64,000 bases of DNA from Pelagomonas calceolata. Lineage: Eukaryota. Shown here piece by piece: positions 1-64,000 of this stretch. The stretch is taken from NCBI GenBank assembly GCA_918797485.1, contig CAKKNE010000001.1, positions 5,704,001-5,768,000 on the forward strand, read 5' to 3'. The notes beneath the pieces are model-generated. The model was given only the letters and a program-made list of their open reading frames with translations, searched no databases and was not told the DNA's origin. Made by a program: the position numbers and the translations under genes. The first letter of the stretch is position 1, and every line of letters starts with the position of its first letter.

Positions 1-2200
1 TAGCACAGGTCGCCTGCACCGCTAGAGCGTCGCCCCGCAGTAGCATGGTCAAGCAAGGTAACATACCACCTTGCACGAGCAGGTCCATCGACGGCGGCGA
101 CGCGCACGCGGCCAGGTTGTCCAGCGCCTCGGCGACCACTCCTAATACTCTCTCTTCCGCAGGGTCCTCATCATCCACAGGTGGTCCGGTCAAACCACCT
201 CGCAACTTCGCGCGGTCCCGCTTCACTTGATCGTCGGACCCATGACATTGTATAGCTATCTTCAGGCACTCTCCGATATTGACCAAAGCAGCACCGATAC
301 CTTGTTCCGTAGCTTTTTCCGTCTCGCCTCCTGTCGAAACGTAGTAGCACGCTAGAGCCAAAGCTTCGACGAATTGGACCGACGCGCCGCCGGCATGCTT
401 GGACGTCTCTCCTCCTTTCGCAAGTTCTTCCAGTATAGTGATGATGGGTTTGAGCACGCCGCCCTGCACGATGAATGAGGTATGAGAAGATACGTCAGCT
501 AAGATTTGCGCCAATGCTCGACTCCATCCTAAACGAGTGGACGGGTCTTGACTGGAGGCCAACAACACGAGAACATCCGCAGCTACTACACCAGTACAGC
601 ACGTGGTTTCATCAATAGTGCTACCACTGTTAAAGTCGAAATCCAATCCACTTTTCTCGGGTTTCTCGGCCATCGCGTCTCTGGTCGCTTGCAGGGATTC
701 GTCATTCACCTCATAGGTTCTTTCACAAATGCGTTCGATGCTACCTTTCCTCCTCGACAGATTAAGTAGAGCCTCCGCTAACGGTCGTGTCGCCGACGCG
801 AGGCCTCGGCCCCGCATCGCGATGTCTCTCGCGCACTCGAGACCGCCATCCCGCAGGATGCGATCTCTAGAACCAACATCTCTTGAGAGTTTGGCCAGGG
901 TCTGCGCCACTGCTGTTAAACGTTGCGGATCGCAGTAGTCCGCCAGCATGCATAATATAGGCACCGTACCCCTTGAAACAAGGTCGCTCCGACACGACCG
1001 CGCCGCGGCCAGGTTGTGCATGGCGTTCGCCACGGCGTCGGCCACCCTAAAAGCCTTGAAGGGCCAGTTGTCCGGGCTATCATCATCTGCGACCGCTTTG
1101 AGTGTTACTAATGCCCCAGCTTCTATGAGTCGAGCCCGCATCGTGAAGAACACGGAAGCGTTGCAGCAGCAGGCCGCTGCTACTCTTCGCGCGTCCATAA
1201 ATTCGGTCACGGGCAAAGCGCAGGCCGCTTTTACGACCGTGTCGAGGCCGTCGTAAGGCTCGTCGACGGTCGTCAAATTGTACAAGGCTTGGACACACGC
1301 ATTCGCGGCGCTTTTGGGGCCGTGGGCCAACGTCAAGCGACAGGCCGGCACGACGCCGTCCGCGACCATGGCCTCTTCCCCTCCTCGGCAGAACGACATG
1401 TTCGCGAGCGTGCGCGCGCAGTGCAAGGCTACGCGTAGACCCGCCGTTTCTCTGCGTCGTTCTTCCGAACCGGGCGCCGGGTCCGCGATGCCGTATTCCC
1501 ATCTTCTCTTCAAGATAGCTTGTCTTCGCGCCGTCGCGGCCGGTAGGCCCGTCGCGAGTTGCAACACGGCGACCATGACGCCCGCCTTGAGCAAGGCATC
1601 GATATAGTCGCCCCGTTTCGTCAAGTTTGATAATGCAACAGCAACAGCGCATCGGATGCGGTCATCATCTAACCCAGCAAGACCACATAAGGCCACAACC
1701 GCCCCTTCATCCAATAAATGCTTGACGTTGTTTTCCTTCTTGCAGTAGTTCCGCAACGTCACAGCCAACTGTTGGCGCTGCGTCATGTCCTCCGGCTCCG
1801 ATTCGTCGGCGGACGACACATCATCAGCCATGTCGGCCGGTAGACCACCTGCTGTTGATGGTGGTCTTTCATCATCCATCTCTCCCAGGTGCGACGGCCG
1901 CTCCAGCACATCACCGGAGTGGTCCGAGCCCGTGTCCCAGTGGTCCTCGACCTCTTCAGGCTTGATGGCCGTCACGCGCGACTTGTACAGAACGCCCTCA
2001 TACGAAGAAGGACTCTTCGCAAACACGCCGCCCATGATCTGCTTCCCAAACACATTTTTTATTTTCACGGACATGGCCTTGCGCTCGGCGCTGAAACTTT
2101 CATGTGCTTTGGCGTCGGCCTCCCTTTCATCGTCGGCATCACTGTCGCTGTCGACTTTGAGCGGGGTGATGCGCGCGCCGGGCGGGCGCGTGGGGGCCAT
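1..2200 (-). CDS. Armadillo/HEAT-repeat protein, 5' part (runs off the window start)
   Basis: Not in the ORF track, probably because it has no stop in the window. Manual translation from ATG 2200 (MAPTRPPG...) and near position 1 is open in the same frame. It shows ARM-like helices such as HLLDEGAVVALCGL, CAVAVALSNL and LLVQGGMLPCLTMLL. Confidence 0.75.
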   Translation of the reverse strand, partial: MAPTRPPGARITPLKVDSDSDADDEREADAKAHESFSAERKAMSVKIKNVFGKQIMGGVFAKSPSSYEGVLYKSRVTAIKPEEVEDHWDTGSDHSGDVLERPSHLGEMDDERPPSTAGGLPADMADDVSSADESEPEDMTQRQQLAVTLRNYCKKENNVKHLLDEGAVVALCGLAGLDDDRIRCAVAVALSNLTKRGDYIDALLKAGVMVAVLQLATGLPAATARRQAILKRRWEYGIADPAPGSEERRRETAGLRVALHCARTLANMSFCRGGEEAMVADGVVPACRLTLAHGPKSAANACVQALYNLTTVDEPYDGLDTVVKAACALPVTEFMDARRVAAACCCNASVFFTMRARLIEAGALVTLKAVADDDSPDNWPFKAFRVADAVANAMHNLAAARSCRSDLVSRGTVPILCMLADYCDPQRLTAVAQTLAKLSRDVGSRDRILRDGGLECARDIAMRGRGLASATRPLAEALLNLSRRKGSIERICERTYEVNDESLQATRDAMAEKPEKSGLDFDFNSGSTIDETTCCTGVVAADVLVLLASSQDPSTRLGWSRALAQILADVSSHTSFIVQGGVLKPIITILEELAKGGETSKHAGGASVQFVEALALACYYVSTGGETEKATEQGIGAALVNIGECLKIAIQCHGSDDQVKRDRAKLRGGLTGPPVDDEDPAEERVLGVVAEALDNLAACASPPSMDLLVQGGMLPCLTMLLRGDALAVQATCA

Positions 2201-2513
2201 CTTTGTTTTTGTCTTTGCTTCCTGTGGCGCTGGAGCGTCTCGGGAACTTGGAGCTAGCTCCCAGGTGTCTGGCTACCGTCCGACGAGACGATTGCTGCCC
2301 GCGCTGCAGAGGGCCCGGGCGGATGCCGGGCGGACCGCTGGTGACCTCCCGGGCAGCGCGTGTAGGGCGCACCAAGCGCAAAAAGCCGAGCTTGGCTGGG
2401 CAGCGCTATTTTGCTGTCGTGCGGGGTTTGGCTTCACTAGGGCTCGCGGCCCCCCGAGGGCTCTCCTGAAGGTGCCTTGAGGGCTGCTTCCGCTGTTTAC
2501 GCATGGATGTCTT

Positions 2514-2533
2514 GCTAGTGTCTTACCGCTAGC
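2514..2533. promoter_or_regulatory. Recurrent intergenic motif GCTAGTGTCTTAC-CGCTAGC
   Basis: Exact core, between the divergent ARM and JmjC genes. One of ~9-11 copies in the window. Confidence 0.55.
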
Positions 2534-2715
2534 TCCAGCCTGGCAAAACCACGCGGACTCACCAGAGCGACGCTTCGGGGCACGTCCGCCCGCGCACGAC
2601 TCATAAAAGTGACCGCTGCGTGGTTGCAGCAAAACTTTTTGGACGTCAGGCTAGCGTGCAAGGCTCATTGCAAAACTCTGCTGCTGCACGCAGCGGTGAC
2701 TCCTCGCGCGTAGCG

Positions 2716-4056
2716 ATGGAACAGGTGGTCGAAAACGCACCACTCCCACCCTCTCTGGCAGCTCTGCTTGCGCGCGAAGACTTTGCGGACGACGTCTTCG
2801 AGGGCGGCCGCTGCGCACACAGCGTGGGCGCGGCAATCGACTGCCCGGCGCTCGCGCTGGACCGCCTCCTCGCGGCCCTCGACGGGGAGTCGACGGTAAG
2901 CCCAAGCGGCGGCTACGGCTTTCCCGCGCTCGCGGCGAGCTACCGCCAGGGGCTCGACTTCCAGCTCGGACGCGTGAACGCGAAAGGCGGGTGGGACCGG
3001 TTCGACCTCTGGAAATACCAGTACGAGAACCTGCCGAGTAGCGAGACGGCCCGGCGCGCGCTCGAGGGCGGCTACTCGCTGACCATTCGCCACGCCGAGT
3101 GGCGCATCCCCTGCGTCTTCGCGGCGGCCGCCGCGCTCCAGCGCGCGACGGGCGCGCCGGTGCAAGCCAACATCTACGTCACGCCGCCGGACGAGCGCTG
3201 CGTGCGGCCGCACGCGGACCGCCACGACGTCTACGCCTGGCAGGTCTCGGGAGCCAAGACGTGGCTCGTGCGCGAGGCTCACGGGCCGCCGCCGCCCGTG
3301 CCGCCGCGCGAAAATAAACGCAACGGCGGCTGCGACCTGCCCGGCGCGGCGCCGTACCCGGTCGAGCGGGCCGTCGAGCTGCGCGCCGGCGACGCCCTCT
3401 ACGTGCCGCGAGGCGTGCCCCACCAGTGCCGCGCGTCCGGCGCCGCGCCGTCGATCCACGTGTCCTTCGGCAGCGACGTCCACATCCCTCTGACGTGGGA
3501 GGGCGCGCTCCACTGCGCGCTGCGGCGACGGCGGGCGTCCGCCCGGACTCACGTCGAGCTGCACTTTGTGGCGATGTCGACGTGCACGCGCCTGCGCCGC
3601 AGCTGCCCGCCGGCGGTCCTACGCGGCGACGGCGACGAGGCGCTCGCGGCGGCGGCGGACGAGCTCGGTCGCCTTGCGGCCGCCGCCGCCGACGCCTTGC
3701 TGTGGCGCGCCGGGCTCCCGGGCCGCGCCGCCGACTGGCTCGCGGCGCCGACGAACGGCGTCCTCGACTTCGTGAGGCTCGGAGTACCGTGGAGCGAGGA
3801 CGTGGGCTGTCGGACGACGCGGGGGCTCGCGTTCCTCGAGGACGACAGGATTGGGCACCCGGCTCATTTCGCGTTTCCGACGGCCGTCGGCCCCGTGCTC
3901 GTCGCGCTCCGGGAGCTCACCGCCCAAGCGACGCGCGACGTCCGCGTCACCGCGCTGCGCGACGTGTCCATGATGGCCCGCGCCGCCCGCGAGGAGGTCC
4001 GCCGCCGGGGCGCGGCCCTTGAGGGAGTCGGCCCTCCTCCTGGGGAGGGAGCATAA
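2716..4056 (+). CDS. JmjC/cupin-4 2-oxoglutarate-Fe(II) oxygenase (RIOX1/NO66-like)
   Basis: ANIYVTP...PHADRHDVYAWQVSGAKTW and GDALYVPRGVPH give the HxD...H facial triad. ATG at 2716. Confidence 0.85.
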   Translation: MEQVVENAPLPPSLAALLAREDFADDVFEGGRCAHSVGAAIDCPALALDRLLAALDGESTVSPSGGYGFPALAASYRQGLDFQLGRVNAKGGWDRFDLWKYQYENLPSSETARRALEGGYSLTIRHAEWRIPCVFAAAAALQRATGAPVQANIYVTPPDERCVRPHADRHDVYAWQVSGAKTWLVREAHGPPPPVPPRENKRNGGCDLPGAAPYPVERAVELRAGDALYVPRGVPHQCRASGAAPSIHVSFGSDVHIPLTWEGALHCALRRRRASARTHVELHFVAMSTCTRLRRSCPPAVLRGDGDEALAAAADELGRLAAAAADALLWRAGLPGRAADWLAAPTNGVLDFVRLGVPWSEDVGCRTTRGLAFLEDDRIGHPAHFAFPTAVGPVLVALRELTAQATRDVRVTALRDVSMMARAAREEVRRRGAALEGVGPPPGEGA

Positions 4057-4216
4057 TGTATGTCCTGTGTACTTGGAAGCTTGCAAGTCGCTCATATACT
4101 GTTGTGCGGGGACTGATGGGCTTGCAAAAAAACGGGTTTTTCAAGCAGTCTGGCGCGCGCGCGCGGGCCTCTCCTGCGGACTCGCAGAGGCGCAAGGGCC
4201 GAAAACCAGCGAATTA

Positions 4217-5523
4217 ATGGCGCCAGACACCAGTGGATTGGAGAATTCAAAGACCTGTAGCGCCTGCGGCAAAATCAAAAGTCGAGTCGATTTTGGCAAG
4301 AAGCAATGGGCCGCCCGAGCGGTGCGACGATGTGTCGCCTGCGTGGAAAGCGGGGTCAAAGTGGTGTTTTGCGACCATGGTCGCGGCCGCGATTGCGCGG
4401 TATGCGACGCCGCGGCGGCGGCTTGGTACCTCGCGCAGGTAACGAGAACACGGGCTGGAATGCTTCCGCTCGGCGCATCATCGGCAACGCCGATGCCTAC
4501 GGCACGCTCCTCTGGCTCGGCGGCTTCGGCATCATGTTCCAGATCGTCTTGTACGCGGTCCAGTACTCGAAGGAGTGGGGCGGCATGCTTCTCACGCCCT
4601 CCGAGACTATCTCCGGCGCGCTCGAGGGCACCAAAGACCTCATCGAGTGTACCGTCGTGCTCATGATGGCGTCGGCTACGGTGTGGAAATCGATGTACGG
4701 CGCGTCGATGGCGTGGCGATGCCGGTTCCTCACCGCTCGACGGAGCGACACACTGGTTCATTTTCCACACAGGTCTGCTATCGGCAAGATCTCGCAGCAG
4801 ATGATGTTACCCGACGCCGTCGTGGATCTGATTGGTGACTCTATCCCGGGCAAGGCGCTGCCGGTTGTGGTCTTCATCACCTCCGCCGTCATCGCGTTGT
4901 CGACGGGCTCCTCGTGGGCGACGATGACGATCGTCTTCCCGATCGCCATTCCCCTCGCCAACAACGCGTCGGGCGGCTCGCTCACGATCCGCCTCGAGAA
5001 CGTCATCGGCGCGATCCTCGGCGGAGCCGTCTGGGGCGATCACTGCTCCCCGATCTCGGACACGACCGTGCTGTCCGCCGCGTCGTGTCGCGTCAAGACG
5101 ATCGATCATGTTAAGACCCAGCTGCCGTACGCCTTCCTGGCCGGCTCGTGCGCGGCGGTCTTCGGCTACCTCCTCAACGGGTACGGCGTGCCCCACGAGT
5201 TGCTCGTCCTCGGTGCTTTTGCTGGAATGCCGTGGGTCTTCTACGCCGTGTCCATGATCCCCGGCTGGGGCGGCCCTACTCCTATCTACGACCCCGAGCA
5301 CGACAAGGTTGTCGGTGAGGGCTTCTACGGAGCGATGAATTCCCTCAAGCGGAACTGCGCGTGCGGCAAGAAGGGCGGGGATGTGGAGCCGATGAAGACC
5401 GTCGACAACGTCACCGAGACGGGGCACATCTCCCCGCGGGGCGCCATCTCCCCGATCTCGCACGGGCCGTCGGCGTCCACGAAGGTCAAGGTCACGCCGG
5501 GCATCGACGAGACCGACCTCTGA
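4217..5523 (+). CDS. NhaC-family Na+/H+ antiporter C-terminal half, preceded by an out-of-frame Cys-rich (Stc1-like) segment; possibly chimeric or pseudogenic
   Basis: TGSSWATM, GAVWGDHCSPISDTTVLS and DHVKTQLPYA are NhaC signatures. Homology appears to start at ~4439 after an acceptor-like cgcgcag. Introner intron at 4671-4772. The upstream CSAC...KKQW...RRCVAC is in another frame. Confidence 0.7.
4679..4772 (+). mobile_element. Introner element 1 (intron 4671-4772, GT-AG)
   Basis: TIRs cggtgtggaaa...tttccacacag; TSD gtcggcta/gtctgcta. Splicing restores MMA-SAIGK. Confidence 0.85.
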
Positions 5524-5677
5524 GCACAAGTTCCCCCTGCAGTTGACCATGAACGTCACTTCCCGTGACTGACGAGAATCAAATCATCGTCGTGTACACA
5601 AGTTCCTCCGCGGTCCTCGCGACCGCACACGACCCCTTCCCCCATGCCCATCTTTGATAAGACATACAACGTATTTA

Positions 5678-6850
5678 TCACACACTAGGCGAGGGGGTCC
5701 CGCCGATGAGTTCCGCGAGGGCTTCCCGGCTACGACTCCTCACACGCAGGATCGGCAACAAGAGCCGTTCGTGGAACGCGGGCTGATTGTGGACATGGAC
5801 ACGACGCCGCCGCGGAGCGAGGGGGTCTTGCTCGCTGACGTCGAAGCGCCGCCGGCGCAGCGCGACCGCGGCACTCGCGACGCCGCGTAGCGACACCTCC
5901 TTCGGCACGAGACTGTCCGATTCGTACAAGCTGAAGCCGACGAGGACGACGGCCAAACCGATGAGCGTCGTCGCTACTATCGGTTCTTGATACTGTCCGA
6001 GGATCGGGGCGCCGAACGCAAGTGTACTCAATGGTAGGAGCACGGCGTAGAGAATGGCCGTGAGCGAGGCGCCGCCGAGCTTGAGGACGACGATACCAGA
6101 AGTGTTGAGGATGAAGTTGTTCAGCACGTAGAGCGCGAGTAGCGACGTGCGGTACGCGTCGGCGCCCGTAGCAACGAGGACGGCGTCGTCCAGAAAGGTG
6201 CGCGTGGCCGTGCCGAGCGGCAGGCCGTCGGTGAGGCACTGCGCCGGAAAGAGCAAGAACCCGAACAGCAGCTGGAAGCACGACACGTACTGCGTGAGAT
6301 ATAAAACATGGACCTCTGAGTCGGCGAACCGCCACTCCTTGTAGACCGCCGAGAGGGCCATGGGAATGTTGCTCGCCCAGTAGATGAGGACGGCGCTGGT
6401 CTCGGCGCTCTCGCGGAACGCCGGCGCGACGACGATCGCCCCACCTATAAGGATGATGGCCGCGCCGAGCTTTTTTTTCGCGCCGTAGCGCGTCTTCAGG
6501 AAGACCGCCGACGCGACCATGGTGCATGGCACGAGCGACTGGCTGAGGAGCGTCTGGAGCTGGCCCGGCGTCCGCGCCGCGCCCAACGCGGCGCAGAGAC
6601 CGCCGAGGCAGTCGAGCAACGCCATCAACGCGTACGGCACCTTCGAGCTCGCCCGCATCTCGTCCGTGATGGCGCCGCGGACGGCGTACAGCGCGACGGC
6701 GCCGTAGACGACGAATAATGCATTGACCATTTGCATCGCGAACAGCGCGCTCGACGCGCCGTAGCTCGTGAAGGCGATCTTGTACAAGATATAATTGCTC
6801 GGCCCGACGGCGAGCATCAGACACATGGTTGGCACCAGCATGTTGGCCAT
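5678..6850 (-). CDS. CRT-like (chloroquine-resistance transporter-like, DMT superfamily) membrane transporter
   Basis: About 10 hydrophobic segments. Motifs NYILYK, TPGQLQTLLSQSLVP and SNIPMALSAVYKE are typical of CLT/CRT proteins. Confidence 0.8.
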   Translation of the reverse strand: MANMLVPTMCLMLAVGPSNYILYKIAFTSYGASSALFAMQMVNALFVVYGAVALYAVRGAITDEMRASSKVPYALMALLDCLGGLCAALGAARTPGQLQTLLSQSLVPCTMVASAVFLKTRYGAKKKLGAAIILIGGAIVVAPAFRESAETSAVLIYWASNIPMALSAVYKEWRFADSEVHVLYLTQYVSCFQLLFGFLLFPAQCLTDGLPLGTATRTFLDDAVLVATGADAYRTSLLALYVLNNFILNTSGIVVLKLGGASLTAILYAVLLPLSTLAFGAPILGQYQEPIVATTLIGLAVVLVGFSLYESDSLVPKEVSLRGVASAAVALRRRRFDVSEQDPLAPRRRRVHVHNQPAFHERLLLPILRVRSRSREALAELIGGTPSPSV

Positions 6851-7057
6851 CGCTTCGCGCGTCGATGGCGTTTTGTTCAAGTTTTGCTTAGGGAGAGCCT
6901 ACCTCTGTGAGAGGTCTACGCCGTACAACTGATCGCAAAACTCCTACGGCGCGAGCGCCGCAGCGCAATTAGTCGCTGCCTTGCTCTTGCTGCGCTAAGC
7001 GCCTAGGTGCCTAGGTACGGAGTTATTGCTATGCAAAGTCGGCTGCTTGCTTGGCTT

Positions 7058-7081
7058 GCTAGTGTCTTACAGGCCGCTAGC
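7058..7081. promoter_or_regulatory. Recurrent intergenic motif copy
   Basis: gctagtgtcttac-aggc-cgctagc between the divergent CRT-like and monooxygenase genes. Confidence 0.55.
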
Positions 7082-7288
7082 TCGGAGGCTGCTCGGGAGA
7101 GCATTTGCCACATCGAGAGACCGCTTAAGTTTAGCAAGGGCAAAGAAAACAAAGCCGACACGCGAAATTCAACGATCTTCGCGCGTAAGTTCACTGAAAC
7201 CCACCAAACCCCTCGAGTCCCGAGCCAAAACTCAGAGTCTCCCGAAGCAAGCTACAGTAATTAAGTGATCAAGCGACGGAGTATAAAC

Positions 7289-9146
7289 ATGCTGAGGCAT
7301 CTCAGCAGGGCGACATTGACGCGAGGTCATGCGTTCGCCACCGGTGCCGCGACGCCGCGCATCGCCATCTGCGGCGCGGGCGTTTCGGGACTGACGCTCG
7401 CCGGCATTCTGTCGAACGGCACGCGCGACGTCCAACTCACGGTCTTCGAACGAGCGCGGCGCGACCGCGACCAGGGCTACGGCCTGGACCTCGACGAGCA
7501 CGGCCAAGAGGCGCTGGTGCGCGCGGGCGTCTACGACCGCTACTGGGACATTTCCTACCCGTATTCCGACACCGCGGTCGGCTACCAGTTCAGCGGCGGC
7601 GAGCCGCTCTTGAACATCTTCTGGCCGAGACTGACGATGAGGCTATTCCCAGAGAGCAGTGCCGCGAGGCCCGAAACGAACCGCGGCGGTCTCCGGGACA
7701 TTTTGCTCGACGCGCTCGCGGCGCGCGGGAACACGGAAGTGCACTACGAGCGCGGTGCCTGGGACTGCCGCCGTCTGCCGCGAGGTCTCGGGCGGCTAGG
7801 TGCGGGCGGCGCCGAGCTCCTCGATCGCGAGGGGAAGACCCTGGGTGAATTTGATCTCGTGATCGACGCGATGGGCCTGCACTCGCCGCTGCGGGATCCT
7901 GTGTGGAAATCAAATTTCGGGCGCATTTCTCAGGATAACCTAACTCACTGCTTGATTTTCACACAGGCGGGATCTGCGCGTCGTCGACTCGGTCGGCAAG
8001 CACTACGTGGGCGAGATGTTGATTCATGGCGTGATCAACGATATTGGAAAAACGTGTCCGTCGGTCGCGCAACGGATGGATCGGTTCGGGACGTGTTTCA
8101 CGCTGGGACGCGGGTACCATGTCACGATGCAGCGTTTCGGCGCGGGCGCCGACGACAAGCGCACGTGCTTGTTTTATCACATCAACCGCCCCGACGGCGA
8201 AGGAGGGGTATTGCGGGAGATGGGCATCGACAAGCCTACCTCCCGTTCCACCGGCATCTTCACGGGCGACAAGCTGCGCGCCGCGAAGGAGTGGATTTTA
8301 CAAGATATGCACGAGTCCTTCGACGAGGTGTGGCGCGACGCGATACGCGGGTTAGAACGAGTCACCGTTCGCGGCAAGTACATGCACGGCGACGATACCA
8401 AGTTACGCGAGGGGCTGACCCTGCCGCTCGTGTGCATCGGCGACGCGCCGCGCAACTGTGGCGTCGGCGGCTGTGTGGAAATCAAAATTTTACGGCGAGT
8501 TCGTGCTGAATCATCGCGTCGTCCTCCACGCCATCGACGCGACGCCTGCTCGATGGCGTGGAGATGCCGGTTCCTCACCGCTCGACCGAGCCAGGACGGC
8601 CGCGCCATCGCCGAGCACCCGAGGCACTGGTTGATTTCCACACAGGTCGGCGGTGGCGGCAACCTGGCCATGCAGGACGCGAACGAGCTCGCGACAATTC
8701 TGGAGGCCGACGACGCCTTCGACGAGGCGACGGGCGCAGTCAATCTCCCACCTCTGCGCGCCGGCGAGGCCATCATGTTCGAGCGCAAGGAAGAGTTCCA
8801 CGTCGAACGGCTGAAGCCTCCCATGAACACGCGCGAGATGGTCGAGGCCCGGGGCCGCGGGCCCTTGTCTCCCCCCGGCGTCCAATAGTAACGATTGCTC
8901 CGCGTCGACGGCGTCGAGCCGACGCGACCACTTCCCCCGCGCAGCGACTGGGAGGATTTCCGCGAGTTTAACCCCTTACCCTCGTGGGTGCCGTTCCCCG
9001 TGGCGCGGTTCGCGGTCAAGCGCTTCGCGGCGCTCACGAAGGCCTGGTACGCGTGGGAGCGCAAGCGCGGCGGCGGCGGCACTTGCAAAGGCAATGCCCC
9101 TATCTACGCGAGCGTCGAGAGGCTACTTGCCGAGCAGAAGAAGTAA
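7289..9146 (+). CDS. FAD-dependent monooxygenase (spliced; introns 7891-7966, 8463-8645 and a probable third ending at 8944)
   Basis: GAGVSGL Rossmann motif, FER, QGYGLDL, DLVIDAMG, and IGDA...GGGGNLAMQDA after splicing. The end is 8888 if the third intron is not real. Confidence 0.8.
7899..7966 (+). mobile_element. Introner element 2 (intron 7891-7966, GC-AG)
   Basis: TIRs ctgtgtggaaatcaa...ttgattttcacacag; perfect TSD gcgggatc. Splicing repairs the frameshift (HSPL-RDLRVVDS). Confidence 0.92.
8471..8645 (+). mobile_element. Introner element 3 (intron 8463-8645, GT-AG)
   Basis: Perfect 15-bp TIR ctgtgtggaaatcaa/ttgatttccacacag; perfect TSD gtcggcgg. Confidence 0.93.
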
Positions 9147-9149
9147 GTA

Positions 9150-9836
9150 TTACTGGGCCGGCTTATGCTTGAAGAACGACCCGACCTTCGCGAAGGGCGA
9201 AGTAGCTGGAGCCACCGGCAGGACGTGCGTGTCCCGCTCCCCCTCCTCGATGCCGACCATCGCCATCTCCTCGTTCAGCAGCACGGCGACGGGGTGGCCC
9301 GCTTTTACTTCATTCACGTAGCACGCCGCGTTCCACCCGTTCGCATTCCGTTTCGTGATCATCGCGTGGCGCAGCTCGTAGTCGTGGAGGTGTACTAAGA
9401 TCAGAGACATGGCCAGCGCGTCTCGATGTTCACAAGCAAACATGAGTACCGTCGACCCGTCCGTCGCGGACGGTCGCAGCAGGTCCGACGCTTCGATCCG
9501 ATCGAGCCGCTCCATGAAATCTTTTTCCCACTGGGGGTCCGTGATGGGCATCATCGCCGTTAACGAATCCCAGGCGACGCCCGTCGGTTTGGGTAGAGCG
9601 CAGTGGTCGCGCGTGCCGTTGCCCTTGGCGACCGTCGACGCGCGCGCCGCGTGGTGGTGCTTCGGAATAACTCTATGGGATTTCTTCTTCTTGTGGTGCG
9701 CGGGCTTGTGCCGCGCGACGCCGAGCGGGTGCTTCTGTTTTGGTTTGTGTGCCGGCGCATGAAAGGGGTTCTCCTCTTCCTGTTCTTCGATGGCGTCGCC
9801 GGCGTCGAAGCCGAAGAAGCCGCAGCAGACCTCCAT
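9150..9836 (-). CDS. Hypothetical protein with degenerate ankyrin-like repeats
   Basis: 228-aa ORF with ATG; DGSTVLMFACEH and NANGWNA resemble ankyrin repeats. Confidence 0.55.
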   Translation of the reverse strand: MEVCCGFFGFDAGDAIEEQEEENPFHAPAHKPKQKHPLGVARHKPAHHKKKKSHRVIPKHHHAARASTVAKGNGTRDHCALPKPTGVAWDSLTAMMPITDPQWEKDFMERLDRIEASDLLRPSATDGSTVLMFACEHRDALAMSLILVHLHDYELRHAMITKRNANGWNAACYVNEVKAGHPVAVLLNEEMAMVGIEEGERDTHVLPVAPATSPFAKVGSFFKHKPAQ

Positions 9837-10236
9837 TGATCTGTCCGTGCGGTTGCTGCTGCTCCCGCGGTGCGGATTGGGACGGCTTGTTATTTAAGGA
9901 GCTAGGTGGGCTGCCCTGTCGCTTTTGTGTTTGCTACTGCTGGCCCGGTGGACTGGAGCGGCGGCTTGCACTGGAGCGGCGGCTTGTTGTGCAATACAAA
10001 GGAGCAATAATGCGGTCGAACGTGCCCCTCCACGCGCGCAAAAAGCTGCCCGCCGGAGAGCCAGTTTTGAGATGGTACGGGGTTACGACGCGAAGCGCAC
10101 GCGCGGACGTGCCACCCGAGGCCGCGAGACGTCCGGGCGCCGCCCCAGGATTCGGGGGGATCCCAGGAGGATAACAAAACAAACTCCCGCGACGGGACCC
10201 CACTACACGCCATCGACCAAAGATACAACAACACAC

Positions 10237-11346
10237 TTACGTAACCAGCCGGCTCACGTCCTCGTAGTCGACCTTCTCCAGCACTTCCCCGCCATCCAAC
10301 TCGACCGACACGGAGAACGAGTCGACGTCGATCGCTTTTAACGTGCCCGTGCGCCCTCTACCATAGCCATTCAACACGCGCACGCGCCTCCCAGCAGTTG
10401 GGATGACGGTCTCCAAATCATCTTGATCCAGTTGCAATTCGTCGCCCGAGTCGCGCATCCGCACCACCGCCGCGAAATCGTCCACAACCCTCAAAACGTC
10501 TCCTTTCTTTCTATGATAAGCACCATCAGCAACGGTAGAATTCACACACTTGACCACGATGCCATCATGGAGCCAGTTCTCGAAGCGCTCCACCTTCGGT
10601 TTTTTGGAGAGATTTTCGCGCATGATCTCGTCGAGGGCGCTCGTCGGCTTCTTTGCTGAAGCTTTTTCCTCGTCCGGGGAGTCGCTCCGGAACGCCGCCA
10701 GTCGCTTCGGTGCTACTGTCGGAGGCTTCTCTGCTGCCGCGAGGCCGAAGGAACTGACGCCTTTACTCAAATCAACAGCGTCGGCCTGGACCTCCTTGAC
10801 ACCGCCCGCGGCCTTGACCTGGCGCTTCAGTTCGCGACGCGCCCGCTCCTCGTCGTCCATCTCGTGCTTTCGCTTTTTATCCATTGCCGCTTGTCTAGCT
10901 AAAGCAGCAGGATCCCGGTCGACCCAGGCGATGTACCAGCCCTTCTCGGTCTCATCTACCACACATTGACCGCTCTTACCCAAGTATTTTACGAAGTTGG
11001 TCAGTGTTTCCCACTTCGTGGCGTTCATGTGCACGTGGTGCTTGTCGGCGATGTACTCCTGGTAGGCGACGTTCGCGTAGACGCGCTTCGTGCCGTGTCT
11101 CCTGCTCAAAGAGTCGAGGAAGTTCTTCTCGAACTCTGAACTATAACCATGCATGACGGCGCCCGGATTTTCGGCGAAGATGCGCATCTGCCGCAGATGG
11201 GAATCGCTCGTCTGGTGGCACTTAAACCCATTCTCGTCGCGGCACTGCTTCTGGCACATCTCGCAGTACCATCTTAACTTCTGCAAACCTTTGGCCTTGA
11301 TGCGGTTCGAGATCGCTTTCGGGGAGAAGAAGTCGTGCTTGGGCAT
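10237..11346 (-). CDS. KIN17: DNA/RNA-binding protein KIN17
   Basis: IKAKGLQKLRWYCEMCQKQCRDENGFKCH, HVHMNATKW and C-terminal KOW domains (LETVIP). Confidence 0.97.
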   Translation of the reverse strand: MPKHDFFSPKAISNRIKAKGLQKLRWYCEMCQKQCRDENGFKCHQTSDSHLRQMRIFAENPGAVMHGYSSEFEKNFLDSLSRRHGTKRVYANVAYQEYIADKHHVHMNATKWETLTNFVKYLGKSGQCVVDETEKGWYIAWVDRDPAALARQAAMDKKRKHEMDDEERARRELKRQVKAAGGVKEVQADAVDLSKGVSSFGLAAAEKPPTVAPKRLAAFRSDSPDEEKASAKKPTSALDEIMRENLSKKPKVERFENWLHDGIVVKCVNSTVADGAYHRKKGDVLRVVDDFAAVVRMRDSGDELQLDQDDLETVIPTAGRRVRVLNGYGRGRTGTLKAIDVDSFSVSVELDGGEVLEKVDYEDVSRLVT

Positions 11347-11531
11347 GTTTGTTGTTGCGGCGCGGCGGCTGGCGTGCACACCTTGCTGAGGGAGACTGTG
11401 CGGTGCGGGTGCGGCGCCTCGAGCGGGGTTCTCTGAGTTCGAGTGGTAAGTTTGTCGAGCGCTGCGGCTCTCCACAAGTCGCCACTGAGCCAGCGCCGCG
11501 GTAAAAAGCGATTTTGCGGGCGGCCGCGTGG

Positions 11532-11555
11532 GCTAGCGGCATGTAAGACACTAGC
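11532..11555. promoter_or_regulatory. Recurrent intergenic motif copy (reverse orientation)
   Basis: gctagcg-gcat-gtaagacactagc about 190 bp upstream of the KIN17 ATG. Confidence 0.55.
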
Positions 11556-11639
11556 AAGCGTACATCTCGATTATGGCCGCGGTCGGACGATAACAACGAG
11601 GCATGATAACGTAACTACAAGATTAAGGTCTAAACTAGC

Positions 11640-12209
11640 TCAGAACTTCATCTCGTGCGGCTTCATGCCCTTCGTCAGCGTGAAGAGCGCGCCCAGGTAC
11701 GCCTTCAGCATGGGCGTCTTCTCGATCACTTTCAATAACTTGTCGTCGATCGCTTTCTGGTCCTTCTTGCGCTCGTCGCTCGTCTCGACCGGCGGCGCCG
11801 GCTTGTCCGCGCTGAAGAAGTTGTCGTCCTTCTCGCCGATGTTCGCCTTCTCCCGCGCGAAGTAGGCGTCGTTTAATTTGGCCGGGATGGGTACGCTCGA
11901 CAGGTCGACCGTCGTCGACGTCGCGATGACGTACGCCGCGTTGACGCGCTTGATCGGCACGCCGTTGACGGCGAACGGGCCCGTCACGAGCAACAAACCA
12001 GACTCGAGCGCCTTGAGGAGAACGACGCGCTTGCCGCGAAATCGGCCCGCGAGCAGGATCAGTACGGCACCGGGCTTCAGCGATTCCCGCAGCTTCTGCG
12101 GGTTCTGCTTGTGCGCGGGGCCCTTCGACGCCTTGACGTCGTAGGCCGGGTAGGACCGCGGGGTCCTGGCCTCGCCCTTTGCTCGGCCGCCTTTCTTTGC
12201 TGGTGCCAT
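11640..12209 (-). CDS. RPL6: 60S ribosomal protein L6 (eL6)
   Basis: PGAVLILLAGRFRGKRVV, LLLVTGPFAVNGVP, YVIATST and a C-terminal PHEMKF. Confidence 0.97.
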   Translation of the reverse strand: MAPAKKGGRAKGEARTPRSYPAYDVKASKGPAHKQNPQKLRESLKPGAVLILLAGRFRGKRVVLLKALESGLLLVTGPFAVNGVPIKRVNAAYVIATSTTVDLSSVPIPAKLNDAYFAREKANIGEKDDNFFSADKPAPPVETSDERKKDQKAIDDKLLKVIEKTPMLKAYLGALFTLTKGMKPHEMKF

Positions 12210-12695
12210 GGTTTTATGTCGCGTGCCTGCGCGTGGGGGGGCGGGGTCACTGCTCTGTTCGTGTGGTCGGCGGCGCGTGCTCGACCGTCTTCGGCTACGG
12301 AGCCCACACGCCCGTCCGAGCGACTTAGCCAGGGCACCGCTGCGACTGGAGTCGTCCAGCGCCCGGCTTTTAGCCCGCCGCGGGAGCTAGCGCGTCCGCG
12401 CGCGCCGCAGGCAGCAGTGCAGGCTCAACCGGTCTAGCTCGCTCGCTAGCCGTCGCGGCCGCTGCTCGCTCGTCTCGGCGGTCGACAGCTGTCGTCTGGT
12501 AACGCTGTGAAGGGAGTTGTCTCGGTGGCACCGTATCACACGTCTTATAGCACGCTTACTGCCTGAATCGCCGGGACCGCGAGCATGAAAGTCTAGTGGA
12601 CCTAAAGAGCTTTTGATCTCTCCTCCTATGGCCAGGACCCCGTGCGGCACGAGTCTGGAGACCCTTGGGCCCTCGAGGTTGCATTTCGCGTGCTT

Positions 12696-12718
12696 GCTAG
12701 TGTCTTACTGGACGCTAG
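12696..12718. promoter_or_regulatory. Recurrent intergenic motif copy
   Basis: gctagtgtcttac-tgga-cgctag between the divergent RPL6 and V-ATPase A genes. Confidence 0.55.
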
Positions 12719-12992
12719 GCTCGACCACAAAATCGCCTCGCAAAAAGGACTGCGTTATCGCAGCCGAGAGCAAGCGCCGCGGCTTGTAGAAGCACTTGAC
12801 GCCAGCGCAAAGCGGCTGACAGCTTCCGACCGCATCCGCCCTAGCAGCGGCAGAGTTAGCTCAAGTCACCACAAAATAATAAGTCAGCGCAGACGCCGCC
12901 GCGGCGACCGCGCAGCTCGGTCCGTTCACACCGCGAAAGGAATCAAACCACAAAAATAAACGCAGAGAATCCCTGCACAAAAACGCGAAACC

Positions 12993-15001
12993 ATGACGGA
13001 CTGGCTCGACGAAAAAGAGTCGGACTACGGCTACATCCATAGGGTCAGCGGCCCGCTCGTCATCGCGGAGAACATGTCCGGCGCGGCCATGTACGAGTTG
13101 GTGAGGGTCGGGTATTTGAAGCTTGTCGGTGAAATTATCAAGCTCGAGGGGGACACGGCGTCCCTACAGGTGTACGAGGACACGTCTGGCTTGTGCGTCG
13201 GCGATCCTGTTTTACGTACAAGAAAACCCCTATCAGTCGGCCTCGGCCCGGGCATCATGGGCGAGATCTTCGACGGGATCCAGAGACCCCTGGAGACGAT
13301 CGGCAAGAAGACCGGAGATGTATTCATCCCGCGAGGCGTCGATGTGGCACCCTTGGACGAGCATCGCAAGTGGGAGTTCACGCCGAACAAAGCCATTACG
13401 GAAGGTTCCCTCGTGACGGGTGGGGACATCTTCGGTTCAGTGTATGAAAATGAGTTAGTAACACAACATAAAATTATGGTCCCCCCGAACGTGTATGGGA
13501 AGGTCGTCAAGGTCTATGGCGACGCCGCGGATGGCAAGGACCAGTACTCCATAACAGATACTGTATTAGAAGTCTACAACGAGCAAACTAGAAAAACCCA
13601 CGAGTTGAAACTAGCCCATTACTGGCCCGTGCGACGCGCCCGACCCATCGTCCAGAAGATGCCTGGTAATCATGCCCTCACGACCGGTCTACGAGTGGTA
13701 GATGCGATCTTCCCGTCGGTGTTGGGTGGTACTTGTGCCGTACCTGGCGCGTTCGGCTGCGGCAAGACCGTTATTTCACAAAGTATCTCCAAGTTCTCGA
13801 ACAGCGACGCGGTCATCTACGTCGGGTGCGGGGAACGAGGCAACGAGATGGCCGAGGTGTTGTGCGACTTTCCTGAACTCACTACCACTATAGACGGGAA
13901 GGAGGTCGGCATCATGAAAAGAACGGCCCTCGTAGCAAACACGTCGAACATGCCCGTCGCCGCGCGCGAAGCGTCGATCTACACGGGTATTACATTAGCC
14001 GAGTACTTCCGAGACATGGGCATGAACGTCTCGATGATGGCCGATTCGACGTCGCGCTGGGCCGAGGCGCTCCGCGAGATTTCCGGGCGGCTGGGCGAGA
14101 TGCCCGCCGATAGCGGTTATCCTGCTTATTTGGGCGCGCGCCTGGCGGCCTTCTACGAGCGCGCGGGGCGGGCGGAGTGTCTCGGGTCGCCGACGCGCGA
14201 AGGCACGGTGACGGTCATCGGGGCCGTGTCGCCGCCGGGCGGCGACTTTAGTGATCCCGTGACGGCGGCGACGCTATCCATCGTCCAGGTCTTCTGGGGG
14301 CTGGACAAGAAGTGGGTCCGCGGCGTCCTTTCTTCATGTCTTCTCGGCGGCGTCGCTGCGCCTGCTCGATGGCGTGTTGTCCACCCTCACGCCATCGCCG
14401 CGACGCGCTATCGACGCGACCCGCCATGCACGCGCTATCGCCGCGACCCTTTATCAAACGCAGGCTCGCGCAGCGCAAGCACTTCCCGTCGCTCAACTGG
14501 CTCATCTCCTACACGAAGTACATGAGAGTGTTAGAACCGTTCTTCAACGACTTCGACCCGTCCTACTCCGCTACACGCAATAAAGCGAGAGACGTCCTCC
14601 AGCAGGAGGACGCGCTGACGGAGATCGTGCAGCTCGTCGGCAAAGAGTCGCTGTCCGAAGACCAGAAGGTCGTCATGGAGGTCGCCAAGATCATCAGAGA
14701 AGATTTCTTGCAACAGAACGCCTTCACGGACTACGATTTCACGTGTCCGCTCGTCAAGAGCGTCGGGATGCTCAAGTGCATCATGGCCTTCTACGACCAC
14801 TGCCAGAAGGCCATCGCGGATAGTCCGGCCGAGGCGAAGGTGACCTGGGCCACCATAAAAGTCGCACAAGCAGGTATTATACAGAAGGTCGTCGACACGA
14901 AATTCGTCGAGCCCAAAGAGTCGGAGGAGAAGATCAAGGCGCACTACGACGAGTTGGTTGCCGAGATCGAGTCGTCGTTTGCGGCGATGCTGGACGTCTG
15001 A
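12993..15001 (+). CDS. ATP6V1A: V-type H+-ATPase catalytic subunit A (intron 14312-14463)
   Basis: GAFGCGKT P-loop, GCGERGNEM and [22 protein letters not shown] intron restores [13 protein letters not shown]. Confidence 0.98.
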
Positions 15002-17195
15002 GTTGATGAGGGGGGCCTATAAGTGTGGATAGATATCTTCGCGGTCCACGTCTTTTCGTAATGGCAGGCTTCTTCCGTCTCAGCAGTAGAAGCGCCTCGG
15101 CGACGCCCTCCCGAGAAGTGAGGCATCTTCGGACGCTCGCGCTTAGCGTGTTCGACCGACTCTAGAGTTTCATGCACTCACACACAGCTTAAAGTTTACA
15201 GCCGTCCTGTGCCTCGCCAGCGCCAGTACGGCGGCCGGCCCTTGCGTCGGCGCGAGAGGCGCGGGCGCCGGGCGCGGCGTCGTAGCCGACGACGGCGGCG
15301 GCCGCAGCTCGTCCTGGGGCGGCACAACGTCCGCCAATGCCGCGGCGGGCGCGGCCGCGTCCGTAGAAGGCGCCTCGCGCACGATCTTCGGCTCGCTGCG
15401 CCGTGACGCGCCACCCGCGCTAATTTTCATCATTAGCGCGTGGGAGGCGGGCACGGCGGCTCACTGAAGAGGTCTAGGGGAGAAGCCGACGACCTGCGCA
15501 GGGACGGTCTCAATTATGACTGATTCGGGCACGCGCGTCCTCTCGACGCCCTTCCGCTGCACGCGGCGCTCACGTCCTTCTCTCTCGCAGAGCTCCTGGG
15601 GCGCGACGAGGCGCTCATCGTCCTCAGCTCGCCGCGGGTCCTTCGCGAGGGCGCGGGAACGAAGCCGCGTCGACCACATCAAGTCGAGATTGAAGGCGTC
15701 CACTCTTGCTAAAAAGGACACGGCGTGTCACGGCTTCACTCTCAAAAGCGGCTTCTAGGCCGCTTAAAGTTGCGGGCGCAGCTCGACGCGCCTTCTACGC
15801 GGCGTCGCTGAACGTGCGTCGCGGGCGAGCTGGTCGCCCGGCTCGTCGCGGCGGTCGTGCGGCCGTGCAGTCGTGCGGTCGTGCGGTCGGCCGATGGACC
15901 TGCGTTGGCGCCGTCTCGACGGGCCCGCGTTCGCGGCCGAAGCTCTCACTACAACTCGATCGCGGCCGATGCGCTCCGCTGCGGCCGGCGGCGGCCTCGA
16001 CAGCCCGGCGCTGCCAGGGGCGCTGTTTTTGAATCGATGCGATAGCGCGAAGGCCAGGCTGGCGCGCTCGAGCTAAAGGCTGCATTGCGCAGCGCTGTCG
16101 AGCTCGCCAAGCTGCCAGCGCCGGCGTATGCTATTGAAATCTTCCCTACGCTGGGTCGCACCGGTTCTGCAGCACGAATGTGGCCACAGGCACACCTCGC
16201 AGCGGCAGAGATCAAATCGTGAAGCTCTCAAATTTTTTTTTGTTTTTTTTTGCCTCAAATCCAGCGTGCGCTCTCGGATACGTCTCCGGAGCGCAGACGC
16301 ACGCCTGGGGCGGCCCTGGCCTGGCTGGTTGGCATTTGGCCCACCATCGGTGCCGCGCCGCGGCGCGCGCGCAGTTTCGCGCGCGGCGCGGACGGCAGGC
16401 TTGATTTCTCATTGCAGTGCACTGCTGCGCGCGCTGGCTTCACGCACAAATGCGTGCGCACAGCGTTTGCAAACAGACTTTGCGAGAGCCTCGGATGTAT
16501 AGACCTGCGCGAGCGCTGATTTCGGCCCTCTCGCAAACTCCTCGCGCGTCGCTAGGGACGCTGTCGCCTCGCCCTAAAACGTTGGGACGGCTAAAGGACG
16601 CTTGCGCGAGTTAGCGTTAAAACGGGTTTTACCCAGCCAGCTTCACGCGCGTGCTGAGCCGCAAAGACCAGCCTCTGAGCGGTGCAATTGCTGTTGAGAC
16701 ATGCCTCGCACCCCTTGCGAAGTTTCAACAAGCTTGGATCGCATCGCCGGCGCCGCGGGGCCGCATGCAGCCGCCTTGACGGCTGGCTCTGCAGCAGGGG
16801 CAGGAGCCGACGCGCGCGCTCGCCGGCGGCACGCAGCCGCCTTAGCGGTGCGCCGCGGAACTTGTGAACCCGGGGAACCGGTCGCGGCGGTCGTAACTCG
16901 ATGAAAATTTCAGCGCGGCGGGATGGTGATCACGCGAGGCGTGCTGGACTCGCCCAGCCGCCAGACGTACATCATCGACCGCGCCGGTGCCCGCTCGTGG
17001 TCGGCGTAACGGCGGTTGCCTTCCGGTCGTAGTTCAACGGTTGTCAGTTGCTACGGGCCTCGCCGCGAGAGGTGCGGCGTTTGCGAGACCTGGAGGCGGT
17101 CCAAACGCGGTGTGGCGAAGCCCGGATCTGGCGATAGGAGACCGGCCTCGGGGCAGCGTTGACGCCCGACGTCCGCGTCGAGGGCGATTTTGAGG

Positions 17196-17360
17196 AGGAC
17201 GCCCGCAGCCACGCCCGACGATATCCGCGAGGCCTTGACGATGCTCGAGGAAACGGCACGGATCGCGCGGCGCGTCTTCGGTACAGCGCACCCGACCACG
17301 ATAGGAATTGAGCACGACCTGCGAGTCTTCCGAGCAAATGCGCCGCCGCCGCGCGCGTAA
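17196..17360 (+). pseudogene. Orphan C-terminal fragment of the zf-MYND/RINGv/TPR-like family
   Basis: Translates ATPDDIREALTMLEETARIARRVFGTAHPTT, matching the C-termini of the genes at 54079 and 61948 (RRVLGPAHPET). In-frame stop at 17160 and no 5' part. Confidence 0.65.
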
Positions 17361-17471
17361 GAGGAAGACTCAGCGGAGCGCGCCCAGCGAGACGCCGTCG
17401 ACGCGTGTAAGAGGAAGGAGACTCAGCTTTTAGTCCAGGGGGGGAAAGGGAAATCACACAAATCACCAGAA

Positions 17472-18359
17472 CTAGACGCCCTGCTTGTACTCCTCGAGCT
17501 TCGCGACCTTGCCCGACGAGAGGAACTCGTCGATCTTGTCCGCGGAAGATTTCCCGATGCCCGCGAGCTTCTTCGCCTCCTTGCCGGACGTGATCTGCGC
17601 CGTGTGCGCCGCGAGCGCGGCCGACACCTTCTTGTAGGCCGTCCCCTTGATGTTGTCGCCCTTTTTATATTCAAAGGAGCTCAGTTCCTTGAAGACGCCA
17701 GCTAAGGGTGCGTTCTCGGCGACGACGCACTCGATCGTCTCCTTGAGGCCCCACTTCGCCGCCATGCCTCTCAGGACATTTCCGACATCTAACACGCCAT
17801 CAACTAAACACTCGCGGCAGACGGGCCCGCACTGCTGGCGCGCGCTGTCGGCGTCGGGCACGTTGTAGCCCATGCCCCGCAACCGCTCCGAGAGTTCTTC
17901 GGCGATGTCTCGCAACTGACCCATCTCGACGCCCTCGCGCTTCTCGTCGGGAATTTCAATGGTCTTCTTGGCCTTCTTCGGCGACGGCTGCGTCGCGTCA
18001 CCGTCACTCGACGGCTCCTTCTTCTTCTTGGGCTTGGGCGCGGGCTTGGGCGGCCAGTCGACGTCTTCGTCGTGGTAGTCGCTGATCATCTTCTCCACAG
18101 CACCCTTGTCGTCGTCCTTCAGCTCGTCGAAGCCCGCGAGATCAGCTGAAGATTCGACGATGGCCGAACCCTTGCGCATGCGCTTCATCATCTGGAAGAA
18201 GGGCACCGGCAGGTACCACGCCGCCATGCTAATCGTCTTGTCGCCGTGCTCGCGCTCCGTCACCTTGGCGAGGCGGAGCGCCCCTTTGGGGATGAGCTCC
18301 TTGGTGCCCTTGCAGGTACTTCTTCCGCTCTTGGCGTACTCGACGGCGAAGGTGGCCAT
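17472..18359 (-). CDS. PARP-type zinc-finger-like domain plus DNA polymerase beta 8-kDa (HhH) domain protein
   Basis: N-terminal VEYAKSGRSTCK...IPKGALRLA. C-terminal AYKKVS...ITSGKEAKKLAGIGKSSADKIDEFLSSGKVAKLE closely resembles the Pol beta N-terminus. Confidence 0.85.
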   Translation of the reverse strand: MATFAVEYAKSGRSTCKGTKELIPKGALRLAKVTEREHGDKTISMAAWYLPVPFFQMMKRMRKGSAIVESSADLAGFDELKDDDKGAVEKMISDYHDEDVDWPPKPAPKPKKKKEPSSDGDATQPSPKKAKKTIEIPDEKREGVEMGQLRDIAEELSERLRGMGYNVPDADSARQQCGPVCRECLVDGVLDVGNVLRGMAAKWGLKETIECVVAENAPLAGVFKELSSFEYKKGDNIKGTAYKKVSAALAAHTAQITSGKEAKKLAGIGKSSADKIDEFLSSGKVAKLEEYKQGV

Positions 18360-18918
18360 TTTCTTTTTTGTTTTGTTTTTGTCGTGCCTCCTGCGCGCGG
18401 CGCGTCGTGAGTGGCGCTTTGTTTGTCTTCTGGGCGCGCGCGGCGACGTCGCGCAGCGGTGCGAGCGCGCTGCCGAAAGCCTGTAATGTGTGTGTGCGCG
18501 CGACGCCGCTGCCGAGTTGGCAGGTGGCTGGGTCAATCAAACTTTGAGCCTACCGCGACGATACCAGTCGCCGCGCTTGCGGGTGGCCGTTGTGATCGAT
18601 GAGAGCTCTTCTGACAAGGAGTGGCGAGTCGTGTGAGGGCGCTGGTGCGGACCTGTGGCTGTCCAAATGCCAGAGGCGCGAGAGGACGGTCTCGATCAGC
18701 GCGGCTCCTAGAAAATGTCAGGCACGCCTCCCACGGCCGCCCTAGGCGTACAAGGAAGTCCCTGGACGCGCCAGAAGGCCGCCGCCGCAACCCGCACGCG
18801 GCCGCGATGCGATTGTCATCGACCTGTTTCGGCTCCCATACAGGGCATCTGCTGCCGCTATAACTCAGGCACGCGCGGCAGCGATCCTCGCAACGGTAAG
18901 AAACGAAGGGCTGCCCCC

Positions 18919-19749
18919 ATGAACGGTGAAGAGGCCGCACCAGAGGCTACTGGATGGTGGGCGCGAGCCAAAGCCCGGTGGTCCTACAGCGAGGCCGCTT
19001 CGGAAGAAACGCCGGTGGAGAAGACGCCGCATGATCTATTGAAGGAACTGTCGGACTTGGCACCGGCCGAGGCGGCCAGAACATTGAAACGGCGCGGCGA
19101 CAACAAAAGGCGCTCGAGGGCATATAGGGAAGCGCGGGCCTGCTACGAGGCCGCCTATGCTGCCGCAGAAACGGACGACAGCGCCGAGGCGGCCTACGAG
19201 CTGTCTTTGCTCCACGCGCATGGGCGAGGCACGCCCGTGGACAAAAACGCGTCGCGGACGTGGCTAAGGACCGCGGCGGACCTGGGAGCGGTCCGCGCGA
19301 TGATGTTCGTGGCGCAGATGTCGACGTTCGGCGGGGGCGGCTTCGAGAAGGACGAGCACGTGGCCTTCGAGTACGTCCGAAGAGCGGCCGAGAAGGACTG
19401 CGTCCAGGCGGTGCAGCAGCTCGGTGTTCGATTGCTGTACGGCGTCGGGTGCGAGCGAGATTTACAGAGAGCGGTCGATGAATTGGAAAGAGCTGTCGAG
19501 CTGGGTAGTGTCGATAGTAAGGAGGACCTCGCGAAGGCGAGGAAAAAACTGCGACAATCGAAAAGCTGCTTCCGGAAGCTCCGGAAGTGCTGCGCGAAGT
19601 GCTGCGGTTGTAGGGGAGTCTGGTCCAAAAAACTGAAGAAGCAGGACTCGGCTTTACGGGTGAAGGCGATGCCGTCGGATTCTGTGAGGAAAGCTTTTTC
19701 ACCGGTCTCCGCCGAGGCGCGGCAACAGACCGTGCGGCCGCGGCGCTAG
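18919..19749 (+). CDS. Sel1-like repeat protein
   Basis: AAYELSLLHAHGRGTPVD...WLRTAADLG and LGVRLLYGVGCERDLQRA. Confidence 0.8.
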   Translation: MNGEEAAPEATGWWARAKARWSYSEAASEETPVEKTPHDLLKELSDLAPAEAARTLKRRGDNKRRSRAYREARACYEAAYAAAETDDSAEAAYELSLLHAHGRGTPVDKNASRTWLRTAADLGAVRAMMFVAQMSTFGGGGFEKDEHVAFEYVRRAAEKDCVQAVQQLGVRLLYGVGCERDLQRAVDELERAVELGSVDSKEDLAKARKKLRQSKSCFRKLRKCCAKCCGCRGVWSKKLKKQDSALRVKAMPSDSVRKAFSPVSAEARQQTVRPRR

Positions 19750-19768
19750 TAGTAATCATGTTTTAGTT

Positions 19769-21674
19769 TTATGCGTCCGAGTCGAAGCCGCCTGATCCAT
19801 GGAGTTGAAAATCCTTGCTCTCTAATAAGGAAGACGACGCGTCGTCGGCCTTGGACTCGTCCGCGAACGAGCTTCCGCCCATCGATATCCGCGGGCTTCC
19901 CTGCGCGAAGACGTCCATGTCCGAGGCATCGTCGTCCAGCACGTCAGCTAATCGTTCCACCTCCTGCGCGTCGGTCGCCGCTGGCGCCGGCGCGGCCGCG
20001 GCGTCGTCATCCGCATCTAGAATATCCGCTATCGCATCGACCTGCTGCGCGTCGGTCTCCTCGCGGCTCCGTCGCAGCAACGAACCTTCCGCCGACGCCG
20101 ACGGCTGCTCGCTCCGGAGCCGCTCGAGGATGTCCCGCGGCGACGACGCTTCCGCGGCGTCATCGTCGTCGCCATCGTCGTCCAGCGTGTCCGCAAGTGC
20201 GTCGACTTGGGCGTCGACGCTCGGCTCCTCGCGCGGCTCCTCGCGGCTTGGAGCGGGCGGCGCCGCCGCCGGGCGGCTGCCAAGGGCCGACCCGTCCGCC
20301 GAGGATGCCAGCGGCGCGGATCGCGCCGGCCGGCCGCCGAGGACCGCGCCCGCCGGGAGCGACTCGCGGCTCGAGCGCAGGAGGCTGCCTTCGGCGGAGG
20401 CGTCCATCGCCGAAGGTTGCTGCTGCCGCAAGCGATTCAAAATGTCGCGCGGCGACGCGTCAGCCGGCGGATTGGGCGGCGGCGTCGGTGGCGGCGGCGG
20501 CGGCGGCTTGCGCGTCGGCGGCCGGTGCGGCGAGGCGGGCATTTTCGGCGTTGAGAACGAGGGCCCGCCGCCGCCGGGCACGCGCACGCGCTGGGAACGC
20601 GGCGAGCCGGGCTGTTTGCGCAAGCCCCTTGGCGCCTGTGTGGAAATGAAGTTTCGGGCGCCCCGATGGCGTGGAGGATCACGAAGGTCCGCAACCTAAC
20701 CACTGGTTGATTTCCACACAGCTAGTCACCTCGGGCGGCGACACGGGCACAGACTCGGCCTTGACAAGGTTTGCGGGCGGCGGCGGCGCCTCAGACATGC
20801 CCAGACGTTCCCTCATCTCAAGTACCTGCGCCTGCAACATTTCCCTCCTTCGTTGAATGCACCTCTCATCAGTCCGCATGAACTCGCGCACGGCGGACCA
20901 GGCCTTGCGCCAGCCCGCGGCGGCGGCCGCGATCTTCCGCGGCGGCCGCGTCGGCGACTTGAGCGCCTCGACGACGTCCCGGAAGGCCTTTTTCGAGTCC
21001 ACCGGGGGCGGACCAAACAATCTCGTCCGCGCCATCGACGTCTTCTGGGGGTTCGGGTAGGGCCCCGGCCGCCAGGCTGTTTCAGGCTTCCAGTTCAGCG
21101 TCTTTTCGTGCTTTGGTGCTTCTTCGACGAGCACTGCAGAACCTTTCCGGAAGGTGCCCTGCCGGTCGCGCCGTCTCCTCAAAATCGTCTGTTGCACGCG
21201 TTCCAACCGCTTTTCCACAGTCTCCCGGTGCTTCCTTTGCGCTTCCTTCCGGCGCAGGGCGGCCTCGCGCCTCTCTCTAGCGTGCTGCGACGCCAGCTTC
21301 CGGGCCCGGTCCTGCGAGTACCAGGGCATTTTGGTGGGCGCCGCTTCCTCGAACTCAAAGCTATCATCATCATACGTCTGGGGCGTCGGCGCCGCGTGTA
21401 TCACGGGTACGTGCTGCTGCCGCCGCTTGTATTCTAAAACGCGCTTGTGCGCCGCGGCCCGGGCCTTGCGGACGGCCGCCGCGTCGACGACGCGCGGCGG
21501 CGTCGGCGGGCCGCGCTGCGCTTGCGCGCGCTTTTTCGAGAGCTGGCTCGCGTCGAAGGCGCGGTTGTGTGCTCTAAGTTCCTGCTTCCCGTGCCAGGTC
21601 GTGTGGCGCCGCTGCTGCCACCGCGGTTCGACGTCCAGTGGTGCCGGTGGTTTGGGCGGGCCGAGCACGCCCAT
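19769..21674 (-). CDS. Hypothetical low-complexity protein (basic coiled coil, Pro-rich, acidic; intron 20636-20729)
   Basis: Two ORFs join in frame on removing an introner (PPE-APRGLRKQ). Internal duplication of SPRDILxRLR...SAEGSLLR. Confidence 0.7.
20636..20721 (-). mobile_element. Introner element 4 (minus-strand intron 20636-20729)
   Basis: TIRs ctgtgtggaaat...atttccacacag; degenerate TSD gtgactag/gcgccaag on the gene strand. Confidence 0.85.
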
Positions 21675-22069
21675 CGTCGTCCCGTTGTTTGGCCGGACGG
21701 CGGCGCCGGCAGCACAACGTTGTGGCACGGTTCGGTCCACTTTTGCATGGTGCGGGGCTGCCTGCGCGACGGCCGCGCGCGCCGGGGCGATTGTCGACTT
21801 GTGCGACGGGTGCGGATGGCTGGCTGGATCGATCAATTCCACGCCAAAACGCTAACACCAACCTGGCTCAAAAGTGACAGGGCTGCCGATCCAATCGCCT
21901 AACTTTACGAAGCGGCAATACCAGTGGATATTGCTCGCTGCACTGCGAGATCATACTGTACATAGATCACAAATCGAGCGGTATTGCTGGCTGCGGCGGT
22001 AAACACAATTTATAGTTGATTTCCGCCAGCTGGACGTTATTTGCAACAAGTCTTGGCGGAGGCAACAGC

Positions 22070-23377
22070 ATGCGCCTCATTACGCTCGCAATAGCAGCGC
22101 GCGCATGGATCGCAGCGCTGGCATTGGTCTCGCCGCCGGCGCATCGCTGGTCGGCAGCGCCGCCAGCGCCTCGACGGCCGACAGCGCTGCGCAGCACGAC
22201 GACGACGGATACCGATGCCGAACCCATCACCATCGAGACCGTCGACGACCTCCTCGACGCCCCGCAAGTCAACTGCGCGCGAGGTGTGTGTGTGATCGAC
22301 GAGACGGAGCCGGAGGTGTGTGAATTTGACGAGAATATGGAGGAGATTGTCTGCGTGCCGGCGGAGACGCCGCTCTGGCCCAAAGCTTTGCTGCTCGGAT
22401 CGTCCGTGTTGTATGGGACGAACTTCGCTCTGGGGCGACTCATGAACGACGCGCTGCCGGCGGCCGCGTCGACGTCGGCGCGCTTCGTGTTAGCGGGCGT
22501 CGCCCTCTTCCCCTTTTTATTGAGGCTGGCGCCGAACTTGCGAAGGGACGCTCTGGTTTGTGGCTGCTTCACGGCGCTAGGCTACGTGACGCAATCTTTA
22601 GCATTAGTCGACACGCCGGCCGCGACCGTCGCATTTTTGGGAGCGCTGACCGTCGTCGTGTGCCCCACGTGCGCCTTCCTCGTGGAGAAGCGGACGGACC
22701 TAGGGTTTCGCGATGCCCCGCAAGTCTGGGTCGCGGCCATCTTGGCCTTGGTCGGCGTCGGGTTTCTTGAATTACCGTCAGTACTAGCGGGCGGCGGCGA
22801 CCTGCTGTCGGCGGGCGACGCGTTGAGTGTCTTGCAGGCCGTGGGCTTCGGGACGTCGTTCTACTTAACCGAAAGGATGATGCAGAAGGAGCCGACGCAA
22901 GCTCTCTCGATCACGGCGGCGCAGGTTTCGGTGACCGCATTCATTTCCGCCGTCTGGGCGTTTTGTGATGGGTATGGAATAGGCCCCTTCGACGGGGGCT
23001 GGCTCTTGGACGATACGTTGAGAGCGACGCACACGATCCCGGGGTTGTTCCTGGACCCGTCACTACGCGCGGTCGCCGCGGCGGCGGCGTGGACCGGTTT
23101 GGTCACAACTGCAGCGAACCGCGTCGCCGAGACGACGGCGCTGGGCCAGGTCACGTCGTCGGAAGCTTCTGTATTATTAGCGACGGAGCCGCTCTGGGCC
23201 GCGGTCTTCGGCGCGCTCCTCATCAACGAAGCGTTGGAACCCGAGGACATCGCTGGTGGGGCATTAATTTGCGCGGCGTGCGTGACGGCGGCGCAGGACC
23301 GGGACACGATGCGGCGGTTTTTGAGGTTGGATGAGTCCTCGCGCGAGGACACATCTAGTACTACGAGTAAGTCTTAG
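22070..23377 (+). CDS. EamA/DMT-family transporter with a probable bipartite (plastid) targeting peptide
   Basis: LYGTNF, RF, GYVTQSLAL, AFLGALTVVVCP, GD and ASVLLATEPLWAAVF; hydrophobic N-terminus followed by an R/T/S-rich stretch. Confidence 0.85.
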   Translation: MRLITLAIAARAWIAALALVSPPAHRWSAAPPAPRRPTALRSTTTTDTDAEPITIETVDDLLDAPQVNCARGVCVIDETEPEVCEFDENMEEIVCVPAETPLWPKALLLGSSVLYGTNFALGRLMNDALPAAASTSARFVLAGVALFPFLLRLAPNLRRDALVCGCFTALGYVTQSLALVDTPAATVAFLGALTVVVCPTCAFLVEKRTDLGFRDAPQVWVAAILALVGVGFLELPSVLAGGGDLLSAGDALSVLQAVGFGTSFYLTERMMQKEPTQALSITAAQVSVTAFISAVWAFCDGYGIGPFDGGWLLDDTLRATHTIPGLFLDPSLRAVAAAAAWTGLVTTAANRVAETTALGQVTSSEASVLLATEPLWAAVFGALLINEALEPEDIAGGALICAACVTAAQDRDTMRRFLRLDESSREDTSSTTSKS

Positions 23378-23662
23378 TCCAGGGATGTGTCGGGGGCTAG
23401 GTTAAGAACTTGGAGGGGGGGGGAGGGTAAATTAAATTAGGCCATTCACGGTCCCCCAGCAAGCGACGGCTACAAACTCTCCGTAATAGCCAGCAAAACA
23501 ACAAAGACCGACGACGCCGTCCTGCTCCTCCACGGGAGAACCTGGAGCAGCGGCCCGGTCTGGCAGACGACGGGCGCGATCGACACGTTGGGACGGGCCT
23601 TTGATGGGGTTTGTGACGGGGAATTGCGTCCGTCAATAAAAGGTGACTCAGGATGATAATAG

Positions 23663-23900
23663 TTAGGAGTGATGGAACGGCGAAAACGGCGCCTCCGGAG
23701 ACCGCGCGTCGTAGCTCACGAGGGGCGCGGCGGACGCCCTGAGGCGAAATGTGCGCAGGAACTCGTCGCGCGTCTCGACCGCCAGGGCGACCTTTTCTGG
23801 GACCGCGTCGTGAGGAACGAAGAACGCCCGCACCAGCGACGGCAGGTGCCGGCGCCAGCACTCGGCCGAGAGCACGAGCTCGTTGTGCAGGGTACGGGGT
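23663..23900 (-). pseudogene. Probable 3' gene fragment
   Basis: GC-rich coding-like patch (LHNELVLSAECWRRHLPSLVRAFF...EFLRTFRL...PLVSYD...PF) in non-coding-like flanks, with no ATG start. Confidence 0.3.
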
Positions 23901-24218
23901 ACGGTGAACGTCTTATGACCACACGAAGAATCCCTCTTCCAACGTGCTTTGCTCAGGGTGGGCACGATTACGGATCGGTGGGCACTACCGAATCATGCTA
24001 CCCGAATCTTTTACACAGTTCGCTTAGATGCGCGCGGCAATCTCACCGCGGACTGAACTTGAACGATATGCAACTTGATTGCCCTCGTCGGGAGTAAGCA
24101 CGTGACGCCATAAGCAGGGGGAGTCTTTGCGGCACAAGCACGCCGTCGACGGAACAGTCGACGCGAGACGCGACGACGCAGGGGCGACAGGAAACGCCCT
24201 AGTAAAACGAATGGTGTC

Positions 24219-25964
24219 TTAGTCCCACAGCTTGATGAGGTTGTCCCAGCCCGCCGTGAAGACCCAGGACGGCTCGAGCGGGTGCCAGGCGCAGTCGATG
24301 CAGGGCCCCGCGTCGTGCGCCTGGAGCTTGCGGTACGTCCGCGTCGACTTGAAGTCCCAGAAAAACAGCTTGCCCTCGCCGTCGCCCGACGCGACGAACT
24401 TGCCGTCGGGCGAGAACGTAATCCCGCAGGCGTAGCCCGAGTTCAGGTGGCCCTTGAACGTCCGCTTCCGCTGCTGCTTGACCCGCTCCCCGGCCGTGTA
24501 CGTGACAATCGAGTTGTCCATGGACTGGCCGCACCAGAACTGCTGCGTCGGGTGCTTCCGGACGATGGGCACGGAGTGCATGTGCGGCTCGCTTATATAT
24601 TTGGTAGGTACGGGTATGCTATACTCCCAAACAAAAATCTTTTTGTCGTCCCCCGTCGAGATGAACGACTTCCCGTCATCAATGAATGTTATAGAATTAC
24701 AAGGAGCCAGGTGGTGGTTATAGACCAGCGTCGGTTCTCCTTTCTCCCTCAAGTCCCACTGGAAGATCTTGCCCGACGTCGCGTCGCCCGCGCCAGCCAC
24801 CAAAATATTTTTGTCCTTGGGGTAGAACCTGACGCAGTTCATCATCTGCCGTTCCGCCGTCATCGTGTGCAATACCTTACCCGTCTCGACGTCCCAGACC
24901 CTCGCGAAGCGGTCGAAGCCACAACTCACGAACTGCGACGCGTCTGGTGCTAATGAACAATCTTTCACGGCTTCCGAGTGCCCCGCATAGGTCCGCATGC
25001 ACCTCCGATCATTCAGCACGTCCCAGATCTTACAGGACCCGTCTAACGACGCTGATAACAGTAAATGCCCATAACCCGGGAACGGTAGTATTCTCTGAAC
25101 GCCTTTGCTGTGGCCCGTAAATCTGTGAATGCATCGCTTGGGAATGAAGCAGTCGTGGCCGTCGTCGACCCTCGAACGAATACCACCTCGCGGCGGCATG
25201 CACCAGGGCCGTCCTTGATAATCCCTTTCTTGTTCACCGTGGAAGGCCGTTCTCGCTTCGCAAGCGACCGTGTCCCGATCATGTCTCGCCGGCAACAAGT
25301 GGGAGATCTTCCGCTCGTCCCTTCTATCGAAGTCCTCGTTCTGGTCATATCCGCGCTTGTTCTTCGCGCGCTCGCTCTCGAGAGCCGAAGCGATCTCCTG
25401 GAGCCGATCCTGGGAGATCTTCTCCTGCTCTTCCTCAGGGTCGGCTTCGGGCGCCCAGACGCCGTGCTCGTCCTCGTCGCCAATATCTTCCCGTTCGACG
25501 GGCCGCCTTCTTTTCCGGGGCTTCTGGACCACGTCAGGGACCGTTCCAACAACACCGCTCCCGCGCGCGGCCTGGGCGAAGCCGTGGCCCTGGAAGGAGT
25601 GGAACTGCTCGTCGAAGGACCACGCCTCCACTGCAGCTCTTTCGGCGGTGCCTCCGCTGTGGACGTTCGGCGCCGCCCTGTCGACCCCAGGAGCCGCATT
25701 ATCAAAGGGCCGCGCGGGGCCCGCCACCGGCGCCTTGACGATCGACGCCGGGAGGTTCGTCTTCATTTCCTTCACCATTCTACCGTCGGCGCCCGGCTGC
25801 AGCGCGCGCGCCGGGTTGAGGGCGAGCGTCGACGCGCCGACGACGCGGGGCGCCGTGACCACTCTTCTCTCTAGTAAAGCCGTGGGCGGGGGCGCCGCCG
25901 GCTCGTCGTCATCGTCGTCACTGCTCGAGCCGCCATAGCTCCCTAGGGCGGCGAGGGCGGACAT
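24219..25964 (-). CDS. CDC40: Pre-mRNA-processing factor 17 (WD40)
   Basis: DYQGRPW, CFIPKRCIH, GHLLLSASLD, KYISEPHMHS, QSMDN and WHPLEPS. Confidence 0.96.
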   Translation of the reverse strand: MSALAALGSYGGSSSDDDDDEPAAPPPTALLERRVVTAPRVVGASTLALNPARALQPGADGRMVKEMKTNLPASIVKAPVAGPARPFDNAAPGVDRAAPNVHSGGTAERAAVEAWSFDEQFHSFQGHGFAQAARGSGVVGTVPDVVQKPRKRRRPVEREDIGDEDEHGVWAPEADPEEEQEKISQDRLQEIASALESERAKNKRGYDQNEDFDRRDERKISHLLPARHDRDTVACEARTAFHGEQERDYQGRPWCMPPRGGIRSRVDDGHDCFIPKRCIHRFTGHSKGVQRILPFPGYGHLLLSASLDGSCKIWDVLNDRRCMRTYAGHSEAVKDCSLAPDASQFVSCGFDRFARVWDVETGKVLHTMTAERQMMNCVRFYPKDKNILVAGAGDATSGKIFQWDLREKGEPTLVYNHHLAPCNSITFIDDGKSFISTGDDKKIFVWEYSIPVPTKYISEPHMHSVPIVRKHPTQQFWCGQSMDNSIVTYTAGERVKQQRKRTFKGHLNSGYACGITFSPDGKFVASGDGEGKLFFWDFKSTRTYRKLQAHDAGPCIDCAWHPLEPSWVFTAGWDNLIKLWD

Positions 25965-26232
25965 CTAGTTCTGGCGCAGCGATCGCGTAACGCGTGAGCT
26001 CAGCGCGCAGGATGTAAACAGCTCGGCAAGCTCGGGTGTGCCCCTCACGTACAGCTTTTTTTATCAGCGGTCGACCAGGCTAGCGTCGATTGACACACTA
26101 GCTTTACTCGACCCGAACGTTGTTGTTGCGGCCGTTGTTGCGGCTGCCCGCTTTTGTTCTGGCACTGAACTTGGCCGCGCCACTGGGGCTGGTTATTGGC
26201 AGTCACTTCGAGCAGCTGGGCAGCCAACCAAC

Positions 26233-28227
26233 ATGTTCCGAGGGAACTCCAGTGTCGAGCGTGAGCAAATCCGGCGCAACATCGCAAATTATATGGGAGA
26301 AGTGGGCCGTGTCGTGCAAGCGGCCGTGTCGCGCAAGCGGCCGAAGCAGCGGGAGAAGTGGGTCCCGAAGCCGAAGGGGCCGCGGCGCGGATCCGGGCGG
26401 ACCCGCAGCGCGGCCCGGGAAGAGGCGGTGCGGCCGCTACTCCAGATCGTCGAGCTGCTCCAGACGCGCGGCGATCTCCTGGAGCCCTGGACGCTGAGTG
26501 CTTACGTCGCGCAGTGGAACCGCACGTGCCGCGACGCCGCCGTCGCGTGGCGGACGGAGGCCACCGAGATGAAGCTCGTCGGTATGCCCGGGCAGGGCGA
26601 CATCCAAGCGGGCCGAATCGCAATCGGCCCGTGTCTCTCCTTCGACGTGTTTCAGTCGCTCGCGCGCAATTGCCAGCAGCTACGGGTCTTGGAATTGAAT
26701 CTTACCGAGGAGCCGGAAAACGGCGACGACAGCGCGCTTGTGGCCCTCGTGCGGCGCTGCCCGCTGCGCCGCATATGGATTCGGTGTCCGCACCCCAGCA
26801 AAGCGTTGTTGGAGGCTTTTGTCTACATTGCCGACACCCTGCAAGAGCTGCACTTTCCCATGTACGTGGCAGAGCAAGTCGCGACGCTACAACCCATCGC
26901 GCGGTGGTGCACGAATCTTCAGGTGCTTAACATCGGAAATCAATGCTCCGCCGCGGACGATGCGGTCATCAAGGCACTCGCGCGCAACCCGTGCCCGCTG
27001 CGCGCGTTGAACATCGACCGCACCGAGGTCCAAGACGCCGCCGCCGCCGCATGCGTCACCGCGCACCGCGAGACGCTGGAGTCATTTGTTGTGTTCGGAA
27101 GCGGGGAATGCGCCCGTACGTTGCGCGCTCTCGCGCGCTGCCCCAAGCTGCGCCATCTCGACTTCGCCGGGTGGGCCTTCGAACACGGCGGCAATAGTTG
27201 GATCGATGACGCCGGAGCGCGCGCCGTGGTCGAGTCGTGCCGGAACCTGACCGAATTTTTGCTCGGGAGTAACTGCCCCAAAATTACGGACAGGCCGGGA
27301 CTGCTCGACGCGCTGCGGGAGAACTCGCGCGGCAGGCTCGAGCGCCTCTCGCTGCCCGTCGAAGCGGATCCGGCGACGAAAGCGGCGCTGGTGCGGCTCG
27401 TGGCCGCCTCGCCGCGGCTACGCACTCTCACGATGGAGGCGTGTTGCGGAGGATTAAGGGAGCTGCTCCAGCACGCCCCCAGTCTGAAAGAGTTGGAATC
27501 GTCTCACGTCTGGGTCAACGAGGACGAGCACGCCCGATTTTTGAGCGACGACGACGTGCGCGCCGTATATGAATGCTGCCCGCTCCTCGAGAAACTGGAC
27601 ATTTGCCACGGCGACGCGGAAGCGGTAGAAACAGAGACTTGGGCCGCGCTCTTTGACAACATGAAGCATCTCGCGCACGTCCAGATGCCCAGGTCGCAAA
27701 ATATAACCTTCTGGGTGCTCGCCGCGATCGGTCGATGCAAGTCCCTGCGCTTCCTCTCGCTCCAGGAGTTCGACTGCTGCGATTACGGGCTCGCGCGGCT
27801 CGCCGAGGAATCCCGCCTCCAAGAGTTGCAGCTATCCCCGGGACCCGACGGCTCGGACGGCGGATGCACGGACCAGGGCGTCGCCTTTCTCTGCAAGATA
27901 AAGTCGCTCCGCACGCTCGATTTCCAAAGCCGGCCTGAGGAAGCGCCGCCCCTCACGGACAGGACCTGCGACTGGGTGGCCAGGAACAAGACGCTCTGGC
28001 GCGTGCAGTTCCCGCACGGCGCGAACATCTCTAGGGAGGCCTGCGAGCGGCTCTGGGCGGCGCGGCCGCGCCTCATCTTCGACAGCTTCGAGGGCGCGGA
28101 CGGCTACATGATCCCGCTGCTGTTCCCCGAGGGCCACCCGGGCAACGAGCCGATACCGTGGGAGTCGCTCTCCGGGCCCGAAGGTCCCGGGTCCGGGTCC
28201 GACGACGGTTCGGACGGGGATGACTAG
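26233..28227 (+). CDS. RNI-like / F-box-type leucine-rich repeat protein
   Basis: Repeated cysteine-containing LRRs (CQQLRVLEL, CTNLQVLNI, CPKLRHLDF, CPLLEKLDI, CTDQGVAFL). Confidence 0.8.
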   Translation: MFRGNSSVEREQIRRNIANYMGEVGRVVQAAVSRKRPKQREKWVPKPKGPRRGSGRTRSAAREEAVRPLLQIVELLQTRGDLLEPWTLSAYVAQWNRTCRDAAVAWRTEATEMKLVGMPGQGDIQAGRIAIGPCLSFDVFQSLARNCQQLRVLELNLTEEPENGDDSALVALVRRCPLRRIWIRCPHPSKALLEAFVYIADTLQELHFPMYVAEQVATLQPIARWCTNLQVLNIGNQCSAADDAVIKALARNPCPLRALNIDRTEVQDAAAAACVTAHRETLESFVVFGSGECARTLRALARCPKLRHLDFAGWAFEHGGNSWIDDAGARAVVESCRNLTEFLLGSNCPKITDRPGLLDALRENSRGRLERLSLPVEADPATKAALVRLVAASPRLRTLTMEACCGGLRELLQHAPSLKELESSHVWVNEDEHARFLSDDDVRAVYECCPLLEKLDICHGDAEAVETETWAALFDNMKHLAHVQMPRSQNITFWVLAAIGRCKSLRFLSLQEFDCCDYGLARLAEESRLQELQLSPGPDGSDGGCTDQGVAFLCKIKSLRTLDFQSRPEEAPPLTDRTCDWVARNKTLWRVQFPHGANISREACERLWAARPRLIFDSFEGADGYMIPLLFPEGHPGNEPIPWESLSGPEGPGSGSDDGSDGDD

Positions 28228-29357
28228 ATGGTAAGATTACCCTTCCGCTCCTCGATACACTTCCGCCACGCCCGCGTCAGCCGCGGCATCTCGCGCGCGA
28301 TCGACGCCGCGGACGCGTCGATGGGCCGCCCGCGGTAGCCCCGCCGCGCGCGCTCCGAGCTCGCCTCCCGGGGCGAGAGTTGAGTCCAGTAGCCCGTGTA
28401 CGGCAGGCCACCTGAATCAGAAACGAGTGGCAAATAAAATCCGGGCAGGTAGAAGTGCTTCGGGTACAGCTCGAGGACGACGGTGCAGGGGCGTGCAAAC
28501 ACCACATTCGACAAACCGGCCCCGTGCGGCGCGACGATGATGTCGTGGGCGTGCACCCAGAGCGCCTGCTCCGCCGGCGCCTTCTGCTCGAAGAGCACCT
28601 CGTCGGCACCAACCAACGCCGCGAAGGCGCTGCCGTGGAGCCACTTCCGGTTCCTTACAGAAGGCCGGTTGAGGACGCCGACGCGCGGCTTTTTAGAAGG
28701 GTCAGCATAAATGGCGGCCTCGTGGCTCCACATGTTCGTGTGGCTCCGCGCCTCGGCGGCCATCACGGCGGCCGACCACGCGGCCGCATGCCTCATATCC
28801 CTGGCGTCCGTTTTATTGGTGAACCAGAGCGCGGGCGTCTTCGCCTCGCCGTTGCCCGCTTTCCTCCGTAAGCCGCCGAGGACCTCGCAGTGTTCCCGCT
28901 TATAGTCCTTTGGGATGTTATCGCAGCCCAGGAAATCGCAGTCCGTCGTGCTATTTGTCGTCCGGATGTCGGCCCCCATCAATTCGAGCATGAACCGCGT
29001 GTATGGGTGGTGCCGCGAGAGGGGCACGCCGTTGCGCAGCTCGAGCGTCGGCTTCAGGTCGGGGAACCGGCGAAATAAGGAAAAGCACGGCAGCAATAAC
29101 TGCTGCGCGTGCTGCCAGTGCCTGCCCGTCAGGCGCGTGTTCGTGTTGTGCGGCGTCGCCACGCAGACGACGTGCTCCGGCTCGCACGCCGCCGGCCGCT
29201 GGATGGCAATCCAGCCGCGCTTGCGCCGCCGCACGGCGAGCGTCTGCAGCTGGCTCCACGGCTTCACGACAAAGTCCGTGCCGTTGGCGTCGAGCCATCC
29301 GTGCGCCGTGGCCGGCAGCAGCCCGAGGACCAGGGTCGCGGCGATGGCGTGCATCAT
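28224..29357 (-). CDS. Glycosyltransferase family 61-like, secreted or Golgi
   Basis: EQA...DIIVAPHGAGLSNVVF...VVLELYP motif; N-terminal signal peptide. Confidence 0.85.
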   Translation of the reverse strand: MMHAIAATLVLGLLPATAHGWLDANGTDFVVKPWSQLQTLAVRRRKRGWIAIQRPAACEPEHVVCVATPHNTNTRLTGRHWQHAQQLLLPCFSLFRRFPDLKPTLELRNGVPLSRHHPYTRFMLELMGADIRTTNSTTDCDFLGCDNIPKDYKREHCEVLGGLRRKAGNGEAKTPALWFTNKTDARDMRHAAAWSAAVMAAEARSHTNMWSHEAAIYADPSKKPRVGVLNRPSVRNRKWLHGSAFAALVGADEVLFEQKAPAEQALWVHAHDIIVAPHGAGLSNVVFARPCTVVLELYPKHFYLPGFYLPLVSDSGGLPYTGYWTQLSPREASSERARRGYRGRPIDASAASIAREMPRLTRAWRKCIEERKGNLTI

Positions 29358-29597
29358 CCTAGCTGTCCAATTCAGCAGCAGCACCTTAGCGGTCCTAGGA
29401 AGGGCAGCGTGTGCAGCCCGCGGGGCAGCCCTCGCGCAGCGGTCGAAATGCTATCGTATAATACAATGCACGGCAATGGCGTGCCCTGATGCGACGCGAA
29501 GGCATACAAATTTTTGGGGAGACAACTAGTGGGTCTTAACTAGCACAAACCGACTTTCGAACCAATCAAAATATGCACAAATAGTTAATAAATAAGT

Positions 29598-30689
29598 CTA
29601 GATGGCGCGCCGCGGCGCAAGACCCGCAAAGTAGCCGCCCGCGTCGAGCGCCGCCGCGTGCCGGTACCCGTCGGCCCAGAGCGTCGCGACCCAGCGCCGC
29701 GAGACGAGTAGCAGGCGGCTGAGGTCCACGTGGCCGCCCGCGGTCGGCGTCACGAAGTAGCGGCGGCCCCGCGTTCGCCGTAGCACGTGGTCCAGGACCG
29801 GAAAATTCCAGGAGGCGTAGATGTGGTTCCACGGCAGCGCCGCGGCCCCGTTCACCGTCTCGCGCGGCGCGGCGACGGCGGCGCCCCGCATCACGGCGCA
29901 CATGTAGGGCACGGCGCACCACAGCGAAAAGGCGTTGACGCCATCCGCGCACCAGGCGCCGGCGTAGCGGATCGCCGGCCGCAGCGAGGCGATCGGCGGG
30001 GCGTTCGCGGAAGCAAGCGCGGCGCGCGCAAAGTCCGCCCGCCCGCTGAATCTTTGCGACACGGCGGGAGACAAAGAAGGCAGCGGCGTCCAGGTCCAGC
30101 GCCGCAGGCCGATGAGAATGCGGTCCGTGCGATAGGCCGCATCGTCGCGCGGCAGCGTCTCGTCCAGTAGCTCGGCCATGACGCCGTCGAGGCGCCCGAC
30201 GTACGCCAGCGGGTGCCCCGTGATGCGCTCCAGCTTGGCATCCAGCCTTTCGTGGAGCTTCTGGGCCCGGCGGCGCACCTCCGCCGCCGAGGGATCACCA
30301 TGCTCGAGCAGCAGAATCGCCGCGGCCGAGACAGCACCCGAAGACGTGCCGACGACGCGGACGTCGCGCAGATCATATCTCTCGACCAGGTAATGAACCA
30401 TTCCGAGCTGCCAAAAGACCCACGTGCACGTGCCGGGGAACACGAGCTCCGGGCGCGCGTCGCGTCGCAGCGGCGCCGGCGCTGGCGTCCTGCTGACGAC
30501 CGCGGCGACGGCGTCAAGGAAAGTGCACACGACGGTGTAGACGACCAGCGCCGGCAGTAGCACCACTACGTAGAGACCGCACCACAGCGCCGCGACGGCG
30601 CAGGCGCGCCAGGACCAGGCGCGCGCGGTGGTCTCGACGCCGGCGCTGCGCCAGGGGTGGTCCATTGGTTGCTTCATTGGTTGCTTCAT
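29598..30689 (-). CDS. Patatin-like phospholipase
   Basis: GTSSGA (GxSxG), FWQLG, ALASA and ADG; N-terminal transmembrane segment. Confidence 0.75.
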   Translation of the reverse strand: MKQPMKQPMDHPWRSAGVETTARAWSWRACAVAALWCGLYVVVLLPALVVYTVVCTFLDAVAAVVSRTPAPAPLRRDARPELVFPGTCTWVFWQLGMVHYLVERYDLRDVRVVGTSSGAVSAAAILLLEHGDPSAAEVRRRAQKLHERLDAKLERITGHPLAYVGRLDGVMAELLDETLPRDDAAYRTDRILIGLRRWTWTPLPSLSPAVSQRFSGRADFARAALASANAPPIASLRPAIRYAGAWCADGVNAFSLWCAVPYMCAVMRGAAVAAPRETVNGAAALPWNHIYASWNFPVLDHVLRRTRGRRYFVTPTAGGHVDLSRLLLVSRRWVATLWADGYRHAAALDAGGYFAGLAPRRAI

Positions 30690-30881
30690 GGCAGCGCAAG
30701 GCAAGCAAATGGAGCGCGAGCTGACCTGGTCGCACACCTAGCTCCTTGTCCAGAGCTCTAATAGCTGGGCGCGCGCTAGGGGCACACAAAACTGGTTGCG
30801 ACTGGCGTCTGCTCACACGCTGCCACGACTGGCTTGCGCTCACACGTACGTCAACAGCACTTTTTCCGGCAAAAAAGCCAA

Positions 30882-30905
30882 GCTAGTGTCTTACAGTACG
30901 CTAGC
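30882..30905. promoter_or_regulatory. Recurrent intergenic motif copy
   Basis: gctagtgtcttac-agta-cgctagc between the divergent patatin and vWA genes. Confidence 0.55.
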
Positions 30906-31092
30906 ACGTTCTGCCAAGTGTTTTGCGAATCGGCTCTGCTGCGGCCCCAAACAAAGCCGCAAAGCCCACCACGCTATTGGTCGATTCCCAAAAACCGAGC
31001 ACTCCTCGAATTTCGGCTGACCTTGCGCCACAACTCATTTCCACAGCCCACAAGCAAAAGCACTCATTTCACAGCCCACATCAAGCAAAAGC

Positions 31093-32211
31093 ATGTCTTA
31101 CTTCTCAAACGCCAGCGCCCCGGCCGTGGCCATACCGCACGACGGCAGCTTCACGCTGCCGGAGGCCGAGGTCATGACTGTAGAACAAGTACAATCGCAC
31201 CATCCCGACCGGGCGCAAGCAATCCGCACGGTCGAGCACATGGGCATGCCGCGCGGCCTCGCCGAGCAGTTCGTCCAGAGCGCCCGCGATTTCTCGTACC
31301 GCTTTTGGATAATAGACAACAGTGGCAGCATGGGGACGAACGACGGCCACCGCGTCGTCGACGGCGCCGGCGGCCGGCAAGGCCTCGTGCCCTGCTCGCG
31401 CTGGGAGGAGCTTGGCTCAGCGATCGGCTGGCACGCTAGATTAGCGGTGGAGCTCGGCGCCTGGACGGAGTTTCGATTACTCAACCAGCCGGGCTCGGGC
31501 GCGTCGCAGATCGTGGCCGTGGGCACTGGTGACAACGCAAAATCAGAAGATGAATTAAGACGCATCGATCGACTGGTCTATAGCCAGCCCACGGGAAGGA
31601 CGCCGCTCTGCGCGCAGATCCGCGCGGTCACGCGGCAGATCCAGCAACGGGCTTCCGAATTACGAGCCACGGGCACGAAGGCCTGCGTCGTGATTGCCTC
31701 AGATGGTGAGGCGACGGACGGCGACATAGCGGCGGCGTTAAGACCATTACGGGACCTGCCGGCCTGGGTCGTTGTGAGATTGTGCACGGACGACGATCGG
31801 GTCGTGCAGTACTGGAACGAGATCGACGAGGACCTGGAGCTGGATATGGACGTGCTTGATGATCTGGAGGGCGAGGCGGCCGAGGTCAACGAGGCCCAGC
31901 CATGGCTGACCTACGGCGCGCCCCTTCATCGTTTAAGGGAGTGGGGCACCTCGAACAAACTCTTCGATTTGTTGGACGAACGACCTTTAGCTCAGCACGA
32001 GTTGCCGGGCTTCGCGTCGTTGATTCTGGGCGAGGCGGCCTGCGACGGCCTGCCGCACCCGTCGCTCGACTGGAATGGGTTCCTCAAGGCGCTCGACCAG
32101 GCCCAGGCCACGGCGAAGCCCGTCTGGGACCCCGCGCGGAAGCGCGCGCGGCCGTGGTTCTCCGTGCGAAAGTTGAACAAAGCGCATGGTGGATCGTGTG
32201 CTGTTTCGTAG
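31093..32211 (+). CDS. von Willebrand factor A domain protein with a C-terminal CaaX box
   Basis: MIDAS motif IIDNSGSM, TPL and VIASDG; ends in CAVS-stop. Confidence 0.85.
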   Translation: MSYFSNASAPAVAIPHDGSFTLPEAEVMTVEQVQSHHPDRAQAIRTVEHMGMPRGLAEQFVQSARDFSYRFWIIDNSGSMGTNDGHRVVDGAGGRQGLVPCSRWEELGSAIGWHARLAVELGAWTEFRLLNQPGSGASQIVAVGTGDNAKSEDELRRIDRLVYSQPTGRTPLCAQIRAVTRQIQQRASELRATGTKACVVIASDGEATDGDIAAALRPLRDLPAWVVVRLCTDDDRVVQYWNEIDEDLELDMDVLDDLEGEAAEVNEAQPWLTYGAPLHRLREWGTSNKLFDLLDERPLAQHELPGFASLILGEAACDGLPHPSLDWNGFLKALDQAQATAKPVWDPARKRARPWFSVRKLNKAHGGSCAVS

Positions 32212-32333
32212 TCAGTCGCGTAAGGTTGCCTCGACGGAGTAGTCCCTAGGGTGCGGGTTGTGTGGGTGAAAAAAACAGTGCACATCGCAATGAGCCACGA
32301 AATGGCTGCCCCGCGACCGAAGCAAGCATTAGT

Positions 32334-35300
32334 ATGACGCGCCGGCAGCTGTTGTGGCTGATGCTCGCGGCGGCGGCGTCGGCGGAGACAATAACCGTGC
32401 GCCTTGGGTACTTTGGGGAAGCACAGCCGTTCCAGGTCGCGTGCGCGCGCGGCTGGTTCGACACCGAAGATGGCGGCGACGATTTCCAAGTCGTCTGCCT
32501 GCCGCAGGCGAGCGGCGGCTTCGCCGTGGCGAAGCTCGACGACGGAGATTTGGATGTGGCGCTGCTCGGCTCGACGCCAGCCGCGACCGGCCTGGCGCGC
32601 GGCGTGGCCATGCATACGTTCTACGTCGCCCACATGAAGGGCACGTCGCAAGGGCTTCTGGTACGACCCGAGATTGGCTCGCCCCTGGATATGAAGGATA
32701 AAACGTTCGGCACACCATATGGCTCGACCGCGCACTACCACATGCTATACACCCGCAAGTTGTTCCCGGAATTCCATTTCGAACTCATCGACTGCAATGC
32801 GGACTGTCCGACTCTATACGCCGCCGGCAGCATCGACGGTGCCTTCGTGTGGGGCGGGGTGATGGAGAGCATGAAAGGGCTGGGCGCAACGATGCTCGCC
32901 CCCGCAAAACTACTCAGCGACTGGGAAAAGGCGACTTTCAACACGATTAGCGTCCGCGACGATTTCGCTGCGGATCATTCCGCCGTCGTCGAGCGCGTCG
33001 CTGGCGTCGTCGCCCGCCTCGACGAGGACTACCTGAATGCCGATCCGACGCGCTGGAATGTCGATGATTCGACCGGCTACCTGGACTCGATAGCGGCTGC
33101 GTACAAATTGTTGCCGGGCGACTCGGCACAGTCGTTAAAGAAAAACCGCACGGCGGCAGCGGACGCCCTGGCGCTATTTGAATTCGTCGACCCGACCGCG
33201 ATGCAAGGCTCGGACTATCTCGGAGGAGGCACCGCCGCGGCTCTGCGCGAGACCGCGGACTTCCTCTATGACATCGGCCGCATCGCTTCTGTCGCGCCAG
33301 CCGAGAGAGATGACGTCGACGCGTTGTACGTAGACACGACGACCGCCCAGTTCCTCGAGGACGGTCTGATTGCCGTGGGCGTCGACGTCCTTGGCGCTGA
33401 CGATGATCTAAACCTCGCGTCAATCCCAACAAGCGCGGACTCGACCTGCTCCGGCACGTTGGATTTGACGGCGGCGACTGGAACGTTGACCGACGGTGCC
33501 GCGACCTCGTACTCGGACAACCTCGCGTGCGAGTGGCGCATCGCATCCAGCGGCGTCGTCGAGCTAAGCTTCGACGCGTTCCGGGTCTGGGCGGGGGATT
33601 TCGTCGAAGTATACGACGCCAGCAACGACCTCGTCGCGAAGCTCCACGGCTTCGACCCCACCTTGCCGCCGCTGCGTACAAACGGCGAGATGCGGGTGAA
33701 ATTCACTACGGACGGTGTTACGGAGCGCGCGTTAAACGAGTTGACTGACGGCTGGAGCGCTTCCTACGACGCGGCAGCTTTGGCATGTGCCGCCGACCAC
33801 TCGACCTGCGGCAATGGAAAGTGTGACACCGTCTCGGGCTTGTGCATCTGCGACGCGGGATACGGCGGCGCCGACTGCTCTCTCGCATCCTGCCTCGGCA
33901 CGATGACGTCGAGCTCACAGTCGGGCGAATTCCGCTCGTCGCCGACGGCGCCCGACAGCACCGCTCCGTACCCGAACGGGGCCGAGTGCCACTTTGTCGC
34001 AGAAGTCGAGACCAATTACGTCTCATTCACCATCACGTACGATGTGGAGCCGACCTTTGACTTCGTCACGGTGAAGAGCGGCGACAAGATCTGGGCGCAC
34101 CTCTCCGGCGAAGACACGGCCACGATCCTGGTGCCGACGACGGACGGCAAGGCCGAGCTAGTATTTGAATCAGATGATAAGGGACGGCGCGGCGGGTTTC
34201 GTGCGACCTACGTGGGGACTGACAACGGCTGCGGCGAAGACGGCCTCTGCGGTGGCCACGGGACGTGCGAAGGCGGAACCTGCGTCTGCTCCGACGGCTA
34301 CGGCGGGCTCTCCTGTACCGTGCCGCACTGCCTTCATCAGGCGCTGACTCTCGCGGATGGCGCGAAGATGATCTCCCAGGCGCCCGGCGAGCCATTGCCC
34401 CCGGAGGCGGAGTGCGCTTGGTCATTTGAGGCCAACGCGGGCGAAACTATCCGCGTTGTCGTGGAGACACTAAACCTCGAGGCGTACGATGGTTTAAAAG
34501 GCGACCGTGTACTCATTCGAACCGCCGGAAACGATACTAACGTACAAATCCAAGCCGAGGCGACCTACGAAATATCGAGTTCCAGCGTCAGCCTTACCCT
34601 CGAAACAGACAAGAACGACGCCGGCGCGACGTACGACGGCTTCTCGGCGACCGCATACTCCGTCGCGGCGTGTCCCGTTGCTGACGGGGACTGCGAGGAC
34701 GAGGGCTTCACGTGCGAGGACGGCTACTGCTACGACCTGAGCGGCGGTTCGAAGCGCGCGAGCGGCTGCACGTGCGCGGGGTGCGACGTGGGATCCTACC
34801 TCGACGACGCGACCGGCGGCTGCGAGGCCTGTCCCGCCGGAACGTACCAGCCCCAGGCCAAGAACACGGTCGGCGTGAGCTCGTGCATCGCGTGCTCGGC
34901 GGGCATGGACGCGCCCGAGCCGGGCTCGGCGCTGTGCTGCTCGGAGGATTACGTTCTCGTAGGTCAGAAGTGCGCGAAGTGCGGCACGGACGACGGGGAC
35001 TACAAGCTCACCGGCACGAAGTGCGATACGCCGGAGACGCGCACGGTGGCGACGCTCGAGATCGAGAAGGGCTTCTTCCGCTTCAGCCCCGAGGCGACGG
35101 TCGTCTACCCGTGCCCGGAGAAGGACGACGCCTGCGGGGGGTGGGACCCCTCGAAACTCGTCGACTCCGAGGACGAGTACTACGGCGACCGCTTCTGCCG
35201 CGACAACGCAGAAGGGCCGCTCTGCTTACATTGCAAGAAGGGCTCCTTCCGCTCGAAGGGCGACAAATCCGAGTGCAAAAGCTGCGACAGTCACGGACAA

Positions 35301-38275
35301 CTCGCGCTCCAGCTCGTCGCGACCGTCGTCCTCATCGCCGCGTGGTTCGCCGTGCTTTTCGGCGTCAAGGCCCTGCGGACGCGCTTCCACCGCGACTGGT
35401 TCGAAGCCGTGGCGATCCAGTTCGTGTTCTTCTTCGTGACGATGAGCCGCTTTGTTGGGATTCACCAGATCACGCTGCCGGACCCGCTCTTTAAGTACAT
35501 GTGGGCGCTCGATTTTATTTCCCTGGACCTAACATCAATCCAAAGTGTCCTGAGGTGCGGCTCCAAGGTCACGTACTTTGACTTCTTGTTGTTCTGGACC
35601 CTGCTCGCGCCGGCGCTGGTCGTAGTCGTGGTGGTGTTCGCGATCCTCCGGGGCCTCGTGACGGTGTACGTGCGCGGGCCGGGGGTGGAGGAGGCGGGGG
35701 CGCCGCCCGACCCGGCCACCGACAGCCGCCGCGGCGAGGCGCGCTTCGTGTCGGACCGCGAACTCGAGGACGAGGAGCAGCTGCCGCAAGTCCAGCGCCT
35801 CGCGCTGAGCGTCCAGCGCGACCTCGACGCGGGGCTCATGGTCGTCTTCGCCGTGCTCACGATGTTCCACAGTGGCATCTGCAGCACCATCTTCAACACC
35901 TTCAACTGCTCTATCAACTACAAGATCGCCGACGGTCAAGGCAGCAGCGGCCTCCGATATCTCGCGGCGGATTATACTATTAGCTGCAGTACGAAGTACG
36001 TAAAGCGGCCGCGCGCGCCGGTGGAGTACGACGCCTACTACGACGCGGACTCGGCCGCCGAGCACGCGTTCTACGAGACGTACGCCACCGTCGCCCTCGT
36101 CGTGTACGCGATCGGCGTGCCGCTGACCTACGTCGCCTGGATGCTGCGCGCGCGGCGCCTCGCGCGCGACGAGCAGCGTCCCGTGGACGACGGCGCGCTC
36201 GCGTTCCTGACGCGCTCCGTGAAGCCCGAATTCTGGTGGTTCGAGGTCGCGGCGCTCGTCGCGCGCAGCCTCGTGACGGGCATGTTCCTCTTCGTGAGCC
36301 CGGGCGTCTCGCTGATCATGTCCTTTTTCGTCATCGTCGTGCACCGCACGCTAGTCTTGCAGTTCCGGCCCTACGCCTCGACGGGTCTCCAGCTCGTCGT
36401 CGAGGCGCTGATGCGGGCGACGTTCTCGATCGCGCTCGTGGCCGTGGCCGTCTACGGCAGCGACCCCATCCTAGACAGCACGACGGCTTCTGTCGTGGCA
36501 ATCCTCGTGTTTGCCCTCAACTTGAGTGTCCTGCCCTTCGCCTACCGGGCGTGGCGGACGGAGTCGTACCGGTCCGTCGCGCGGCGCCTGCGGCGGCGCG
36601 AGCCCGTCGACATCGACGAGGTCGAGGCGCTGCTCGGGGGCGCGCACAAGCAGGACATCGCCGAGGTCGTGCGCAAGTGCGGGCGGCACGCGCTGCGCCA
36701 GGCGTTTGATGGACACCTCGACGACAAGGACTGGGACTACTTCACGCACACAATTTTAAAGCTCGAGGGCGTCTGGACCGAGGACGTCGCCGCCGCGGAC
36801 GTGCTCCAGTGGCACGTCAAGGCGATCCTGTACCGAGCGAAGGCCTACGTCCGCAGCCACCTTCAACTCAAGTTGAACGCGCGCGAGGTCGACGCGTCCG
36901 TCGACGTCGTCGCCGGCCCGCTGCGCAAGAGTTTAGTCGGAGGCGCCTCGCCGGTCGCCGCATATCAAAAGCTCGGCCGGCCGGCCGGCGCGAAGGCGCT
37001 CGAGCAGGTCTACGCCCTGGCGCTGCGGCCCTACTTCTTCCTGGAGCACGAGGAGGGCGCGGTCGTCGGGGGTTTGGTTCGGACGATGTCGGTTCTTGGT
37101 TTAATGCAGGGCGGGCATACCAACTCGAGCCTCCTGGCGAGCATGAGCCGCTCGCAGCTCTCGGCGCGGTCGCTGCTGCGCAACTCCGGCAGCCACTCTT
37201 CTCCCGTTGCGGCCGAGAGCAAGGACGAGAGCCCGTCGAAGGTGGCCGAGCGCTTCAAGCACGCCGCGAAGAAGATTTCCGCGGTAAGTAGAGTTGCGGC
37301 GAAAGAGCGGCCGCGGCACCTCCCGCGGTTCCTGGACTTGGCCCTGGTGGCCCACGACCTCAATCAACGCGCGCAAGCGCGCATCGCGACGGCCGCGCGC
37401 GACATCATGGAGGAAGAAGAGGGCGGCGCGACGTTGGCCAAGCTCGCGTCCTTCGACCTCGGGGACCACCACCAGCCCGCGCTGCGGAGCAAGAGCCTCC
37501 ACGCCTTCAAGGAGGAGGTCGGCGGCGCGGCGCTCGAGGTTGAGTTGGATGCGGCCGTTTGCGTCGAGACGTTGCACGCGCTGGCGACGGCGGCCTTCCC
37601 CGCCTTTCGAGCTGCGCTCGAGAAGCTGTTTCCCCCAGACACGGAGGGCGTCGAATTGGAATGTGACGCGGACTTCGCCGTCAAAGCCCCGGCGCGCATG
37701 CGGGCCAAGGTGGACGAGTATAGAAGAGAAAACGAGACGGTGTGGCCGCGCGCGAAGCGGCTCAGCGACTGCCTCCGCGCGTCCCGGACCGTGTGGAAAT
37801 CAAATTTCGGGCGCCCCACGCCGTCGACGCGATAAGCTAACTCACCGGTTGATTCCCACACAGGTCGGTCGTCACGGCCGACGCGGCGCGCACGGTCGCC
37901 GCCTACGAGGCGCTCTCGGACAGCGGCGCGTTCACGGTCGTTCGCCTGAAGAACAAATTGGCCGAACACGCCAAGCCGTACTGTATGCATGTCAATTTGA
38001 AATTTCAGGCGCCGGGCCTGGCTGCGATGACGGTCGAGGTCCAGATCGTCCCGAAGGCCATCTACAGCGACCAGAAGACGTCGCACAGACTGTACACGGT
38101 CGCGCGCGCCAACAGCTACGCCGCGTACCGGGGCCTGGCCGAGGAGGACAGCGACGACGACGACGACGACGACGCGGACGTCGCGGGCGACGAGGAGGAT
38201 CTGGGGGTTCTGACGCCTACCGACGCGCGGTCGCCCGCCGAGGTGCCGGTCTGGAAGTTCTGGGCGCGCGAGTAA
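32334..38275 (+). CDS. Receptor-like protein: signal peptide, TauA-like solute-binding domain, 3 CUB/2 EGF, Cys-rich repeats, multi-pass TM region, RelA/SpoT-like nucleotidyltransferase (intron 37781-37863; ~1952 aa)
   Basis: TauA-like LGSTP, TPYGSTAHY, GSIDGAFVW and ALRETADFL. CUB YSDNLACEWRI, YPNGAEC and GFRATY. EGF CICDAGYGGADC. TM motifs YLAADY, VYAIGVP and WWFE. C-terminal VKxxxRxxxK, SDCLRA, RLKN, HVN and EVQI. Confidence 0.88.
37789..37863 (+). mobile_element. Introner element 5 (intron 37781-37863, GT-AG)
   Basis: TIRs ccgtgtggaaatcaa...ttgattcccacacag. Internal sequence similar to element 2, TSD decayed. Splicing joins SDCLRA-SVVTADA in frame with the 37958-38275 ORF. Confidence 0.88.
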
Positions 38276-38281
38276 TATAAC

Positions 38282-39004
38282 TTAAAGGATTAGGCCCCCG
38301 ACGCCGCCCGTGAGGACCTTGAGCAGCTCCACCTCGAAGCAGATCGTCGCGCCGCCCGGGATGTTCGGCGGCGAGCCGCCGTCGCCGTAGGCGATGTCGG
38401 CCGGGATCGTGAGCTTCGCCGTGCCGCCCTCCTGCATGAGCTGTAAAGCTTCCTGCCAGCCCTTGATGACCTGCTTGACGGCGAACTGCGCCGGTTCTCC
38501 TCGCGCCCTTGACGAATCGAACACGGTGCCATCAATAAGGGTACCCACGTAGTGCACGGACACCGTCGAGGCCGCCGTCGGGAACGGGCCGACGCCCTCC
38601 TTGACGTGCTCAATCACCAAACCGGACTTGGTCTGCTCCGCGCCCTCGACGGCCGCGGCCGCGGCCACGGCCTCGGCGCCTCTGGCTTTCTCATCATCAA
38701 TAGCCGACGCCATGCGCTGTTGAATTAACTGGTTGATGGCGTTGCCCTGCTCGACGAGGACCGGCTTCGGGTCCACGACCTCCTTACTCAAGTAGGCGGT
38801 GATGCCCTCCACAATTTTGGGGATCTCCTCCTTCTTGAAGAGCGTTCGTATGTCGTTCAGTTGCGTCGCGACGTTGACGCCCAGCGCGAAGAGCGTCTTG
38901 TCGTCCGGCGCGTCGCCCGCGCGCAGTGCGAGGGCTCTCTGCGCAATGGTTTTGGGTGCCGTGAAGGCTCTCACGCATGACAGGAACGCCAGCGAGCGCA
39001 TCAT
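38282..39004 (-). CDS. FKBP-type peptidyl-prolyl isomerase (FkpA/Mip-like N-domain), probably plastid-targeted
   Basis: VHYVGTLIDGTVFDSS, VIKGWQEAL, AYG and IPGGATICFEVELL; N-terminal FALG domain; signal peptide ending VRA-F. Confidence 0.92.
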   Translation of the reverse strand: MMRSLAFLSCVRAFTAPKTIAQRALALRAGDAPDDKTLFALGVNVATQLNDIRTLFKKEEIPKIVEGITAYLSKEVVDPKPVLVEQGNAINQLIQQRMASAIDDEKARGAEAVAAAAAVEGAEQTKSGLVIEHVKEGVGPFPTAASTVSVHYVGTLIDGTVFDSSRARGEPAQFAVKQVIKGWQEALQLMQEGGTAKLTIPADIAYGDGGSPPNIPGGATICFEVELLKVLTGGVGGLIL

Positions 39005-39374
39005 GATGTCTCTCACTTGTCTGTGTGATGTCTTTTGTGGTGTATTTAATGCAGCGTAAATCACTGTATGGATGCAACTGCGTCGGATCCGTGCCGTTTG
39101 CAACAGCTGGCGTGCAGTGGCGTATTTATGTGGCTAAACACGTGCAATTGCGGAACGCCTCGCTCTCACTGCAGTTCAGCTCCAGCTGGCAGCGCGACTC
39201 TTGATCGCCTCAGCCCCAGGCGGATTCGTCGCCGATCCCTGCCATCGGGCGGGAGCGCTCTTTTTCATTTGCGTGCGGGTCGTCAGCCTCTGGACTCATT
39301 CCAAAAACCAAGCCATCATCGAGAAGCCCTAGACCAGAAGCAGTGCGACGACTGCACCCAGAACAAGCCACACA

Positions 39375-41363
39375 ATGGCAGGCATGCTAAGGGCCCGCCG
39401 CCTCGACGGCTACGACGACGACGCCACGGTCGACGGGGCAGCCCTGCTTCATGATGAGAGTGAGAAACCATTGCTGACGTCCATGATGCATCTGGGAAGA
39501 TGGCCGCTCGAGGTCGCGCCGACGGTCTGCGTCCAGCTCTTCGACAAACGGAGGATAAGGTGCTGGCGCGCGGATTCTGTGGAGGGCCTCGCGCCGCGGC
39601 CCGACGGTGAGATAGAAGCGGACGGCGTGATCACGGCCACAAAAATCGAGAAGTCTCGGGTGGACCGCGCCTACTCCGTCTCGGACGTGACATTAACGGT
39701 GGCTGGCGCGGCGCAGCCGTTGAAGCTCTGGCTGCCGCGGCGCGCGTGTTTAAGACGGCGCTGGGAGGCATTACTAAGGAACGACATCTTTTCGCGCTCC
39801 AAGAAGCGCCTGGCGACCGAAGCGCGCGTCGCTGCCGCCGCGGAAGCCTTCGCCACGGGCGGGCCGCCTCCCGGCCACACGCGCCACCGCGACGCGGAGA
39901 GCGGCCGCGAATATGATGTTGATGAAACGGGTGCGACGACCTGGGTCGCCGGTGAAGTGGCCGCGACGCAACCGCCGTCATCGAACGCGTTGGCCCTGGC
40001 CTGGCTCCTGCAACGAGCGTTGGGCGACGAGGTCGACGCCGTCTTTTCGGGTGAGGGCGACGCGCCGGTGCTGCGGGGCGCGCTGGCCGAGATGAAGCGG
40101 TGCCCCCTCGTCCCCGAGGAGGCCGTCGACGCGGGCCTGCAGGAAATCCCGAAGCTGCTGAAGAAGGCCGAGGCCGTGGCCGGGAGTTCCAATGAAGAGG
40201 ACGGCGCGCGGCACCACCTCGTGCAGTTCGTCGCGCGGCCCGTGTTTTATCTGGCGACGCGCGAGGCCGTGGGCGACGACGCGTCGTTGGAAGCGGCGCT
40301 GCGCAAGGCTTGTGGTTCGGCCGCGGACGCGTTATCGAAGGGGAAATTCACAGCTTTAGAAGTGCTGCGGTCCGGCTCGAACGTCGACGAGCTGCCCGAG
40401 GAACTAAGGCATGTGATCGCGGCGGCGCGGCCTTTGTTACTGCGGAGGGTGGGAAGGACCCTCACGCCGCGGACGGACGCCCTGCGCAATTCCCAGAAAG
40501 CGTACGACGCCGTGCCGCGGCACACGCTCGCGACGGCGTTGCGCGCGGGCGTCGTGCCCAACTCGTCGAGCTTCGTGGGCGGGCTGGCGGAGCTCATGGC
40601 GCGGCGGAAACTCACGCGGGGCGGCTCGGAGACGGTCGCGCAGGCTTTGGCGCGCGCGCGGCTCGGGCTGGATAGCTTGCCGGACGACCTCAGGGACACG
40701 CCCGAAAACGAGCTGGGCGACGACCACGCGGCGCAGGTCGAGTTGTACCGAAGACGCGCCGAGGCTTTGGTTGAGGCGTATGGGGACGACGCTTACGCGG
40801 ACTTTGTCTGCAACACGTACCCGGCGCTCTTCGAGCCGCTCGCGTCCATCATCACGGCGTCAGAAGTGAAAGCGGCGGATGCGCTGGACGAGCTTTTTGG
40901 AGCGTGGGGCGACGCGCTGGCCGCGGCCGAGGATCCGATGGTGACGGATAGCGATCGGGCCTTTGTGTGGGACGACTCGGTCGGTACAATACTGGATGCG
41001 CTCGTCGCGGTGGCGCACCGGGCGGCCGAGGCCGACGTGGACACGTGGCGCGCGCTCGGGAATTGGTTGGAGCGGTTCGTGGACCGGCTCCGGCTGGACC
41101 TGGCCGTGGACTTGGAGAACGTGGCCGAGGACACGGCCAAGCTCGCCGCCGCGCACGCGTCGTCGGCGGGGGACTTCGCCGCGCTGGCGGCCTGCGACTG
41201 TCCCGCGCTCGAGGCCGCGCTGCCGGGCTTCGTCGAGGCGCTGCGGCGCGAGTGGGCGGCGCGGGAGCCGTCGGCGGCGCCGCGCGTCGTGGCGGCGCCG
41301 GCGGAGGCGCCCGACAAGCCCTCGAATTTCTTTTCGGGGTTGTTCTCGCGGGGGAAGGGTTAG
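39375..41363 (+). CDS. Hypothetical protein (possible PH-like N-terminus, WW-like motif, helical C-terminus)
   Basis: 662-aa ORF with coding-like composition; PPPG...DAESGREY...TGATTW is WW-like. Confidence 0.7.
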   Translation: MAGMLRARRLDGYDDDATVDGAALLHDESEKPLLTSMMHLGRWPLEVAPTVCVQLFDKRRIRCWRADSVEGLAPRPDGEIEADGVITATKIEKSRVDRAYSVSDVTLTVAGAAQPLKLWLPRRACLRRRWEALLRNDIFSRSKKRLATEARVAAAAEAFATGGPPPGHTRHRDAESGREYDVDETGATTWVAGEVAATQPPSSNALALAWLLQRALGDEVDAVFSGEGDAPVLRGALAEMKRCPLVPEEAVDAGLQEIPKLLKKAEAVAGSSNEEDGARHHLVQFVARPVFYLATREAVGDDASLEAALRKACGSAADALSKGKFTALEVLRSGSNVDELPEELRHVIAAARPLLLRRVGRTLTPRTDALRNSQKAYDAVPRHTLATALRAGVVPNSSSFVGGLAELMARRKLTRGGSETVAQALARARLGLDSLPDDLRDTPENELGDDHAAQVELYRRRAEALVEAYGDDAYADFVCNTYPALFEPLASIITASEVKAADALDELFGAWGDALAAAEDPMVTDSDRAFVWDDSVGTILDALVAVAHRAAEADVDTWRALGNWLERFVDRLRLDLAVDLENVAEDTAKLAAAHASSAGDFAALAACDCPALEAALPGFVEALRREWAAREPSAAPRVVAAPAEAPDKPSNFFSGLFSRGKG

Positions 41364-41696
41364 TATTCACTTCTTGTATTTATTCATTTTTGCTTTCCGC
41401 GGATTTTTGTAATCCTAGTATGTCGATAGGCTTAGCTGATTATTGACACAAATCAAAGTGCGGCACCGGGAACGATTCAAGCACCGCATATCTCGCGGTA
41501 CTCACCGAGCCGTCGTGTCTCGCAGTGGTCGAAGGCCAGTCCGAGCTGCAGCGCAGCCGAGCGTCGCCGCGCCGGGCCCCCGCTGCGCTCTTGGCAGCGT
41601 TTGACCCAGGAGGCTCGTACGCAGCGTTTTGACCGCGCCGCCGGCCGTCGAGCCGCAGGACTGCTCCCCGCAGCCACCGAGTGAACACAAGAAAAG

Positions 41697-44600
41697 ATGA
41701 GCGACTCCGACGACGACGTCGTCTTCATTCCGAACCCGACGGGCAAGGCGCAGCTCCCGCACGCGCGCTGCGCCTGCGAGACGCATATTTTTGTCGCGCC
41801 GCCGGGTGGACAGCTGAGACATCAGGGCACAGCGAAGAACAAGGAGAAGTGCGCCACCTGCTTCTGCTACGTCTGCGACAAGCCGGCGAAAGAGTGTACG
41901 AGCTGGGCCGTTCACTGCGACGCCACGGACAAGGGCCCAAACGCCGCCTACTGGAAGATCCGGCGCAACGAGGTGAAGCGGGGCGGCGCGCCGGCGCCGC
42001 CGAAACAACAAACGCTCGCGCCGCCGAGGCCGCCCTCGTCGTCGTCCTACCAGCCGGACTTCATCCCCGCGAAGCGCTACACGGGCATGCGGCCGGGCTA
42101 CCAGTTCAAGAACTCTTACCGGGGCATGGGCTACTACAAGTCCGCCAGCGCGCCCGCCGCGCGGCCCGCGGCGACGCCGTCGCTCTCTGCCGAGAGGAAG
42201 GCCATGCGCGACGGCCTCGCGGCCTTCGCCGCCGACAACAGCGCGAGGGAGCTCTACGCCGTGACCCGCGACGCGTCTTACCCGTCGAGCGCGATTGGCA
42301 ACGCCCGCTACCTGACCAACGGCGCCTCCGACAGCGCGCTCGACGAGCTGCTCTCCGAGGCCCGCAAGAACGCGACCCTCAAGGCCGCGCGCGTGTCACG
42401 CGCCGGCGGGACGCTCACCAGCCACGGTGTAATTGTGTGGAAGCCGGCATCGACGGCGTCGGGGCGCAGGGTCTACAAGCTCGGCAAGCCGTATAGCCAG
42501 TGGGCCATCCAGGACTTTACCCTGTATTCCGACAAGGGGCCGAAGCTGCCCGTGCCGCCGACGTCGACGGGGCGCCGGGGCAAGGCCTGGCCCACGAAGG
42601 CCCCGCCGGCCCACGTCACGTATCGCTCGACGTACTGCGAGTGCTGCGGCTTTAGTTACCAGGGCCCGCAGTGGGAATGGGACCGCACGAGCCACGCCAA
42701 GGTCTTCGCGTGCGACGTCTGCGGGAGCGCGATGCGCGGGCCCGTGGTCGAGAGCTACGCGGGCAAGGTCGTCGAGGGTCCTGCGGCGGGCAAGGCCGTC
42801 CTCGAGCGCGCGGCCCAAAGTTGCGAGCTGACGCGCTCCTCCCACAAGTCGGACGCCATGTATGTGGTCGCCGAGGCCGAGGGCGAGTACGAGGTCCAAG
42901 GTCTCGGCCGAGGCACGACGGCCGCGGTTCGCGAGAACCGCACCGCGAACTTCGACGCCGCGACGCTCGACCGCTTTAAGGCTAGGAGCGAGCGGATCAT
43001 CTACGAGCAGTGTCTCGGCGACGCAGTCGCCGAGAGCAATCGCGGCGTCACGCTCCAGCAGGCCGGCAACCACCACTCGCAGACGCCGTACTTCTCGAAA
43101 CCTCCTGAGGTCAACGGCGAAAAGGCAAAGATCGTAAAACTACTGGAACACGCGCGCTTCAAGCGGAGCGACGTGGGCATCTGCCTGCTCGAGACGGCGT
43201 TCGTGCCCTCTTCAGGTACTGAAAAGGCGAAAGTCCGAGTCAGCGCCAAGCTCGCCCTCACCTCTGTCATTTTCCGCCCCATGGAGCAGCGCAGTGGCGG
43301 AAGGTACAGAGGTGGCCACTACGAGGACGTGCACGGGCGGCAGAACCTCGCCCGGCATCTGCTGGATAGGTGCGGCTTGGAGAGTGACCCGTACGAGGAG
43401 GCGAATTCTAGACGTAGACGAAGCGCACCGCCGGACGCCGCTTTGACAGCGCGGCAGAAGGCCATCTCGAAGCGCCACTTGAAGGCACCGGGTGCTCGCA
43501 CCGGAAGTGCCATGCTCGCGTCGAGCGCCGGCGCTAATTCAGGTGGCTGGGCCGACACCGACACGTCGCTGCAGGCCATGCTCGAAGGCGTCTGGAACGA
43601 AGCTAGACGCTTAAACTCTGGAGGAAGAGCGTCTGGGTTGCAAGGCGCGATCACTCATTTAGAAAACGTGTGCCACGCCGAGGTCACGCAAAAAATACCC
43701 CAGCTCGAAGTCACGTTGAGGGATTACCAGCGCCAGAGCGTCCAGTTCTGCCTGGACCAGGAAGCGCTGGAAGGTGGCATCGAGTCGCATTTGTTCGCGG
43801 AAGTACCTGGGACGTACGGACCCCCTGATACATTAACAAGAAAGAAGTTGTGGTACTCTCCATTTTTACAGACCTTTTCCGAAAAAGCCCCGGACGGGCC
43901 GAAAGGTGGCATCCTCGCCGAGGAGATGGGTCTGGGCAAAACAATTATTTCTCTGGCTTTGGTGCTGCTGAATCCCGCATTGCCTACCTCAACGTGGGGC
44001 CCGCCGGCGGGCTCCCTGCCGGGCCAGGGCGCGATCAAGACGCGAGCGACCTTGGTCGTGTGCCCCGTGTCTCTCGTGAGCCAGTGGTGCTGACTCCGCG
44101 TCTGTTCCGAACTTTTCCGCATTTCAAGTCGCATCGACGGCGTCGACGTGATGCCGCACCGCCTCGACGCCCTCGACGCGGCCGCATGAGAGTCTGCGCG
44201 CCTCGTGAATGTACAGAGGCAGTTTCGCGACGGTGTCCGTTGCGCACAGGTACGACGAGGCCATGGACAAGACGCGACCGGGTACCTTAAAGGTCTACCA
44301 GTACTACGGCGGCAAGCGCACGACCGACCCGTCCATACTGAAGGATAATGATATTGTCATCACGACCTACCAAGTTTTAGTGAGTGACATGAACGCGCGG
44401 AGCGGCTTCGCGAAGGCGGAGATCGCGAGGAAGGGTCGCGCGAACTACGTGCCGCCTCTGGCCAAGCTAGGCTTCTGGCGCATTATACTAGACGAGTCGC
44501 ACGTCATCAAGGAGGAGAATACGGCCATGGCGAAGGCCGTGCGGATGCTGTCGGCGCACCGAAGGTGGTGCGTCTCGGGGACACCAGCACCATTGTCCTT

Positions 44601-47600
44601 GGAGAATCTCCAGTCGCAGTTCAAGTTCCTCGGGTGTGATTCTGTTGCCAGCGATATGTCTCGGTTCAAACATTTTTTGAGTCAGAGAGCTCAAAGTTTC
44701 GCGTTTCTTCGTCGAGTTCAAATCAGACATAGTAAGGAGCAGCGACTCATTAGAGCGGACCTCGAGGGCGGCACGCCGTCGTCCAAGCAGGACGATATCG
44801 ACGCGTGGACGCCAGCAATGCCAGATCCTATAGAAACTACTGATGGTTCGTCGTTGGAAGGGGCCCACGTGTTGGTGGGCCACGTCGATGGCGACGTCTG
44901 CCAGGACCCCCAGGCGGCGCCGACGTCGTTTAGACGGTTACGACTAGCGAAAGATCATGATAGGAAGGCGGGCGTCGTTTATGTGAAGGAAGCGCAACGC
45001 TTCGGGACGTCGCGGGAGGTGCCGGCGTCGGCCATGCACGTCGAGCCCGACGCGTCGTATGATGATTTGGGGGAGCGGCCTGCTGTCGGTGATTCGGTCC
45101 TGCGGTTCGTCGAAGGTGCTGAAAGGTACGAGCTATGCAGGGTGACCGCGGTGCACCCGGACCAGAAGGACCCGCTGGGGGTCGAAGATCCTAGCGACGT
45201 CACCATGAAGTTGGTCGACAGCGGCTACCGCTCGGGACAAACCCGCAAAGCTCGGTTCAAGGACTTGTCACCAAGACCTTCATTCGCGCGGTTATCCGAG
45301 AAATCTCAAGCAGTAGTAGGTGCGAGATGCCTCGCACGGTATCATAGGGACTGCGGCGCCTTCCGGAGCGGTGTTGTGAGAGAGATCGACGGCGATTCTA
45401 TCAGAGTGGCCTTCGACGGCGCGACTACTCTCAGATCCGTACCGGCCGATTTAGTGGAGGCACCTGTCAGGACGGGCTGTCTATGGACCGAGGGCGATCG
45501 AGTCTTAGCCCTGGTTCCCATCAACGACGACGAAGAAGAAGGCAGTGAAGACGCCCCGTGGTTTGTGGTCTGGGATGCGTTGGATCGGCAGGACTGGCGT
45601 AGAAAACGCATTGCGAAGGATTCGAAGCATTTCCATGCCTACGCGCGGCCTGTCACCGATGGTTCATACTCAAGAGATACGCATCCTACGTATGGTAATA
45701 GTATGTACGGTACGAAGTGGGTAGGTACGGAGGACGACGTGAGAAAATATCTCTCGGAAAATGATCCCAAGTTACTCAAACGTAATTCGTTGCTGAGGTG
45801 GGTGCCCGGCAAGGTCACGTCCTTCTCACCGGCGTACAAGACGTGGTCCGTGGAGTTGTTGGGTAGGGATTGTACCTGTAGAGGTGTTTCTGCCGATAGG
45901 ATTGTAGCTTTATCATCGGACAAGTCGCCGACGTTCTTCGCGTCGACTGGGTCGAGATTGTTGGAACTGCCGCCGAAGACCGAGAGACGTCTAGAGGTCG
46001 TCCCGAATGAGGAGGAAAAAGCGGCCTATACACGTCTAGAAGCCATCGCGCGACGACGCGCGGCGGAACTACTAAGAGGCCCGAAGCCCACGTCGAAGAT
46101 GCTCTCCCTACACGCTTTGATGTTACCACTGAGACAAGCTTGTTCCGGCGGCGCGATCCAGACCGACATCGCGCAAGCGGGCAAGGAAGAAGAGTCGGAG
46201 GACGTCAAACCGTCGGTAGATACGCGCTTAGGGGCTTCATTACTGACCTCGAAACTAACAGCTCTGGTCGAGGAGCTCAAGAAGATCTCGCAGAAGGATG
46301 AGGAAGAGGAAGCTATCGTACCTACTAAAGTACTGGTCTTCTCGCAGTTCGCCGATACTTTAGCGTGGCTACGAGCCGAGTTGCCGAAGCACGGCATGGC
46401 CTCGCGGACCATTACTGGGGATATGTCTCAGACGGCAAGGGCGAGAGCTCTGCGCGACTTCCGGAACGATCCTCCGACAACCATCTTCTTACTGTCGTTA
46501 CGAGCTGGTGCTGTTGGATTGAACTTAACGACAGCTTCCGAGGTCTTCGTGCTGGAACCTTGTCTCAACCCGGCGCTGCACGTGCAAGCGATCGGCCGCG
46601 TGCATCGCATGGGGCAGACGCGCCCCGTGCGCGTCACGAACTTCATCCTCAAGGACTCCATCGAAGCTCGCGTGATGACCATGCTCTACTCGTCGGGTGG
46701 TGCGCCGAAGCCCGGTGCCGATCAAGCCACTGCGATCGATATTGATGACGACGGTCCTGCGGTCGTGGCCGGCACCATCCAACGGGACACGCCTCGACTA
46801 TCTTTATCCGATTTCAATACCTTATTTGATTTGTCCGATGCCAAGACGACGGCGGATTTAATACAGGACGTCACGACAACTCGAGCAGCCCATGTCAAGG
46901 TCAAGACCGCGGAGGATTTGAAAAGGGGCGGGCCACCTGTATTAAGGCCACCGGCGGCGCCCAAATTACCTCCGGCCTCGAGGAAGAAGAAGGCTCCAGC
47001 CAAAGCTACTGACGAGGACGAGTGGGATGAGGAGGACGCCGTTGATGTCGACGCGCCGCCCCCGAAGCGCCGGGCGGGCCTGCGGGCGTCGGCGCGGACG
47101 CGCAAGGCCGTCGTCGACCTCCCGTCCGATCCTGAAGACGATCCGGACGAGTCTGACTCTGACTCGGACCCTTCCGAGGTTGCGAAGTTAAGGGCGGAGG
47201 TCGCGCGGCTCGAGGCCATAAACAAGAAGCTGAACGCCAAGGCGCCGGCGCCGATGGATGTGGGCCAGGCGGCCCCGGCGCCCGGCCAGGCGATGGATTT
47301 CTCGTTCCTCAATCTCCCCGCGGCCCCAGCGCCCGCGCCCGCGCCCGCCGCGCCGATGATCGTACGCATCAAGCGACCGCCGCCGCGCAAGCCGGCCGCC
47401 AAGCCGGCCGCGGCGCCGGCGACGCGCAAGCCGGCCAAGCCCGCCGCGGCGCCGGCGACGCAGAAGAAGCGCAAGGGCCGCGCGGCGTCGCCCGCCAACG
47501 GCACGCCGGCCGCGCCGCCGGCGAAGCGGGCGCACGTCGCCGCGACCGAGGAGAAGGCGGCGTTCGGGGCCTTGGTCGGTCGCAAGGTGAACAAGAAGTT

Positions 47601-47733
47601 TCCCGGTTCTGGGTACTACGACGGCGTCGTCGACAGCATAGATGCGTCGAAGCCCGCGACGTACGTCATCGTCTGGGAGGACGGCATGACGACGAAGATG
47701 AAGGACACGGCCGTCCAGAAGATCCTCAAATAA
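41697..47733 (+). CDS. Rad5/Rad16-like SNF2 ATPase with an N-terminal Cys/His-rich domain and Tudor-like inserts (intron 44087-44249)
   Basis: LRDYQ, GGILAEEMGLGKT, TLVVCP-SLVSQW, RIILDESH, RWCVSGTP, KVLVFSQF, GLNLT and QAIGRVHRMGQ. A GT-AG intron joins the two ORFs (QW-YDE). Confidence 0.92.
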
Positions 47734-48041
47734 GCGCGTGGGAATCGCACATAAGCAAGTTCGTGTATTTAGTTCTCTCGTCTATCGCGGAACAACCTCG
47801 CCAGTAGATTGCCAGTGGGCATCTCCAGTGATCTTCTCCAGCGGGCGCGACGCGCGAGAAGGCCACTCGCGAGTTGGTGTTTGCTCCGAGATGCCTCGAT
47901 CCGTTCGGAAGGCTCTTGAGGCATGGCTGTACGAGTCATGCAAGACGGAGGGCTCCGGAGACCCGCGCGCCCAGCAAGTTTCCTGATCAGCTGAGATCGC
48001 AGCACAGAAGGAGTTGAGTTGAGGCGCAAAGACGCTGCCCG

Positions 48042-49022
48042 ATGTTCACGATGTTCACGATAAGGCCAGTCGCTGCAGCCCGTGTGGCGCGACAGTGCAG
48101 CCTTATGCGCCGCACCTTGACGAGAGCGCCGATGAGTATGATGGAGTACGATGGGCAGCGCCAGGTGCGGCGAGGCGGCACCCTCACGGCCGCCCAGGTG
48201 CACGACTTCGTGCCGATGGGCTGGCCGTCGGGCGTTCACGACTTCTCGTCGGTACGAGCGACGTGCTCGTCGGACGCGGCTGTCACGACGGGCTCGGCGG
48301 GCTGGCCGCCGGGGCTTTTTGTGTTCGAGAACTTTGGCGCGCCGACGCCAGAGACGGCGAAAGGAGTCGTGAACGGCGCGCGCGCGCTCATCGACGCGGT
48401 CAACGCGGCGGCGAGTGGCGGTGGTGAGGGGCGCGTCGCGGACATTCCGCAGCCGCTCGAGGGCCGCATCTCGCGGGCGCACAACTTGCAACGAGAACGG
48501 ATGTTCGTGCCGCTTAAGGTCACGGACCCAGTCAACAGTTCAGAAAGACGCTGCGAGCACTTTGCGGAATACGGCTCGGCGGCCCACGCGCTGAGCTACT
48601 TCCGGGGCAACGAAAATATTCCCGCTGTGTGTGAGCCGATACTATCAGCCCTACTCAAGGAGGAGGCCGTGACGTCGCTCGGCGAGAATTTGCATTGGAA
48701 ATTGACGCTAAACGACTACAAGGCCTCCACGGAAGACGCCCTGGCGGAGGCGGGCGGCGCGCTCTTTCCGTGGCATACCGATTTAGCGGCGAACGGCGAG
48801 ATCACGGCCATCTCGACGCTTCTGGCGCCGGCGATCATGGAGTTCGCGCCCCACGCGGACGCTCCTGGCGCCCCAACGCGTATCGTCGCGAAGCCTGGAA
48901 CTCTGGTGTTGTTGTCGGGAGACGCGCGGTGGAAGTGGGTCCACCGCGCGATGCCCCACCCCGACGCCGCGGGCAAGGCGCGGATCTCTCTCGTATTGGG
49001 GTGCGCGGCGTCGGCGTTCTGA
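48042..49022 (+). CDS. AlkB-like 2-oxoglutarate-Fe(II) dioxygenase
   Basis: LNDY, WHTD, GTLVLLSGDARWKWVH and RISL motifs. Confidence 0.8.
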   Translation: MFTMFTIRPVAAARVARQCSLMRRTLTRAPMSMMEYDGQRQVRRGGTLTAAQVHDFVPMGWPSGVHDFSSVRATCSSDAAVTTGSAGWPPGLFVFENFGAPTPETAKGVVNGARALIDAVNAAASGGGEGRVADIPQPLEGRISRAHNLQRERMFVPLKVTDPVNSSERRCEHFAEYGSAAHALSYFRGNENIPAVCEPILSALLKEEAVTSLGENLHWKLTLNDYKASTEDALAEAGGALFPWHTDLAANGEITAISTLLAPAIMEFAPHADAPGAPTRIVAKPGTLVLLSGDARWKWVHRAMPHPDAAGKARISLVLGCAASAF

Positions 49023-49449
49023 CTCTGTGCGGTCTTTCCCTAGTTTCCCCTTATCTGGATGTGCGCATTTCAAGTCGTATCGCCTCGCGCATAGCCTTCT
49101 TTAATATTTCCTTTCATTAGATCTAGGCCGCCCAGCCGCCGCGACGCGGGGTCTGCGTAATTTACCAAGCGGAACATCACTTTAAGTGAAACTAGGTGTG
49201 TTTGCTGGCTAATGATGGTTCCGTGTATGCGTGCATGCCTGCGCGACGCGCGCACCCCGCAACATCGCAGCGCCAAGCTCTCCGGCGGCATTCAGCCACG
49301 GCGCGCACACTCTAGACGAGGAGGGCTGCACTGATCGCACGCACGCGTGGACGACATCCCTCGGCGCGCGGAGCGGCTGCCGCCCGGACGCCAGCGGCAA
49401 GCCACAGCTCACGAGCTTGGGGCAGCGCCCATCACGCCATCGACGCGAC

Positions 49450-50202
49450 ATGGGCAAGATCAAGCGCGCCAAGACGCCCGACGGCCCGCGCGAGCAGAGC
49501 CCCGTCGCCAAGGCTGCTGCTGTGTCCGCGCTGCGAGAAACACTAAGAATATCGGAGGCGGCCAACGCGAGTGAAAGGAGAGAAAGCGCGAGACGGTTAT
49601 CCCAGCAAGCGCACCGCTTTGCTACTTCCGAGGACGGTCTGGGCATTGAGAGGGTACAAATCGAGGCCGACGTGAGGGTCCGACGAGTGCTCAACGCCCT
49701 TCGTGATAAAGACGACCAACTCGCGACGGCGCACCGAAGAATAGAAGACCTCGAGAACCAGCTCGATTTGTCCAGAGAGGAGTGCGCCAAGTTGAAAGAG
49801 CGGTGCCTCGGGCTGGAGGACTCTCTACAAGCGAAGAAGCAGGAACTAAGTCATTCGGAGGCCGTTTCCACCCAACGGAAAATGGAGGGCGCGCGCATCA
49901 AGGGGTTGCTGGCGGACTGTAGGTTTGACCTGGACCTGTTGGGTAGCAAATATGAAAGATTATTGGACGAGCGCGCGACCATTGGATTATCTCGCGAATT
50001 AGTCGACGCCGCGCGCCGGGACATGGGCGGCTCGTTCCAGGACGACGGGTCCGCCGCCTCGTCCGCCAAGTCCTTCGACGTCGTCTCTCGGCTGCAGGCC
50101 GGCGTGAAGGCGTCGAAGGCCGCGGACGCGGATTCGCAGAACGAGATCCTCGTCGAGGAGCCGCCCAAATTTGCGGCGAACGAGTCGGACTCGGACGACT
50201 AA
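49450..50202 (+). CDS. Hypothetical coiled-coil protein
   Basis: Heptad-rich E/K/L/R ORF from ATG 49450. Confidence 0.7.
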   Translation: MGKIKRAKTPDGPREQSPVAKAAAVSALRETLRISEAANASERRESARRLSQQAHRFATSEDGLGIERVQIEADVRVRRVLNALRDKDDQLATAHRRIEDLENQLDLSREECAKLKERCLGLEDSLQAKKQELSHSEAVSTQRKMEGARIKGLLADCRFDLDLLGSKYERLLDERATIGLSRELVDAARRDMGGSFQDDGSAASSAKSFDVVSRLQAGVKASKAADADSQNEILVEEPPKFAANESDSDD

Positions 50203-50282
50203 GTTTTTTCTGTAGTTTGCCTGTTATTGATCTGTTACGGTGCCAGGACTGGTCGGCGGAGCACGGAGTGCGTTTCCCTGCC

Positions 50283-50307
50283 GCTAGTGTCTTTACAGGC
50301 CGCTAGC
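50283..50307. promoter_or_regulatory. Recurrent intergenic motif copy (1-bp insertion)
   Basis: gctagtgtctttac-aggc-cgctagc about 150 bp upstream of PMVK. Confidence 0.5.
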
Positions 50308-50455
50308 TCGACCGGCGCGCGTTTTACACGACGCTGTGGTGCGCTAGACCACAGTTACAACCTTCTAGAGGCAGTCAGCATCGGTGCGCAGCCACCTTTC
50401 CACGCCGACGACGCGTGCGCCAATTTCAAGGCCTACACAAGCATTGTAAGGCAGG

Positions 50456-51109
50456 ATGGCAGCCCTGCAGCCGCCGCCGCGCGTGCCCCACACGCACATA
50501 GATCGAAACCCAGTACAATTAGCCATAATCTTCGCGGGCAAGCGCAAGTCGGGCAAGGACTACTGCAGCGACCGGCTCCTCGCGTTGATCGGAGACGAGG
50601 TCGCCGAGATCGGGCGGCTGTCCGGCCCGCTGAAAAAAGCGTATGCCGAGGAGCACGACCTAGATTATGCGGAATTACTGACGGCCTCGGCATATAAAGA
50701 GCAGCACCGCGCGCGCATGATCACGTGGGGGGAAGAAAGACGAAACGCCGACGCCGGTTTTTTCGCGAGAAAGGTGCTCGCAGCAGCTTCACGACCAATT
50801 CTGATCATCTCCGACGCGCGGCGGCCGGGCGACATCGCCTTCTTTAAAGATAATGTGCCGAAGGTCGTCACGGTGCGCGTCGAGGCTTCACAAGAAACAC
50901 GGAAAGCGCGGGGCTGGGTCTTTTCTACAGGAGTCGACGACGCCGAGTCCGAGTGCGGCCTGGACGCTTATGGGAAGTGGGATATCATTATAAAAAACGA
51001 CGACGGCGCGGACCTGCACGAGCATCTGGCACTGCTCACAAAAAAAGCGGCGGACGCGCTCGCGACCCAGGCGGATAGTATGAGAGCGAAGATGCATAAG
51101 CCTACTTAA
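50456..51109 (+). CDS. PMVK: Phosphomevalonate kinase, animal (NMP-kinase fold) type
   Basis: FAGKRKSGKDY, LSGPLK, YKEQHR..MITWGEE, ISDARR and RGWVF..GVDDAESECGLD. Confidence 0.93.
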   Translation: MAALQPPPRVPHTHIDRNPVQLAIIFAGKRKSGKDYCSDRLLALIGDEVAEIGRLSGPLKKAYAEEHDLDYAELLTASAYKEQHRARMITWGEERRNADAGFFARKVLAAASRPILIISDARRPGDIAFFKDNVPKVVTVRVEASQETRKARGWVFSTGVDDAESECGLDAYGKWDIIIKNDDGADLHEHLALLTKKAADALATQADSMRAKMHKPT

Positions 51110-52133
51110 CTAGCCGCCGGAGCGAGACCGCAGGGTCCTCGCTCGTCTGCACCCTAGATCGCCCGCCCCACGTCGGCGGTTGTGGCACGTCAACATTCAT
51201 TAGCTTCGCGACCTTCCGCAAATTGAACTGGCGCACCGCTTTCAACACCTCGCGCGCTTTCCGGACCTCCTCCCCATTACTCATCTCATCAATCTCCGCC
51301 GCAGATTTGTTTTCGTTCCGTATCGCGAGTCGAACCACATTGGCGACGTTCGTCATCTCGCAGTGCACGCCCAGATGCTCCTTGAGGCCCTTGGACGTCT
51401 GTTTCGCGAGGTTGAACACGAGCTTCTCCCCTAAAACCTCCTCATCTTTTTTGTTCTCCATCCTAGTTTCTCTGAGAGCATCTTCTAAGAACGGCTTGTC
51501 GAGCTCCCTCATCCTAACAGTACCAGCAGATGGATTGGTCTCCACCGGCCACACTACACTGGTAACTACTTCCGTGATCTGTTGCGACATGTGCATGACA
51601 CTCGACCCATGTTCGAGGAACGCTTCGAATTCGGACGTTTCAATGCTCCCATTCCCCGAGTAGTCGATCGCTTGGAAGACGCCCTTGATCATATCATTGC
51701 TCAATTCGCCGGGCGGTATCCGTAAAGTCACTCTGACCAGTTTTTTGAGCTCGTCGAGCTCCATCGTGCCGCTCGCGTCCTTGTCGGCGACATCGAACAA
51801 ATCGCCCCGGTCAGGGTCACATCTTCTATTGGTCGCTTCGACCAATTTCTCGTGCACGGCGTCCATCACTTCCGGAGGCATCTTCTTCCGGGGATTCCTT
51901 GCTTTCTTTTTTTTCTTCTTGATGGTCTCCGTCCACTGCTCCGGCAGGGGTTCTCCCAGAGCTGGCGTTCCATCCGCGAAGCAATCGAGCTTCCCGGGCG
52001 GCTCGTAGCCGTTCCCGAGTCGCGGCAGGGGCGGGCGTTCTCGCGCCGTTACTCCTGTCGAGTACGTCTGCGGTAGACTCGTCCTCGTGGCGGTGTTGCT
52101 GGCCCCTGAGCGGGCCGTCGCGGGGGCGCTCAT
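51102..52133 (-). CDS. EF-hand pair protein
   Basis: Canonical loops DKDASGTMELDE and DYSGNGSIETSE. Confidence 0.8.
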   Translation of the reverse strand: MSAPATARSGASNTATRTSLPQTYSTGVTARERPPLPRLGNGYEPPGKLDCFADGTPALGEPLPEQWTETIKKKKKKARNPRKKMPPEVMDAVHEKLVEATNRRCDPDRGDLFDVADKDASGTMELDELKKLVRVTLRIPPGELSNDMIKGVFQAIDYSGNGSIETSEFEAFLEHGSSVMHMSQQITEVVTSVVWPVETNPSAGTVRMRELDKPFLEDALRETRMENKKDEEVLGEKLVFNLAKQTSKGLKEHLGVHCEMTNVANVVRLAIRNENKSAAEIDEMSNGEEVRKAREVLKAVRQFNLRKVAKLMNVDVPQPPTWGGRSRVQTSEDPAVSLRRLVK

Positions 52134-52485
52134 TTTTGGTCCTTGCTGCTCGCGGCGGCAGGCGTTCGCTGCCCGAGTCCGCGGTCCGTGTTCGCTGCCG
52201 TAAGCGGCTGGAGGCTCGTGTTGGGCTGCCCCTCCCGCGCGCTGTGAGATGCCGCTGCGCTGTCCAAGCTGGCCCCGGAATAGGGTCGCCGAGGAATTAT
52301 TTCCGTGCGAAGGAACAAATGCCACGCGAGGGCTGCCGTAAGCTGCAGGCTCGTTTTGGGCTGCCTCTCTCCGCGCTGTGTGAGAGGCTGAGGCCGCGCT
52401 GCGCCCTGGAAGTTGGTCGCCGAAGAGTCGTCGTCCGTCCGCGCGGATGCATGTCGCGAAGGGTGGTGGCTCATGGATGCGAAAC

Positions 52486-52504
52486 CTAGCGGTAAGACAC
52501 TAGC
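52486..52504. promoter_or_regulatory. Recurrent intergenic motif copy (reverse orientation)
   Basis: ctagcg-gtaagacactagc between the divergent EF-hand and fucosyltransferase genes. Confidence 0.55.
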
Positions 52505-52618
52505 TGTGCAGCCAAGCTTGCGGGCTAAAACATGCAGACACGCTTCGAGGCGTGCACACACATGGCTACGTAAGCCCTGAGACGCGCCTGCGAACAGCGC
52601 GCAAGCTGTACGCCATCG

Positions 52619-54001
52619 ATGCGGCTCAGCACAATAGCACTACTGCTGCTGGCACAGGCTGCCACAGCCACACCGGTCGACGACGTCGACGCGATGCTTC
52701 GCACCTACGTAAGGCAGCACTCGTCAACGTCGCTGGCAGACATCAACACGTGCGACAGGCGTTTCGTGGCCGCGGACTTCTGGGGCAAGGGACTGGGCAA
52801 CTCCGTGAACGTCGCCTTAAACGCGCTGGCGTTCGCCGTCGCAAGTAACCGCACGCTACTCATCTCGGACGACGCGCGCTTCCGGGCGGGCTTCTGGAAG
52901 TATCTTGGGGATGTCGAACGGCGGTGGGCGCTGAAGAGCCAAATACGAAGGTGCGGGCCGGAGGTCGTGCAGGATTTCTTCCCCATGAACCGGCGGTGCC
53001 TCGAGGAGAAGACGTGCGGTAGTGGTATAAAGTGGATGCTCTGCGACGGCCGCGCGCTGTCGCACAGCGACGCGCACATCGTACACATCCGGTCGGCGGT
53101 CACGTGGTTGGCGCCTTTGTTAGGTGAGAATAGCGCCTTGGATCCGTATATACGCCGGCGCCTTCGTATACTCTTTCCAAAGGGCGTGAACACCTGGGGC
53201 AAGCTCTACGCTACTTTACTGGACCCGCAGCCCGAGGACGCGCCGACCGGTGCATAAATCAAATTGTCGTGGCATCGTGGCCCGCACGCCATCGACGCGT
53301 GGTGGCAACACTGTTTGATTTGCCCACAGGCGCCGACGCATCCCCTCCATGATCTAGTAAGGGAGCACTCGGCGCAAGACTTCGACCTCGGCTTGCACGT
53401 GCGACACCGGCGGTCCCAGCCCCTGGACTTCGTGGACCGGCACGCGGCTAACTGTGCTGCTAAAGCTCTATCGGGCGTCGCGGATCCAGTAATCTTCGTG
53501 GCCACGGACCGGCCGTCGCGGCTCCGCGGGCTCTTTACGAAAGTGGAGGAGGCGCTCGGGCGGCGCTGCTCATTTAAATTCCTGAACGCGTCGCAACTTT
53601 CGCCCGACGTGCGCCTCCGGCTCCATAGTATCGCGCGGACGGACGAGCGCGCGGTGCAGATGGGCCGCGACTGGGGCGAGCACGCGCACGAGCGCTGGGC
53701 GGCGGCCGCGGACTTTCTGTTGGTGTCTCGTAGTAGGCGCGTCGTGGGGACGCTGAGCTCGTCCTATTCCGAGCTCGCGGCGGCGGCGCGCGGCCCGTCG
53801 GAGGCGTGGCTCTTCGACCCGATCTTCCAGCTGAAGGGGCGGAGGCGCGCGCGCTACAACTGGCCGCGGAGCGACGAGTACCTCGGTCAGGTTTCTTCCT
53901 GCTTCCGATCCGACGCGACCTGGCCGCTGCCGCAATATGTGCGGCTGCGGCCGGGGCATGCGCGGGCGTGGGTGCGCGGCGGCGGGGCTTGCGGAGTGTA
54001 G
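52619..54001 (+). CDS. Fucosyltransferase-like glycosyltransferase (GT37/GT23-like; intron 53240-53329)
   Basis: Signal peptide, GLGNS...ASNRTL, LGLHVR, IFVATD and ADFLLVS...GTLSSSYS. Confidence 0.8.
53248..53329 (+). mobile_element. Introner element 6, variant TIR family (intron 53240-53329, GC-AG)
   Basis: cggtgcataaatcaaa...tttgatttgcccacag; perfect TSD gcgccgac. Splicing removes an in-frame TAA. Confidence 0.88.
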
Positions 54002-54078
54002 TTGTGCGGAGTAATGTGTTCGTGATAGACAGGATACCTTTTTATAGCCCTAGGCGCGGAGCCCGACGCGAGGCCTGG

Positions 54079-55767
54079 TTATTTCTGTAGGGGCGTCTGT
54101 TTGCGCTTTAGCGCGCACCAGGCGTCCCTCATCTTCCCAATGAGCTCTTGGTCGGAGAGCCCGGGGTATTTCGTACTGTACACCTTCCAGTGGCGTAGCG
54201 ACCACTCTTTGAACTCACGCCACTCCCCCTCCGCGCGGCCAACTCGTTTTTGCATGAGATCAAGATCGCTGCGATTCCGGCAAGTGTCGGGATGCATCGG
54301 GCCCAGAGTTCGTGTATTTATTCGAAGAACATCCTCCATGATCGTAACAGCCTTGCGAGCCTCGTATATATTGCTCGTTTCATCGAACAAGACTGCTTTA
54401 GCAAACATTTCGCGGAGGTCGAGAGCTAGAGCGGAATCCTCCCCCAAAATGCTGAAAACTCGGGGCATTAACTCCTGCGCAAAGGATTTTGCCTCCTGTG
54501 CTGCTTCGACAGTTTTACACGATATTAGCACGCCTACGATGGTAACTCCAGATTGCAAGGTGCACTTATTGTTGCGCCCGAAAATAGTCTGAGACTTGGC
54601 GTAAATGCTTCGATGCATTTTTAGCGCCGCCTGAAGCTGCCCGAGCTGTTTATAGCAACCGGCGATATTATACATGTCCTGCACGATGCAGCCTTCTGGC
54701 GCCCCAAACTGCAGGCCCATGGACAGGTGAGCCTGGTGCACGCGAATTGCTTCGCTTGGGTCCCTTAGGCTGGTTGCTAGAACCGTCATCGCATTCACCC
54801 GAGAGTTACAGTCCTCCGGCTGGCCCGCGTATGTTTTCCAACAGCCCCACCCGAGCGCGCACATCACAGGGCCACGGTAATTTTGCTTGCACAGACTACA
54901 ATTGCTCCATCGCCCCCACCTCAATTCCGAATTAATTGCCTCGGCGTCCAAATTATTCTCCTCGGCCTCCGCGACCAAAACTTTCGCCTGCTCGACCAGA
55001 CATGACACGTGCGCGAAGCCCGCCGTCCCACGGCACGCACACATGCGCACGAGGCCCTCCTTTGTTTTCCAGTGGAGCGCCTGCGTGCAGACGTAGCACG
55101 TCTGGCCCTTCGTGTCGTCGGCGCACGCCTCGACCGCGACCGCGACGGCCTCCTTGTATTTTTTGTCTGCATTATACTGTTCAGCGTTGCCGCCGCGGTG
55201 TATTTTCTTACACAACTGCTTGTGGCCGCGGCGCCAGTGATCGTGCTGGCATGTCGAGTCACAATATCTCACTTTGCATCGTACGTAGGCGTCGGCGTCG
55301 TCGTCCGTCGTGCCTTCCGGGAGCTCGTAGGGCTCCATCTTCTCCGGGGGGAGGGCGTCGAACTGCTCCTGGAACTTGGCGACCTTGGCCGTGTACCTAG
55401 ACGACGTCGCGTCGATGGCGTCGCATCGATGGCGTCTCGTCGATGGCGTCGCGTCGATGGCGTGGACTCTGTGGTGGAGGTTTCTGAGACGCCGGACGGC
55501 ACTTCGTGATATCCTCCTCGTTGCCGGCGGATTTGGCCCGCTCTAGCTTGCCCGTGAACTTCTCGATCTTGCCCTTCAGGAAGTCGCGCGGGACTTCCTT
55601 CCTGCGAGGCGCGCGGAGCTCGCGTCGACGGCGTTTTGCGCGACGTACTGTCGACGGCGTTGCGAGACGTGTTGTTGGCAGCCGCTGGTTGTTGACAGCC
55701 GCTGGCGTGCGCGACACGAGAGCGCGATAGTAGACGCCGGCCCGCGCTCCTCGTCGCTGTCGCTCAT
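54079..55767 (-). CDS. zf-MYND/RINGv/TPR-like family member with a foreign N-terminus (predicted introns 55602-55735 and 55397-55502)
   Basis: RCKVRYCDSTCQHDHWRRGHK and CYVC...CACRGTAGFAHVSCL...CSLC. Upstream exons splice in frame by GT-AG. Confidence 0.75.
55400..55463. repeat. Tandem ~14-bp repeats (tcgcgtcgatggcg) x4 inside an intron
   Basis: gtcgcgtcgatggcgtcgcatcgatggcgtctcgtcgatggcgtcgcgtcgatggcgt seen directly. Confidence 0.85.
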
Positions 55768-56023
55768 CGACCCCAGCGAGCTGAAAAATCTGCGAGGGGA
55801 GTCAAATAAAGGACAAACCAGGACCATTCATGGTCGTCGCGCGCGATCGGCGCTCAAAACCAATGAGTGGCCAAACCAGCTCTCACTGAGTGATTTCTTA
55901 CGGCGCCGCGTCACGCTTATTGGAGTAGTCAATCTTGTTCGTCATCTTTGATCAACCTATCGCGGTGACGGCTCACGGTATTTGCTTAGTCTACTGCTTG
56001 TTTTTCGATGCTGGGAATTCCTT

Positions 56024-56047
56024 GCTAGCGTAATGTAAGACACTAGC
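56024..56047. promoter_or_regulatory. Recurrent intergenic motif copy (reverse orientation)
   Basis: gctagcg-taat-gtaagacactagc between divergent genes, flanked by cttg/caag. Confidence 0.55.
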
Positions 56048-56337
56048 AAGCGGCTGCTCACACGCTTTTGCGCTCACTCGCTGCAGGCATTCGCTGGAAC
56101 CTGTGCGAGCATCTGAGAGTGCTCATTCGCTGTGTTCGCTTGCATACAGGCGCTCCTTGTGCACCGGCTCGCGGTGCCGCCGCTGCACTCAGCGCTGCAC
56201 ATCAGCAACTCGCAGCTTGGCAGAGCTGCGTCCCGTCGGGGCCGCAGTCGAATACACATCAAAGTGATATAGCGCGCCCTCGTAGAACAGCAGACCGCCG
56301 AACAAAACGCAGACGAGCTGCAACACGTAAAAAGACG

Positions 56338-57901
56338 ATGCCCAAGCCCAGCAACAGGATGGGCCACGGCTTGGAAGTCGGCTTCTGCGACTCCAATGGA
56401 AATGGCTTTTCGACGAAGCAGCCCGCCGACCATATTGAGAGGTGGTCGCTGCCGCGCGACAACGGCACCCATTTAGTGATTCCGTGGCGGCCCCATGCTC
56501 GAGCCTGCGGCCGAAACGTCACGTCCTACGACGTCGACGTGACGACGTCCGCTTCCTTCCTCAACTTCTTCGTGAATGCGTTCGGTTCCTTCCCCCAAGA
56601 CATGTGCGACCCCCGCGGCAGTAAAGCGCGGGAAGCGACGTCCGCGTCGGCGCCGACCTGTTCCGCCTACGAGAAGAGCTGCGAGAAGAACGAGCGCCTC
56701 GCGACCTTTATCGTGCCGCGAGCGTTGCGCAAGCTCACTCTCTTAGATGTCGAAGTCACGGTCCGAGCCTACGGCTCGCTCGCGCCCCTCGGCAAACCGC
56801 AAGAGAAAGGTGAGAGAGTGGTGCATTGGTGCCACAAATACCGGAAGGCGCGGGACTTCGAGAAACTGCGGCCCTGGCGGAACCGCGCGTTACCTCAAGA
56901 TTCGGAGTCTTTGATACAACGCGCGTACCTCGAGCATCATAGAAGGATGACTCGTCTAGAACCGGGGTTCTTGGTGCTTTCGGTCCTCGTGTACTGCTTC
57001 TTTCGAAAGCGGCACCGGAAGTCGATGGTCGTCGATTTGGTCAAACTGTCGCTCGGCGTCGCGGCGCCGTGCTTGTTCGTGCTGCTGGCGCGGTCGGCGC
57101 CCATCGAGGACCTGGCGCTGGGCGCGCCGGAGCCGCCTCTACTAGTGCTGGCGTTGCTGGGCCAGGCTATGATAGCGTATAACCGTTGGCCGTCGCTCGT
57201 CGGCGCGGTTCGGAGCCAGCGTCTTGATTCGCCGTCGCGTCGATGGCGTGGAGGGGCACGCCATCGAGCCGACGCGCACGCAGGTCGCGGCGCGCAACCG
57301 CGCCGTGCAACGCGAAAAGGAGGCCAAGGACCGCGTCGCGAACGCAAACGTATTACGACGCAAGTCCGAGCAGGTCGTGGTCGAGACCCTAAAACCCAGG
57401 GAAGAGGACGACAGCGACACGGACACCGACGACGACGACGAAAATCTAAACGCGTTGGACGACTGGCTCGCGCGGCCCGCCGACCAGAAGGCTCCCGTGC
57501 CGACGGAGGCCGTCGATGAGGTCTCCCCGTACGCGCTCGTGGCGTATCATGGGTTAGCAGTTTGGCGCTGGTTCTTTATATTGTGCTGGTGCCAGCCGGC
57601 GGCGGCGCGGGCCGTTTCTGGTTTAGTGGGGGATGGCGCCGCGTCACTCGTCGGCTTTTTGTTCGCCGTCGGCGTCATGGCGGGCGCGGAGCGAGCGAAG
57701 AGCCAGGAGCGTCTATTGGAGCTCGCCGCATTATCTGGGTTGTGTTGCGCCTGCCGGGGCACGGCGCTGGCGGCCTGCCCTGTCGCCTTCGCCGTGGACT
57801 ATTCGGTGGGGAATGTCGAGGCGGCGTCGTGGCGCGACGTTTGTAGGCGTCTTTTCTGCGCGCTGCTCGTCGTCGCGGTGATCGGGTCCGTTTGTGTCTA
57901 G
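56338..57901 (+). CDS. Hypothetical multi-pass membrane protein (intron 57208-57283)
   Basis: Two ORFs joined by a phase-0 GT-AG intron containing an 11-bp hairpin; several hydrophobic segments. Confidence 0.65.
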
Positions 57902-57947
57902 GAGCGCGGTAACTTTATTTAAGTGTTGTCCGCGTCGCCGGCGGCGT

Positions 57948-58657
57948 CTATGGCGCGGCCTCCAATGCGAGGCGGTGCATCTGCGACCAGCCCATCAAGG
58001 AAGGGTATCGGCCGTCCCGGGCGCGTAGAAAAATCATGAATGCTATATATATACCCATAGACATCGACGCCATCTCCGCGTCCGAGACTTGGCGGATGCG
58101 CGTCGAGTCGAGCGGGCTCAAGAATATATCAGCAATGAACTCGGCGCAGGCCGCTGCGATGGAGTTGAGGAGGAAGCGGTTGTCCCACGCGCCCTGGTCG
58201 CCGTACGCTTGGGCGAGGTTGACCTTGAAGAACTCGAACCCGCCGAACTTGAACGAGCCCTGCAACGCGTACGCTGCCGCCGTCGCGGACATTCCCGTCG
58301 TGAGCGCGCCCGCGCCCTCGCTCGCGATGATTTCACGGGTCGCGCCGAGGAGGCCCTTGCTCCCGAGCTCGGGCACCAATTGCATGCGCGTCTTGACGAA
58401 ATCAATCGGCGTGGCGCCGCCGTGCGTCACCTGTGTGGAAATGAAGCAGTGCGTCGCGTCGAGGACGTGGAGGGTCGACGCGACGATTCCGCACGAGGGC
58501 CGCTCGCCGCTCGGCGCTCGCCGCTCGGAGTCTCGGACGGCGCCGTGATTTCTACACAGCGCGTTACCGAGCAGCAGACGCCGCCGGCCAAGAATCCTTT
58601 GAGATAGTAGTCCGGCGTGTACAGTGAGTAGTCGTAAACCGCGCTTTTGACGGCCAT
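57948..58657 (-). pseudogene. Mitochondrial phosphate carrier (SLC25A3/MIR1-like), 3'-truncated (intron 58431-58567)
   Basis: AGGVCCS-VTHGGATPIDFVKTRMQL, YALQGSFKFGGFEFFK and AEFIADIFLSPL..RIR. Similarity stops early in carrier repeat 2. Confidence 0.7.
58431..58559 (-). mobile_element. Introner element 7 (minus-strand intron 58431-58567)
   Basis: TIRs ctgtgtggaaat...atttctacacag; TSD gtaacgcg/gtgacgca on the gene strand. Confidence 0.88.
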
Positions 58658-59281
58658 GGTCTCGCTACTTGTCTGAGAGCTTTTATGCTCTCTGGTGTTT
58701 CCCGAGCTAACGGCTCTCGGAGTTTCAGTCTCGAACGGCTTACGTTGTTCGTAAGGCCTACGCGCGTGATCGCTACGCCGCAAACTCGTTCGAGTCGGCG
58801 AGACAAATGAGAGGCTGTGGAGCTGAGGCTGAGATTTAGCCTCGCGCGCGCCTGCTCAATTCGCTATCGCCGCCTCTGAAAACACCGTTCCGCCCGTCTC
58901 TGAGAGGACTGAGAAGCATAGAAGAGGTGTCCGTAACGACTAGTGACTTTACTATGCTAGCTAATTATTTTGCAAAAAGCGGAGACGCGCCCTGCTGCGG
59001 CCCCTCAGCGCTCGTTACGCAGCGCTGACACTGTGCGCGGCACAAATAACCCGCAGCAGCGCCAACTCTGCAGCGGTGCCGCTCGCGCTTGCCTGTGGAG
59101 CCCGCGCCGGCGAGAAACTCCTGCGCAGCCTCGCGCCGCGCGCGCGACCGGCGCCGCAGCGCTGACGCCGTGAGCGCAGCTGTATACGCAGTTTCATTCT
59201 CTAAAACCGCGAAGCCGCACCGCGCTGCGAGCCGACGTCCAGACGCGGGTCGACTCGGGCGCCGCCGCGGCTCCTTGAAAC

Positions 59282-61900
59282 ATGAACGTCAACATGCAGC
59301 AGGCGACGCAGGCCGCCAAGAAGATGGCCGACGCCGGCGGCGACTCCCACTTCCTCGAGGAGCAGATGAACCCTACGAGGATAAAACAGTACCTCGACAG
59401 CGGGAAAGATTACGACAAGGTTAAAGGGATGAAGTGGCTCCTGGCCATGATGTCGAAGGGTCGCGACGCGTCGGAGTTCTTCTCCGATGTGGTCAAGAAT
59501 GTGGTAGCCAAGTCCGTGGAAGTGAAGAAGATGGTGTACATGTATCTCAGTCATTATTGTGATTTTAACCACCAGTGTCGAGAACTGGCTCTATTATCTA
59601 TAAATAGTTTCCAGAAGGACCTCGCGGCGTCGAATCAATTAGTTAGAGCCATGGCTTTGCGGGTGATGACCTCAATAAGGGTGCCGGACGTCATACAAAT
59701 ACAGTTACTCGCGGTGAAGAAGTGCGCCGGTGATAGTTCGCCGTATGTGAGAAAGTGCGCGGCCAACGCCATCGCCAAGCTCGTCTCGTTATCGGACGGC
59801 GCCGAGCAGGAGAGCTGCGACCAGTTCGTGGCTACGCTCCTCAACGATACGTCTCCCATGGTTCTGGGGAGCGCGGTCACGGCCTTCGCCGAAGTCTGCC
59901 CGCAGAACTGGGCCATCTTCCACCCGAACTACCGGAAGCTTTGTCAATTATTGGCGGACTGCGACGAGTGGGCCCAGATCACGATACTAGGCGTACTAGC
60001 CAGGTATTTGCGGACGCAGTTCGTCGATCCCTCGCCGGACAAGCCGCAAACATCATCAGAACCGCAACGCATTGTCAGAAGGAAGGTCAAGAAGGCCTTT
60101 TATAGCGACGACGAGGACGAGTCCGAGGAGGAAGTCGTCGTACAAGACGACCCCTGGGACGACGACGGCCCCGCGCTGGAAGATGACCACAAGCTCGCGT
60201 TGACCTCATCGTTACCTCTGCTGAAGTCGAGGAATTCCGGGGTCGTCCTCGCGGTCTGTTCTCTACATTATCATTGCGGAGCACCTACAAATGAAGAGCG
60301 GGAAACGATCGGCCGCGCCCTCGTCCGCATCCTGCGCAACCGCCCGGAGATCCAGTACGTCGTCTTGAAATCGATCGCCGTCATGGCCTCGGAGCGGCCG
60401 GTGCGTCGCGCGGCGTCCGAAACCACCCACCACCTCGTGAGATGGAGACGAGTCGTATCAATGATGAGAGAGAGCCAGAAACCCGCCGCGACGCAGGCCA
60501 TGTTCGCCCCTTTTTTACGGGACTTTTTTGTGAAGGGTACGGACGCCAAATTCAACCGCGAGATCAAGCTCGAGATTCTCGTGCGGTTAGCTACTCCCGA
60601 TAGTGTGGAGGAGATCCTGCGGGAGCTACAGACGTACTGTCGCGGGACGGAAAAGGACTTCGTATGTGATGCTGCGACTGCTGCGGCTCGGGTTGCGGAC
60701 GCGCGGCCGGAATGTGCGGACGACGTCCTTCGCGGGTTACTTGATTTGGCTCGAAGCCACGATCGCGACGAGTGTCGGTCCGTGGATGCTTCTGTGGTGT
60801 CGAGTGCGTTGGTCGCGATCCGGCAGTTGCTGCAGCAGGGTGCCGGGGTATCTGCTGAAGATCCGGTCATTGTACGACGTGATGTAGTACGGCAAGTAGC
60901 GAAGATGCTCCTGAAACCTAAAAACAAGGGAGCATTTTCTACCAATCCTTCGGTCGAGGAGGACGAGGGCCGGAGGGGCGGCGCGCCGGTCCCGACGGCG
61001 TCCGGAAGGGGTGCTTCCGCGAGGGCGTCGGCGTGTTTTATATTAGGGGAGTTTCGTGATGATGTTTCTGATTTACTGCCGGACGCTGTTCGATTGTTAG
61101 CATCTCGCTTTTCTGGCGAAGTCGTAGAGGTGAAGCAGCAGATCCTCAATCTCTCAGTGAAGGCGGCGACGGCGTATCCTGCGAACAACGACCTCGACTC
61201 TTTACTGAGATATATCTTAGAATTAGCTCGCTTCGACACGGACCACGACCTCCGAGATAGGGGTAGGTACCTTACCGCTACTCTAGGTCTGAGCGTGCCT
61301 GGGTCTGAAACATCAGATGAAGCTGCTCTACAACAACTGAAAGCGAACAAACACTCATTAATCCTGGGCGAGAAGCAGCCCCCCTCGACGCGCCATGGGA
61401 CCGTCGCCCCGGAAGGCGTGCCGCAGTTTACGGTCGGTTCGCTCAGCTCAATGATGGGCCACGAGGTCGACGGGTATTTGCCGCTGGAGCCCTGGGCCAC
61501 CGAACCGTCCGATCCATCCATTCGCAACCCGCCGAACGGGAGCGTGTTCCGCGCCGGCGCGGGGCAGACGGGCATCTCCTCGGAAGAGGTCGCGGCGAAC
61601 CCGGGGGCCTTCTACGGCAACGACGACGAGTCGTCCTCCACGGAATCGTCGTCCTCCGGTTCTGATAGCGACGAGTCCGACAGCGACGCGTCGTCCTCCG
61701 AGGGTTCGGACTCTGACGATAGCGAGGAATCGTCGGCCGACGCGTCGTCGGCGTCGGACTCTGATGATAGCGAGGAGGAGAGCTCGTCGTCGGGCGCGGA
61801 GGAGGCGAAGGCGCCGCCTCCATCAGACCCGTTCGACGTCTTCGCGGCGCCTTCCAGTGCTCCGGCGACGTCGAACGACGACATCCTGAAGATGTTCTAG
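59282..61900 (+). CDS. AP3B: AP-3 adaptor complex subunit beta (in-frame intron 60401-60496)
   Basis: VVKNV, VKKMVYMYL, LALLSINSFQKDL, DSSPYVRKCAA, DEWAQ, PLLKSRNSGVV and DLRDR; acidic Ser-rich hinge. Confidence 0.93.
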   Translation: MNVNMQQATQAAKKMADAGGDSHFLEEQMNPTRIKQYLDSGKDYDKVKGMKWLLAMMSKGRDASEFFSDVVKNVVAKSVEVKKMVYMYLSHYCDFNHQCRELALLSINSFQKDLAASNQLVRAMALRVMTSIRVPDVIQIQLLAVKKCAGDSSPYVRKCAANAIAKLVSLSDGAEQESCDQFVATLLNDTSPMVLGSAVTAFAEVCPQNWAIFHPNYRKLCQLLADCDEWAQITILGVLARYLRTQFVDPSPDKPQTSSEPQRIVRRKVKKAFYSDDEDESEEEVVVQDDPWDDDGPALEDDHKLALTSSLPLLKSRNSGVVLAVCSLHYHCGAPTNEERETIGRALVRILRNRPEIQYVVLKSIAVMASERPVRRAASETTHHLVRWRRVVSMMRESQKPAATQAMFAPFLRDFFVKGTDAKFNREIKLEILVRLATPDSVEEILRELQTYCRGTEKDFVCDAATAAARVADARPECADDVLRGLLDLARSHDRDECRSVDASVVSSALVAIRQLLQQGAGVSAEDPVIVRRDVVRQVAKMLLKPKNKGAFSTNPSVEEDEGRRGGAPVPTASGRGASARASACFILGEFRDDVSDLLPDAVRLLASRFSGEVVEVKQQILNLSVKAATAYPANNDLDSLLRYILELARFDTDHDLRDRGRYLTATLGLSVPGSETSDEAALQQLKANKHSLILGEKQPPSTRHGTVAPEGVPQFTVGSLSSMMGHEVDGYLPLEPWATEPSDPSIRNPPNGSVFRAGAGQTGISSEEVAANPGAFYGNDDESSSTESSSSGSDSDESDSDASSSEGSDSDDSEESSADASSASDSDDSEEESSSSGAEEAKAPPPSDPFDVFAAPSSAPATSNDDILKMF

Positions 61901-61947
61901 CTTCTACCGGCGTCGTCGTAAGTATGATAGGTGTTACTTGCTAGTCT

Positions 61948-63099
61948 CTATGCGCGCAGGACCGCACGCACTTTCTCCAGATCCCTCTGGGTGCTGAGCG
62001 TCTCCGGGTGCGCAGGTCCAAGGACCCGCCGCTCATTCTTAAGGACGTCAGCTATTATCCTCTCTGCCTCCGCGACGTCTTCTCGTGAGGCAGCAGACCG
62101 GAAGCATACATTGCCCAAAATTGCCCGGAGAGTTAGAACTCGTACATGGTTTAACTTCGCAGTGGGCCCCAAAACGCCTATTGCCATATCTATGGTCTGC
62201 CGCAGGAATGACTTTGCCTCGGCGTGATGACCTAAAACGATGAGAGAATTCGCTAAGTTAATAGCAATCTGCAGCCGGCCCTCGAATGGATAGTTGAACG
62301 CCTCCGCCTTGTAGTACATTTCGCGTTTCATTGACAGGGACTTTTCGTGCCAACGGAGGTCAGCATAGCAAGCGGCGATGTTCATCATTGTATTCAATTG
62401 TAATTCTACCTTTGCTTTCTTATGTAAAGTCTGTAGCTCAGACAATTGCGCCTCGAAAACCCTGAGCGCTTCTTTGCTAAACTTCTCCTTCTCCTTCTGC
62501 GGACTTCCCAGTGTAAACGCCGCTCGTAAACCTGATCCGAGTATGGCCATCGCATGGAACCGGTGACAGTCTGTTTTTTCCCTTTCCACGTACGTCTTCC
62601 AGCACGCCCACCCAAGCGCACACAACACAACGCCGTGGTAGCGTTGCTCGCACAAGCTGCACGTGTGCCACCGTTCCCACCTCGCTTCCTTCGCCTTGAG
62701 GCCCAAATTGTTCTCCTCGCCCTCCGCGACCAAAATCTTCGCCTGCTCCGCCAAGCACGATACATGGGCGAAGCCCGACGTCCCGCGGCACGCACACCCG
62801 CGCACGAGGCCCTCCTTCGTCTTCCAATGGAGGGCCTGCGTGCAGATGTAGCACGTCTGGCCCTTCGTGTCCGCCGCGCATTTCTCGACCGCGGCCGCGA
62901 CGGCCTCCTTGTATTTTTTGTCGGCGTGATATTGCTCCGCGTTGCCGCCGCGGTGTATTTTCTTACACATTTGCTTGTGGCCGCGGCGCCAGTGGTCATG
63001 TTGGCAAGTCGAGTCACAATAGCGAACTTTACAGCGTACGCAACGCGGCGCGTCGAGGGCCAGTGGGGCGGCGCAGGCGGCGCAAGTTGTGAGGATCAT
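61948..63099 (-). CDS. zf-MYND + RINGv + TPR-like helical repeat family protein
   Basis: CAAC...RCVRCKVRYC...CQHDHW...HK, CYIC...CACRGTSGFAHVSCL...CSLC and RRVLGPAHPETL. The first ~170 aa are near-identical to the 54079 gene. Confidence 0.9.
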   Translation of the reverse strand: MILTTCAACAAPLALDAPRCVRCKVRYCDSTCQHDHWRRGHKQMCKKIHRGGNAEQYHADKKYKEAVAAAVEKCAADTKGQTCYICTQALHWKTKEGLVRGCACRGTSGFAHVSCLAEQAKILVAEGEENNLGLKAKEARWERWHTCSLCEQRYHGVVLCALGWACWKTYVEREKTDCHRFHAMAILGSGLRAAFTLGSPQKEKEKFSKEALRVFEAQLSELQTLHKKAKVELQLNTMMNIAACYADLRWHEKSLSMKREMYYKAEAFNYPFEGRLQIAINLANSLIVLGHHAEAKSFLRQTIDMAIGVLGPTAKLNHVRVLTLRAILGNVCFRSAASREDVAEAERIIADVLKNERRVLGPAHPETLSTQRDLEKVRAVLRA

Positions 63100-63161
63100 T
63101 TTTTGATGGCGCCGAGTCGGCGAGGGTTAAGCGGGCGCGTTATGTGTTGGACGACTCGCAG

Positions 63162-63184
63162 GCTAGTGTCCTACGACCGCTAGC
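63162..63184. promoter_or_regulatory. Recurrent intergenic motif copy (1 mismatch)
   Basis: gctagtgtcctac-gac-cgctagc between divergent genes. Confidence 0.5.
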
Positions 63185-63305
63185 TGCGAAATATAACTCA
63201 AACATTTGCTTGCTCCGCGCGCGCTCAGACGCTCAGGAGCGTCGCATATTTGCTGAAAGGACTCATTCTTATAGCCACATAATTCTGCTGGTGAGATTTT
63301 ACGCA

Positions 63306-64000
63306 ATGAGCACGCTCGCAGACCGGATAGCAGCCCGCAAAGCCAGGAAGGCGCGGCGCGAAGCGGAGGAGGCTGCGGCGGCGTCTGGAAGCGCGAGACC
63401 GCCAGCACCGCGAGACCCGGTCGCACCACCGGTCGCACCACCACCGGCGCCGCCGCGCGAGCGCCGGGCCGCAGCGGTGCCGGAACGCCGCCCGAGCGCC
63501 ACAGCCGTGCCAACACGGCGGCCGAGCGCCACAGCCGTGCCGGAACGGAGACCGAGTGCTGCGGACCGGCGAGACGCGCGAAGCGCCCCGCTCCCCGAGC
63601 GCGTCGAGCGGCTCGCGCGCGCGACCGAGGGCCTCGACGTGTCCGACTCGCTGCGCGCGCGCATCGAGCGGAGGAGACGGTCGAGCGGGCGCGCGGAGGC
63701 ACCACGAGCCGCGGAGCCGCCGCAGCGGAGACCGTCGCCGCCGCGGAGGACGGCGTCACCGCAAAGGCGGCGGTCGCCGGAGCGGAAGCCGCCGCCGCGG
63801 CCAGCGGTACCGCCGTCCCCGCTGACGGACGAGGAGGACGACGTGCCGCAGTCGACGCGCGACCGCGTCGCCGCGCTCGCCGAGCGAGCCAAGGAGCGCG
63901 CCCGCGACGCCATCCGCGAAGCGAGAGGCCCGCGCGGCGACCTGACCTTGGCCGCGATCGATTCATTAACGAGACAATACGAAGCGAAGAAGGAGGAGGC
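63306..64000 (+). CDS. Hypothetical Arg/Pro-rich protein, 5' part (runs off the window end)
   Basis: Open from ATG 63306 (MSTLADRIAARKARK...) to the window end; three 10-aa AVPERRPSAT-like repeats near 63475-63560. Confidence 0.65.
   Translation, partial: MSTLADRIAARKARKARREAEEAAAASGSARPPAPRDPVAPPVAPPPAPPRERRAAAVPERRPSATAVPTRRPSATAVPERRPSAADRRDARSAPLPERVERLARATEGLDVSDSLRARIERRRRSSGRAEAPRAAEPPQRRPSPPRRTASPQRRRSPERKPPPRPAVPPSPLTDEEDDVPQSTRDRVAALAERAKERARDAIREARGPRGDLTLAAIDSLTRQYEAKKEE

Follow-up and report, generated by a model that had tools for sequence, protein, structure and literature searches.

A predicted RelA/SpoT-type synthetase domain, split by an introner, at the C-terminus of a receptor-like membrane protein of Pelagomonas calceolata

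Receptor adenylyl and guanylyl cyclases and receptor kinases combine a variable ectodomain and a membrane span with a cytosolic signalling enzyme. Eukaryotic RelA/SpoT homologues (RSHs), as classified in the relevant part of PMC3153485, comprise the plastid proteins RSH1-4, Mesh1, an unplaced divRel group (fungi, Dictyostelium, diatoms) and the hydrolase-only divSpo, which is found in Aureococcus and Emiliania. Algal RSHs are treated as plastidial, with frequent domain gains in RSH4, in the corresponding sections of PMC6881373 and PMC10107265. Alarmone signalling in plants and algae is described as a chloroplast process. PMC10107265, a review of 2022, states in its passages on the topic that neither pGpp nor (p)ppApp had been reported in these organisms, and notes that animals possess the Mesh1 hydrolase but no evident synthetase. 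Fungal NLRs, in which RelA_SpoT is an N-terminal effector domain according to the section of PMC4986451 that deals with them, are the closest precedent for linking a eukaryotic sensor to an RSH enzyme. The bacterial toxin branch of alarmone synthetases is covered by sections of PMC3482391, PMC10083569 and PMC11782079, and its members Apk1/Tas1, Apk2 and SaEAS (PDB 6OX6, 8VX3) are secreted or phage-delivered (PAAR, MuF, Sec signal). Here, a gene of P. calceolata is described whose spliced product of 1,952 aa is likely to be a receptor enzyme for alarmone synthesis in the cytosol, with a predicted RelA/SpoT synthetase (SYNTH) fold at its C-terminus.

In the window, the complete stretch of 64,000 nt that was analysed, the plus strand carries an open frame of 1,861 codons (32250-37835) followed by a frame of 140 codons (37853-38275). 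Excision of an 83-nt GT..AG intron in phase 2 joins both into one stop-free coding sequence that starts at the ATG at 32334 (Table 1). The joint 37780/37864 was found in raw stranded polyA RNA of four out of four runs, which represent at most one sample, with 21, 9, 15 and 9 reads (54 in total, 53 of them sense). The identical joint was present in contigs of three of four further runs (X1, X5 and X15), a set that draws on a metatranscriptome and on another study of the organism, and run X18 contained only a loose end of 17 nt that fits the spliced form. Alternative in-frame splice pairs for this intron were enumerated, and none was found in the RNA reads. Single spliced contigs span from about 34125 through the SYNTH domain, sense-strand RNA was present across all bins of the gene, and the transcript ends near 38287, where read ends pile up in three of the four runs. 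The orthologue (protein P0001, locus L002) is encoded by one ORF with the same layout.

Table 1. Features of the receptor-like gene and of its neighbours in the window.
Feature	Position	Strand	Basis
Exon 1 of the 1,952-aa receptor-like protein	32334..37780	+	Open frame 32250-37835; stranded RNA in every bin; orthologue
Predicted signal peptide, aa 1-17	32334..32384	+	Read by eye from sequence
Periplasmic-binding-protein-like domain (NMT1 type)	32385..33446	+	Pfam NMT1_2
Ectodomain: three CUB domains, EGF repeats, ephrin-receptor-like Cys-rich repeats	33447..35270	+	Pfam
About 9 predicted transmembrane helices, aa 988-1408	35295..36557	+	Hydropathy (9 segments); AF2 helices
Conserved helical linker domain (predicted cytoplasmic)	36561..37013	+	Iterated profile, 19 family proteins including P0042, P0057 and P0073
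RelA/SpoT-type synthetase (SYNTH) domain (predicted), aa ~1736-1905, intron-split	37539-38131	+	
Spliced introner	37781-37863	+	8-nt putative decayed target-site copy 37781-37788 plus 75-nt element 37789-37863
Exon 2: second SYNTH half, acidic tail, stop codon	37864..38275	+	
FKBP-type peptidyl-prolyl isomerase with FKBP_N	38282-39133	-	Pfam
676-aa ORF	39333-41363	+	Conserved counterpart in L002, in synteny
ORF with Cys-rich N-terminal motifs and GGILAEEMGLGKT	41685-44093	+	Syntenic in L002

The 83-nt intron is an introner, and the claim of the first-pass annotation that such an element divides the domain was confirmed by the joining reads and by its absence from L002, which is uninterrupted at this site; the paralogous locus L001 lacks it as well. 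The putative decayed target-site copy provides the GT donor and the element with its terminal inverted repeats (TIRs) the AG. The TIRs are common to four other complete copies in the window (five copies with both ends). Target-site duplications (TSDs) of the sister copies match at 8/8, 8/8 and 6/8 positions and one copy has none, while the putative duplication of the copy studied here matches at 3/8 positions, or at 4/8 compared to the empty site of the orthologue. The element is seamlessly inserted, and its presence is incidental to the protein. TIRs, a putative 8-bp TSD, an AG within the element, a donor apparently derived from this TSD and seamless splicing are shared with the TIR/TSD introners of the type in Fig. 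2B of PMC9860276, in whose pertinent sections the donor is co-opted from the TSD and 8-bp TSDs are given for Aureococcus elements; unlike these, this copy is old and short (83 nt), and its putative TSD has decayed. Introner-sized introns in Pelagomonas are noted in a passage of PMC9481584. Elsewhere in the window, copies of the same family are located at 7901-7966, 8473-8645, 20638-20721 and about 58431-58557, with 66-173 nt between ends that read CT-GTGTGG..CCACAC-AG; such ends could provide an acceptor whichever way the element is oriented.

Hundreds of RNA reads from other introner copies map onto the core of the element. About 25 reads over the four runs cover its locus-specific part (window 37837), and some transcripts may retain the intron; translation of these would stop at 37833-37835, directly after the catalytic Asp motif. 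Sense RNA depth stayed level at about 1-10 over 32260-36650 and reached 40-120 from about 37100 in three of four runs, with a weaker step in X24. This step (36650-38287) could reflect 3' bias or an internal start that yields a soluble, enzyme-only isoform. In-frame ATGs are present near it at 37086 and 37104, and no start peak was called in the RNA near these positions.

The FKBP gene is convergent with the receptor gene, with 3' ends only about 10 nt apart (38287 vs 38297-38298), and this order is kept in L002. The 676-aa ORF gave no significant Pfam match. In the third neighbour, GGILAEEMGLGKT is presumably the start of a SNF2-like helicase. The same FKBP, 676-aa and SNF2-like neighbours are found in L002.

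The protein opens with a predicted signal peptide and a periplasmic-binding domain of the NMT1 type. Three CUB domains come next, then EGF and ephrin-receptor-like repeats, about nine predicted membrane helices, a linker and, near the C-terminus, the SYNTH domain. The residue after the likely signal-peptide cleavage site is Glu. Pfam NMT1_2 matched with an E-value of 4.6e-5 and 23.8 bits, slightly below the cut-off of 24.7, which is exceeded in the orthologue P0001, and this domain is the predicted ligand sensor. The remaining ectodomain was matched by CUB (E 2e-17), Ephrin_rec_like (E 2e-10) and EGF_Teneurin (E 9e-7). The number of helices is odd, helices 1, 3, 5, 7 and 9 are each followed by basic residues, and the loop after helix 4 has a Cys pair; on these grounds the topology would be N-out, C-in, with the C-terminus in the cytosol. 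Neither the membrane part nor the linker matched a known or solved fold, which does not by itself establish a novel fold. The helical linker co-occurs with the enzyme in the family, soluble LRR fusions included.

The first-pass annotation had placed a RelA/SpoT-like synthetase domain at 37560..38130; the domain is indeed present and its borders are better set as in Table 1. All motifs that had been quoted were found in the spliced reading frame: AVKAPARMRAKV (aa 1782), LSDCLRASVV with the intron directly after LSDCLRA (aa 1810), VVRLKNKL (aa 1841), PYCMHVNL (aa 1854) and VEVQIV (aa 1873). The key residues are K1784, R1788, K1792, D1812 (37767), R1815 (37776), K1845, N1860, E1874 (38036), Q1876, H1890, Y1893 and R1897. 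As proposed, the catalytic Asp and Glu are retained: D1812 of syn2 and E1874 and Q1876 of syn4 are kept in 46, 42 and 40 of 47 family rows, respectively. Arg at D+3 is found in 47/47 rows and Ser or Thr at D+5 in 45/47. The syn1 pattern R-x-K-x3-S-x3-K, represented in FaRel2 by R64, K66, S70 and K74 (relevant section of PMC11782079), is kept in both Lys, whereas across the family the first Arg is replaced by A, P or S and the Ser by Arg. The letters PY, noted earlier as a substitute for GY, are present, but for the syn3 equivalent H-x-N is the better reading, comparable to the G-x-N of the Apk type. In the family alignment, the unusual motifs are conserved traits.

Sequence searches hardly connected the domain to known synthetases. 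The proposed Pfam check with RelA_SpoT (PF04607) failed, with no match on either exon half of the gene or on P0001-3, and in 3 of 40 scanned family matches the score was below threshold (16.8-18.1 bits vs 27 needed). PDB sequences, searched by phmmer and with a profile, gave no RSH link, the armadillo-repeat matches being helical noise, and PADLOC had no match for the domain. PHROGs returned an unnamed family (phrog_4012) in 7 of 26 members with a best E-value of 6e-5, and NCBIfam weak matches to YjbM-type (3/35 members) and XopAD (2/35) models. Because these links were weak or absent, structure was needed to establish the relation to RSHs. When the predicted structure of the SYNTH domain was compared with known folds, it matched RSH synthetases, and phage RelA/SpoT and Tas1-like models were also matched; SaEAS tied with RelP/RelQ, and Tas1 scored lower. 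Given this structural match and the near-invariant residues of the family, the SYNTH domain is more than a chance resemblance, in agreement with the initial proposal. By fold and catalytic residues, the C-terminal domain is predicted to be a SYNTH domain of the RSH superfamily.

Compared with Apk1/Tas1, Apk2 and SaEAS, the protein has the same active-site set of D-x-x-R, K, N and E-x-Q, with a spacing of 3/30/15/14/2 vs 3/30/15/13/2 in SaEAS, and judged from sequence the signature is that of the Apk1/SaEAS branch and not that of Rel. The exact Apk2 signatures RYT, GxN and YH, as given in a section of PMC12226406, were not found: the family has RA[ST], HxN and ExQ[IFL] where Apk/EAS enzymes have RYT, GxN and ExQYH. 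Unlike these bacterial proteins, the protein is eukaryotic, membrane-bound and predicted to hold its enzyme inside the cell; an ectodomain, a multi-pass membrane part and an internal enzyme stand in place of an export or delivery domain (PAAR, MuF, LXG). RelP and RelQ (SAS2/SAS1; PDB 6EWZ, 5DED) are only about 14% identical, and their D-x4-R, SxH and IR signatures are not kept. The suggested likeness to small alarmone synthetases does not extend to architecture, because the domain is not a stand-alone, SYNTH-only protein but forms the predicted cytoplasmic terminus of a large receptor-like protein with several membrane passes, encoded in a 1,952-aa ORF on one transcript, next to which a short isoform could still exist. 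Like the plastid enzymes RSH1, RSH2-3 and RSH4, it is a nuclear-encoded eukaryotic RSH synthetase domain (predicted). It differs from them in being membrane-bound, on the predicted cytosolic side and missed by Pfam RelA_SpoT, and it has neither the HD domain that precedes SYNTH in long RSHs nor the TGS and ACT domains that follow. Pfam matched none of the three, which agrees with the hydrolase-free domain noted at first; the single HD dipeptide is unrelated and lies in the linker, and only 47 residues remain C-terminal of SYNTH.

A HMMER search with the second exon over 1.84 billion representatives gave 68 matches, and the profile built from these recovered 63 representative members of a eukaryotic family. 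Five of the matches (P0009, P0018, P0020, P0030 and P0059) are repeat proteins; the family profile missed them, and they were left out. P0076 was likewise a short partial match. In all 23 family proteins of at least 380 aa the SYNTH domain ends at most 119 aa from the C-terminus; 15 have upstream membrane helices, including all nine over 1,200 aa, three are soluble LRR fusions and five, with neither helices nor LRR, may be fragments. Ectodomains vary: NMT1 and CUB in the protein described here, Peripla_BP_6 in P0015 and P0066, and no annotation in others. A dozen active-site residues besides the Asp and Glu-x-Gln are kept across members that are about 25-40% identical, and there is purifying selection. 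P. calceolata has at least one paralogue. The membrane member P0036 has a weak PH-domain match (E 0.008) between its membrane part and SYNTH.

In a midpoint-rooted tree of the domain (40 of 48 rows, the 8 under 140 aa being left out), membrane-fused members occur in every lineage, the most distant clade included, except two single-fragment lineages and the LRR branch, which suggests an early origin of the receptor form. In the ESM Atlas, the nearest clusters (scores 0.95-0.97) are mostly eukaryotic and unnamed, and in the next ones (0.92) 17-24% of the members carry RelA_SpoT. No viral or phage relatives were found by sequence, either by tblastn of P0023 against phages or in a viral contig scan with P0004.

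The three LRR fusions (P0042, P0057 and P0073) combine a soluble LRR part with the linker and SYNTH, have an insertion in the loop after RLKNK and are candidate intracellular immune sensors. In architecture, they closely parallel the fungal RelA_SpoT NLRs, which share with the family, as does divRel, a eukaryotic RSH synthetase outside plastids together with a sensor (parts of PMC4986451 and PMC3153485). Unlike the membrane protein, whose enzyme lies on the C-terminal side of both its ectodomain and its multi-pass membrane part, NLRs are intracellular and carry the enzyme N-terminal to NACHT/NB-ARC. The likeness to receptor cyclases and kinases would be one of logic, a variable ectodomain, a membrane span and a cytosolic second-messenger enzyme; here the enzyme is a predicted RSH synthetase, and the multi-pass membrane domain matches no known fold.

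In the proposed mechanism, a ligand would bind the extracellular periplasmic-binding/CUB/EGF part; judged from the first of these domains, it is probably a small solute. The signal would travel through the membrane helices and the conserved linker and switch a cytosolic pyrophosphokinase, which would move pyrophosphate from ATP onto the 3'-OH of a purine nucleotide. The product, (p)ppApp, (p)ppGpp or both, would act as second messenger. Because the active-site signature is of the Apk1/SaEAS type, (p)ppApp or a mixture of A and G products is somewhat likelier, which we put forward tentatively, than (p)ppGpp alone, which is doubtful. The earlier suggestion that the product may not be ppGpp is supported.

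Among the alternatives, the one that holds up best, though improbable, keeps the receptor and the pyrophosphoryl transfer and assigns a macromolecular acceptor (tRNA 3'-CCA or another RNA end), as in the toxSAS enzymes FaRel2 and CapRel; the output would be translation shut-down, e.g. in an immune or cell-death response, and the gene neighbours that bear on a toxSAS antitoxin are FKBP and unrelated genes. Improbable too is a pseudo-enzyme or nucleotide sensor, which would bind ATP/GTP or an alarmone and regulate the membrane domain (e.g. a channel) or partners without catalysis. The family-wide loss of the syn1 Arg, the altered syn3 region and the lack of any Pfam match at cut-off would fit this, and the membrane part of one relative gave a TRP-like Pfam match that is very weak (E 1.4, not significant); against it stand the metal-binding Asp, the Glu-x-Gln and the dozen further residues kept among divergent members, and diatom RSH4 enzymes are active despite a Gly substitution in syn1 (relevant part of PMC6881373). 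Less probable again is that the domain is active as a nucleotidyltransferase but makes a new compound (e.g. a cyclic or di-nucleotide, a pApp-like species, or a NAD/CoA 3'-pyrophosphate) as a lineage-specific second messenger, although the family-specific invariant residues R1788, R1843, N1846, K1847, P1854 and H1858 line the predicted acceptor side and, compared with published descriptions, fit no described subfamily exactly. In heterokont bipartite signals, plastid targeting is marked by the ASAFAP motif with Phe at the cleavage site. A plastid (p)ppGpp synthetase like algal RSH1/RSH4 is very unlikely: all characterised algal RSH enzymes are plastidial in the pertinent parts of PMC10107265 and PMC6881373, the latter noting an AF cleavage site, and a signal peptide is the first half of such a signal, but in this large protein without HD, TGS or ACT domains it is followed by Glu and a secreted-type Cys-rich ectodomain, and the membrane helices are predicted to put the enzyme on the cytosolic side.

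The receptor enzyme, the reading we prefer, combines a receptor with an RSH synthetase in an architecture not found described; the feature is real, expressed and conserved. A full-text search of the literature outside subscription journals yielded no account of a receptor that spans the membrane and carries an RSH synthetase; members of the family may be listed in the supplements of RSH surveys. Because the family escapes Pfam, such surveys likely missed it. We give a little less than an even chance to the conjecture that such receptor synthetases form an entire class in marine protists: cell-surface sensors whose ligand-binding ectodomains are interchangeable, with (p)ppApp or (p)ppGpp as cytosolic second messenger. 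If true, eukaryotes would possess a signalling system that is a counterpart of the receptor cyclases, uses an enzyme from the toxin branch of bacteria and does not depend on the chloroplast. A receptor family with a synthetase on the predicted cytosolic side offers a direct test of eukaryotic alarmones that act outside organelles in answer to signals from the surroundings, for example nutrients or microbes, and the SYNTH domain, at about 170-240 aa, is suited to standard assays. Orphan RSHs that have the hydrolase alone, listed for Aureococcus and Emiliania in the section concerned of PMC3153485, may find their partner in this family, a pairing that we infer.
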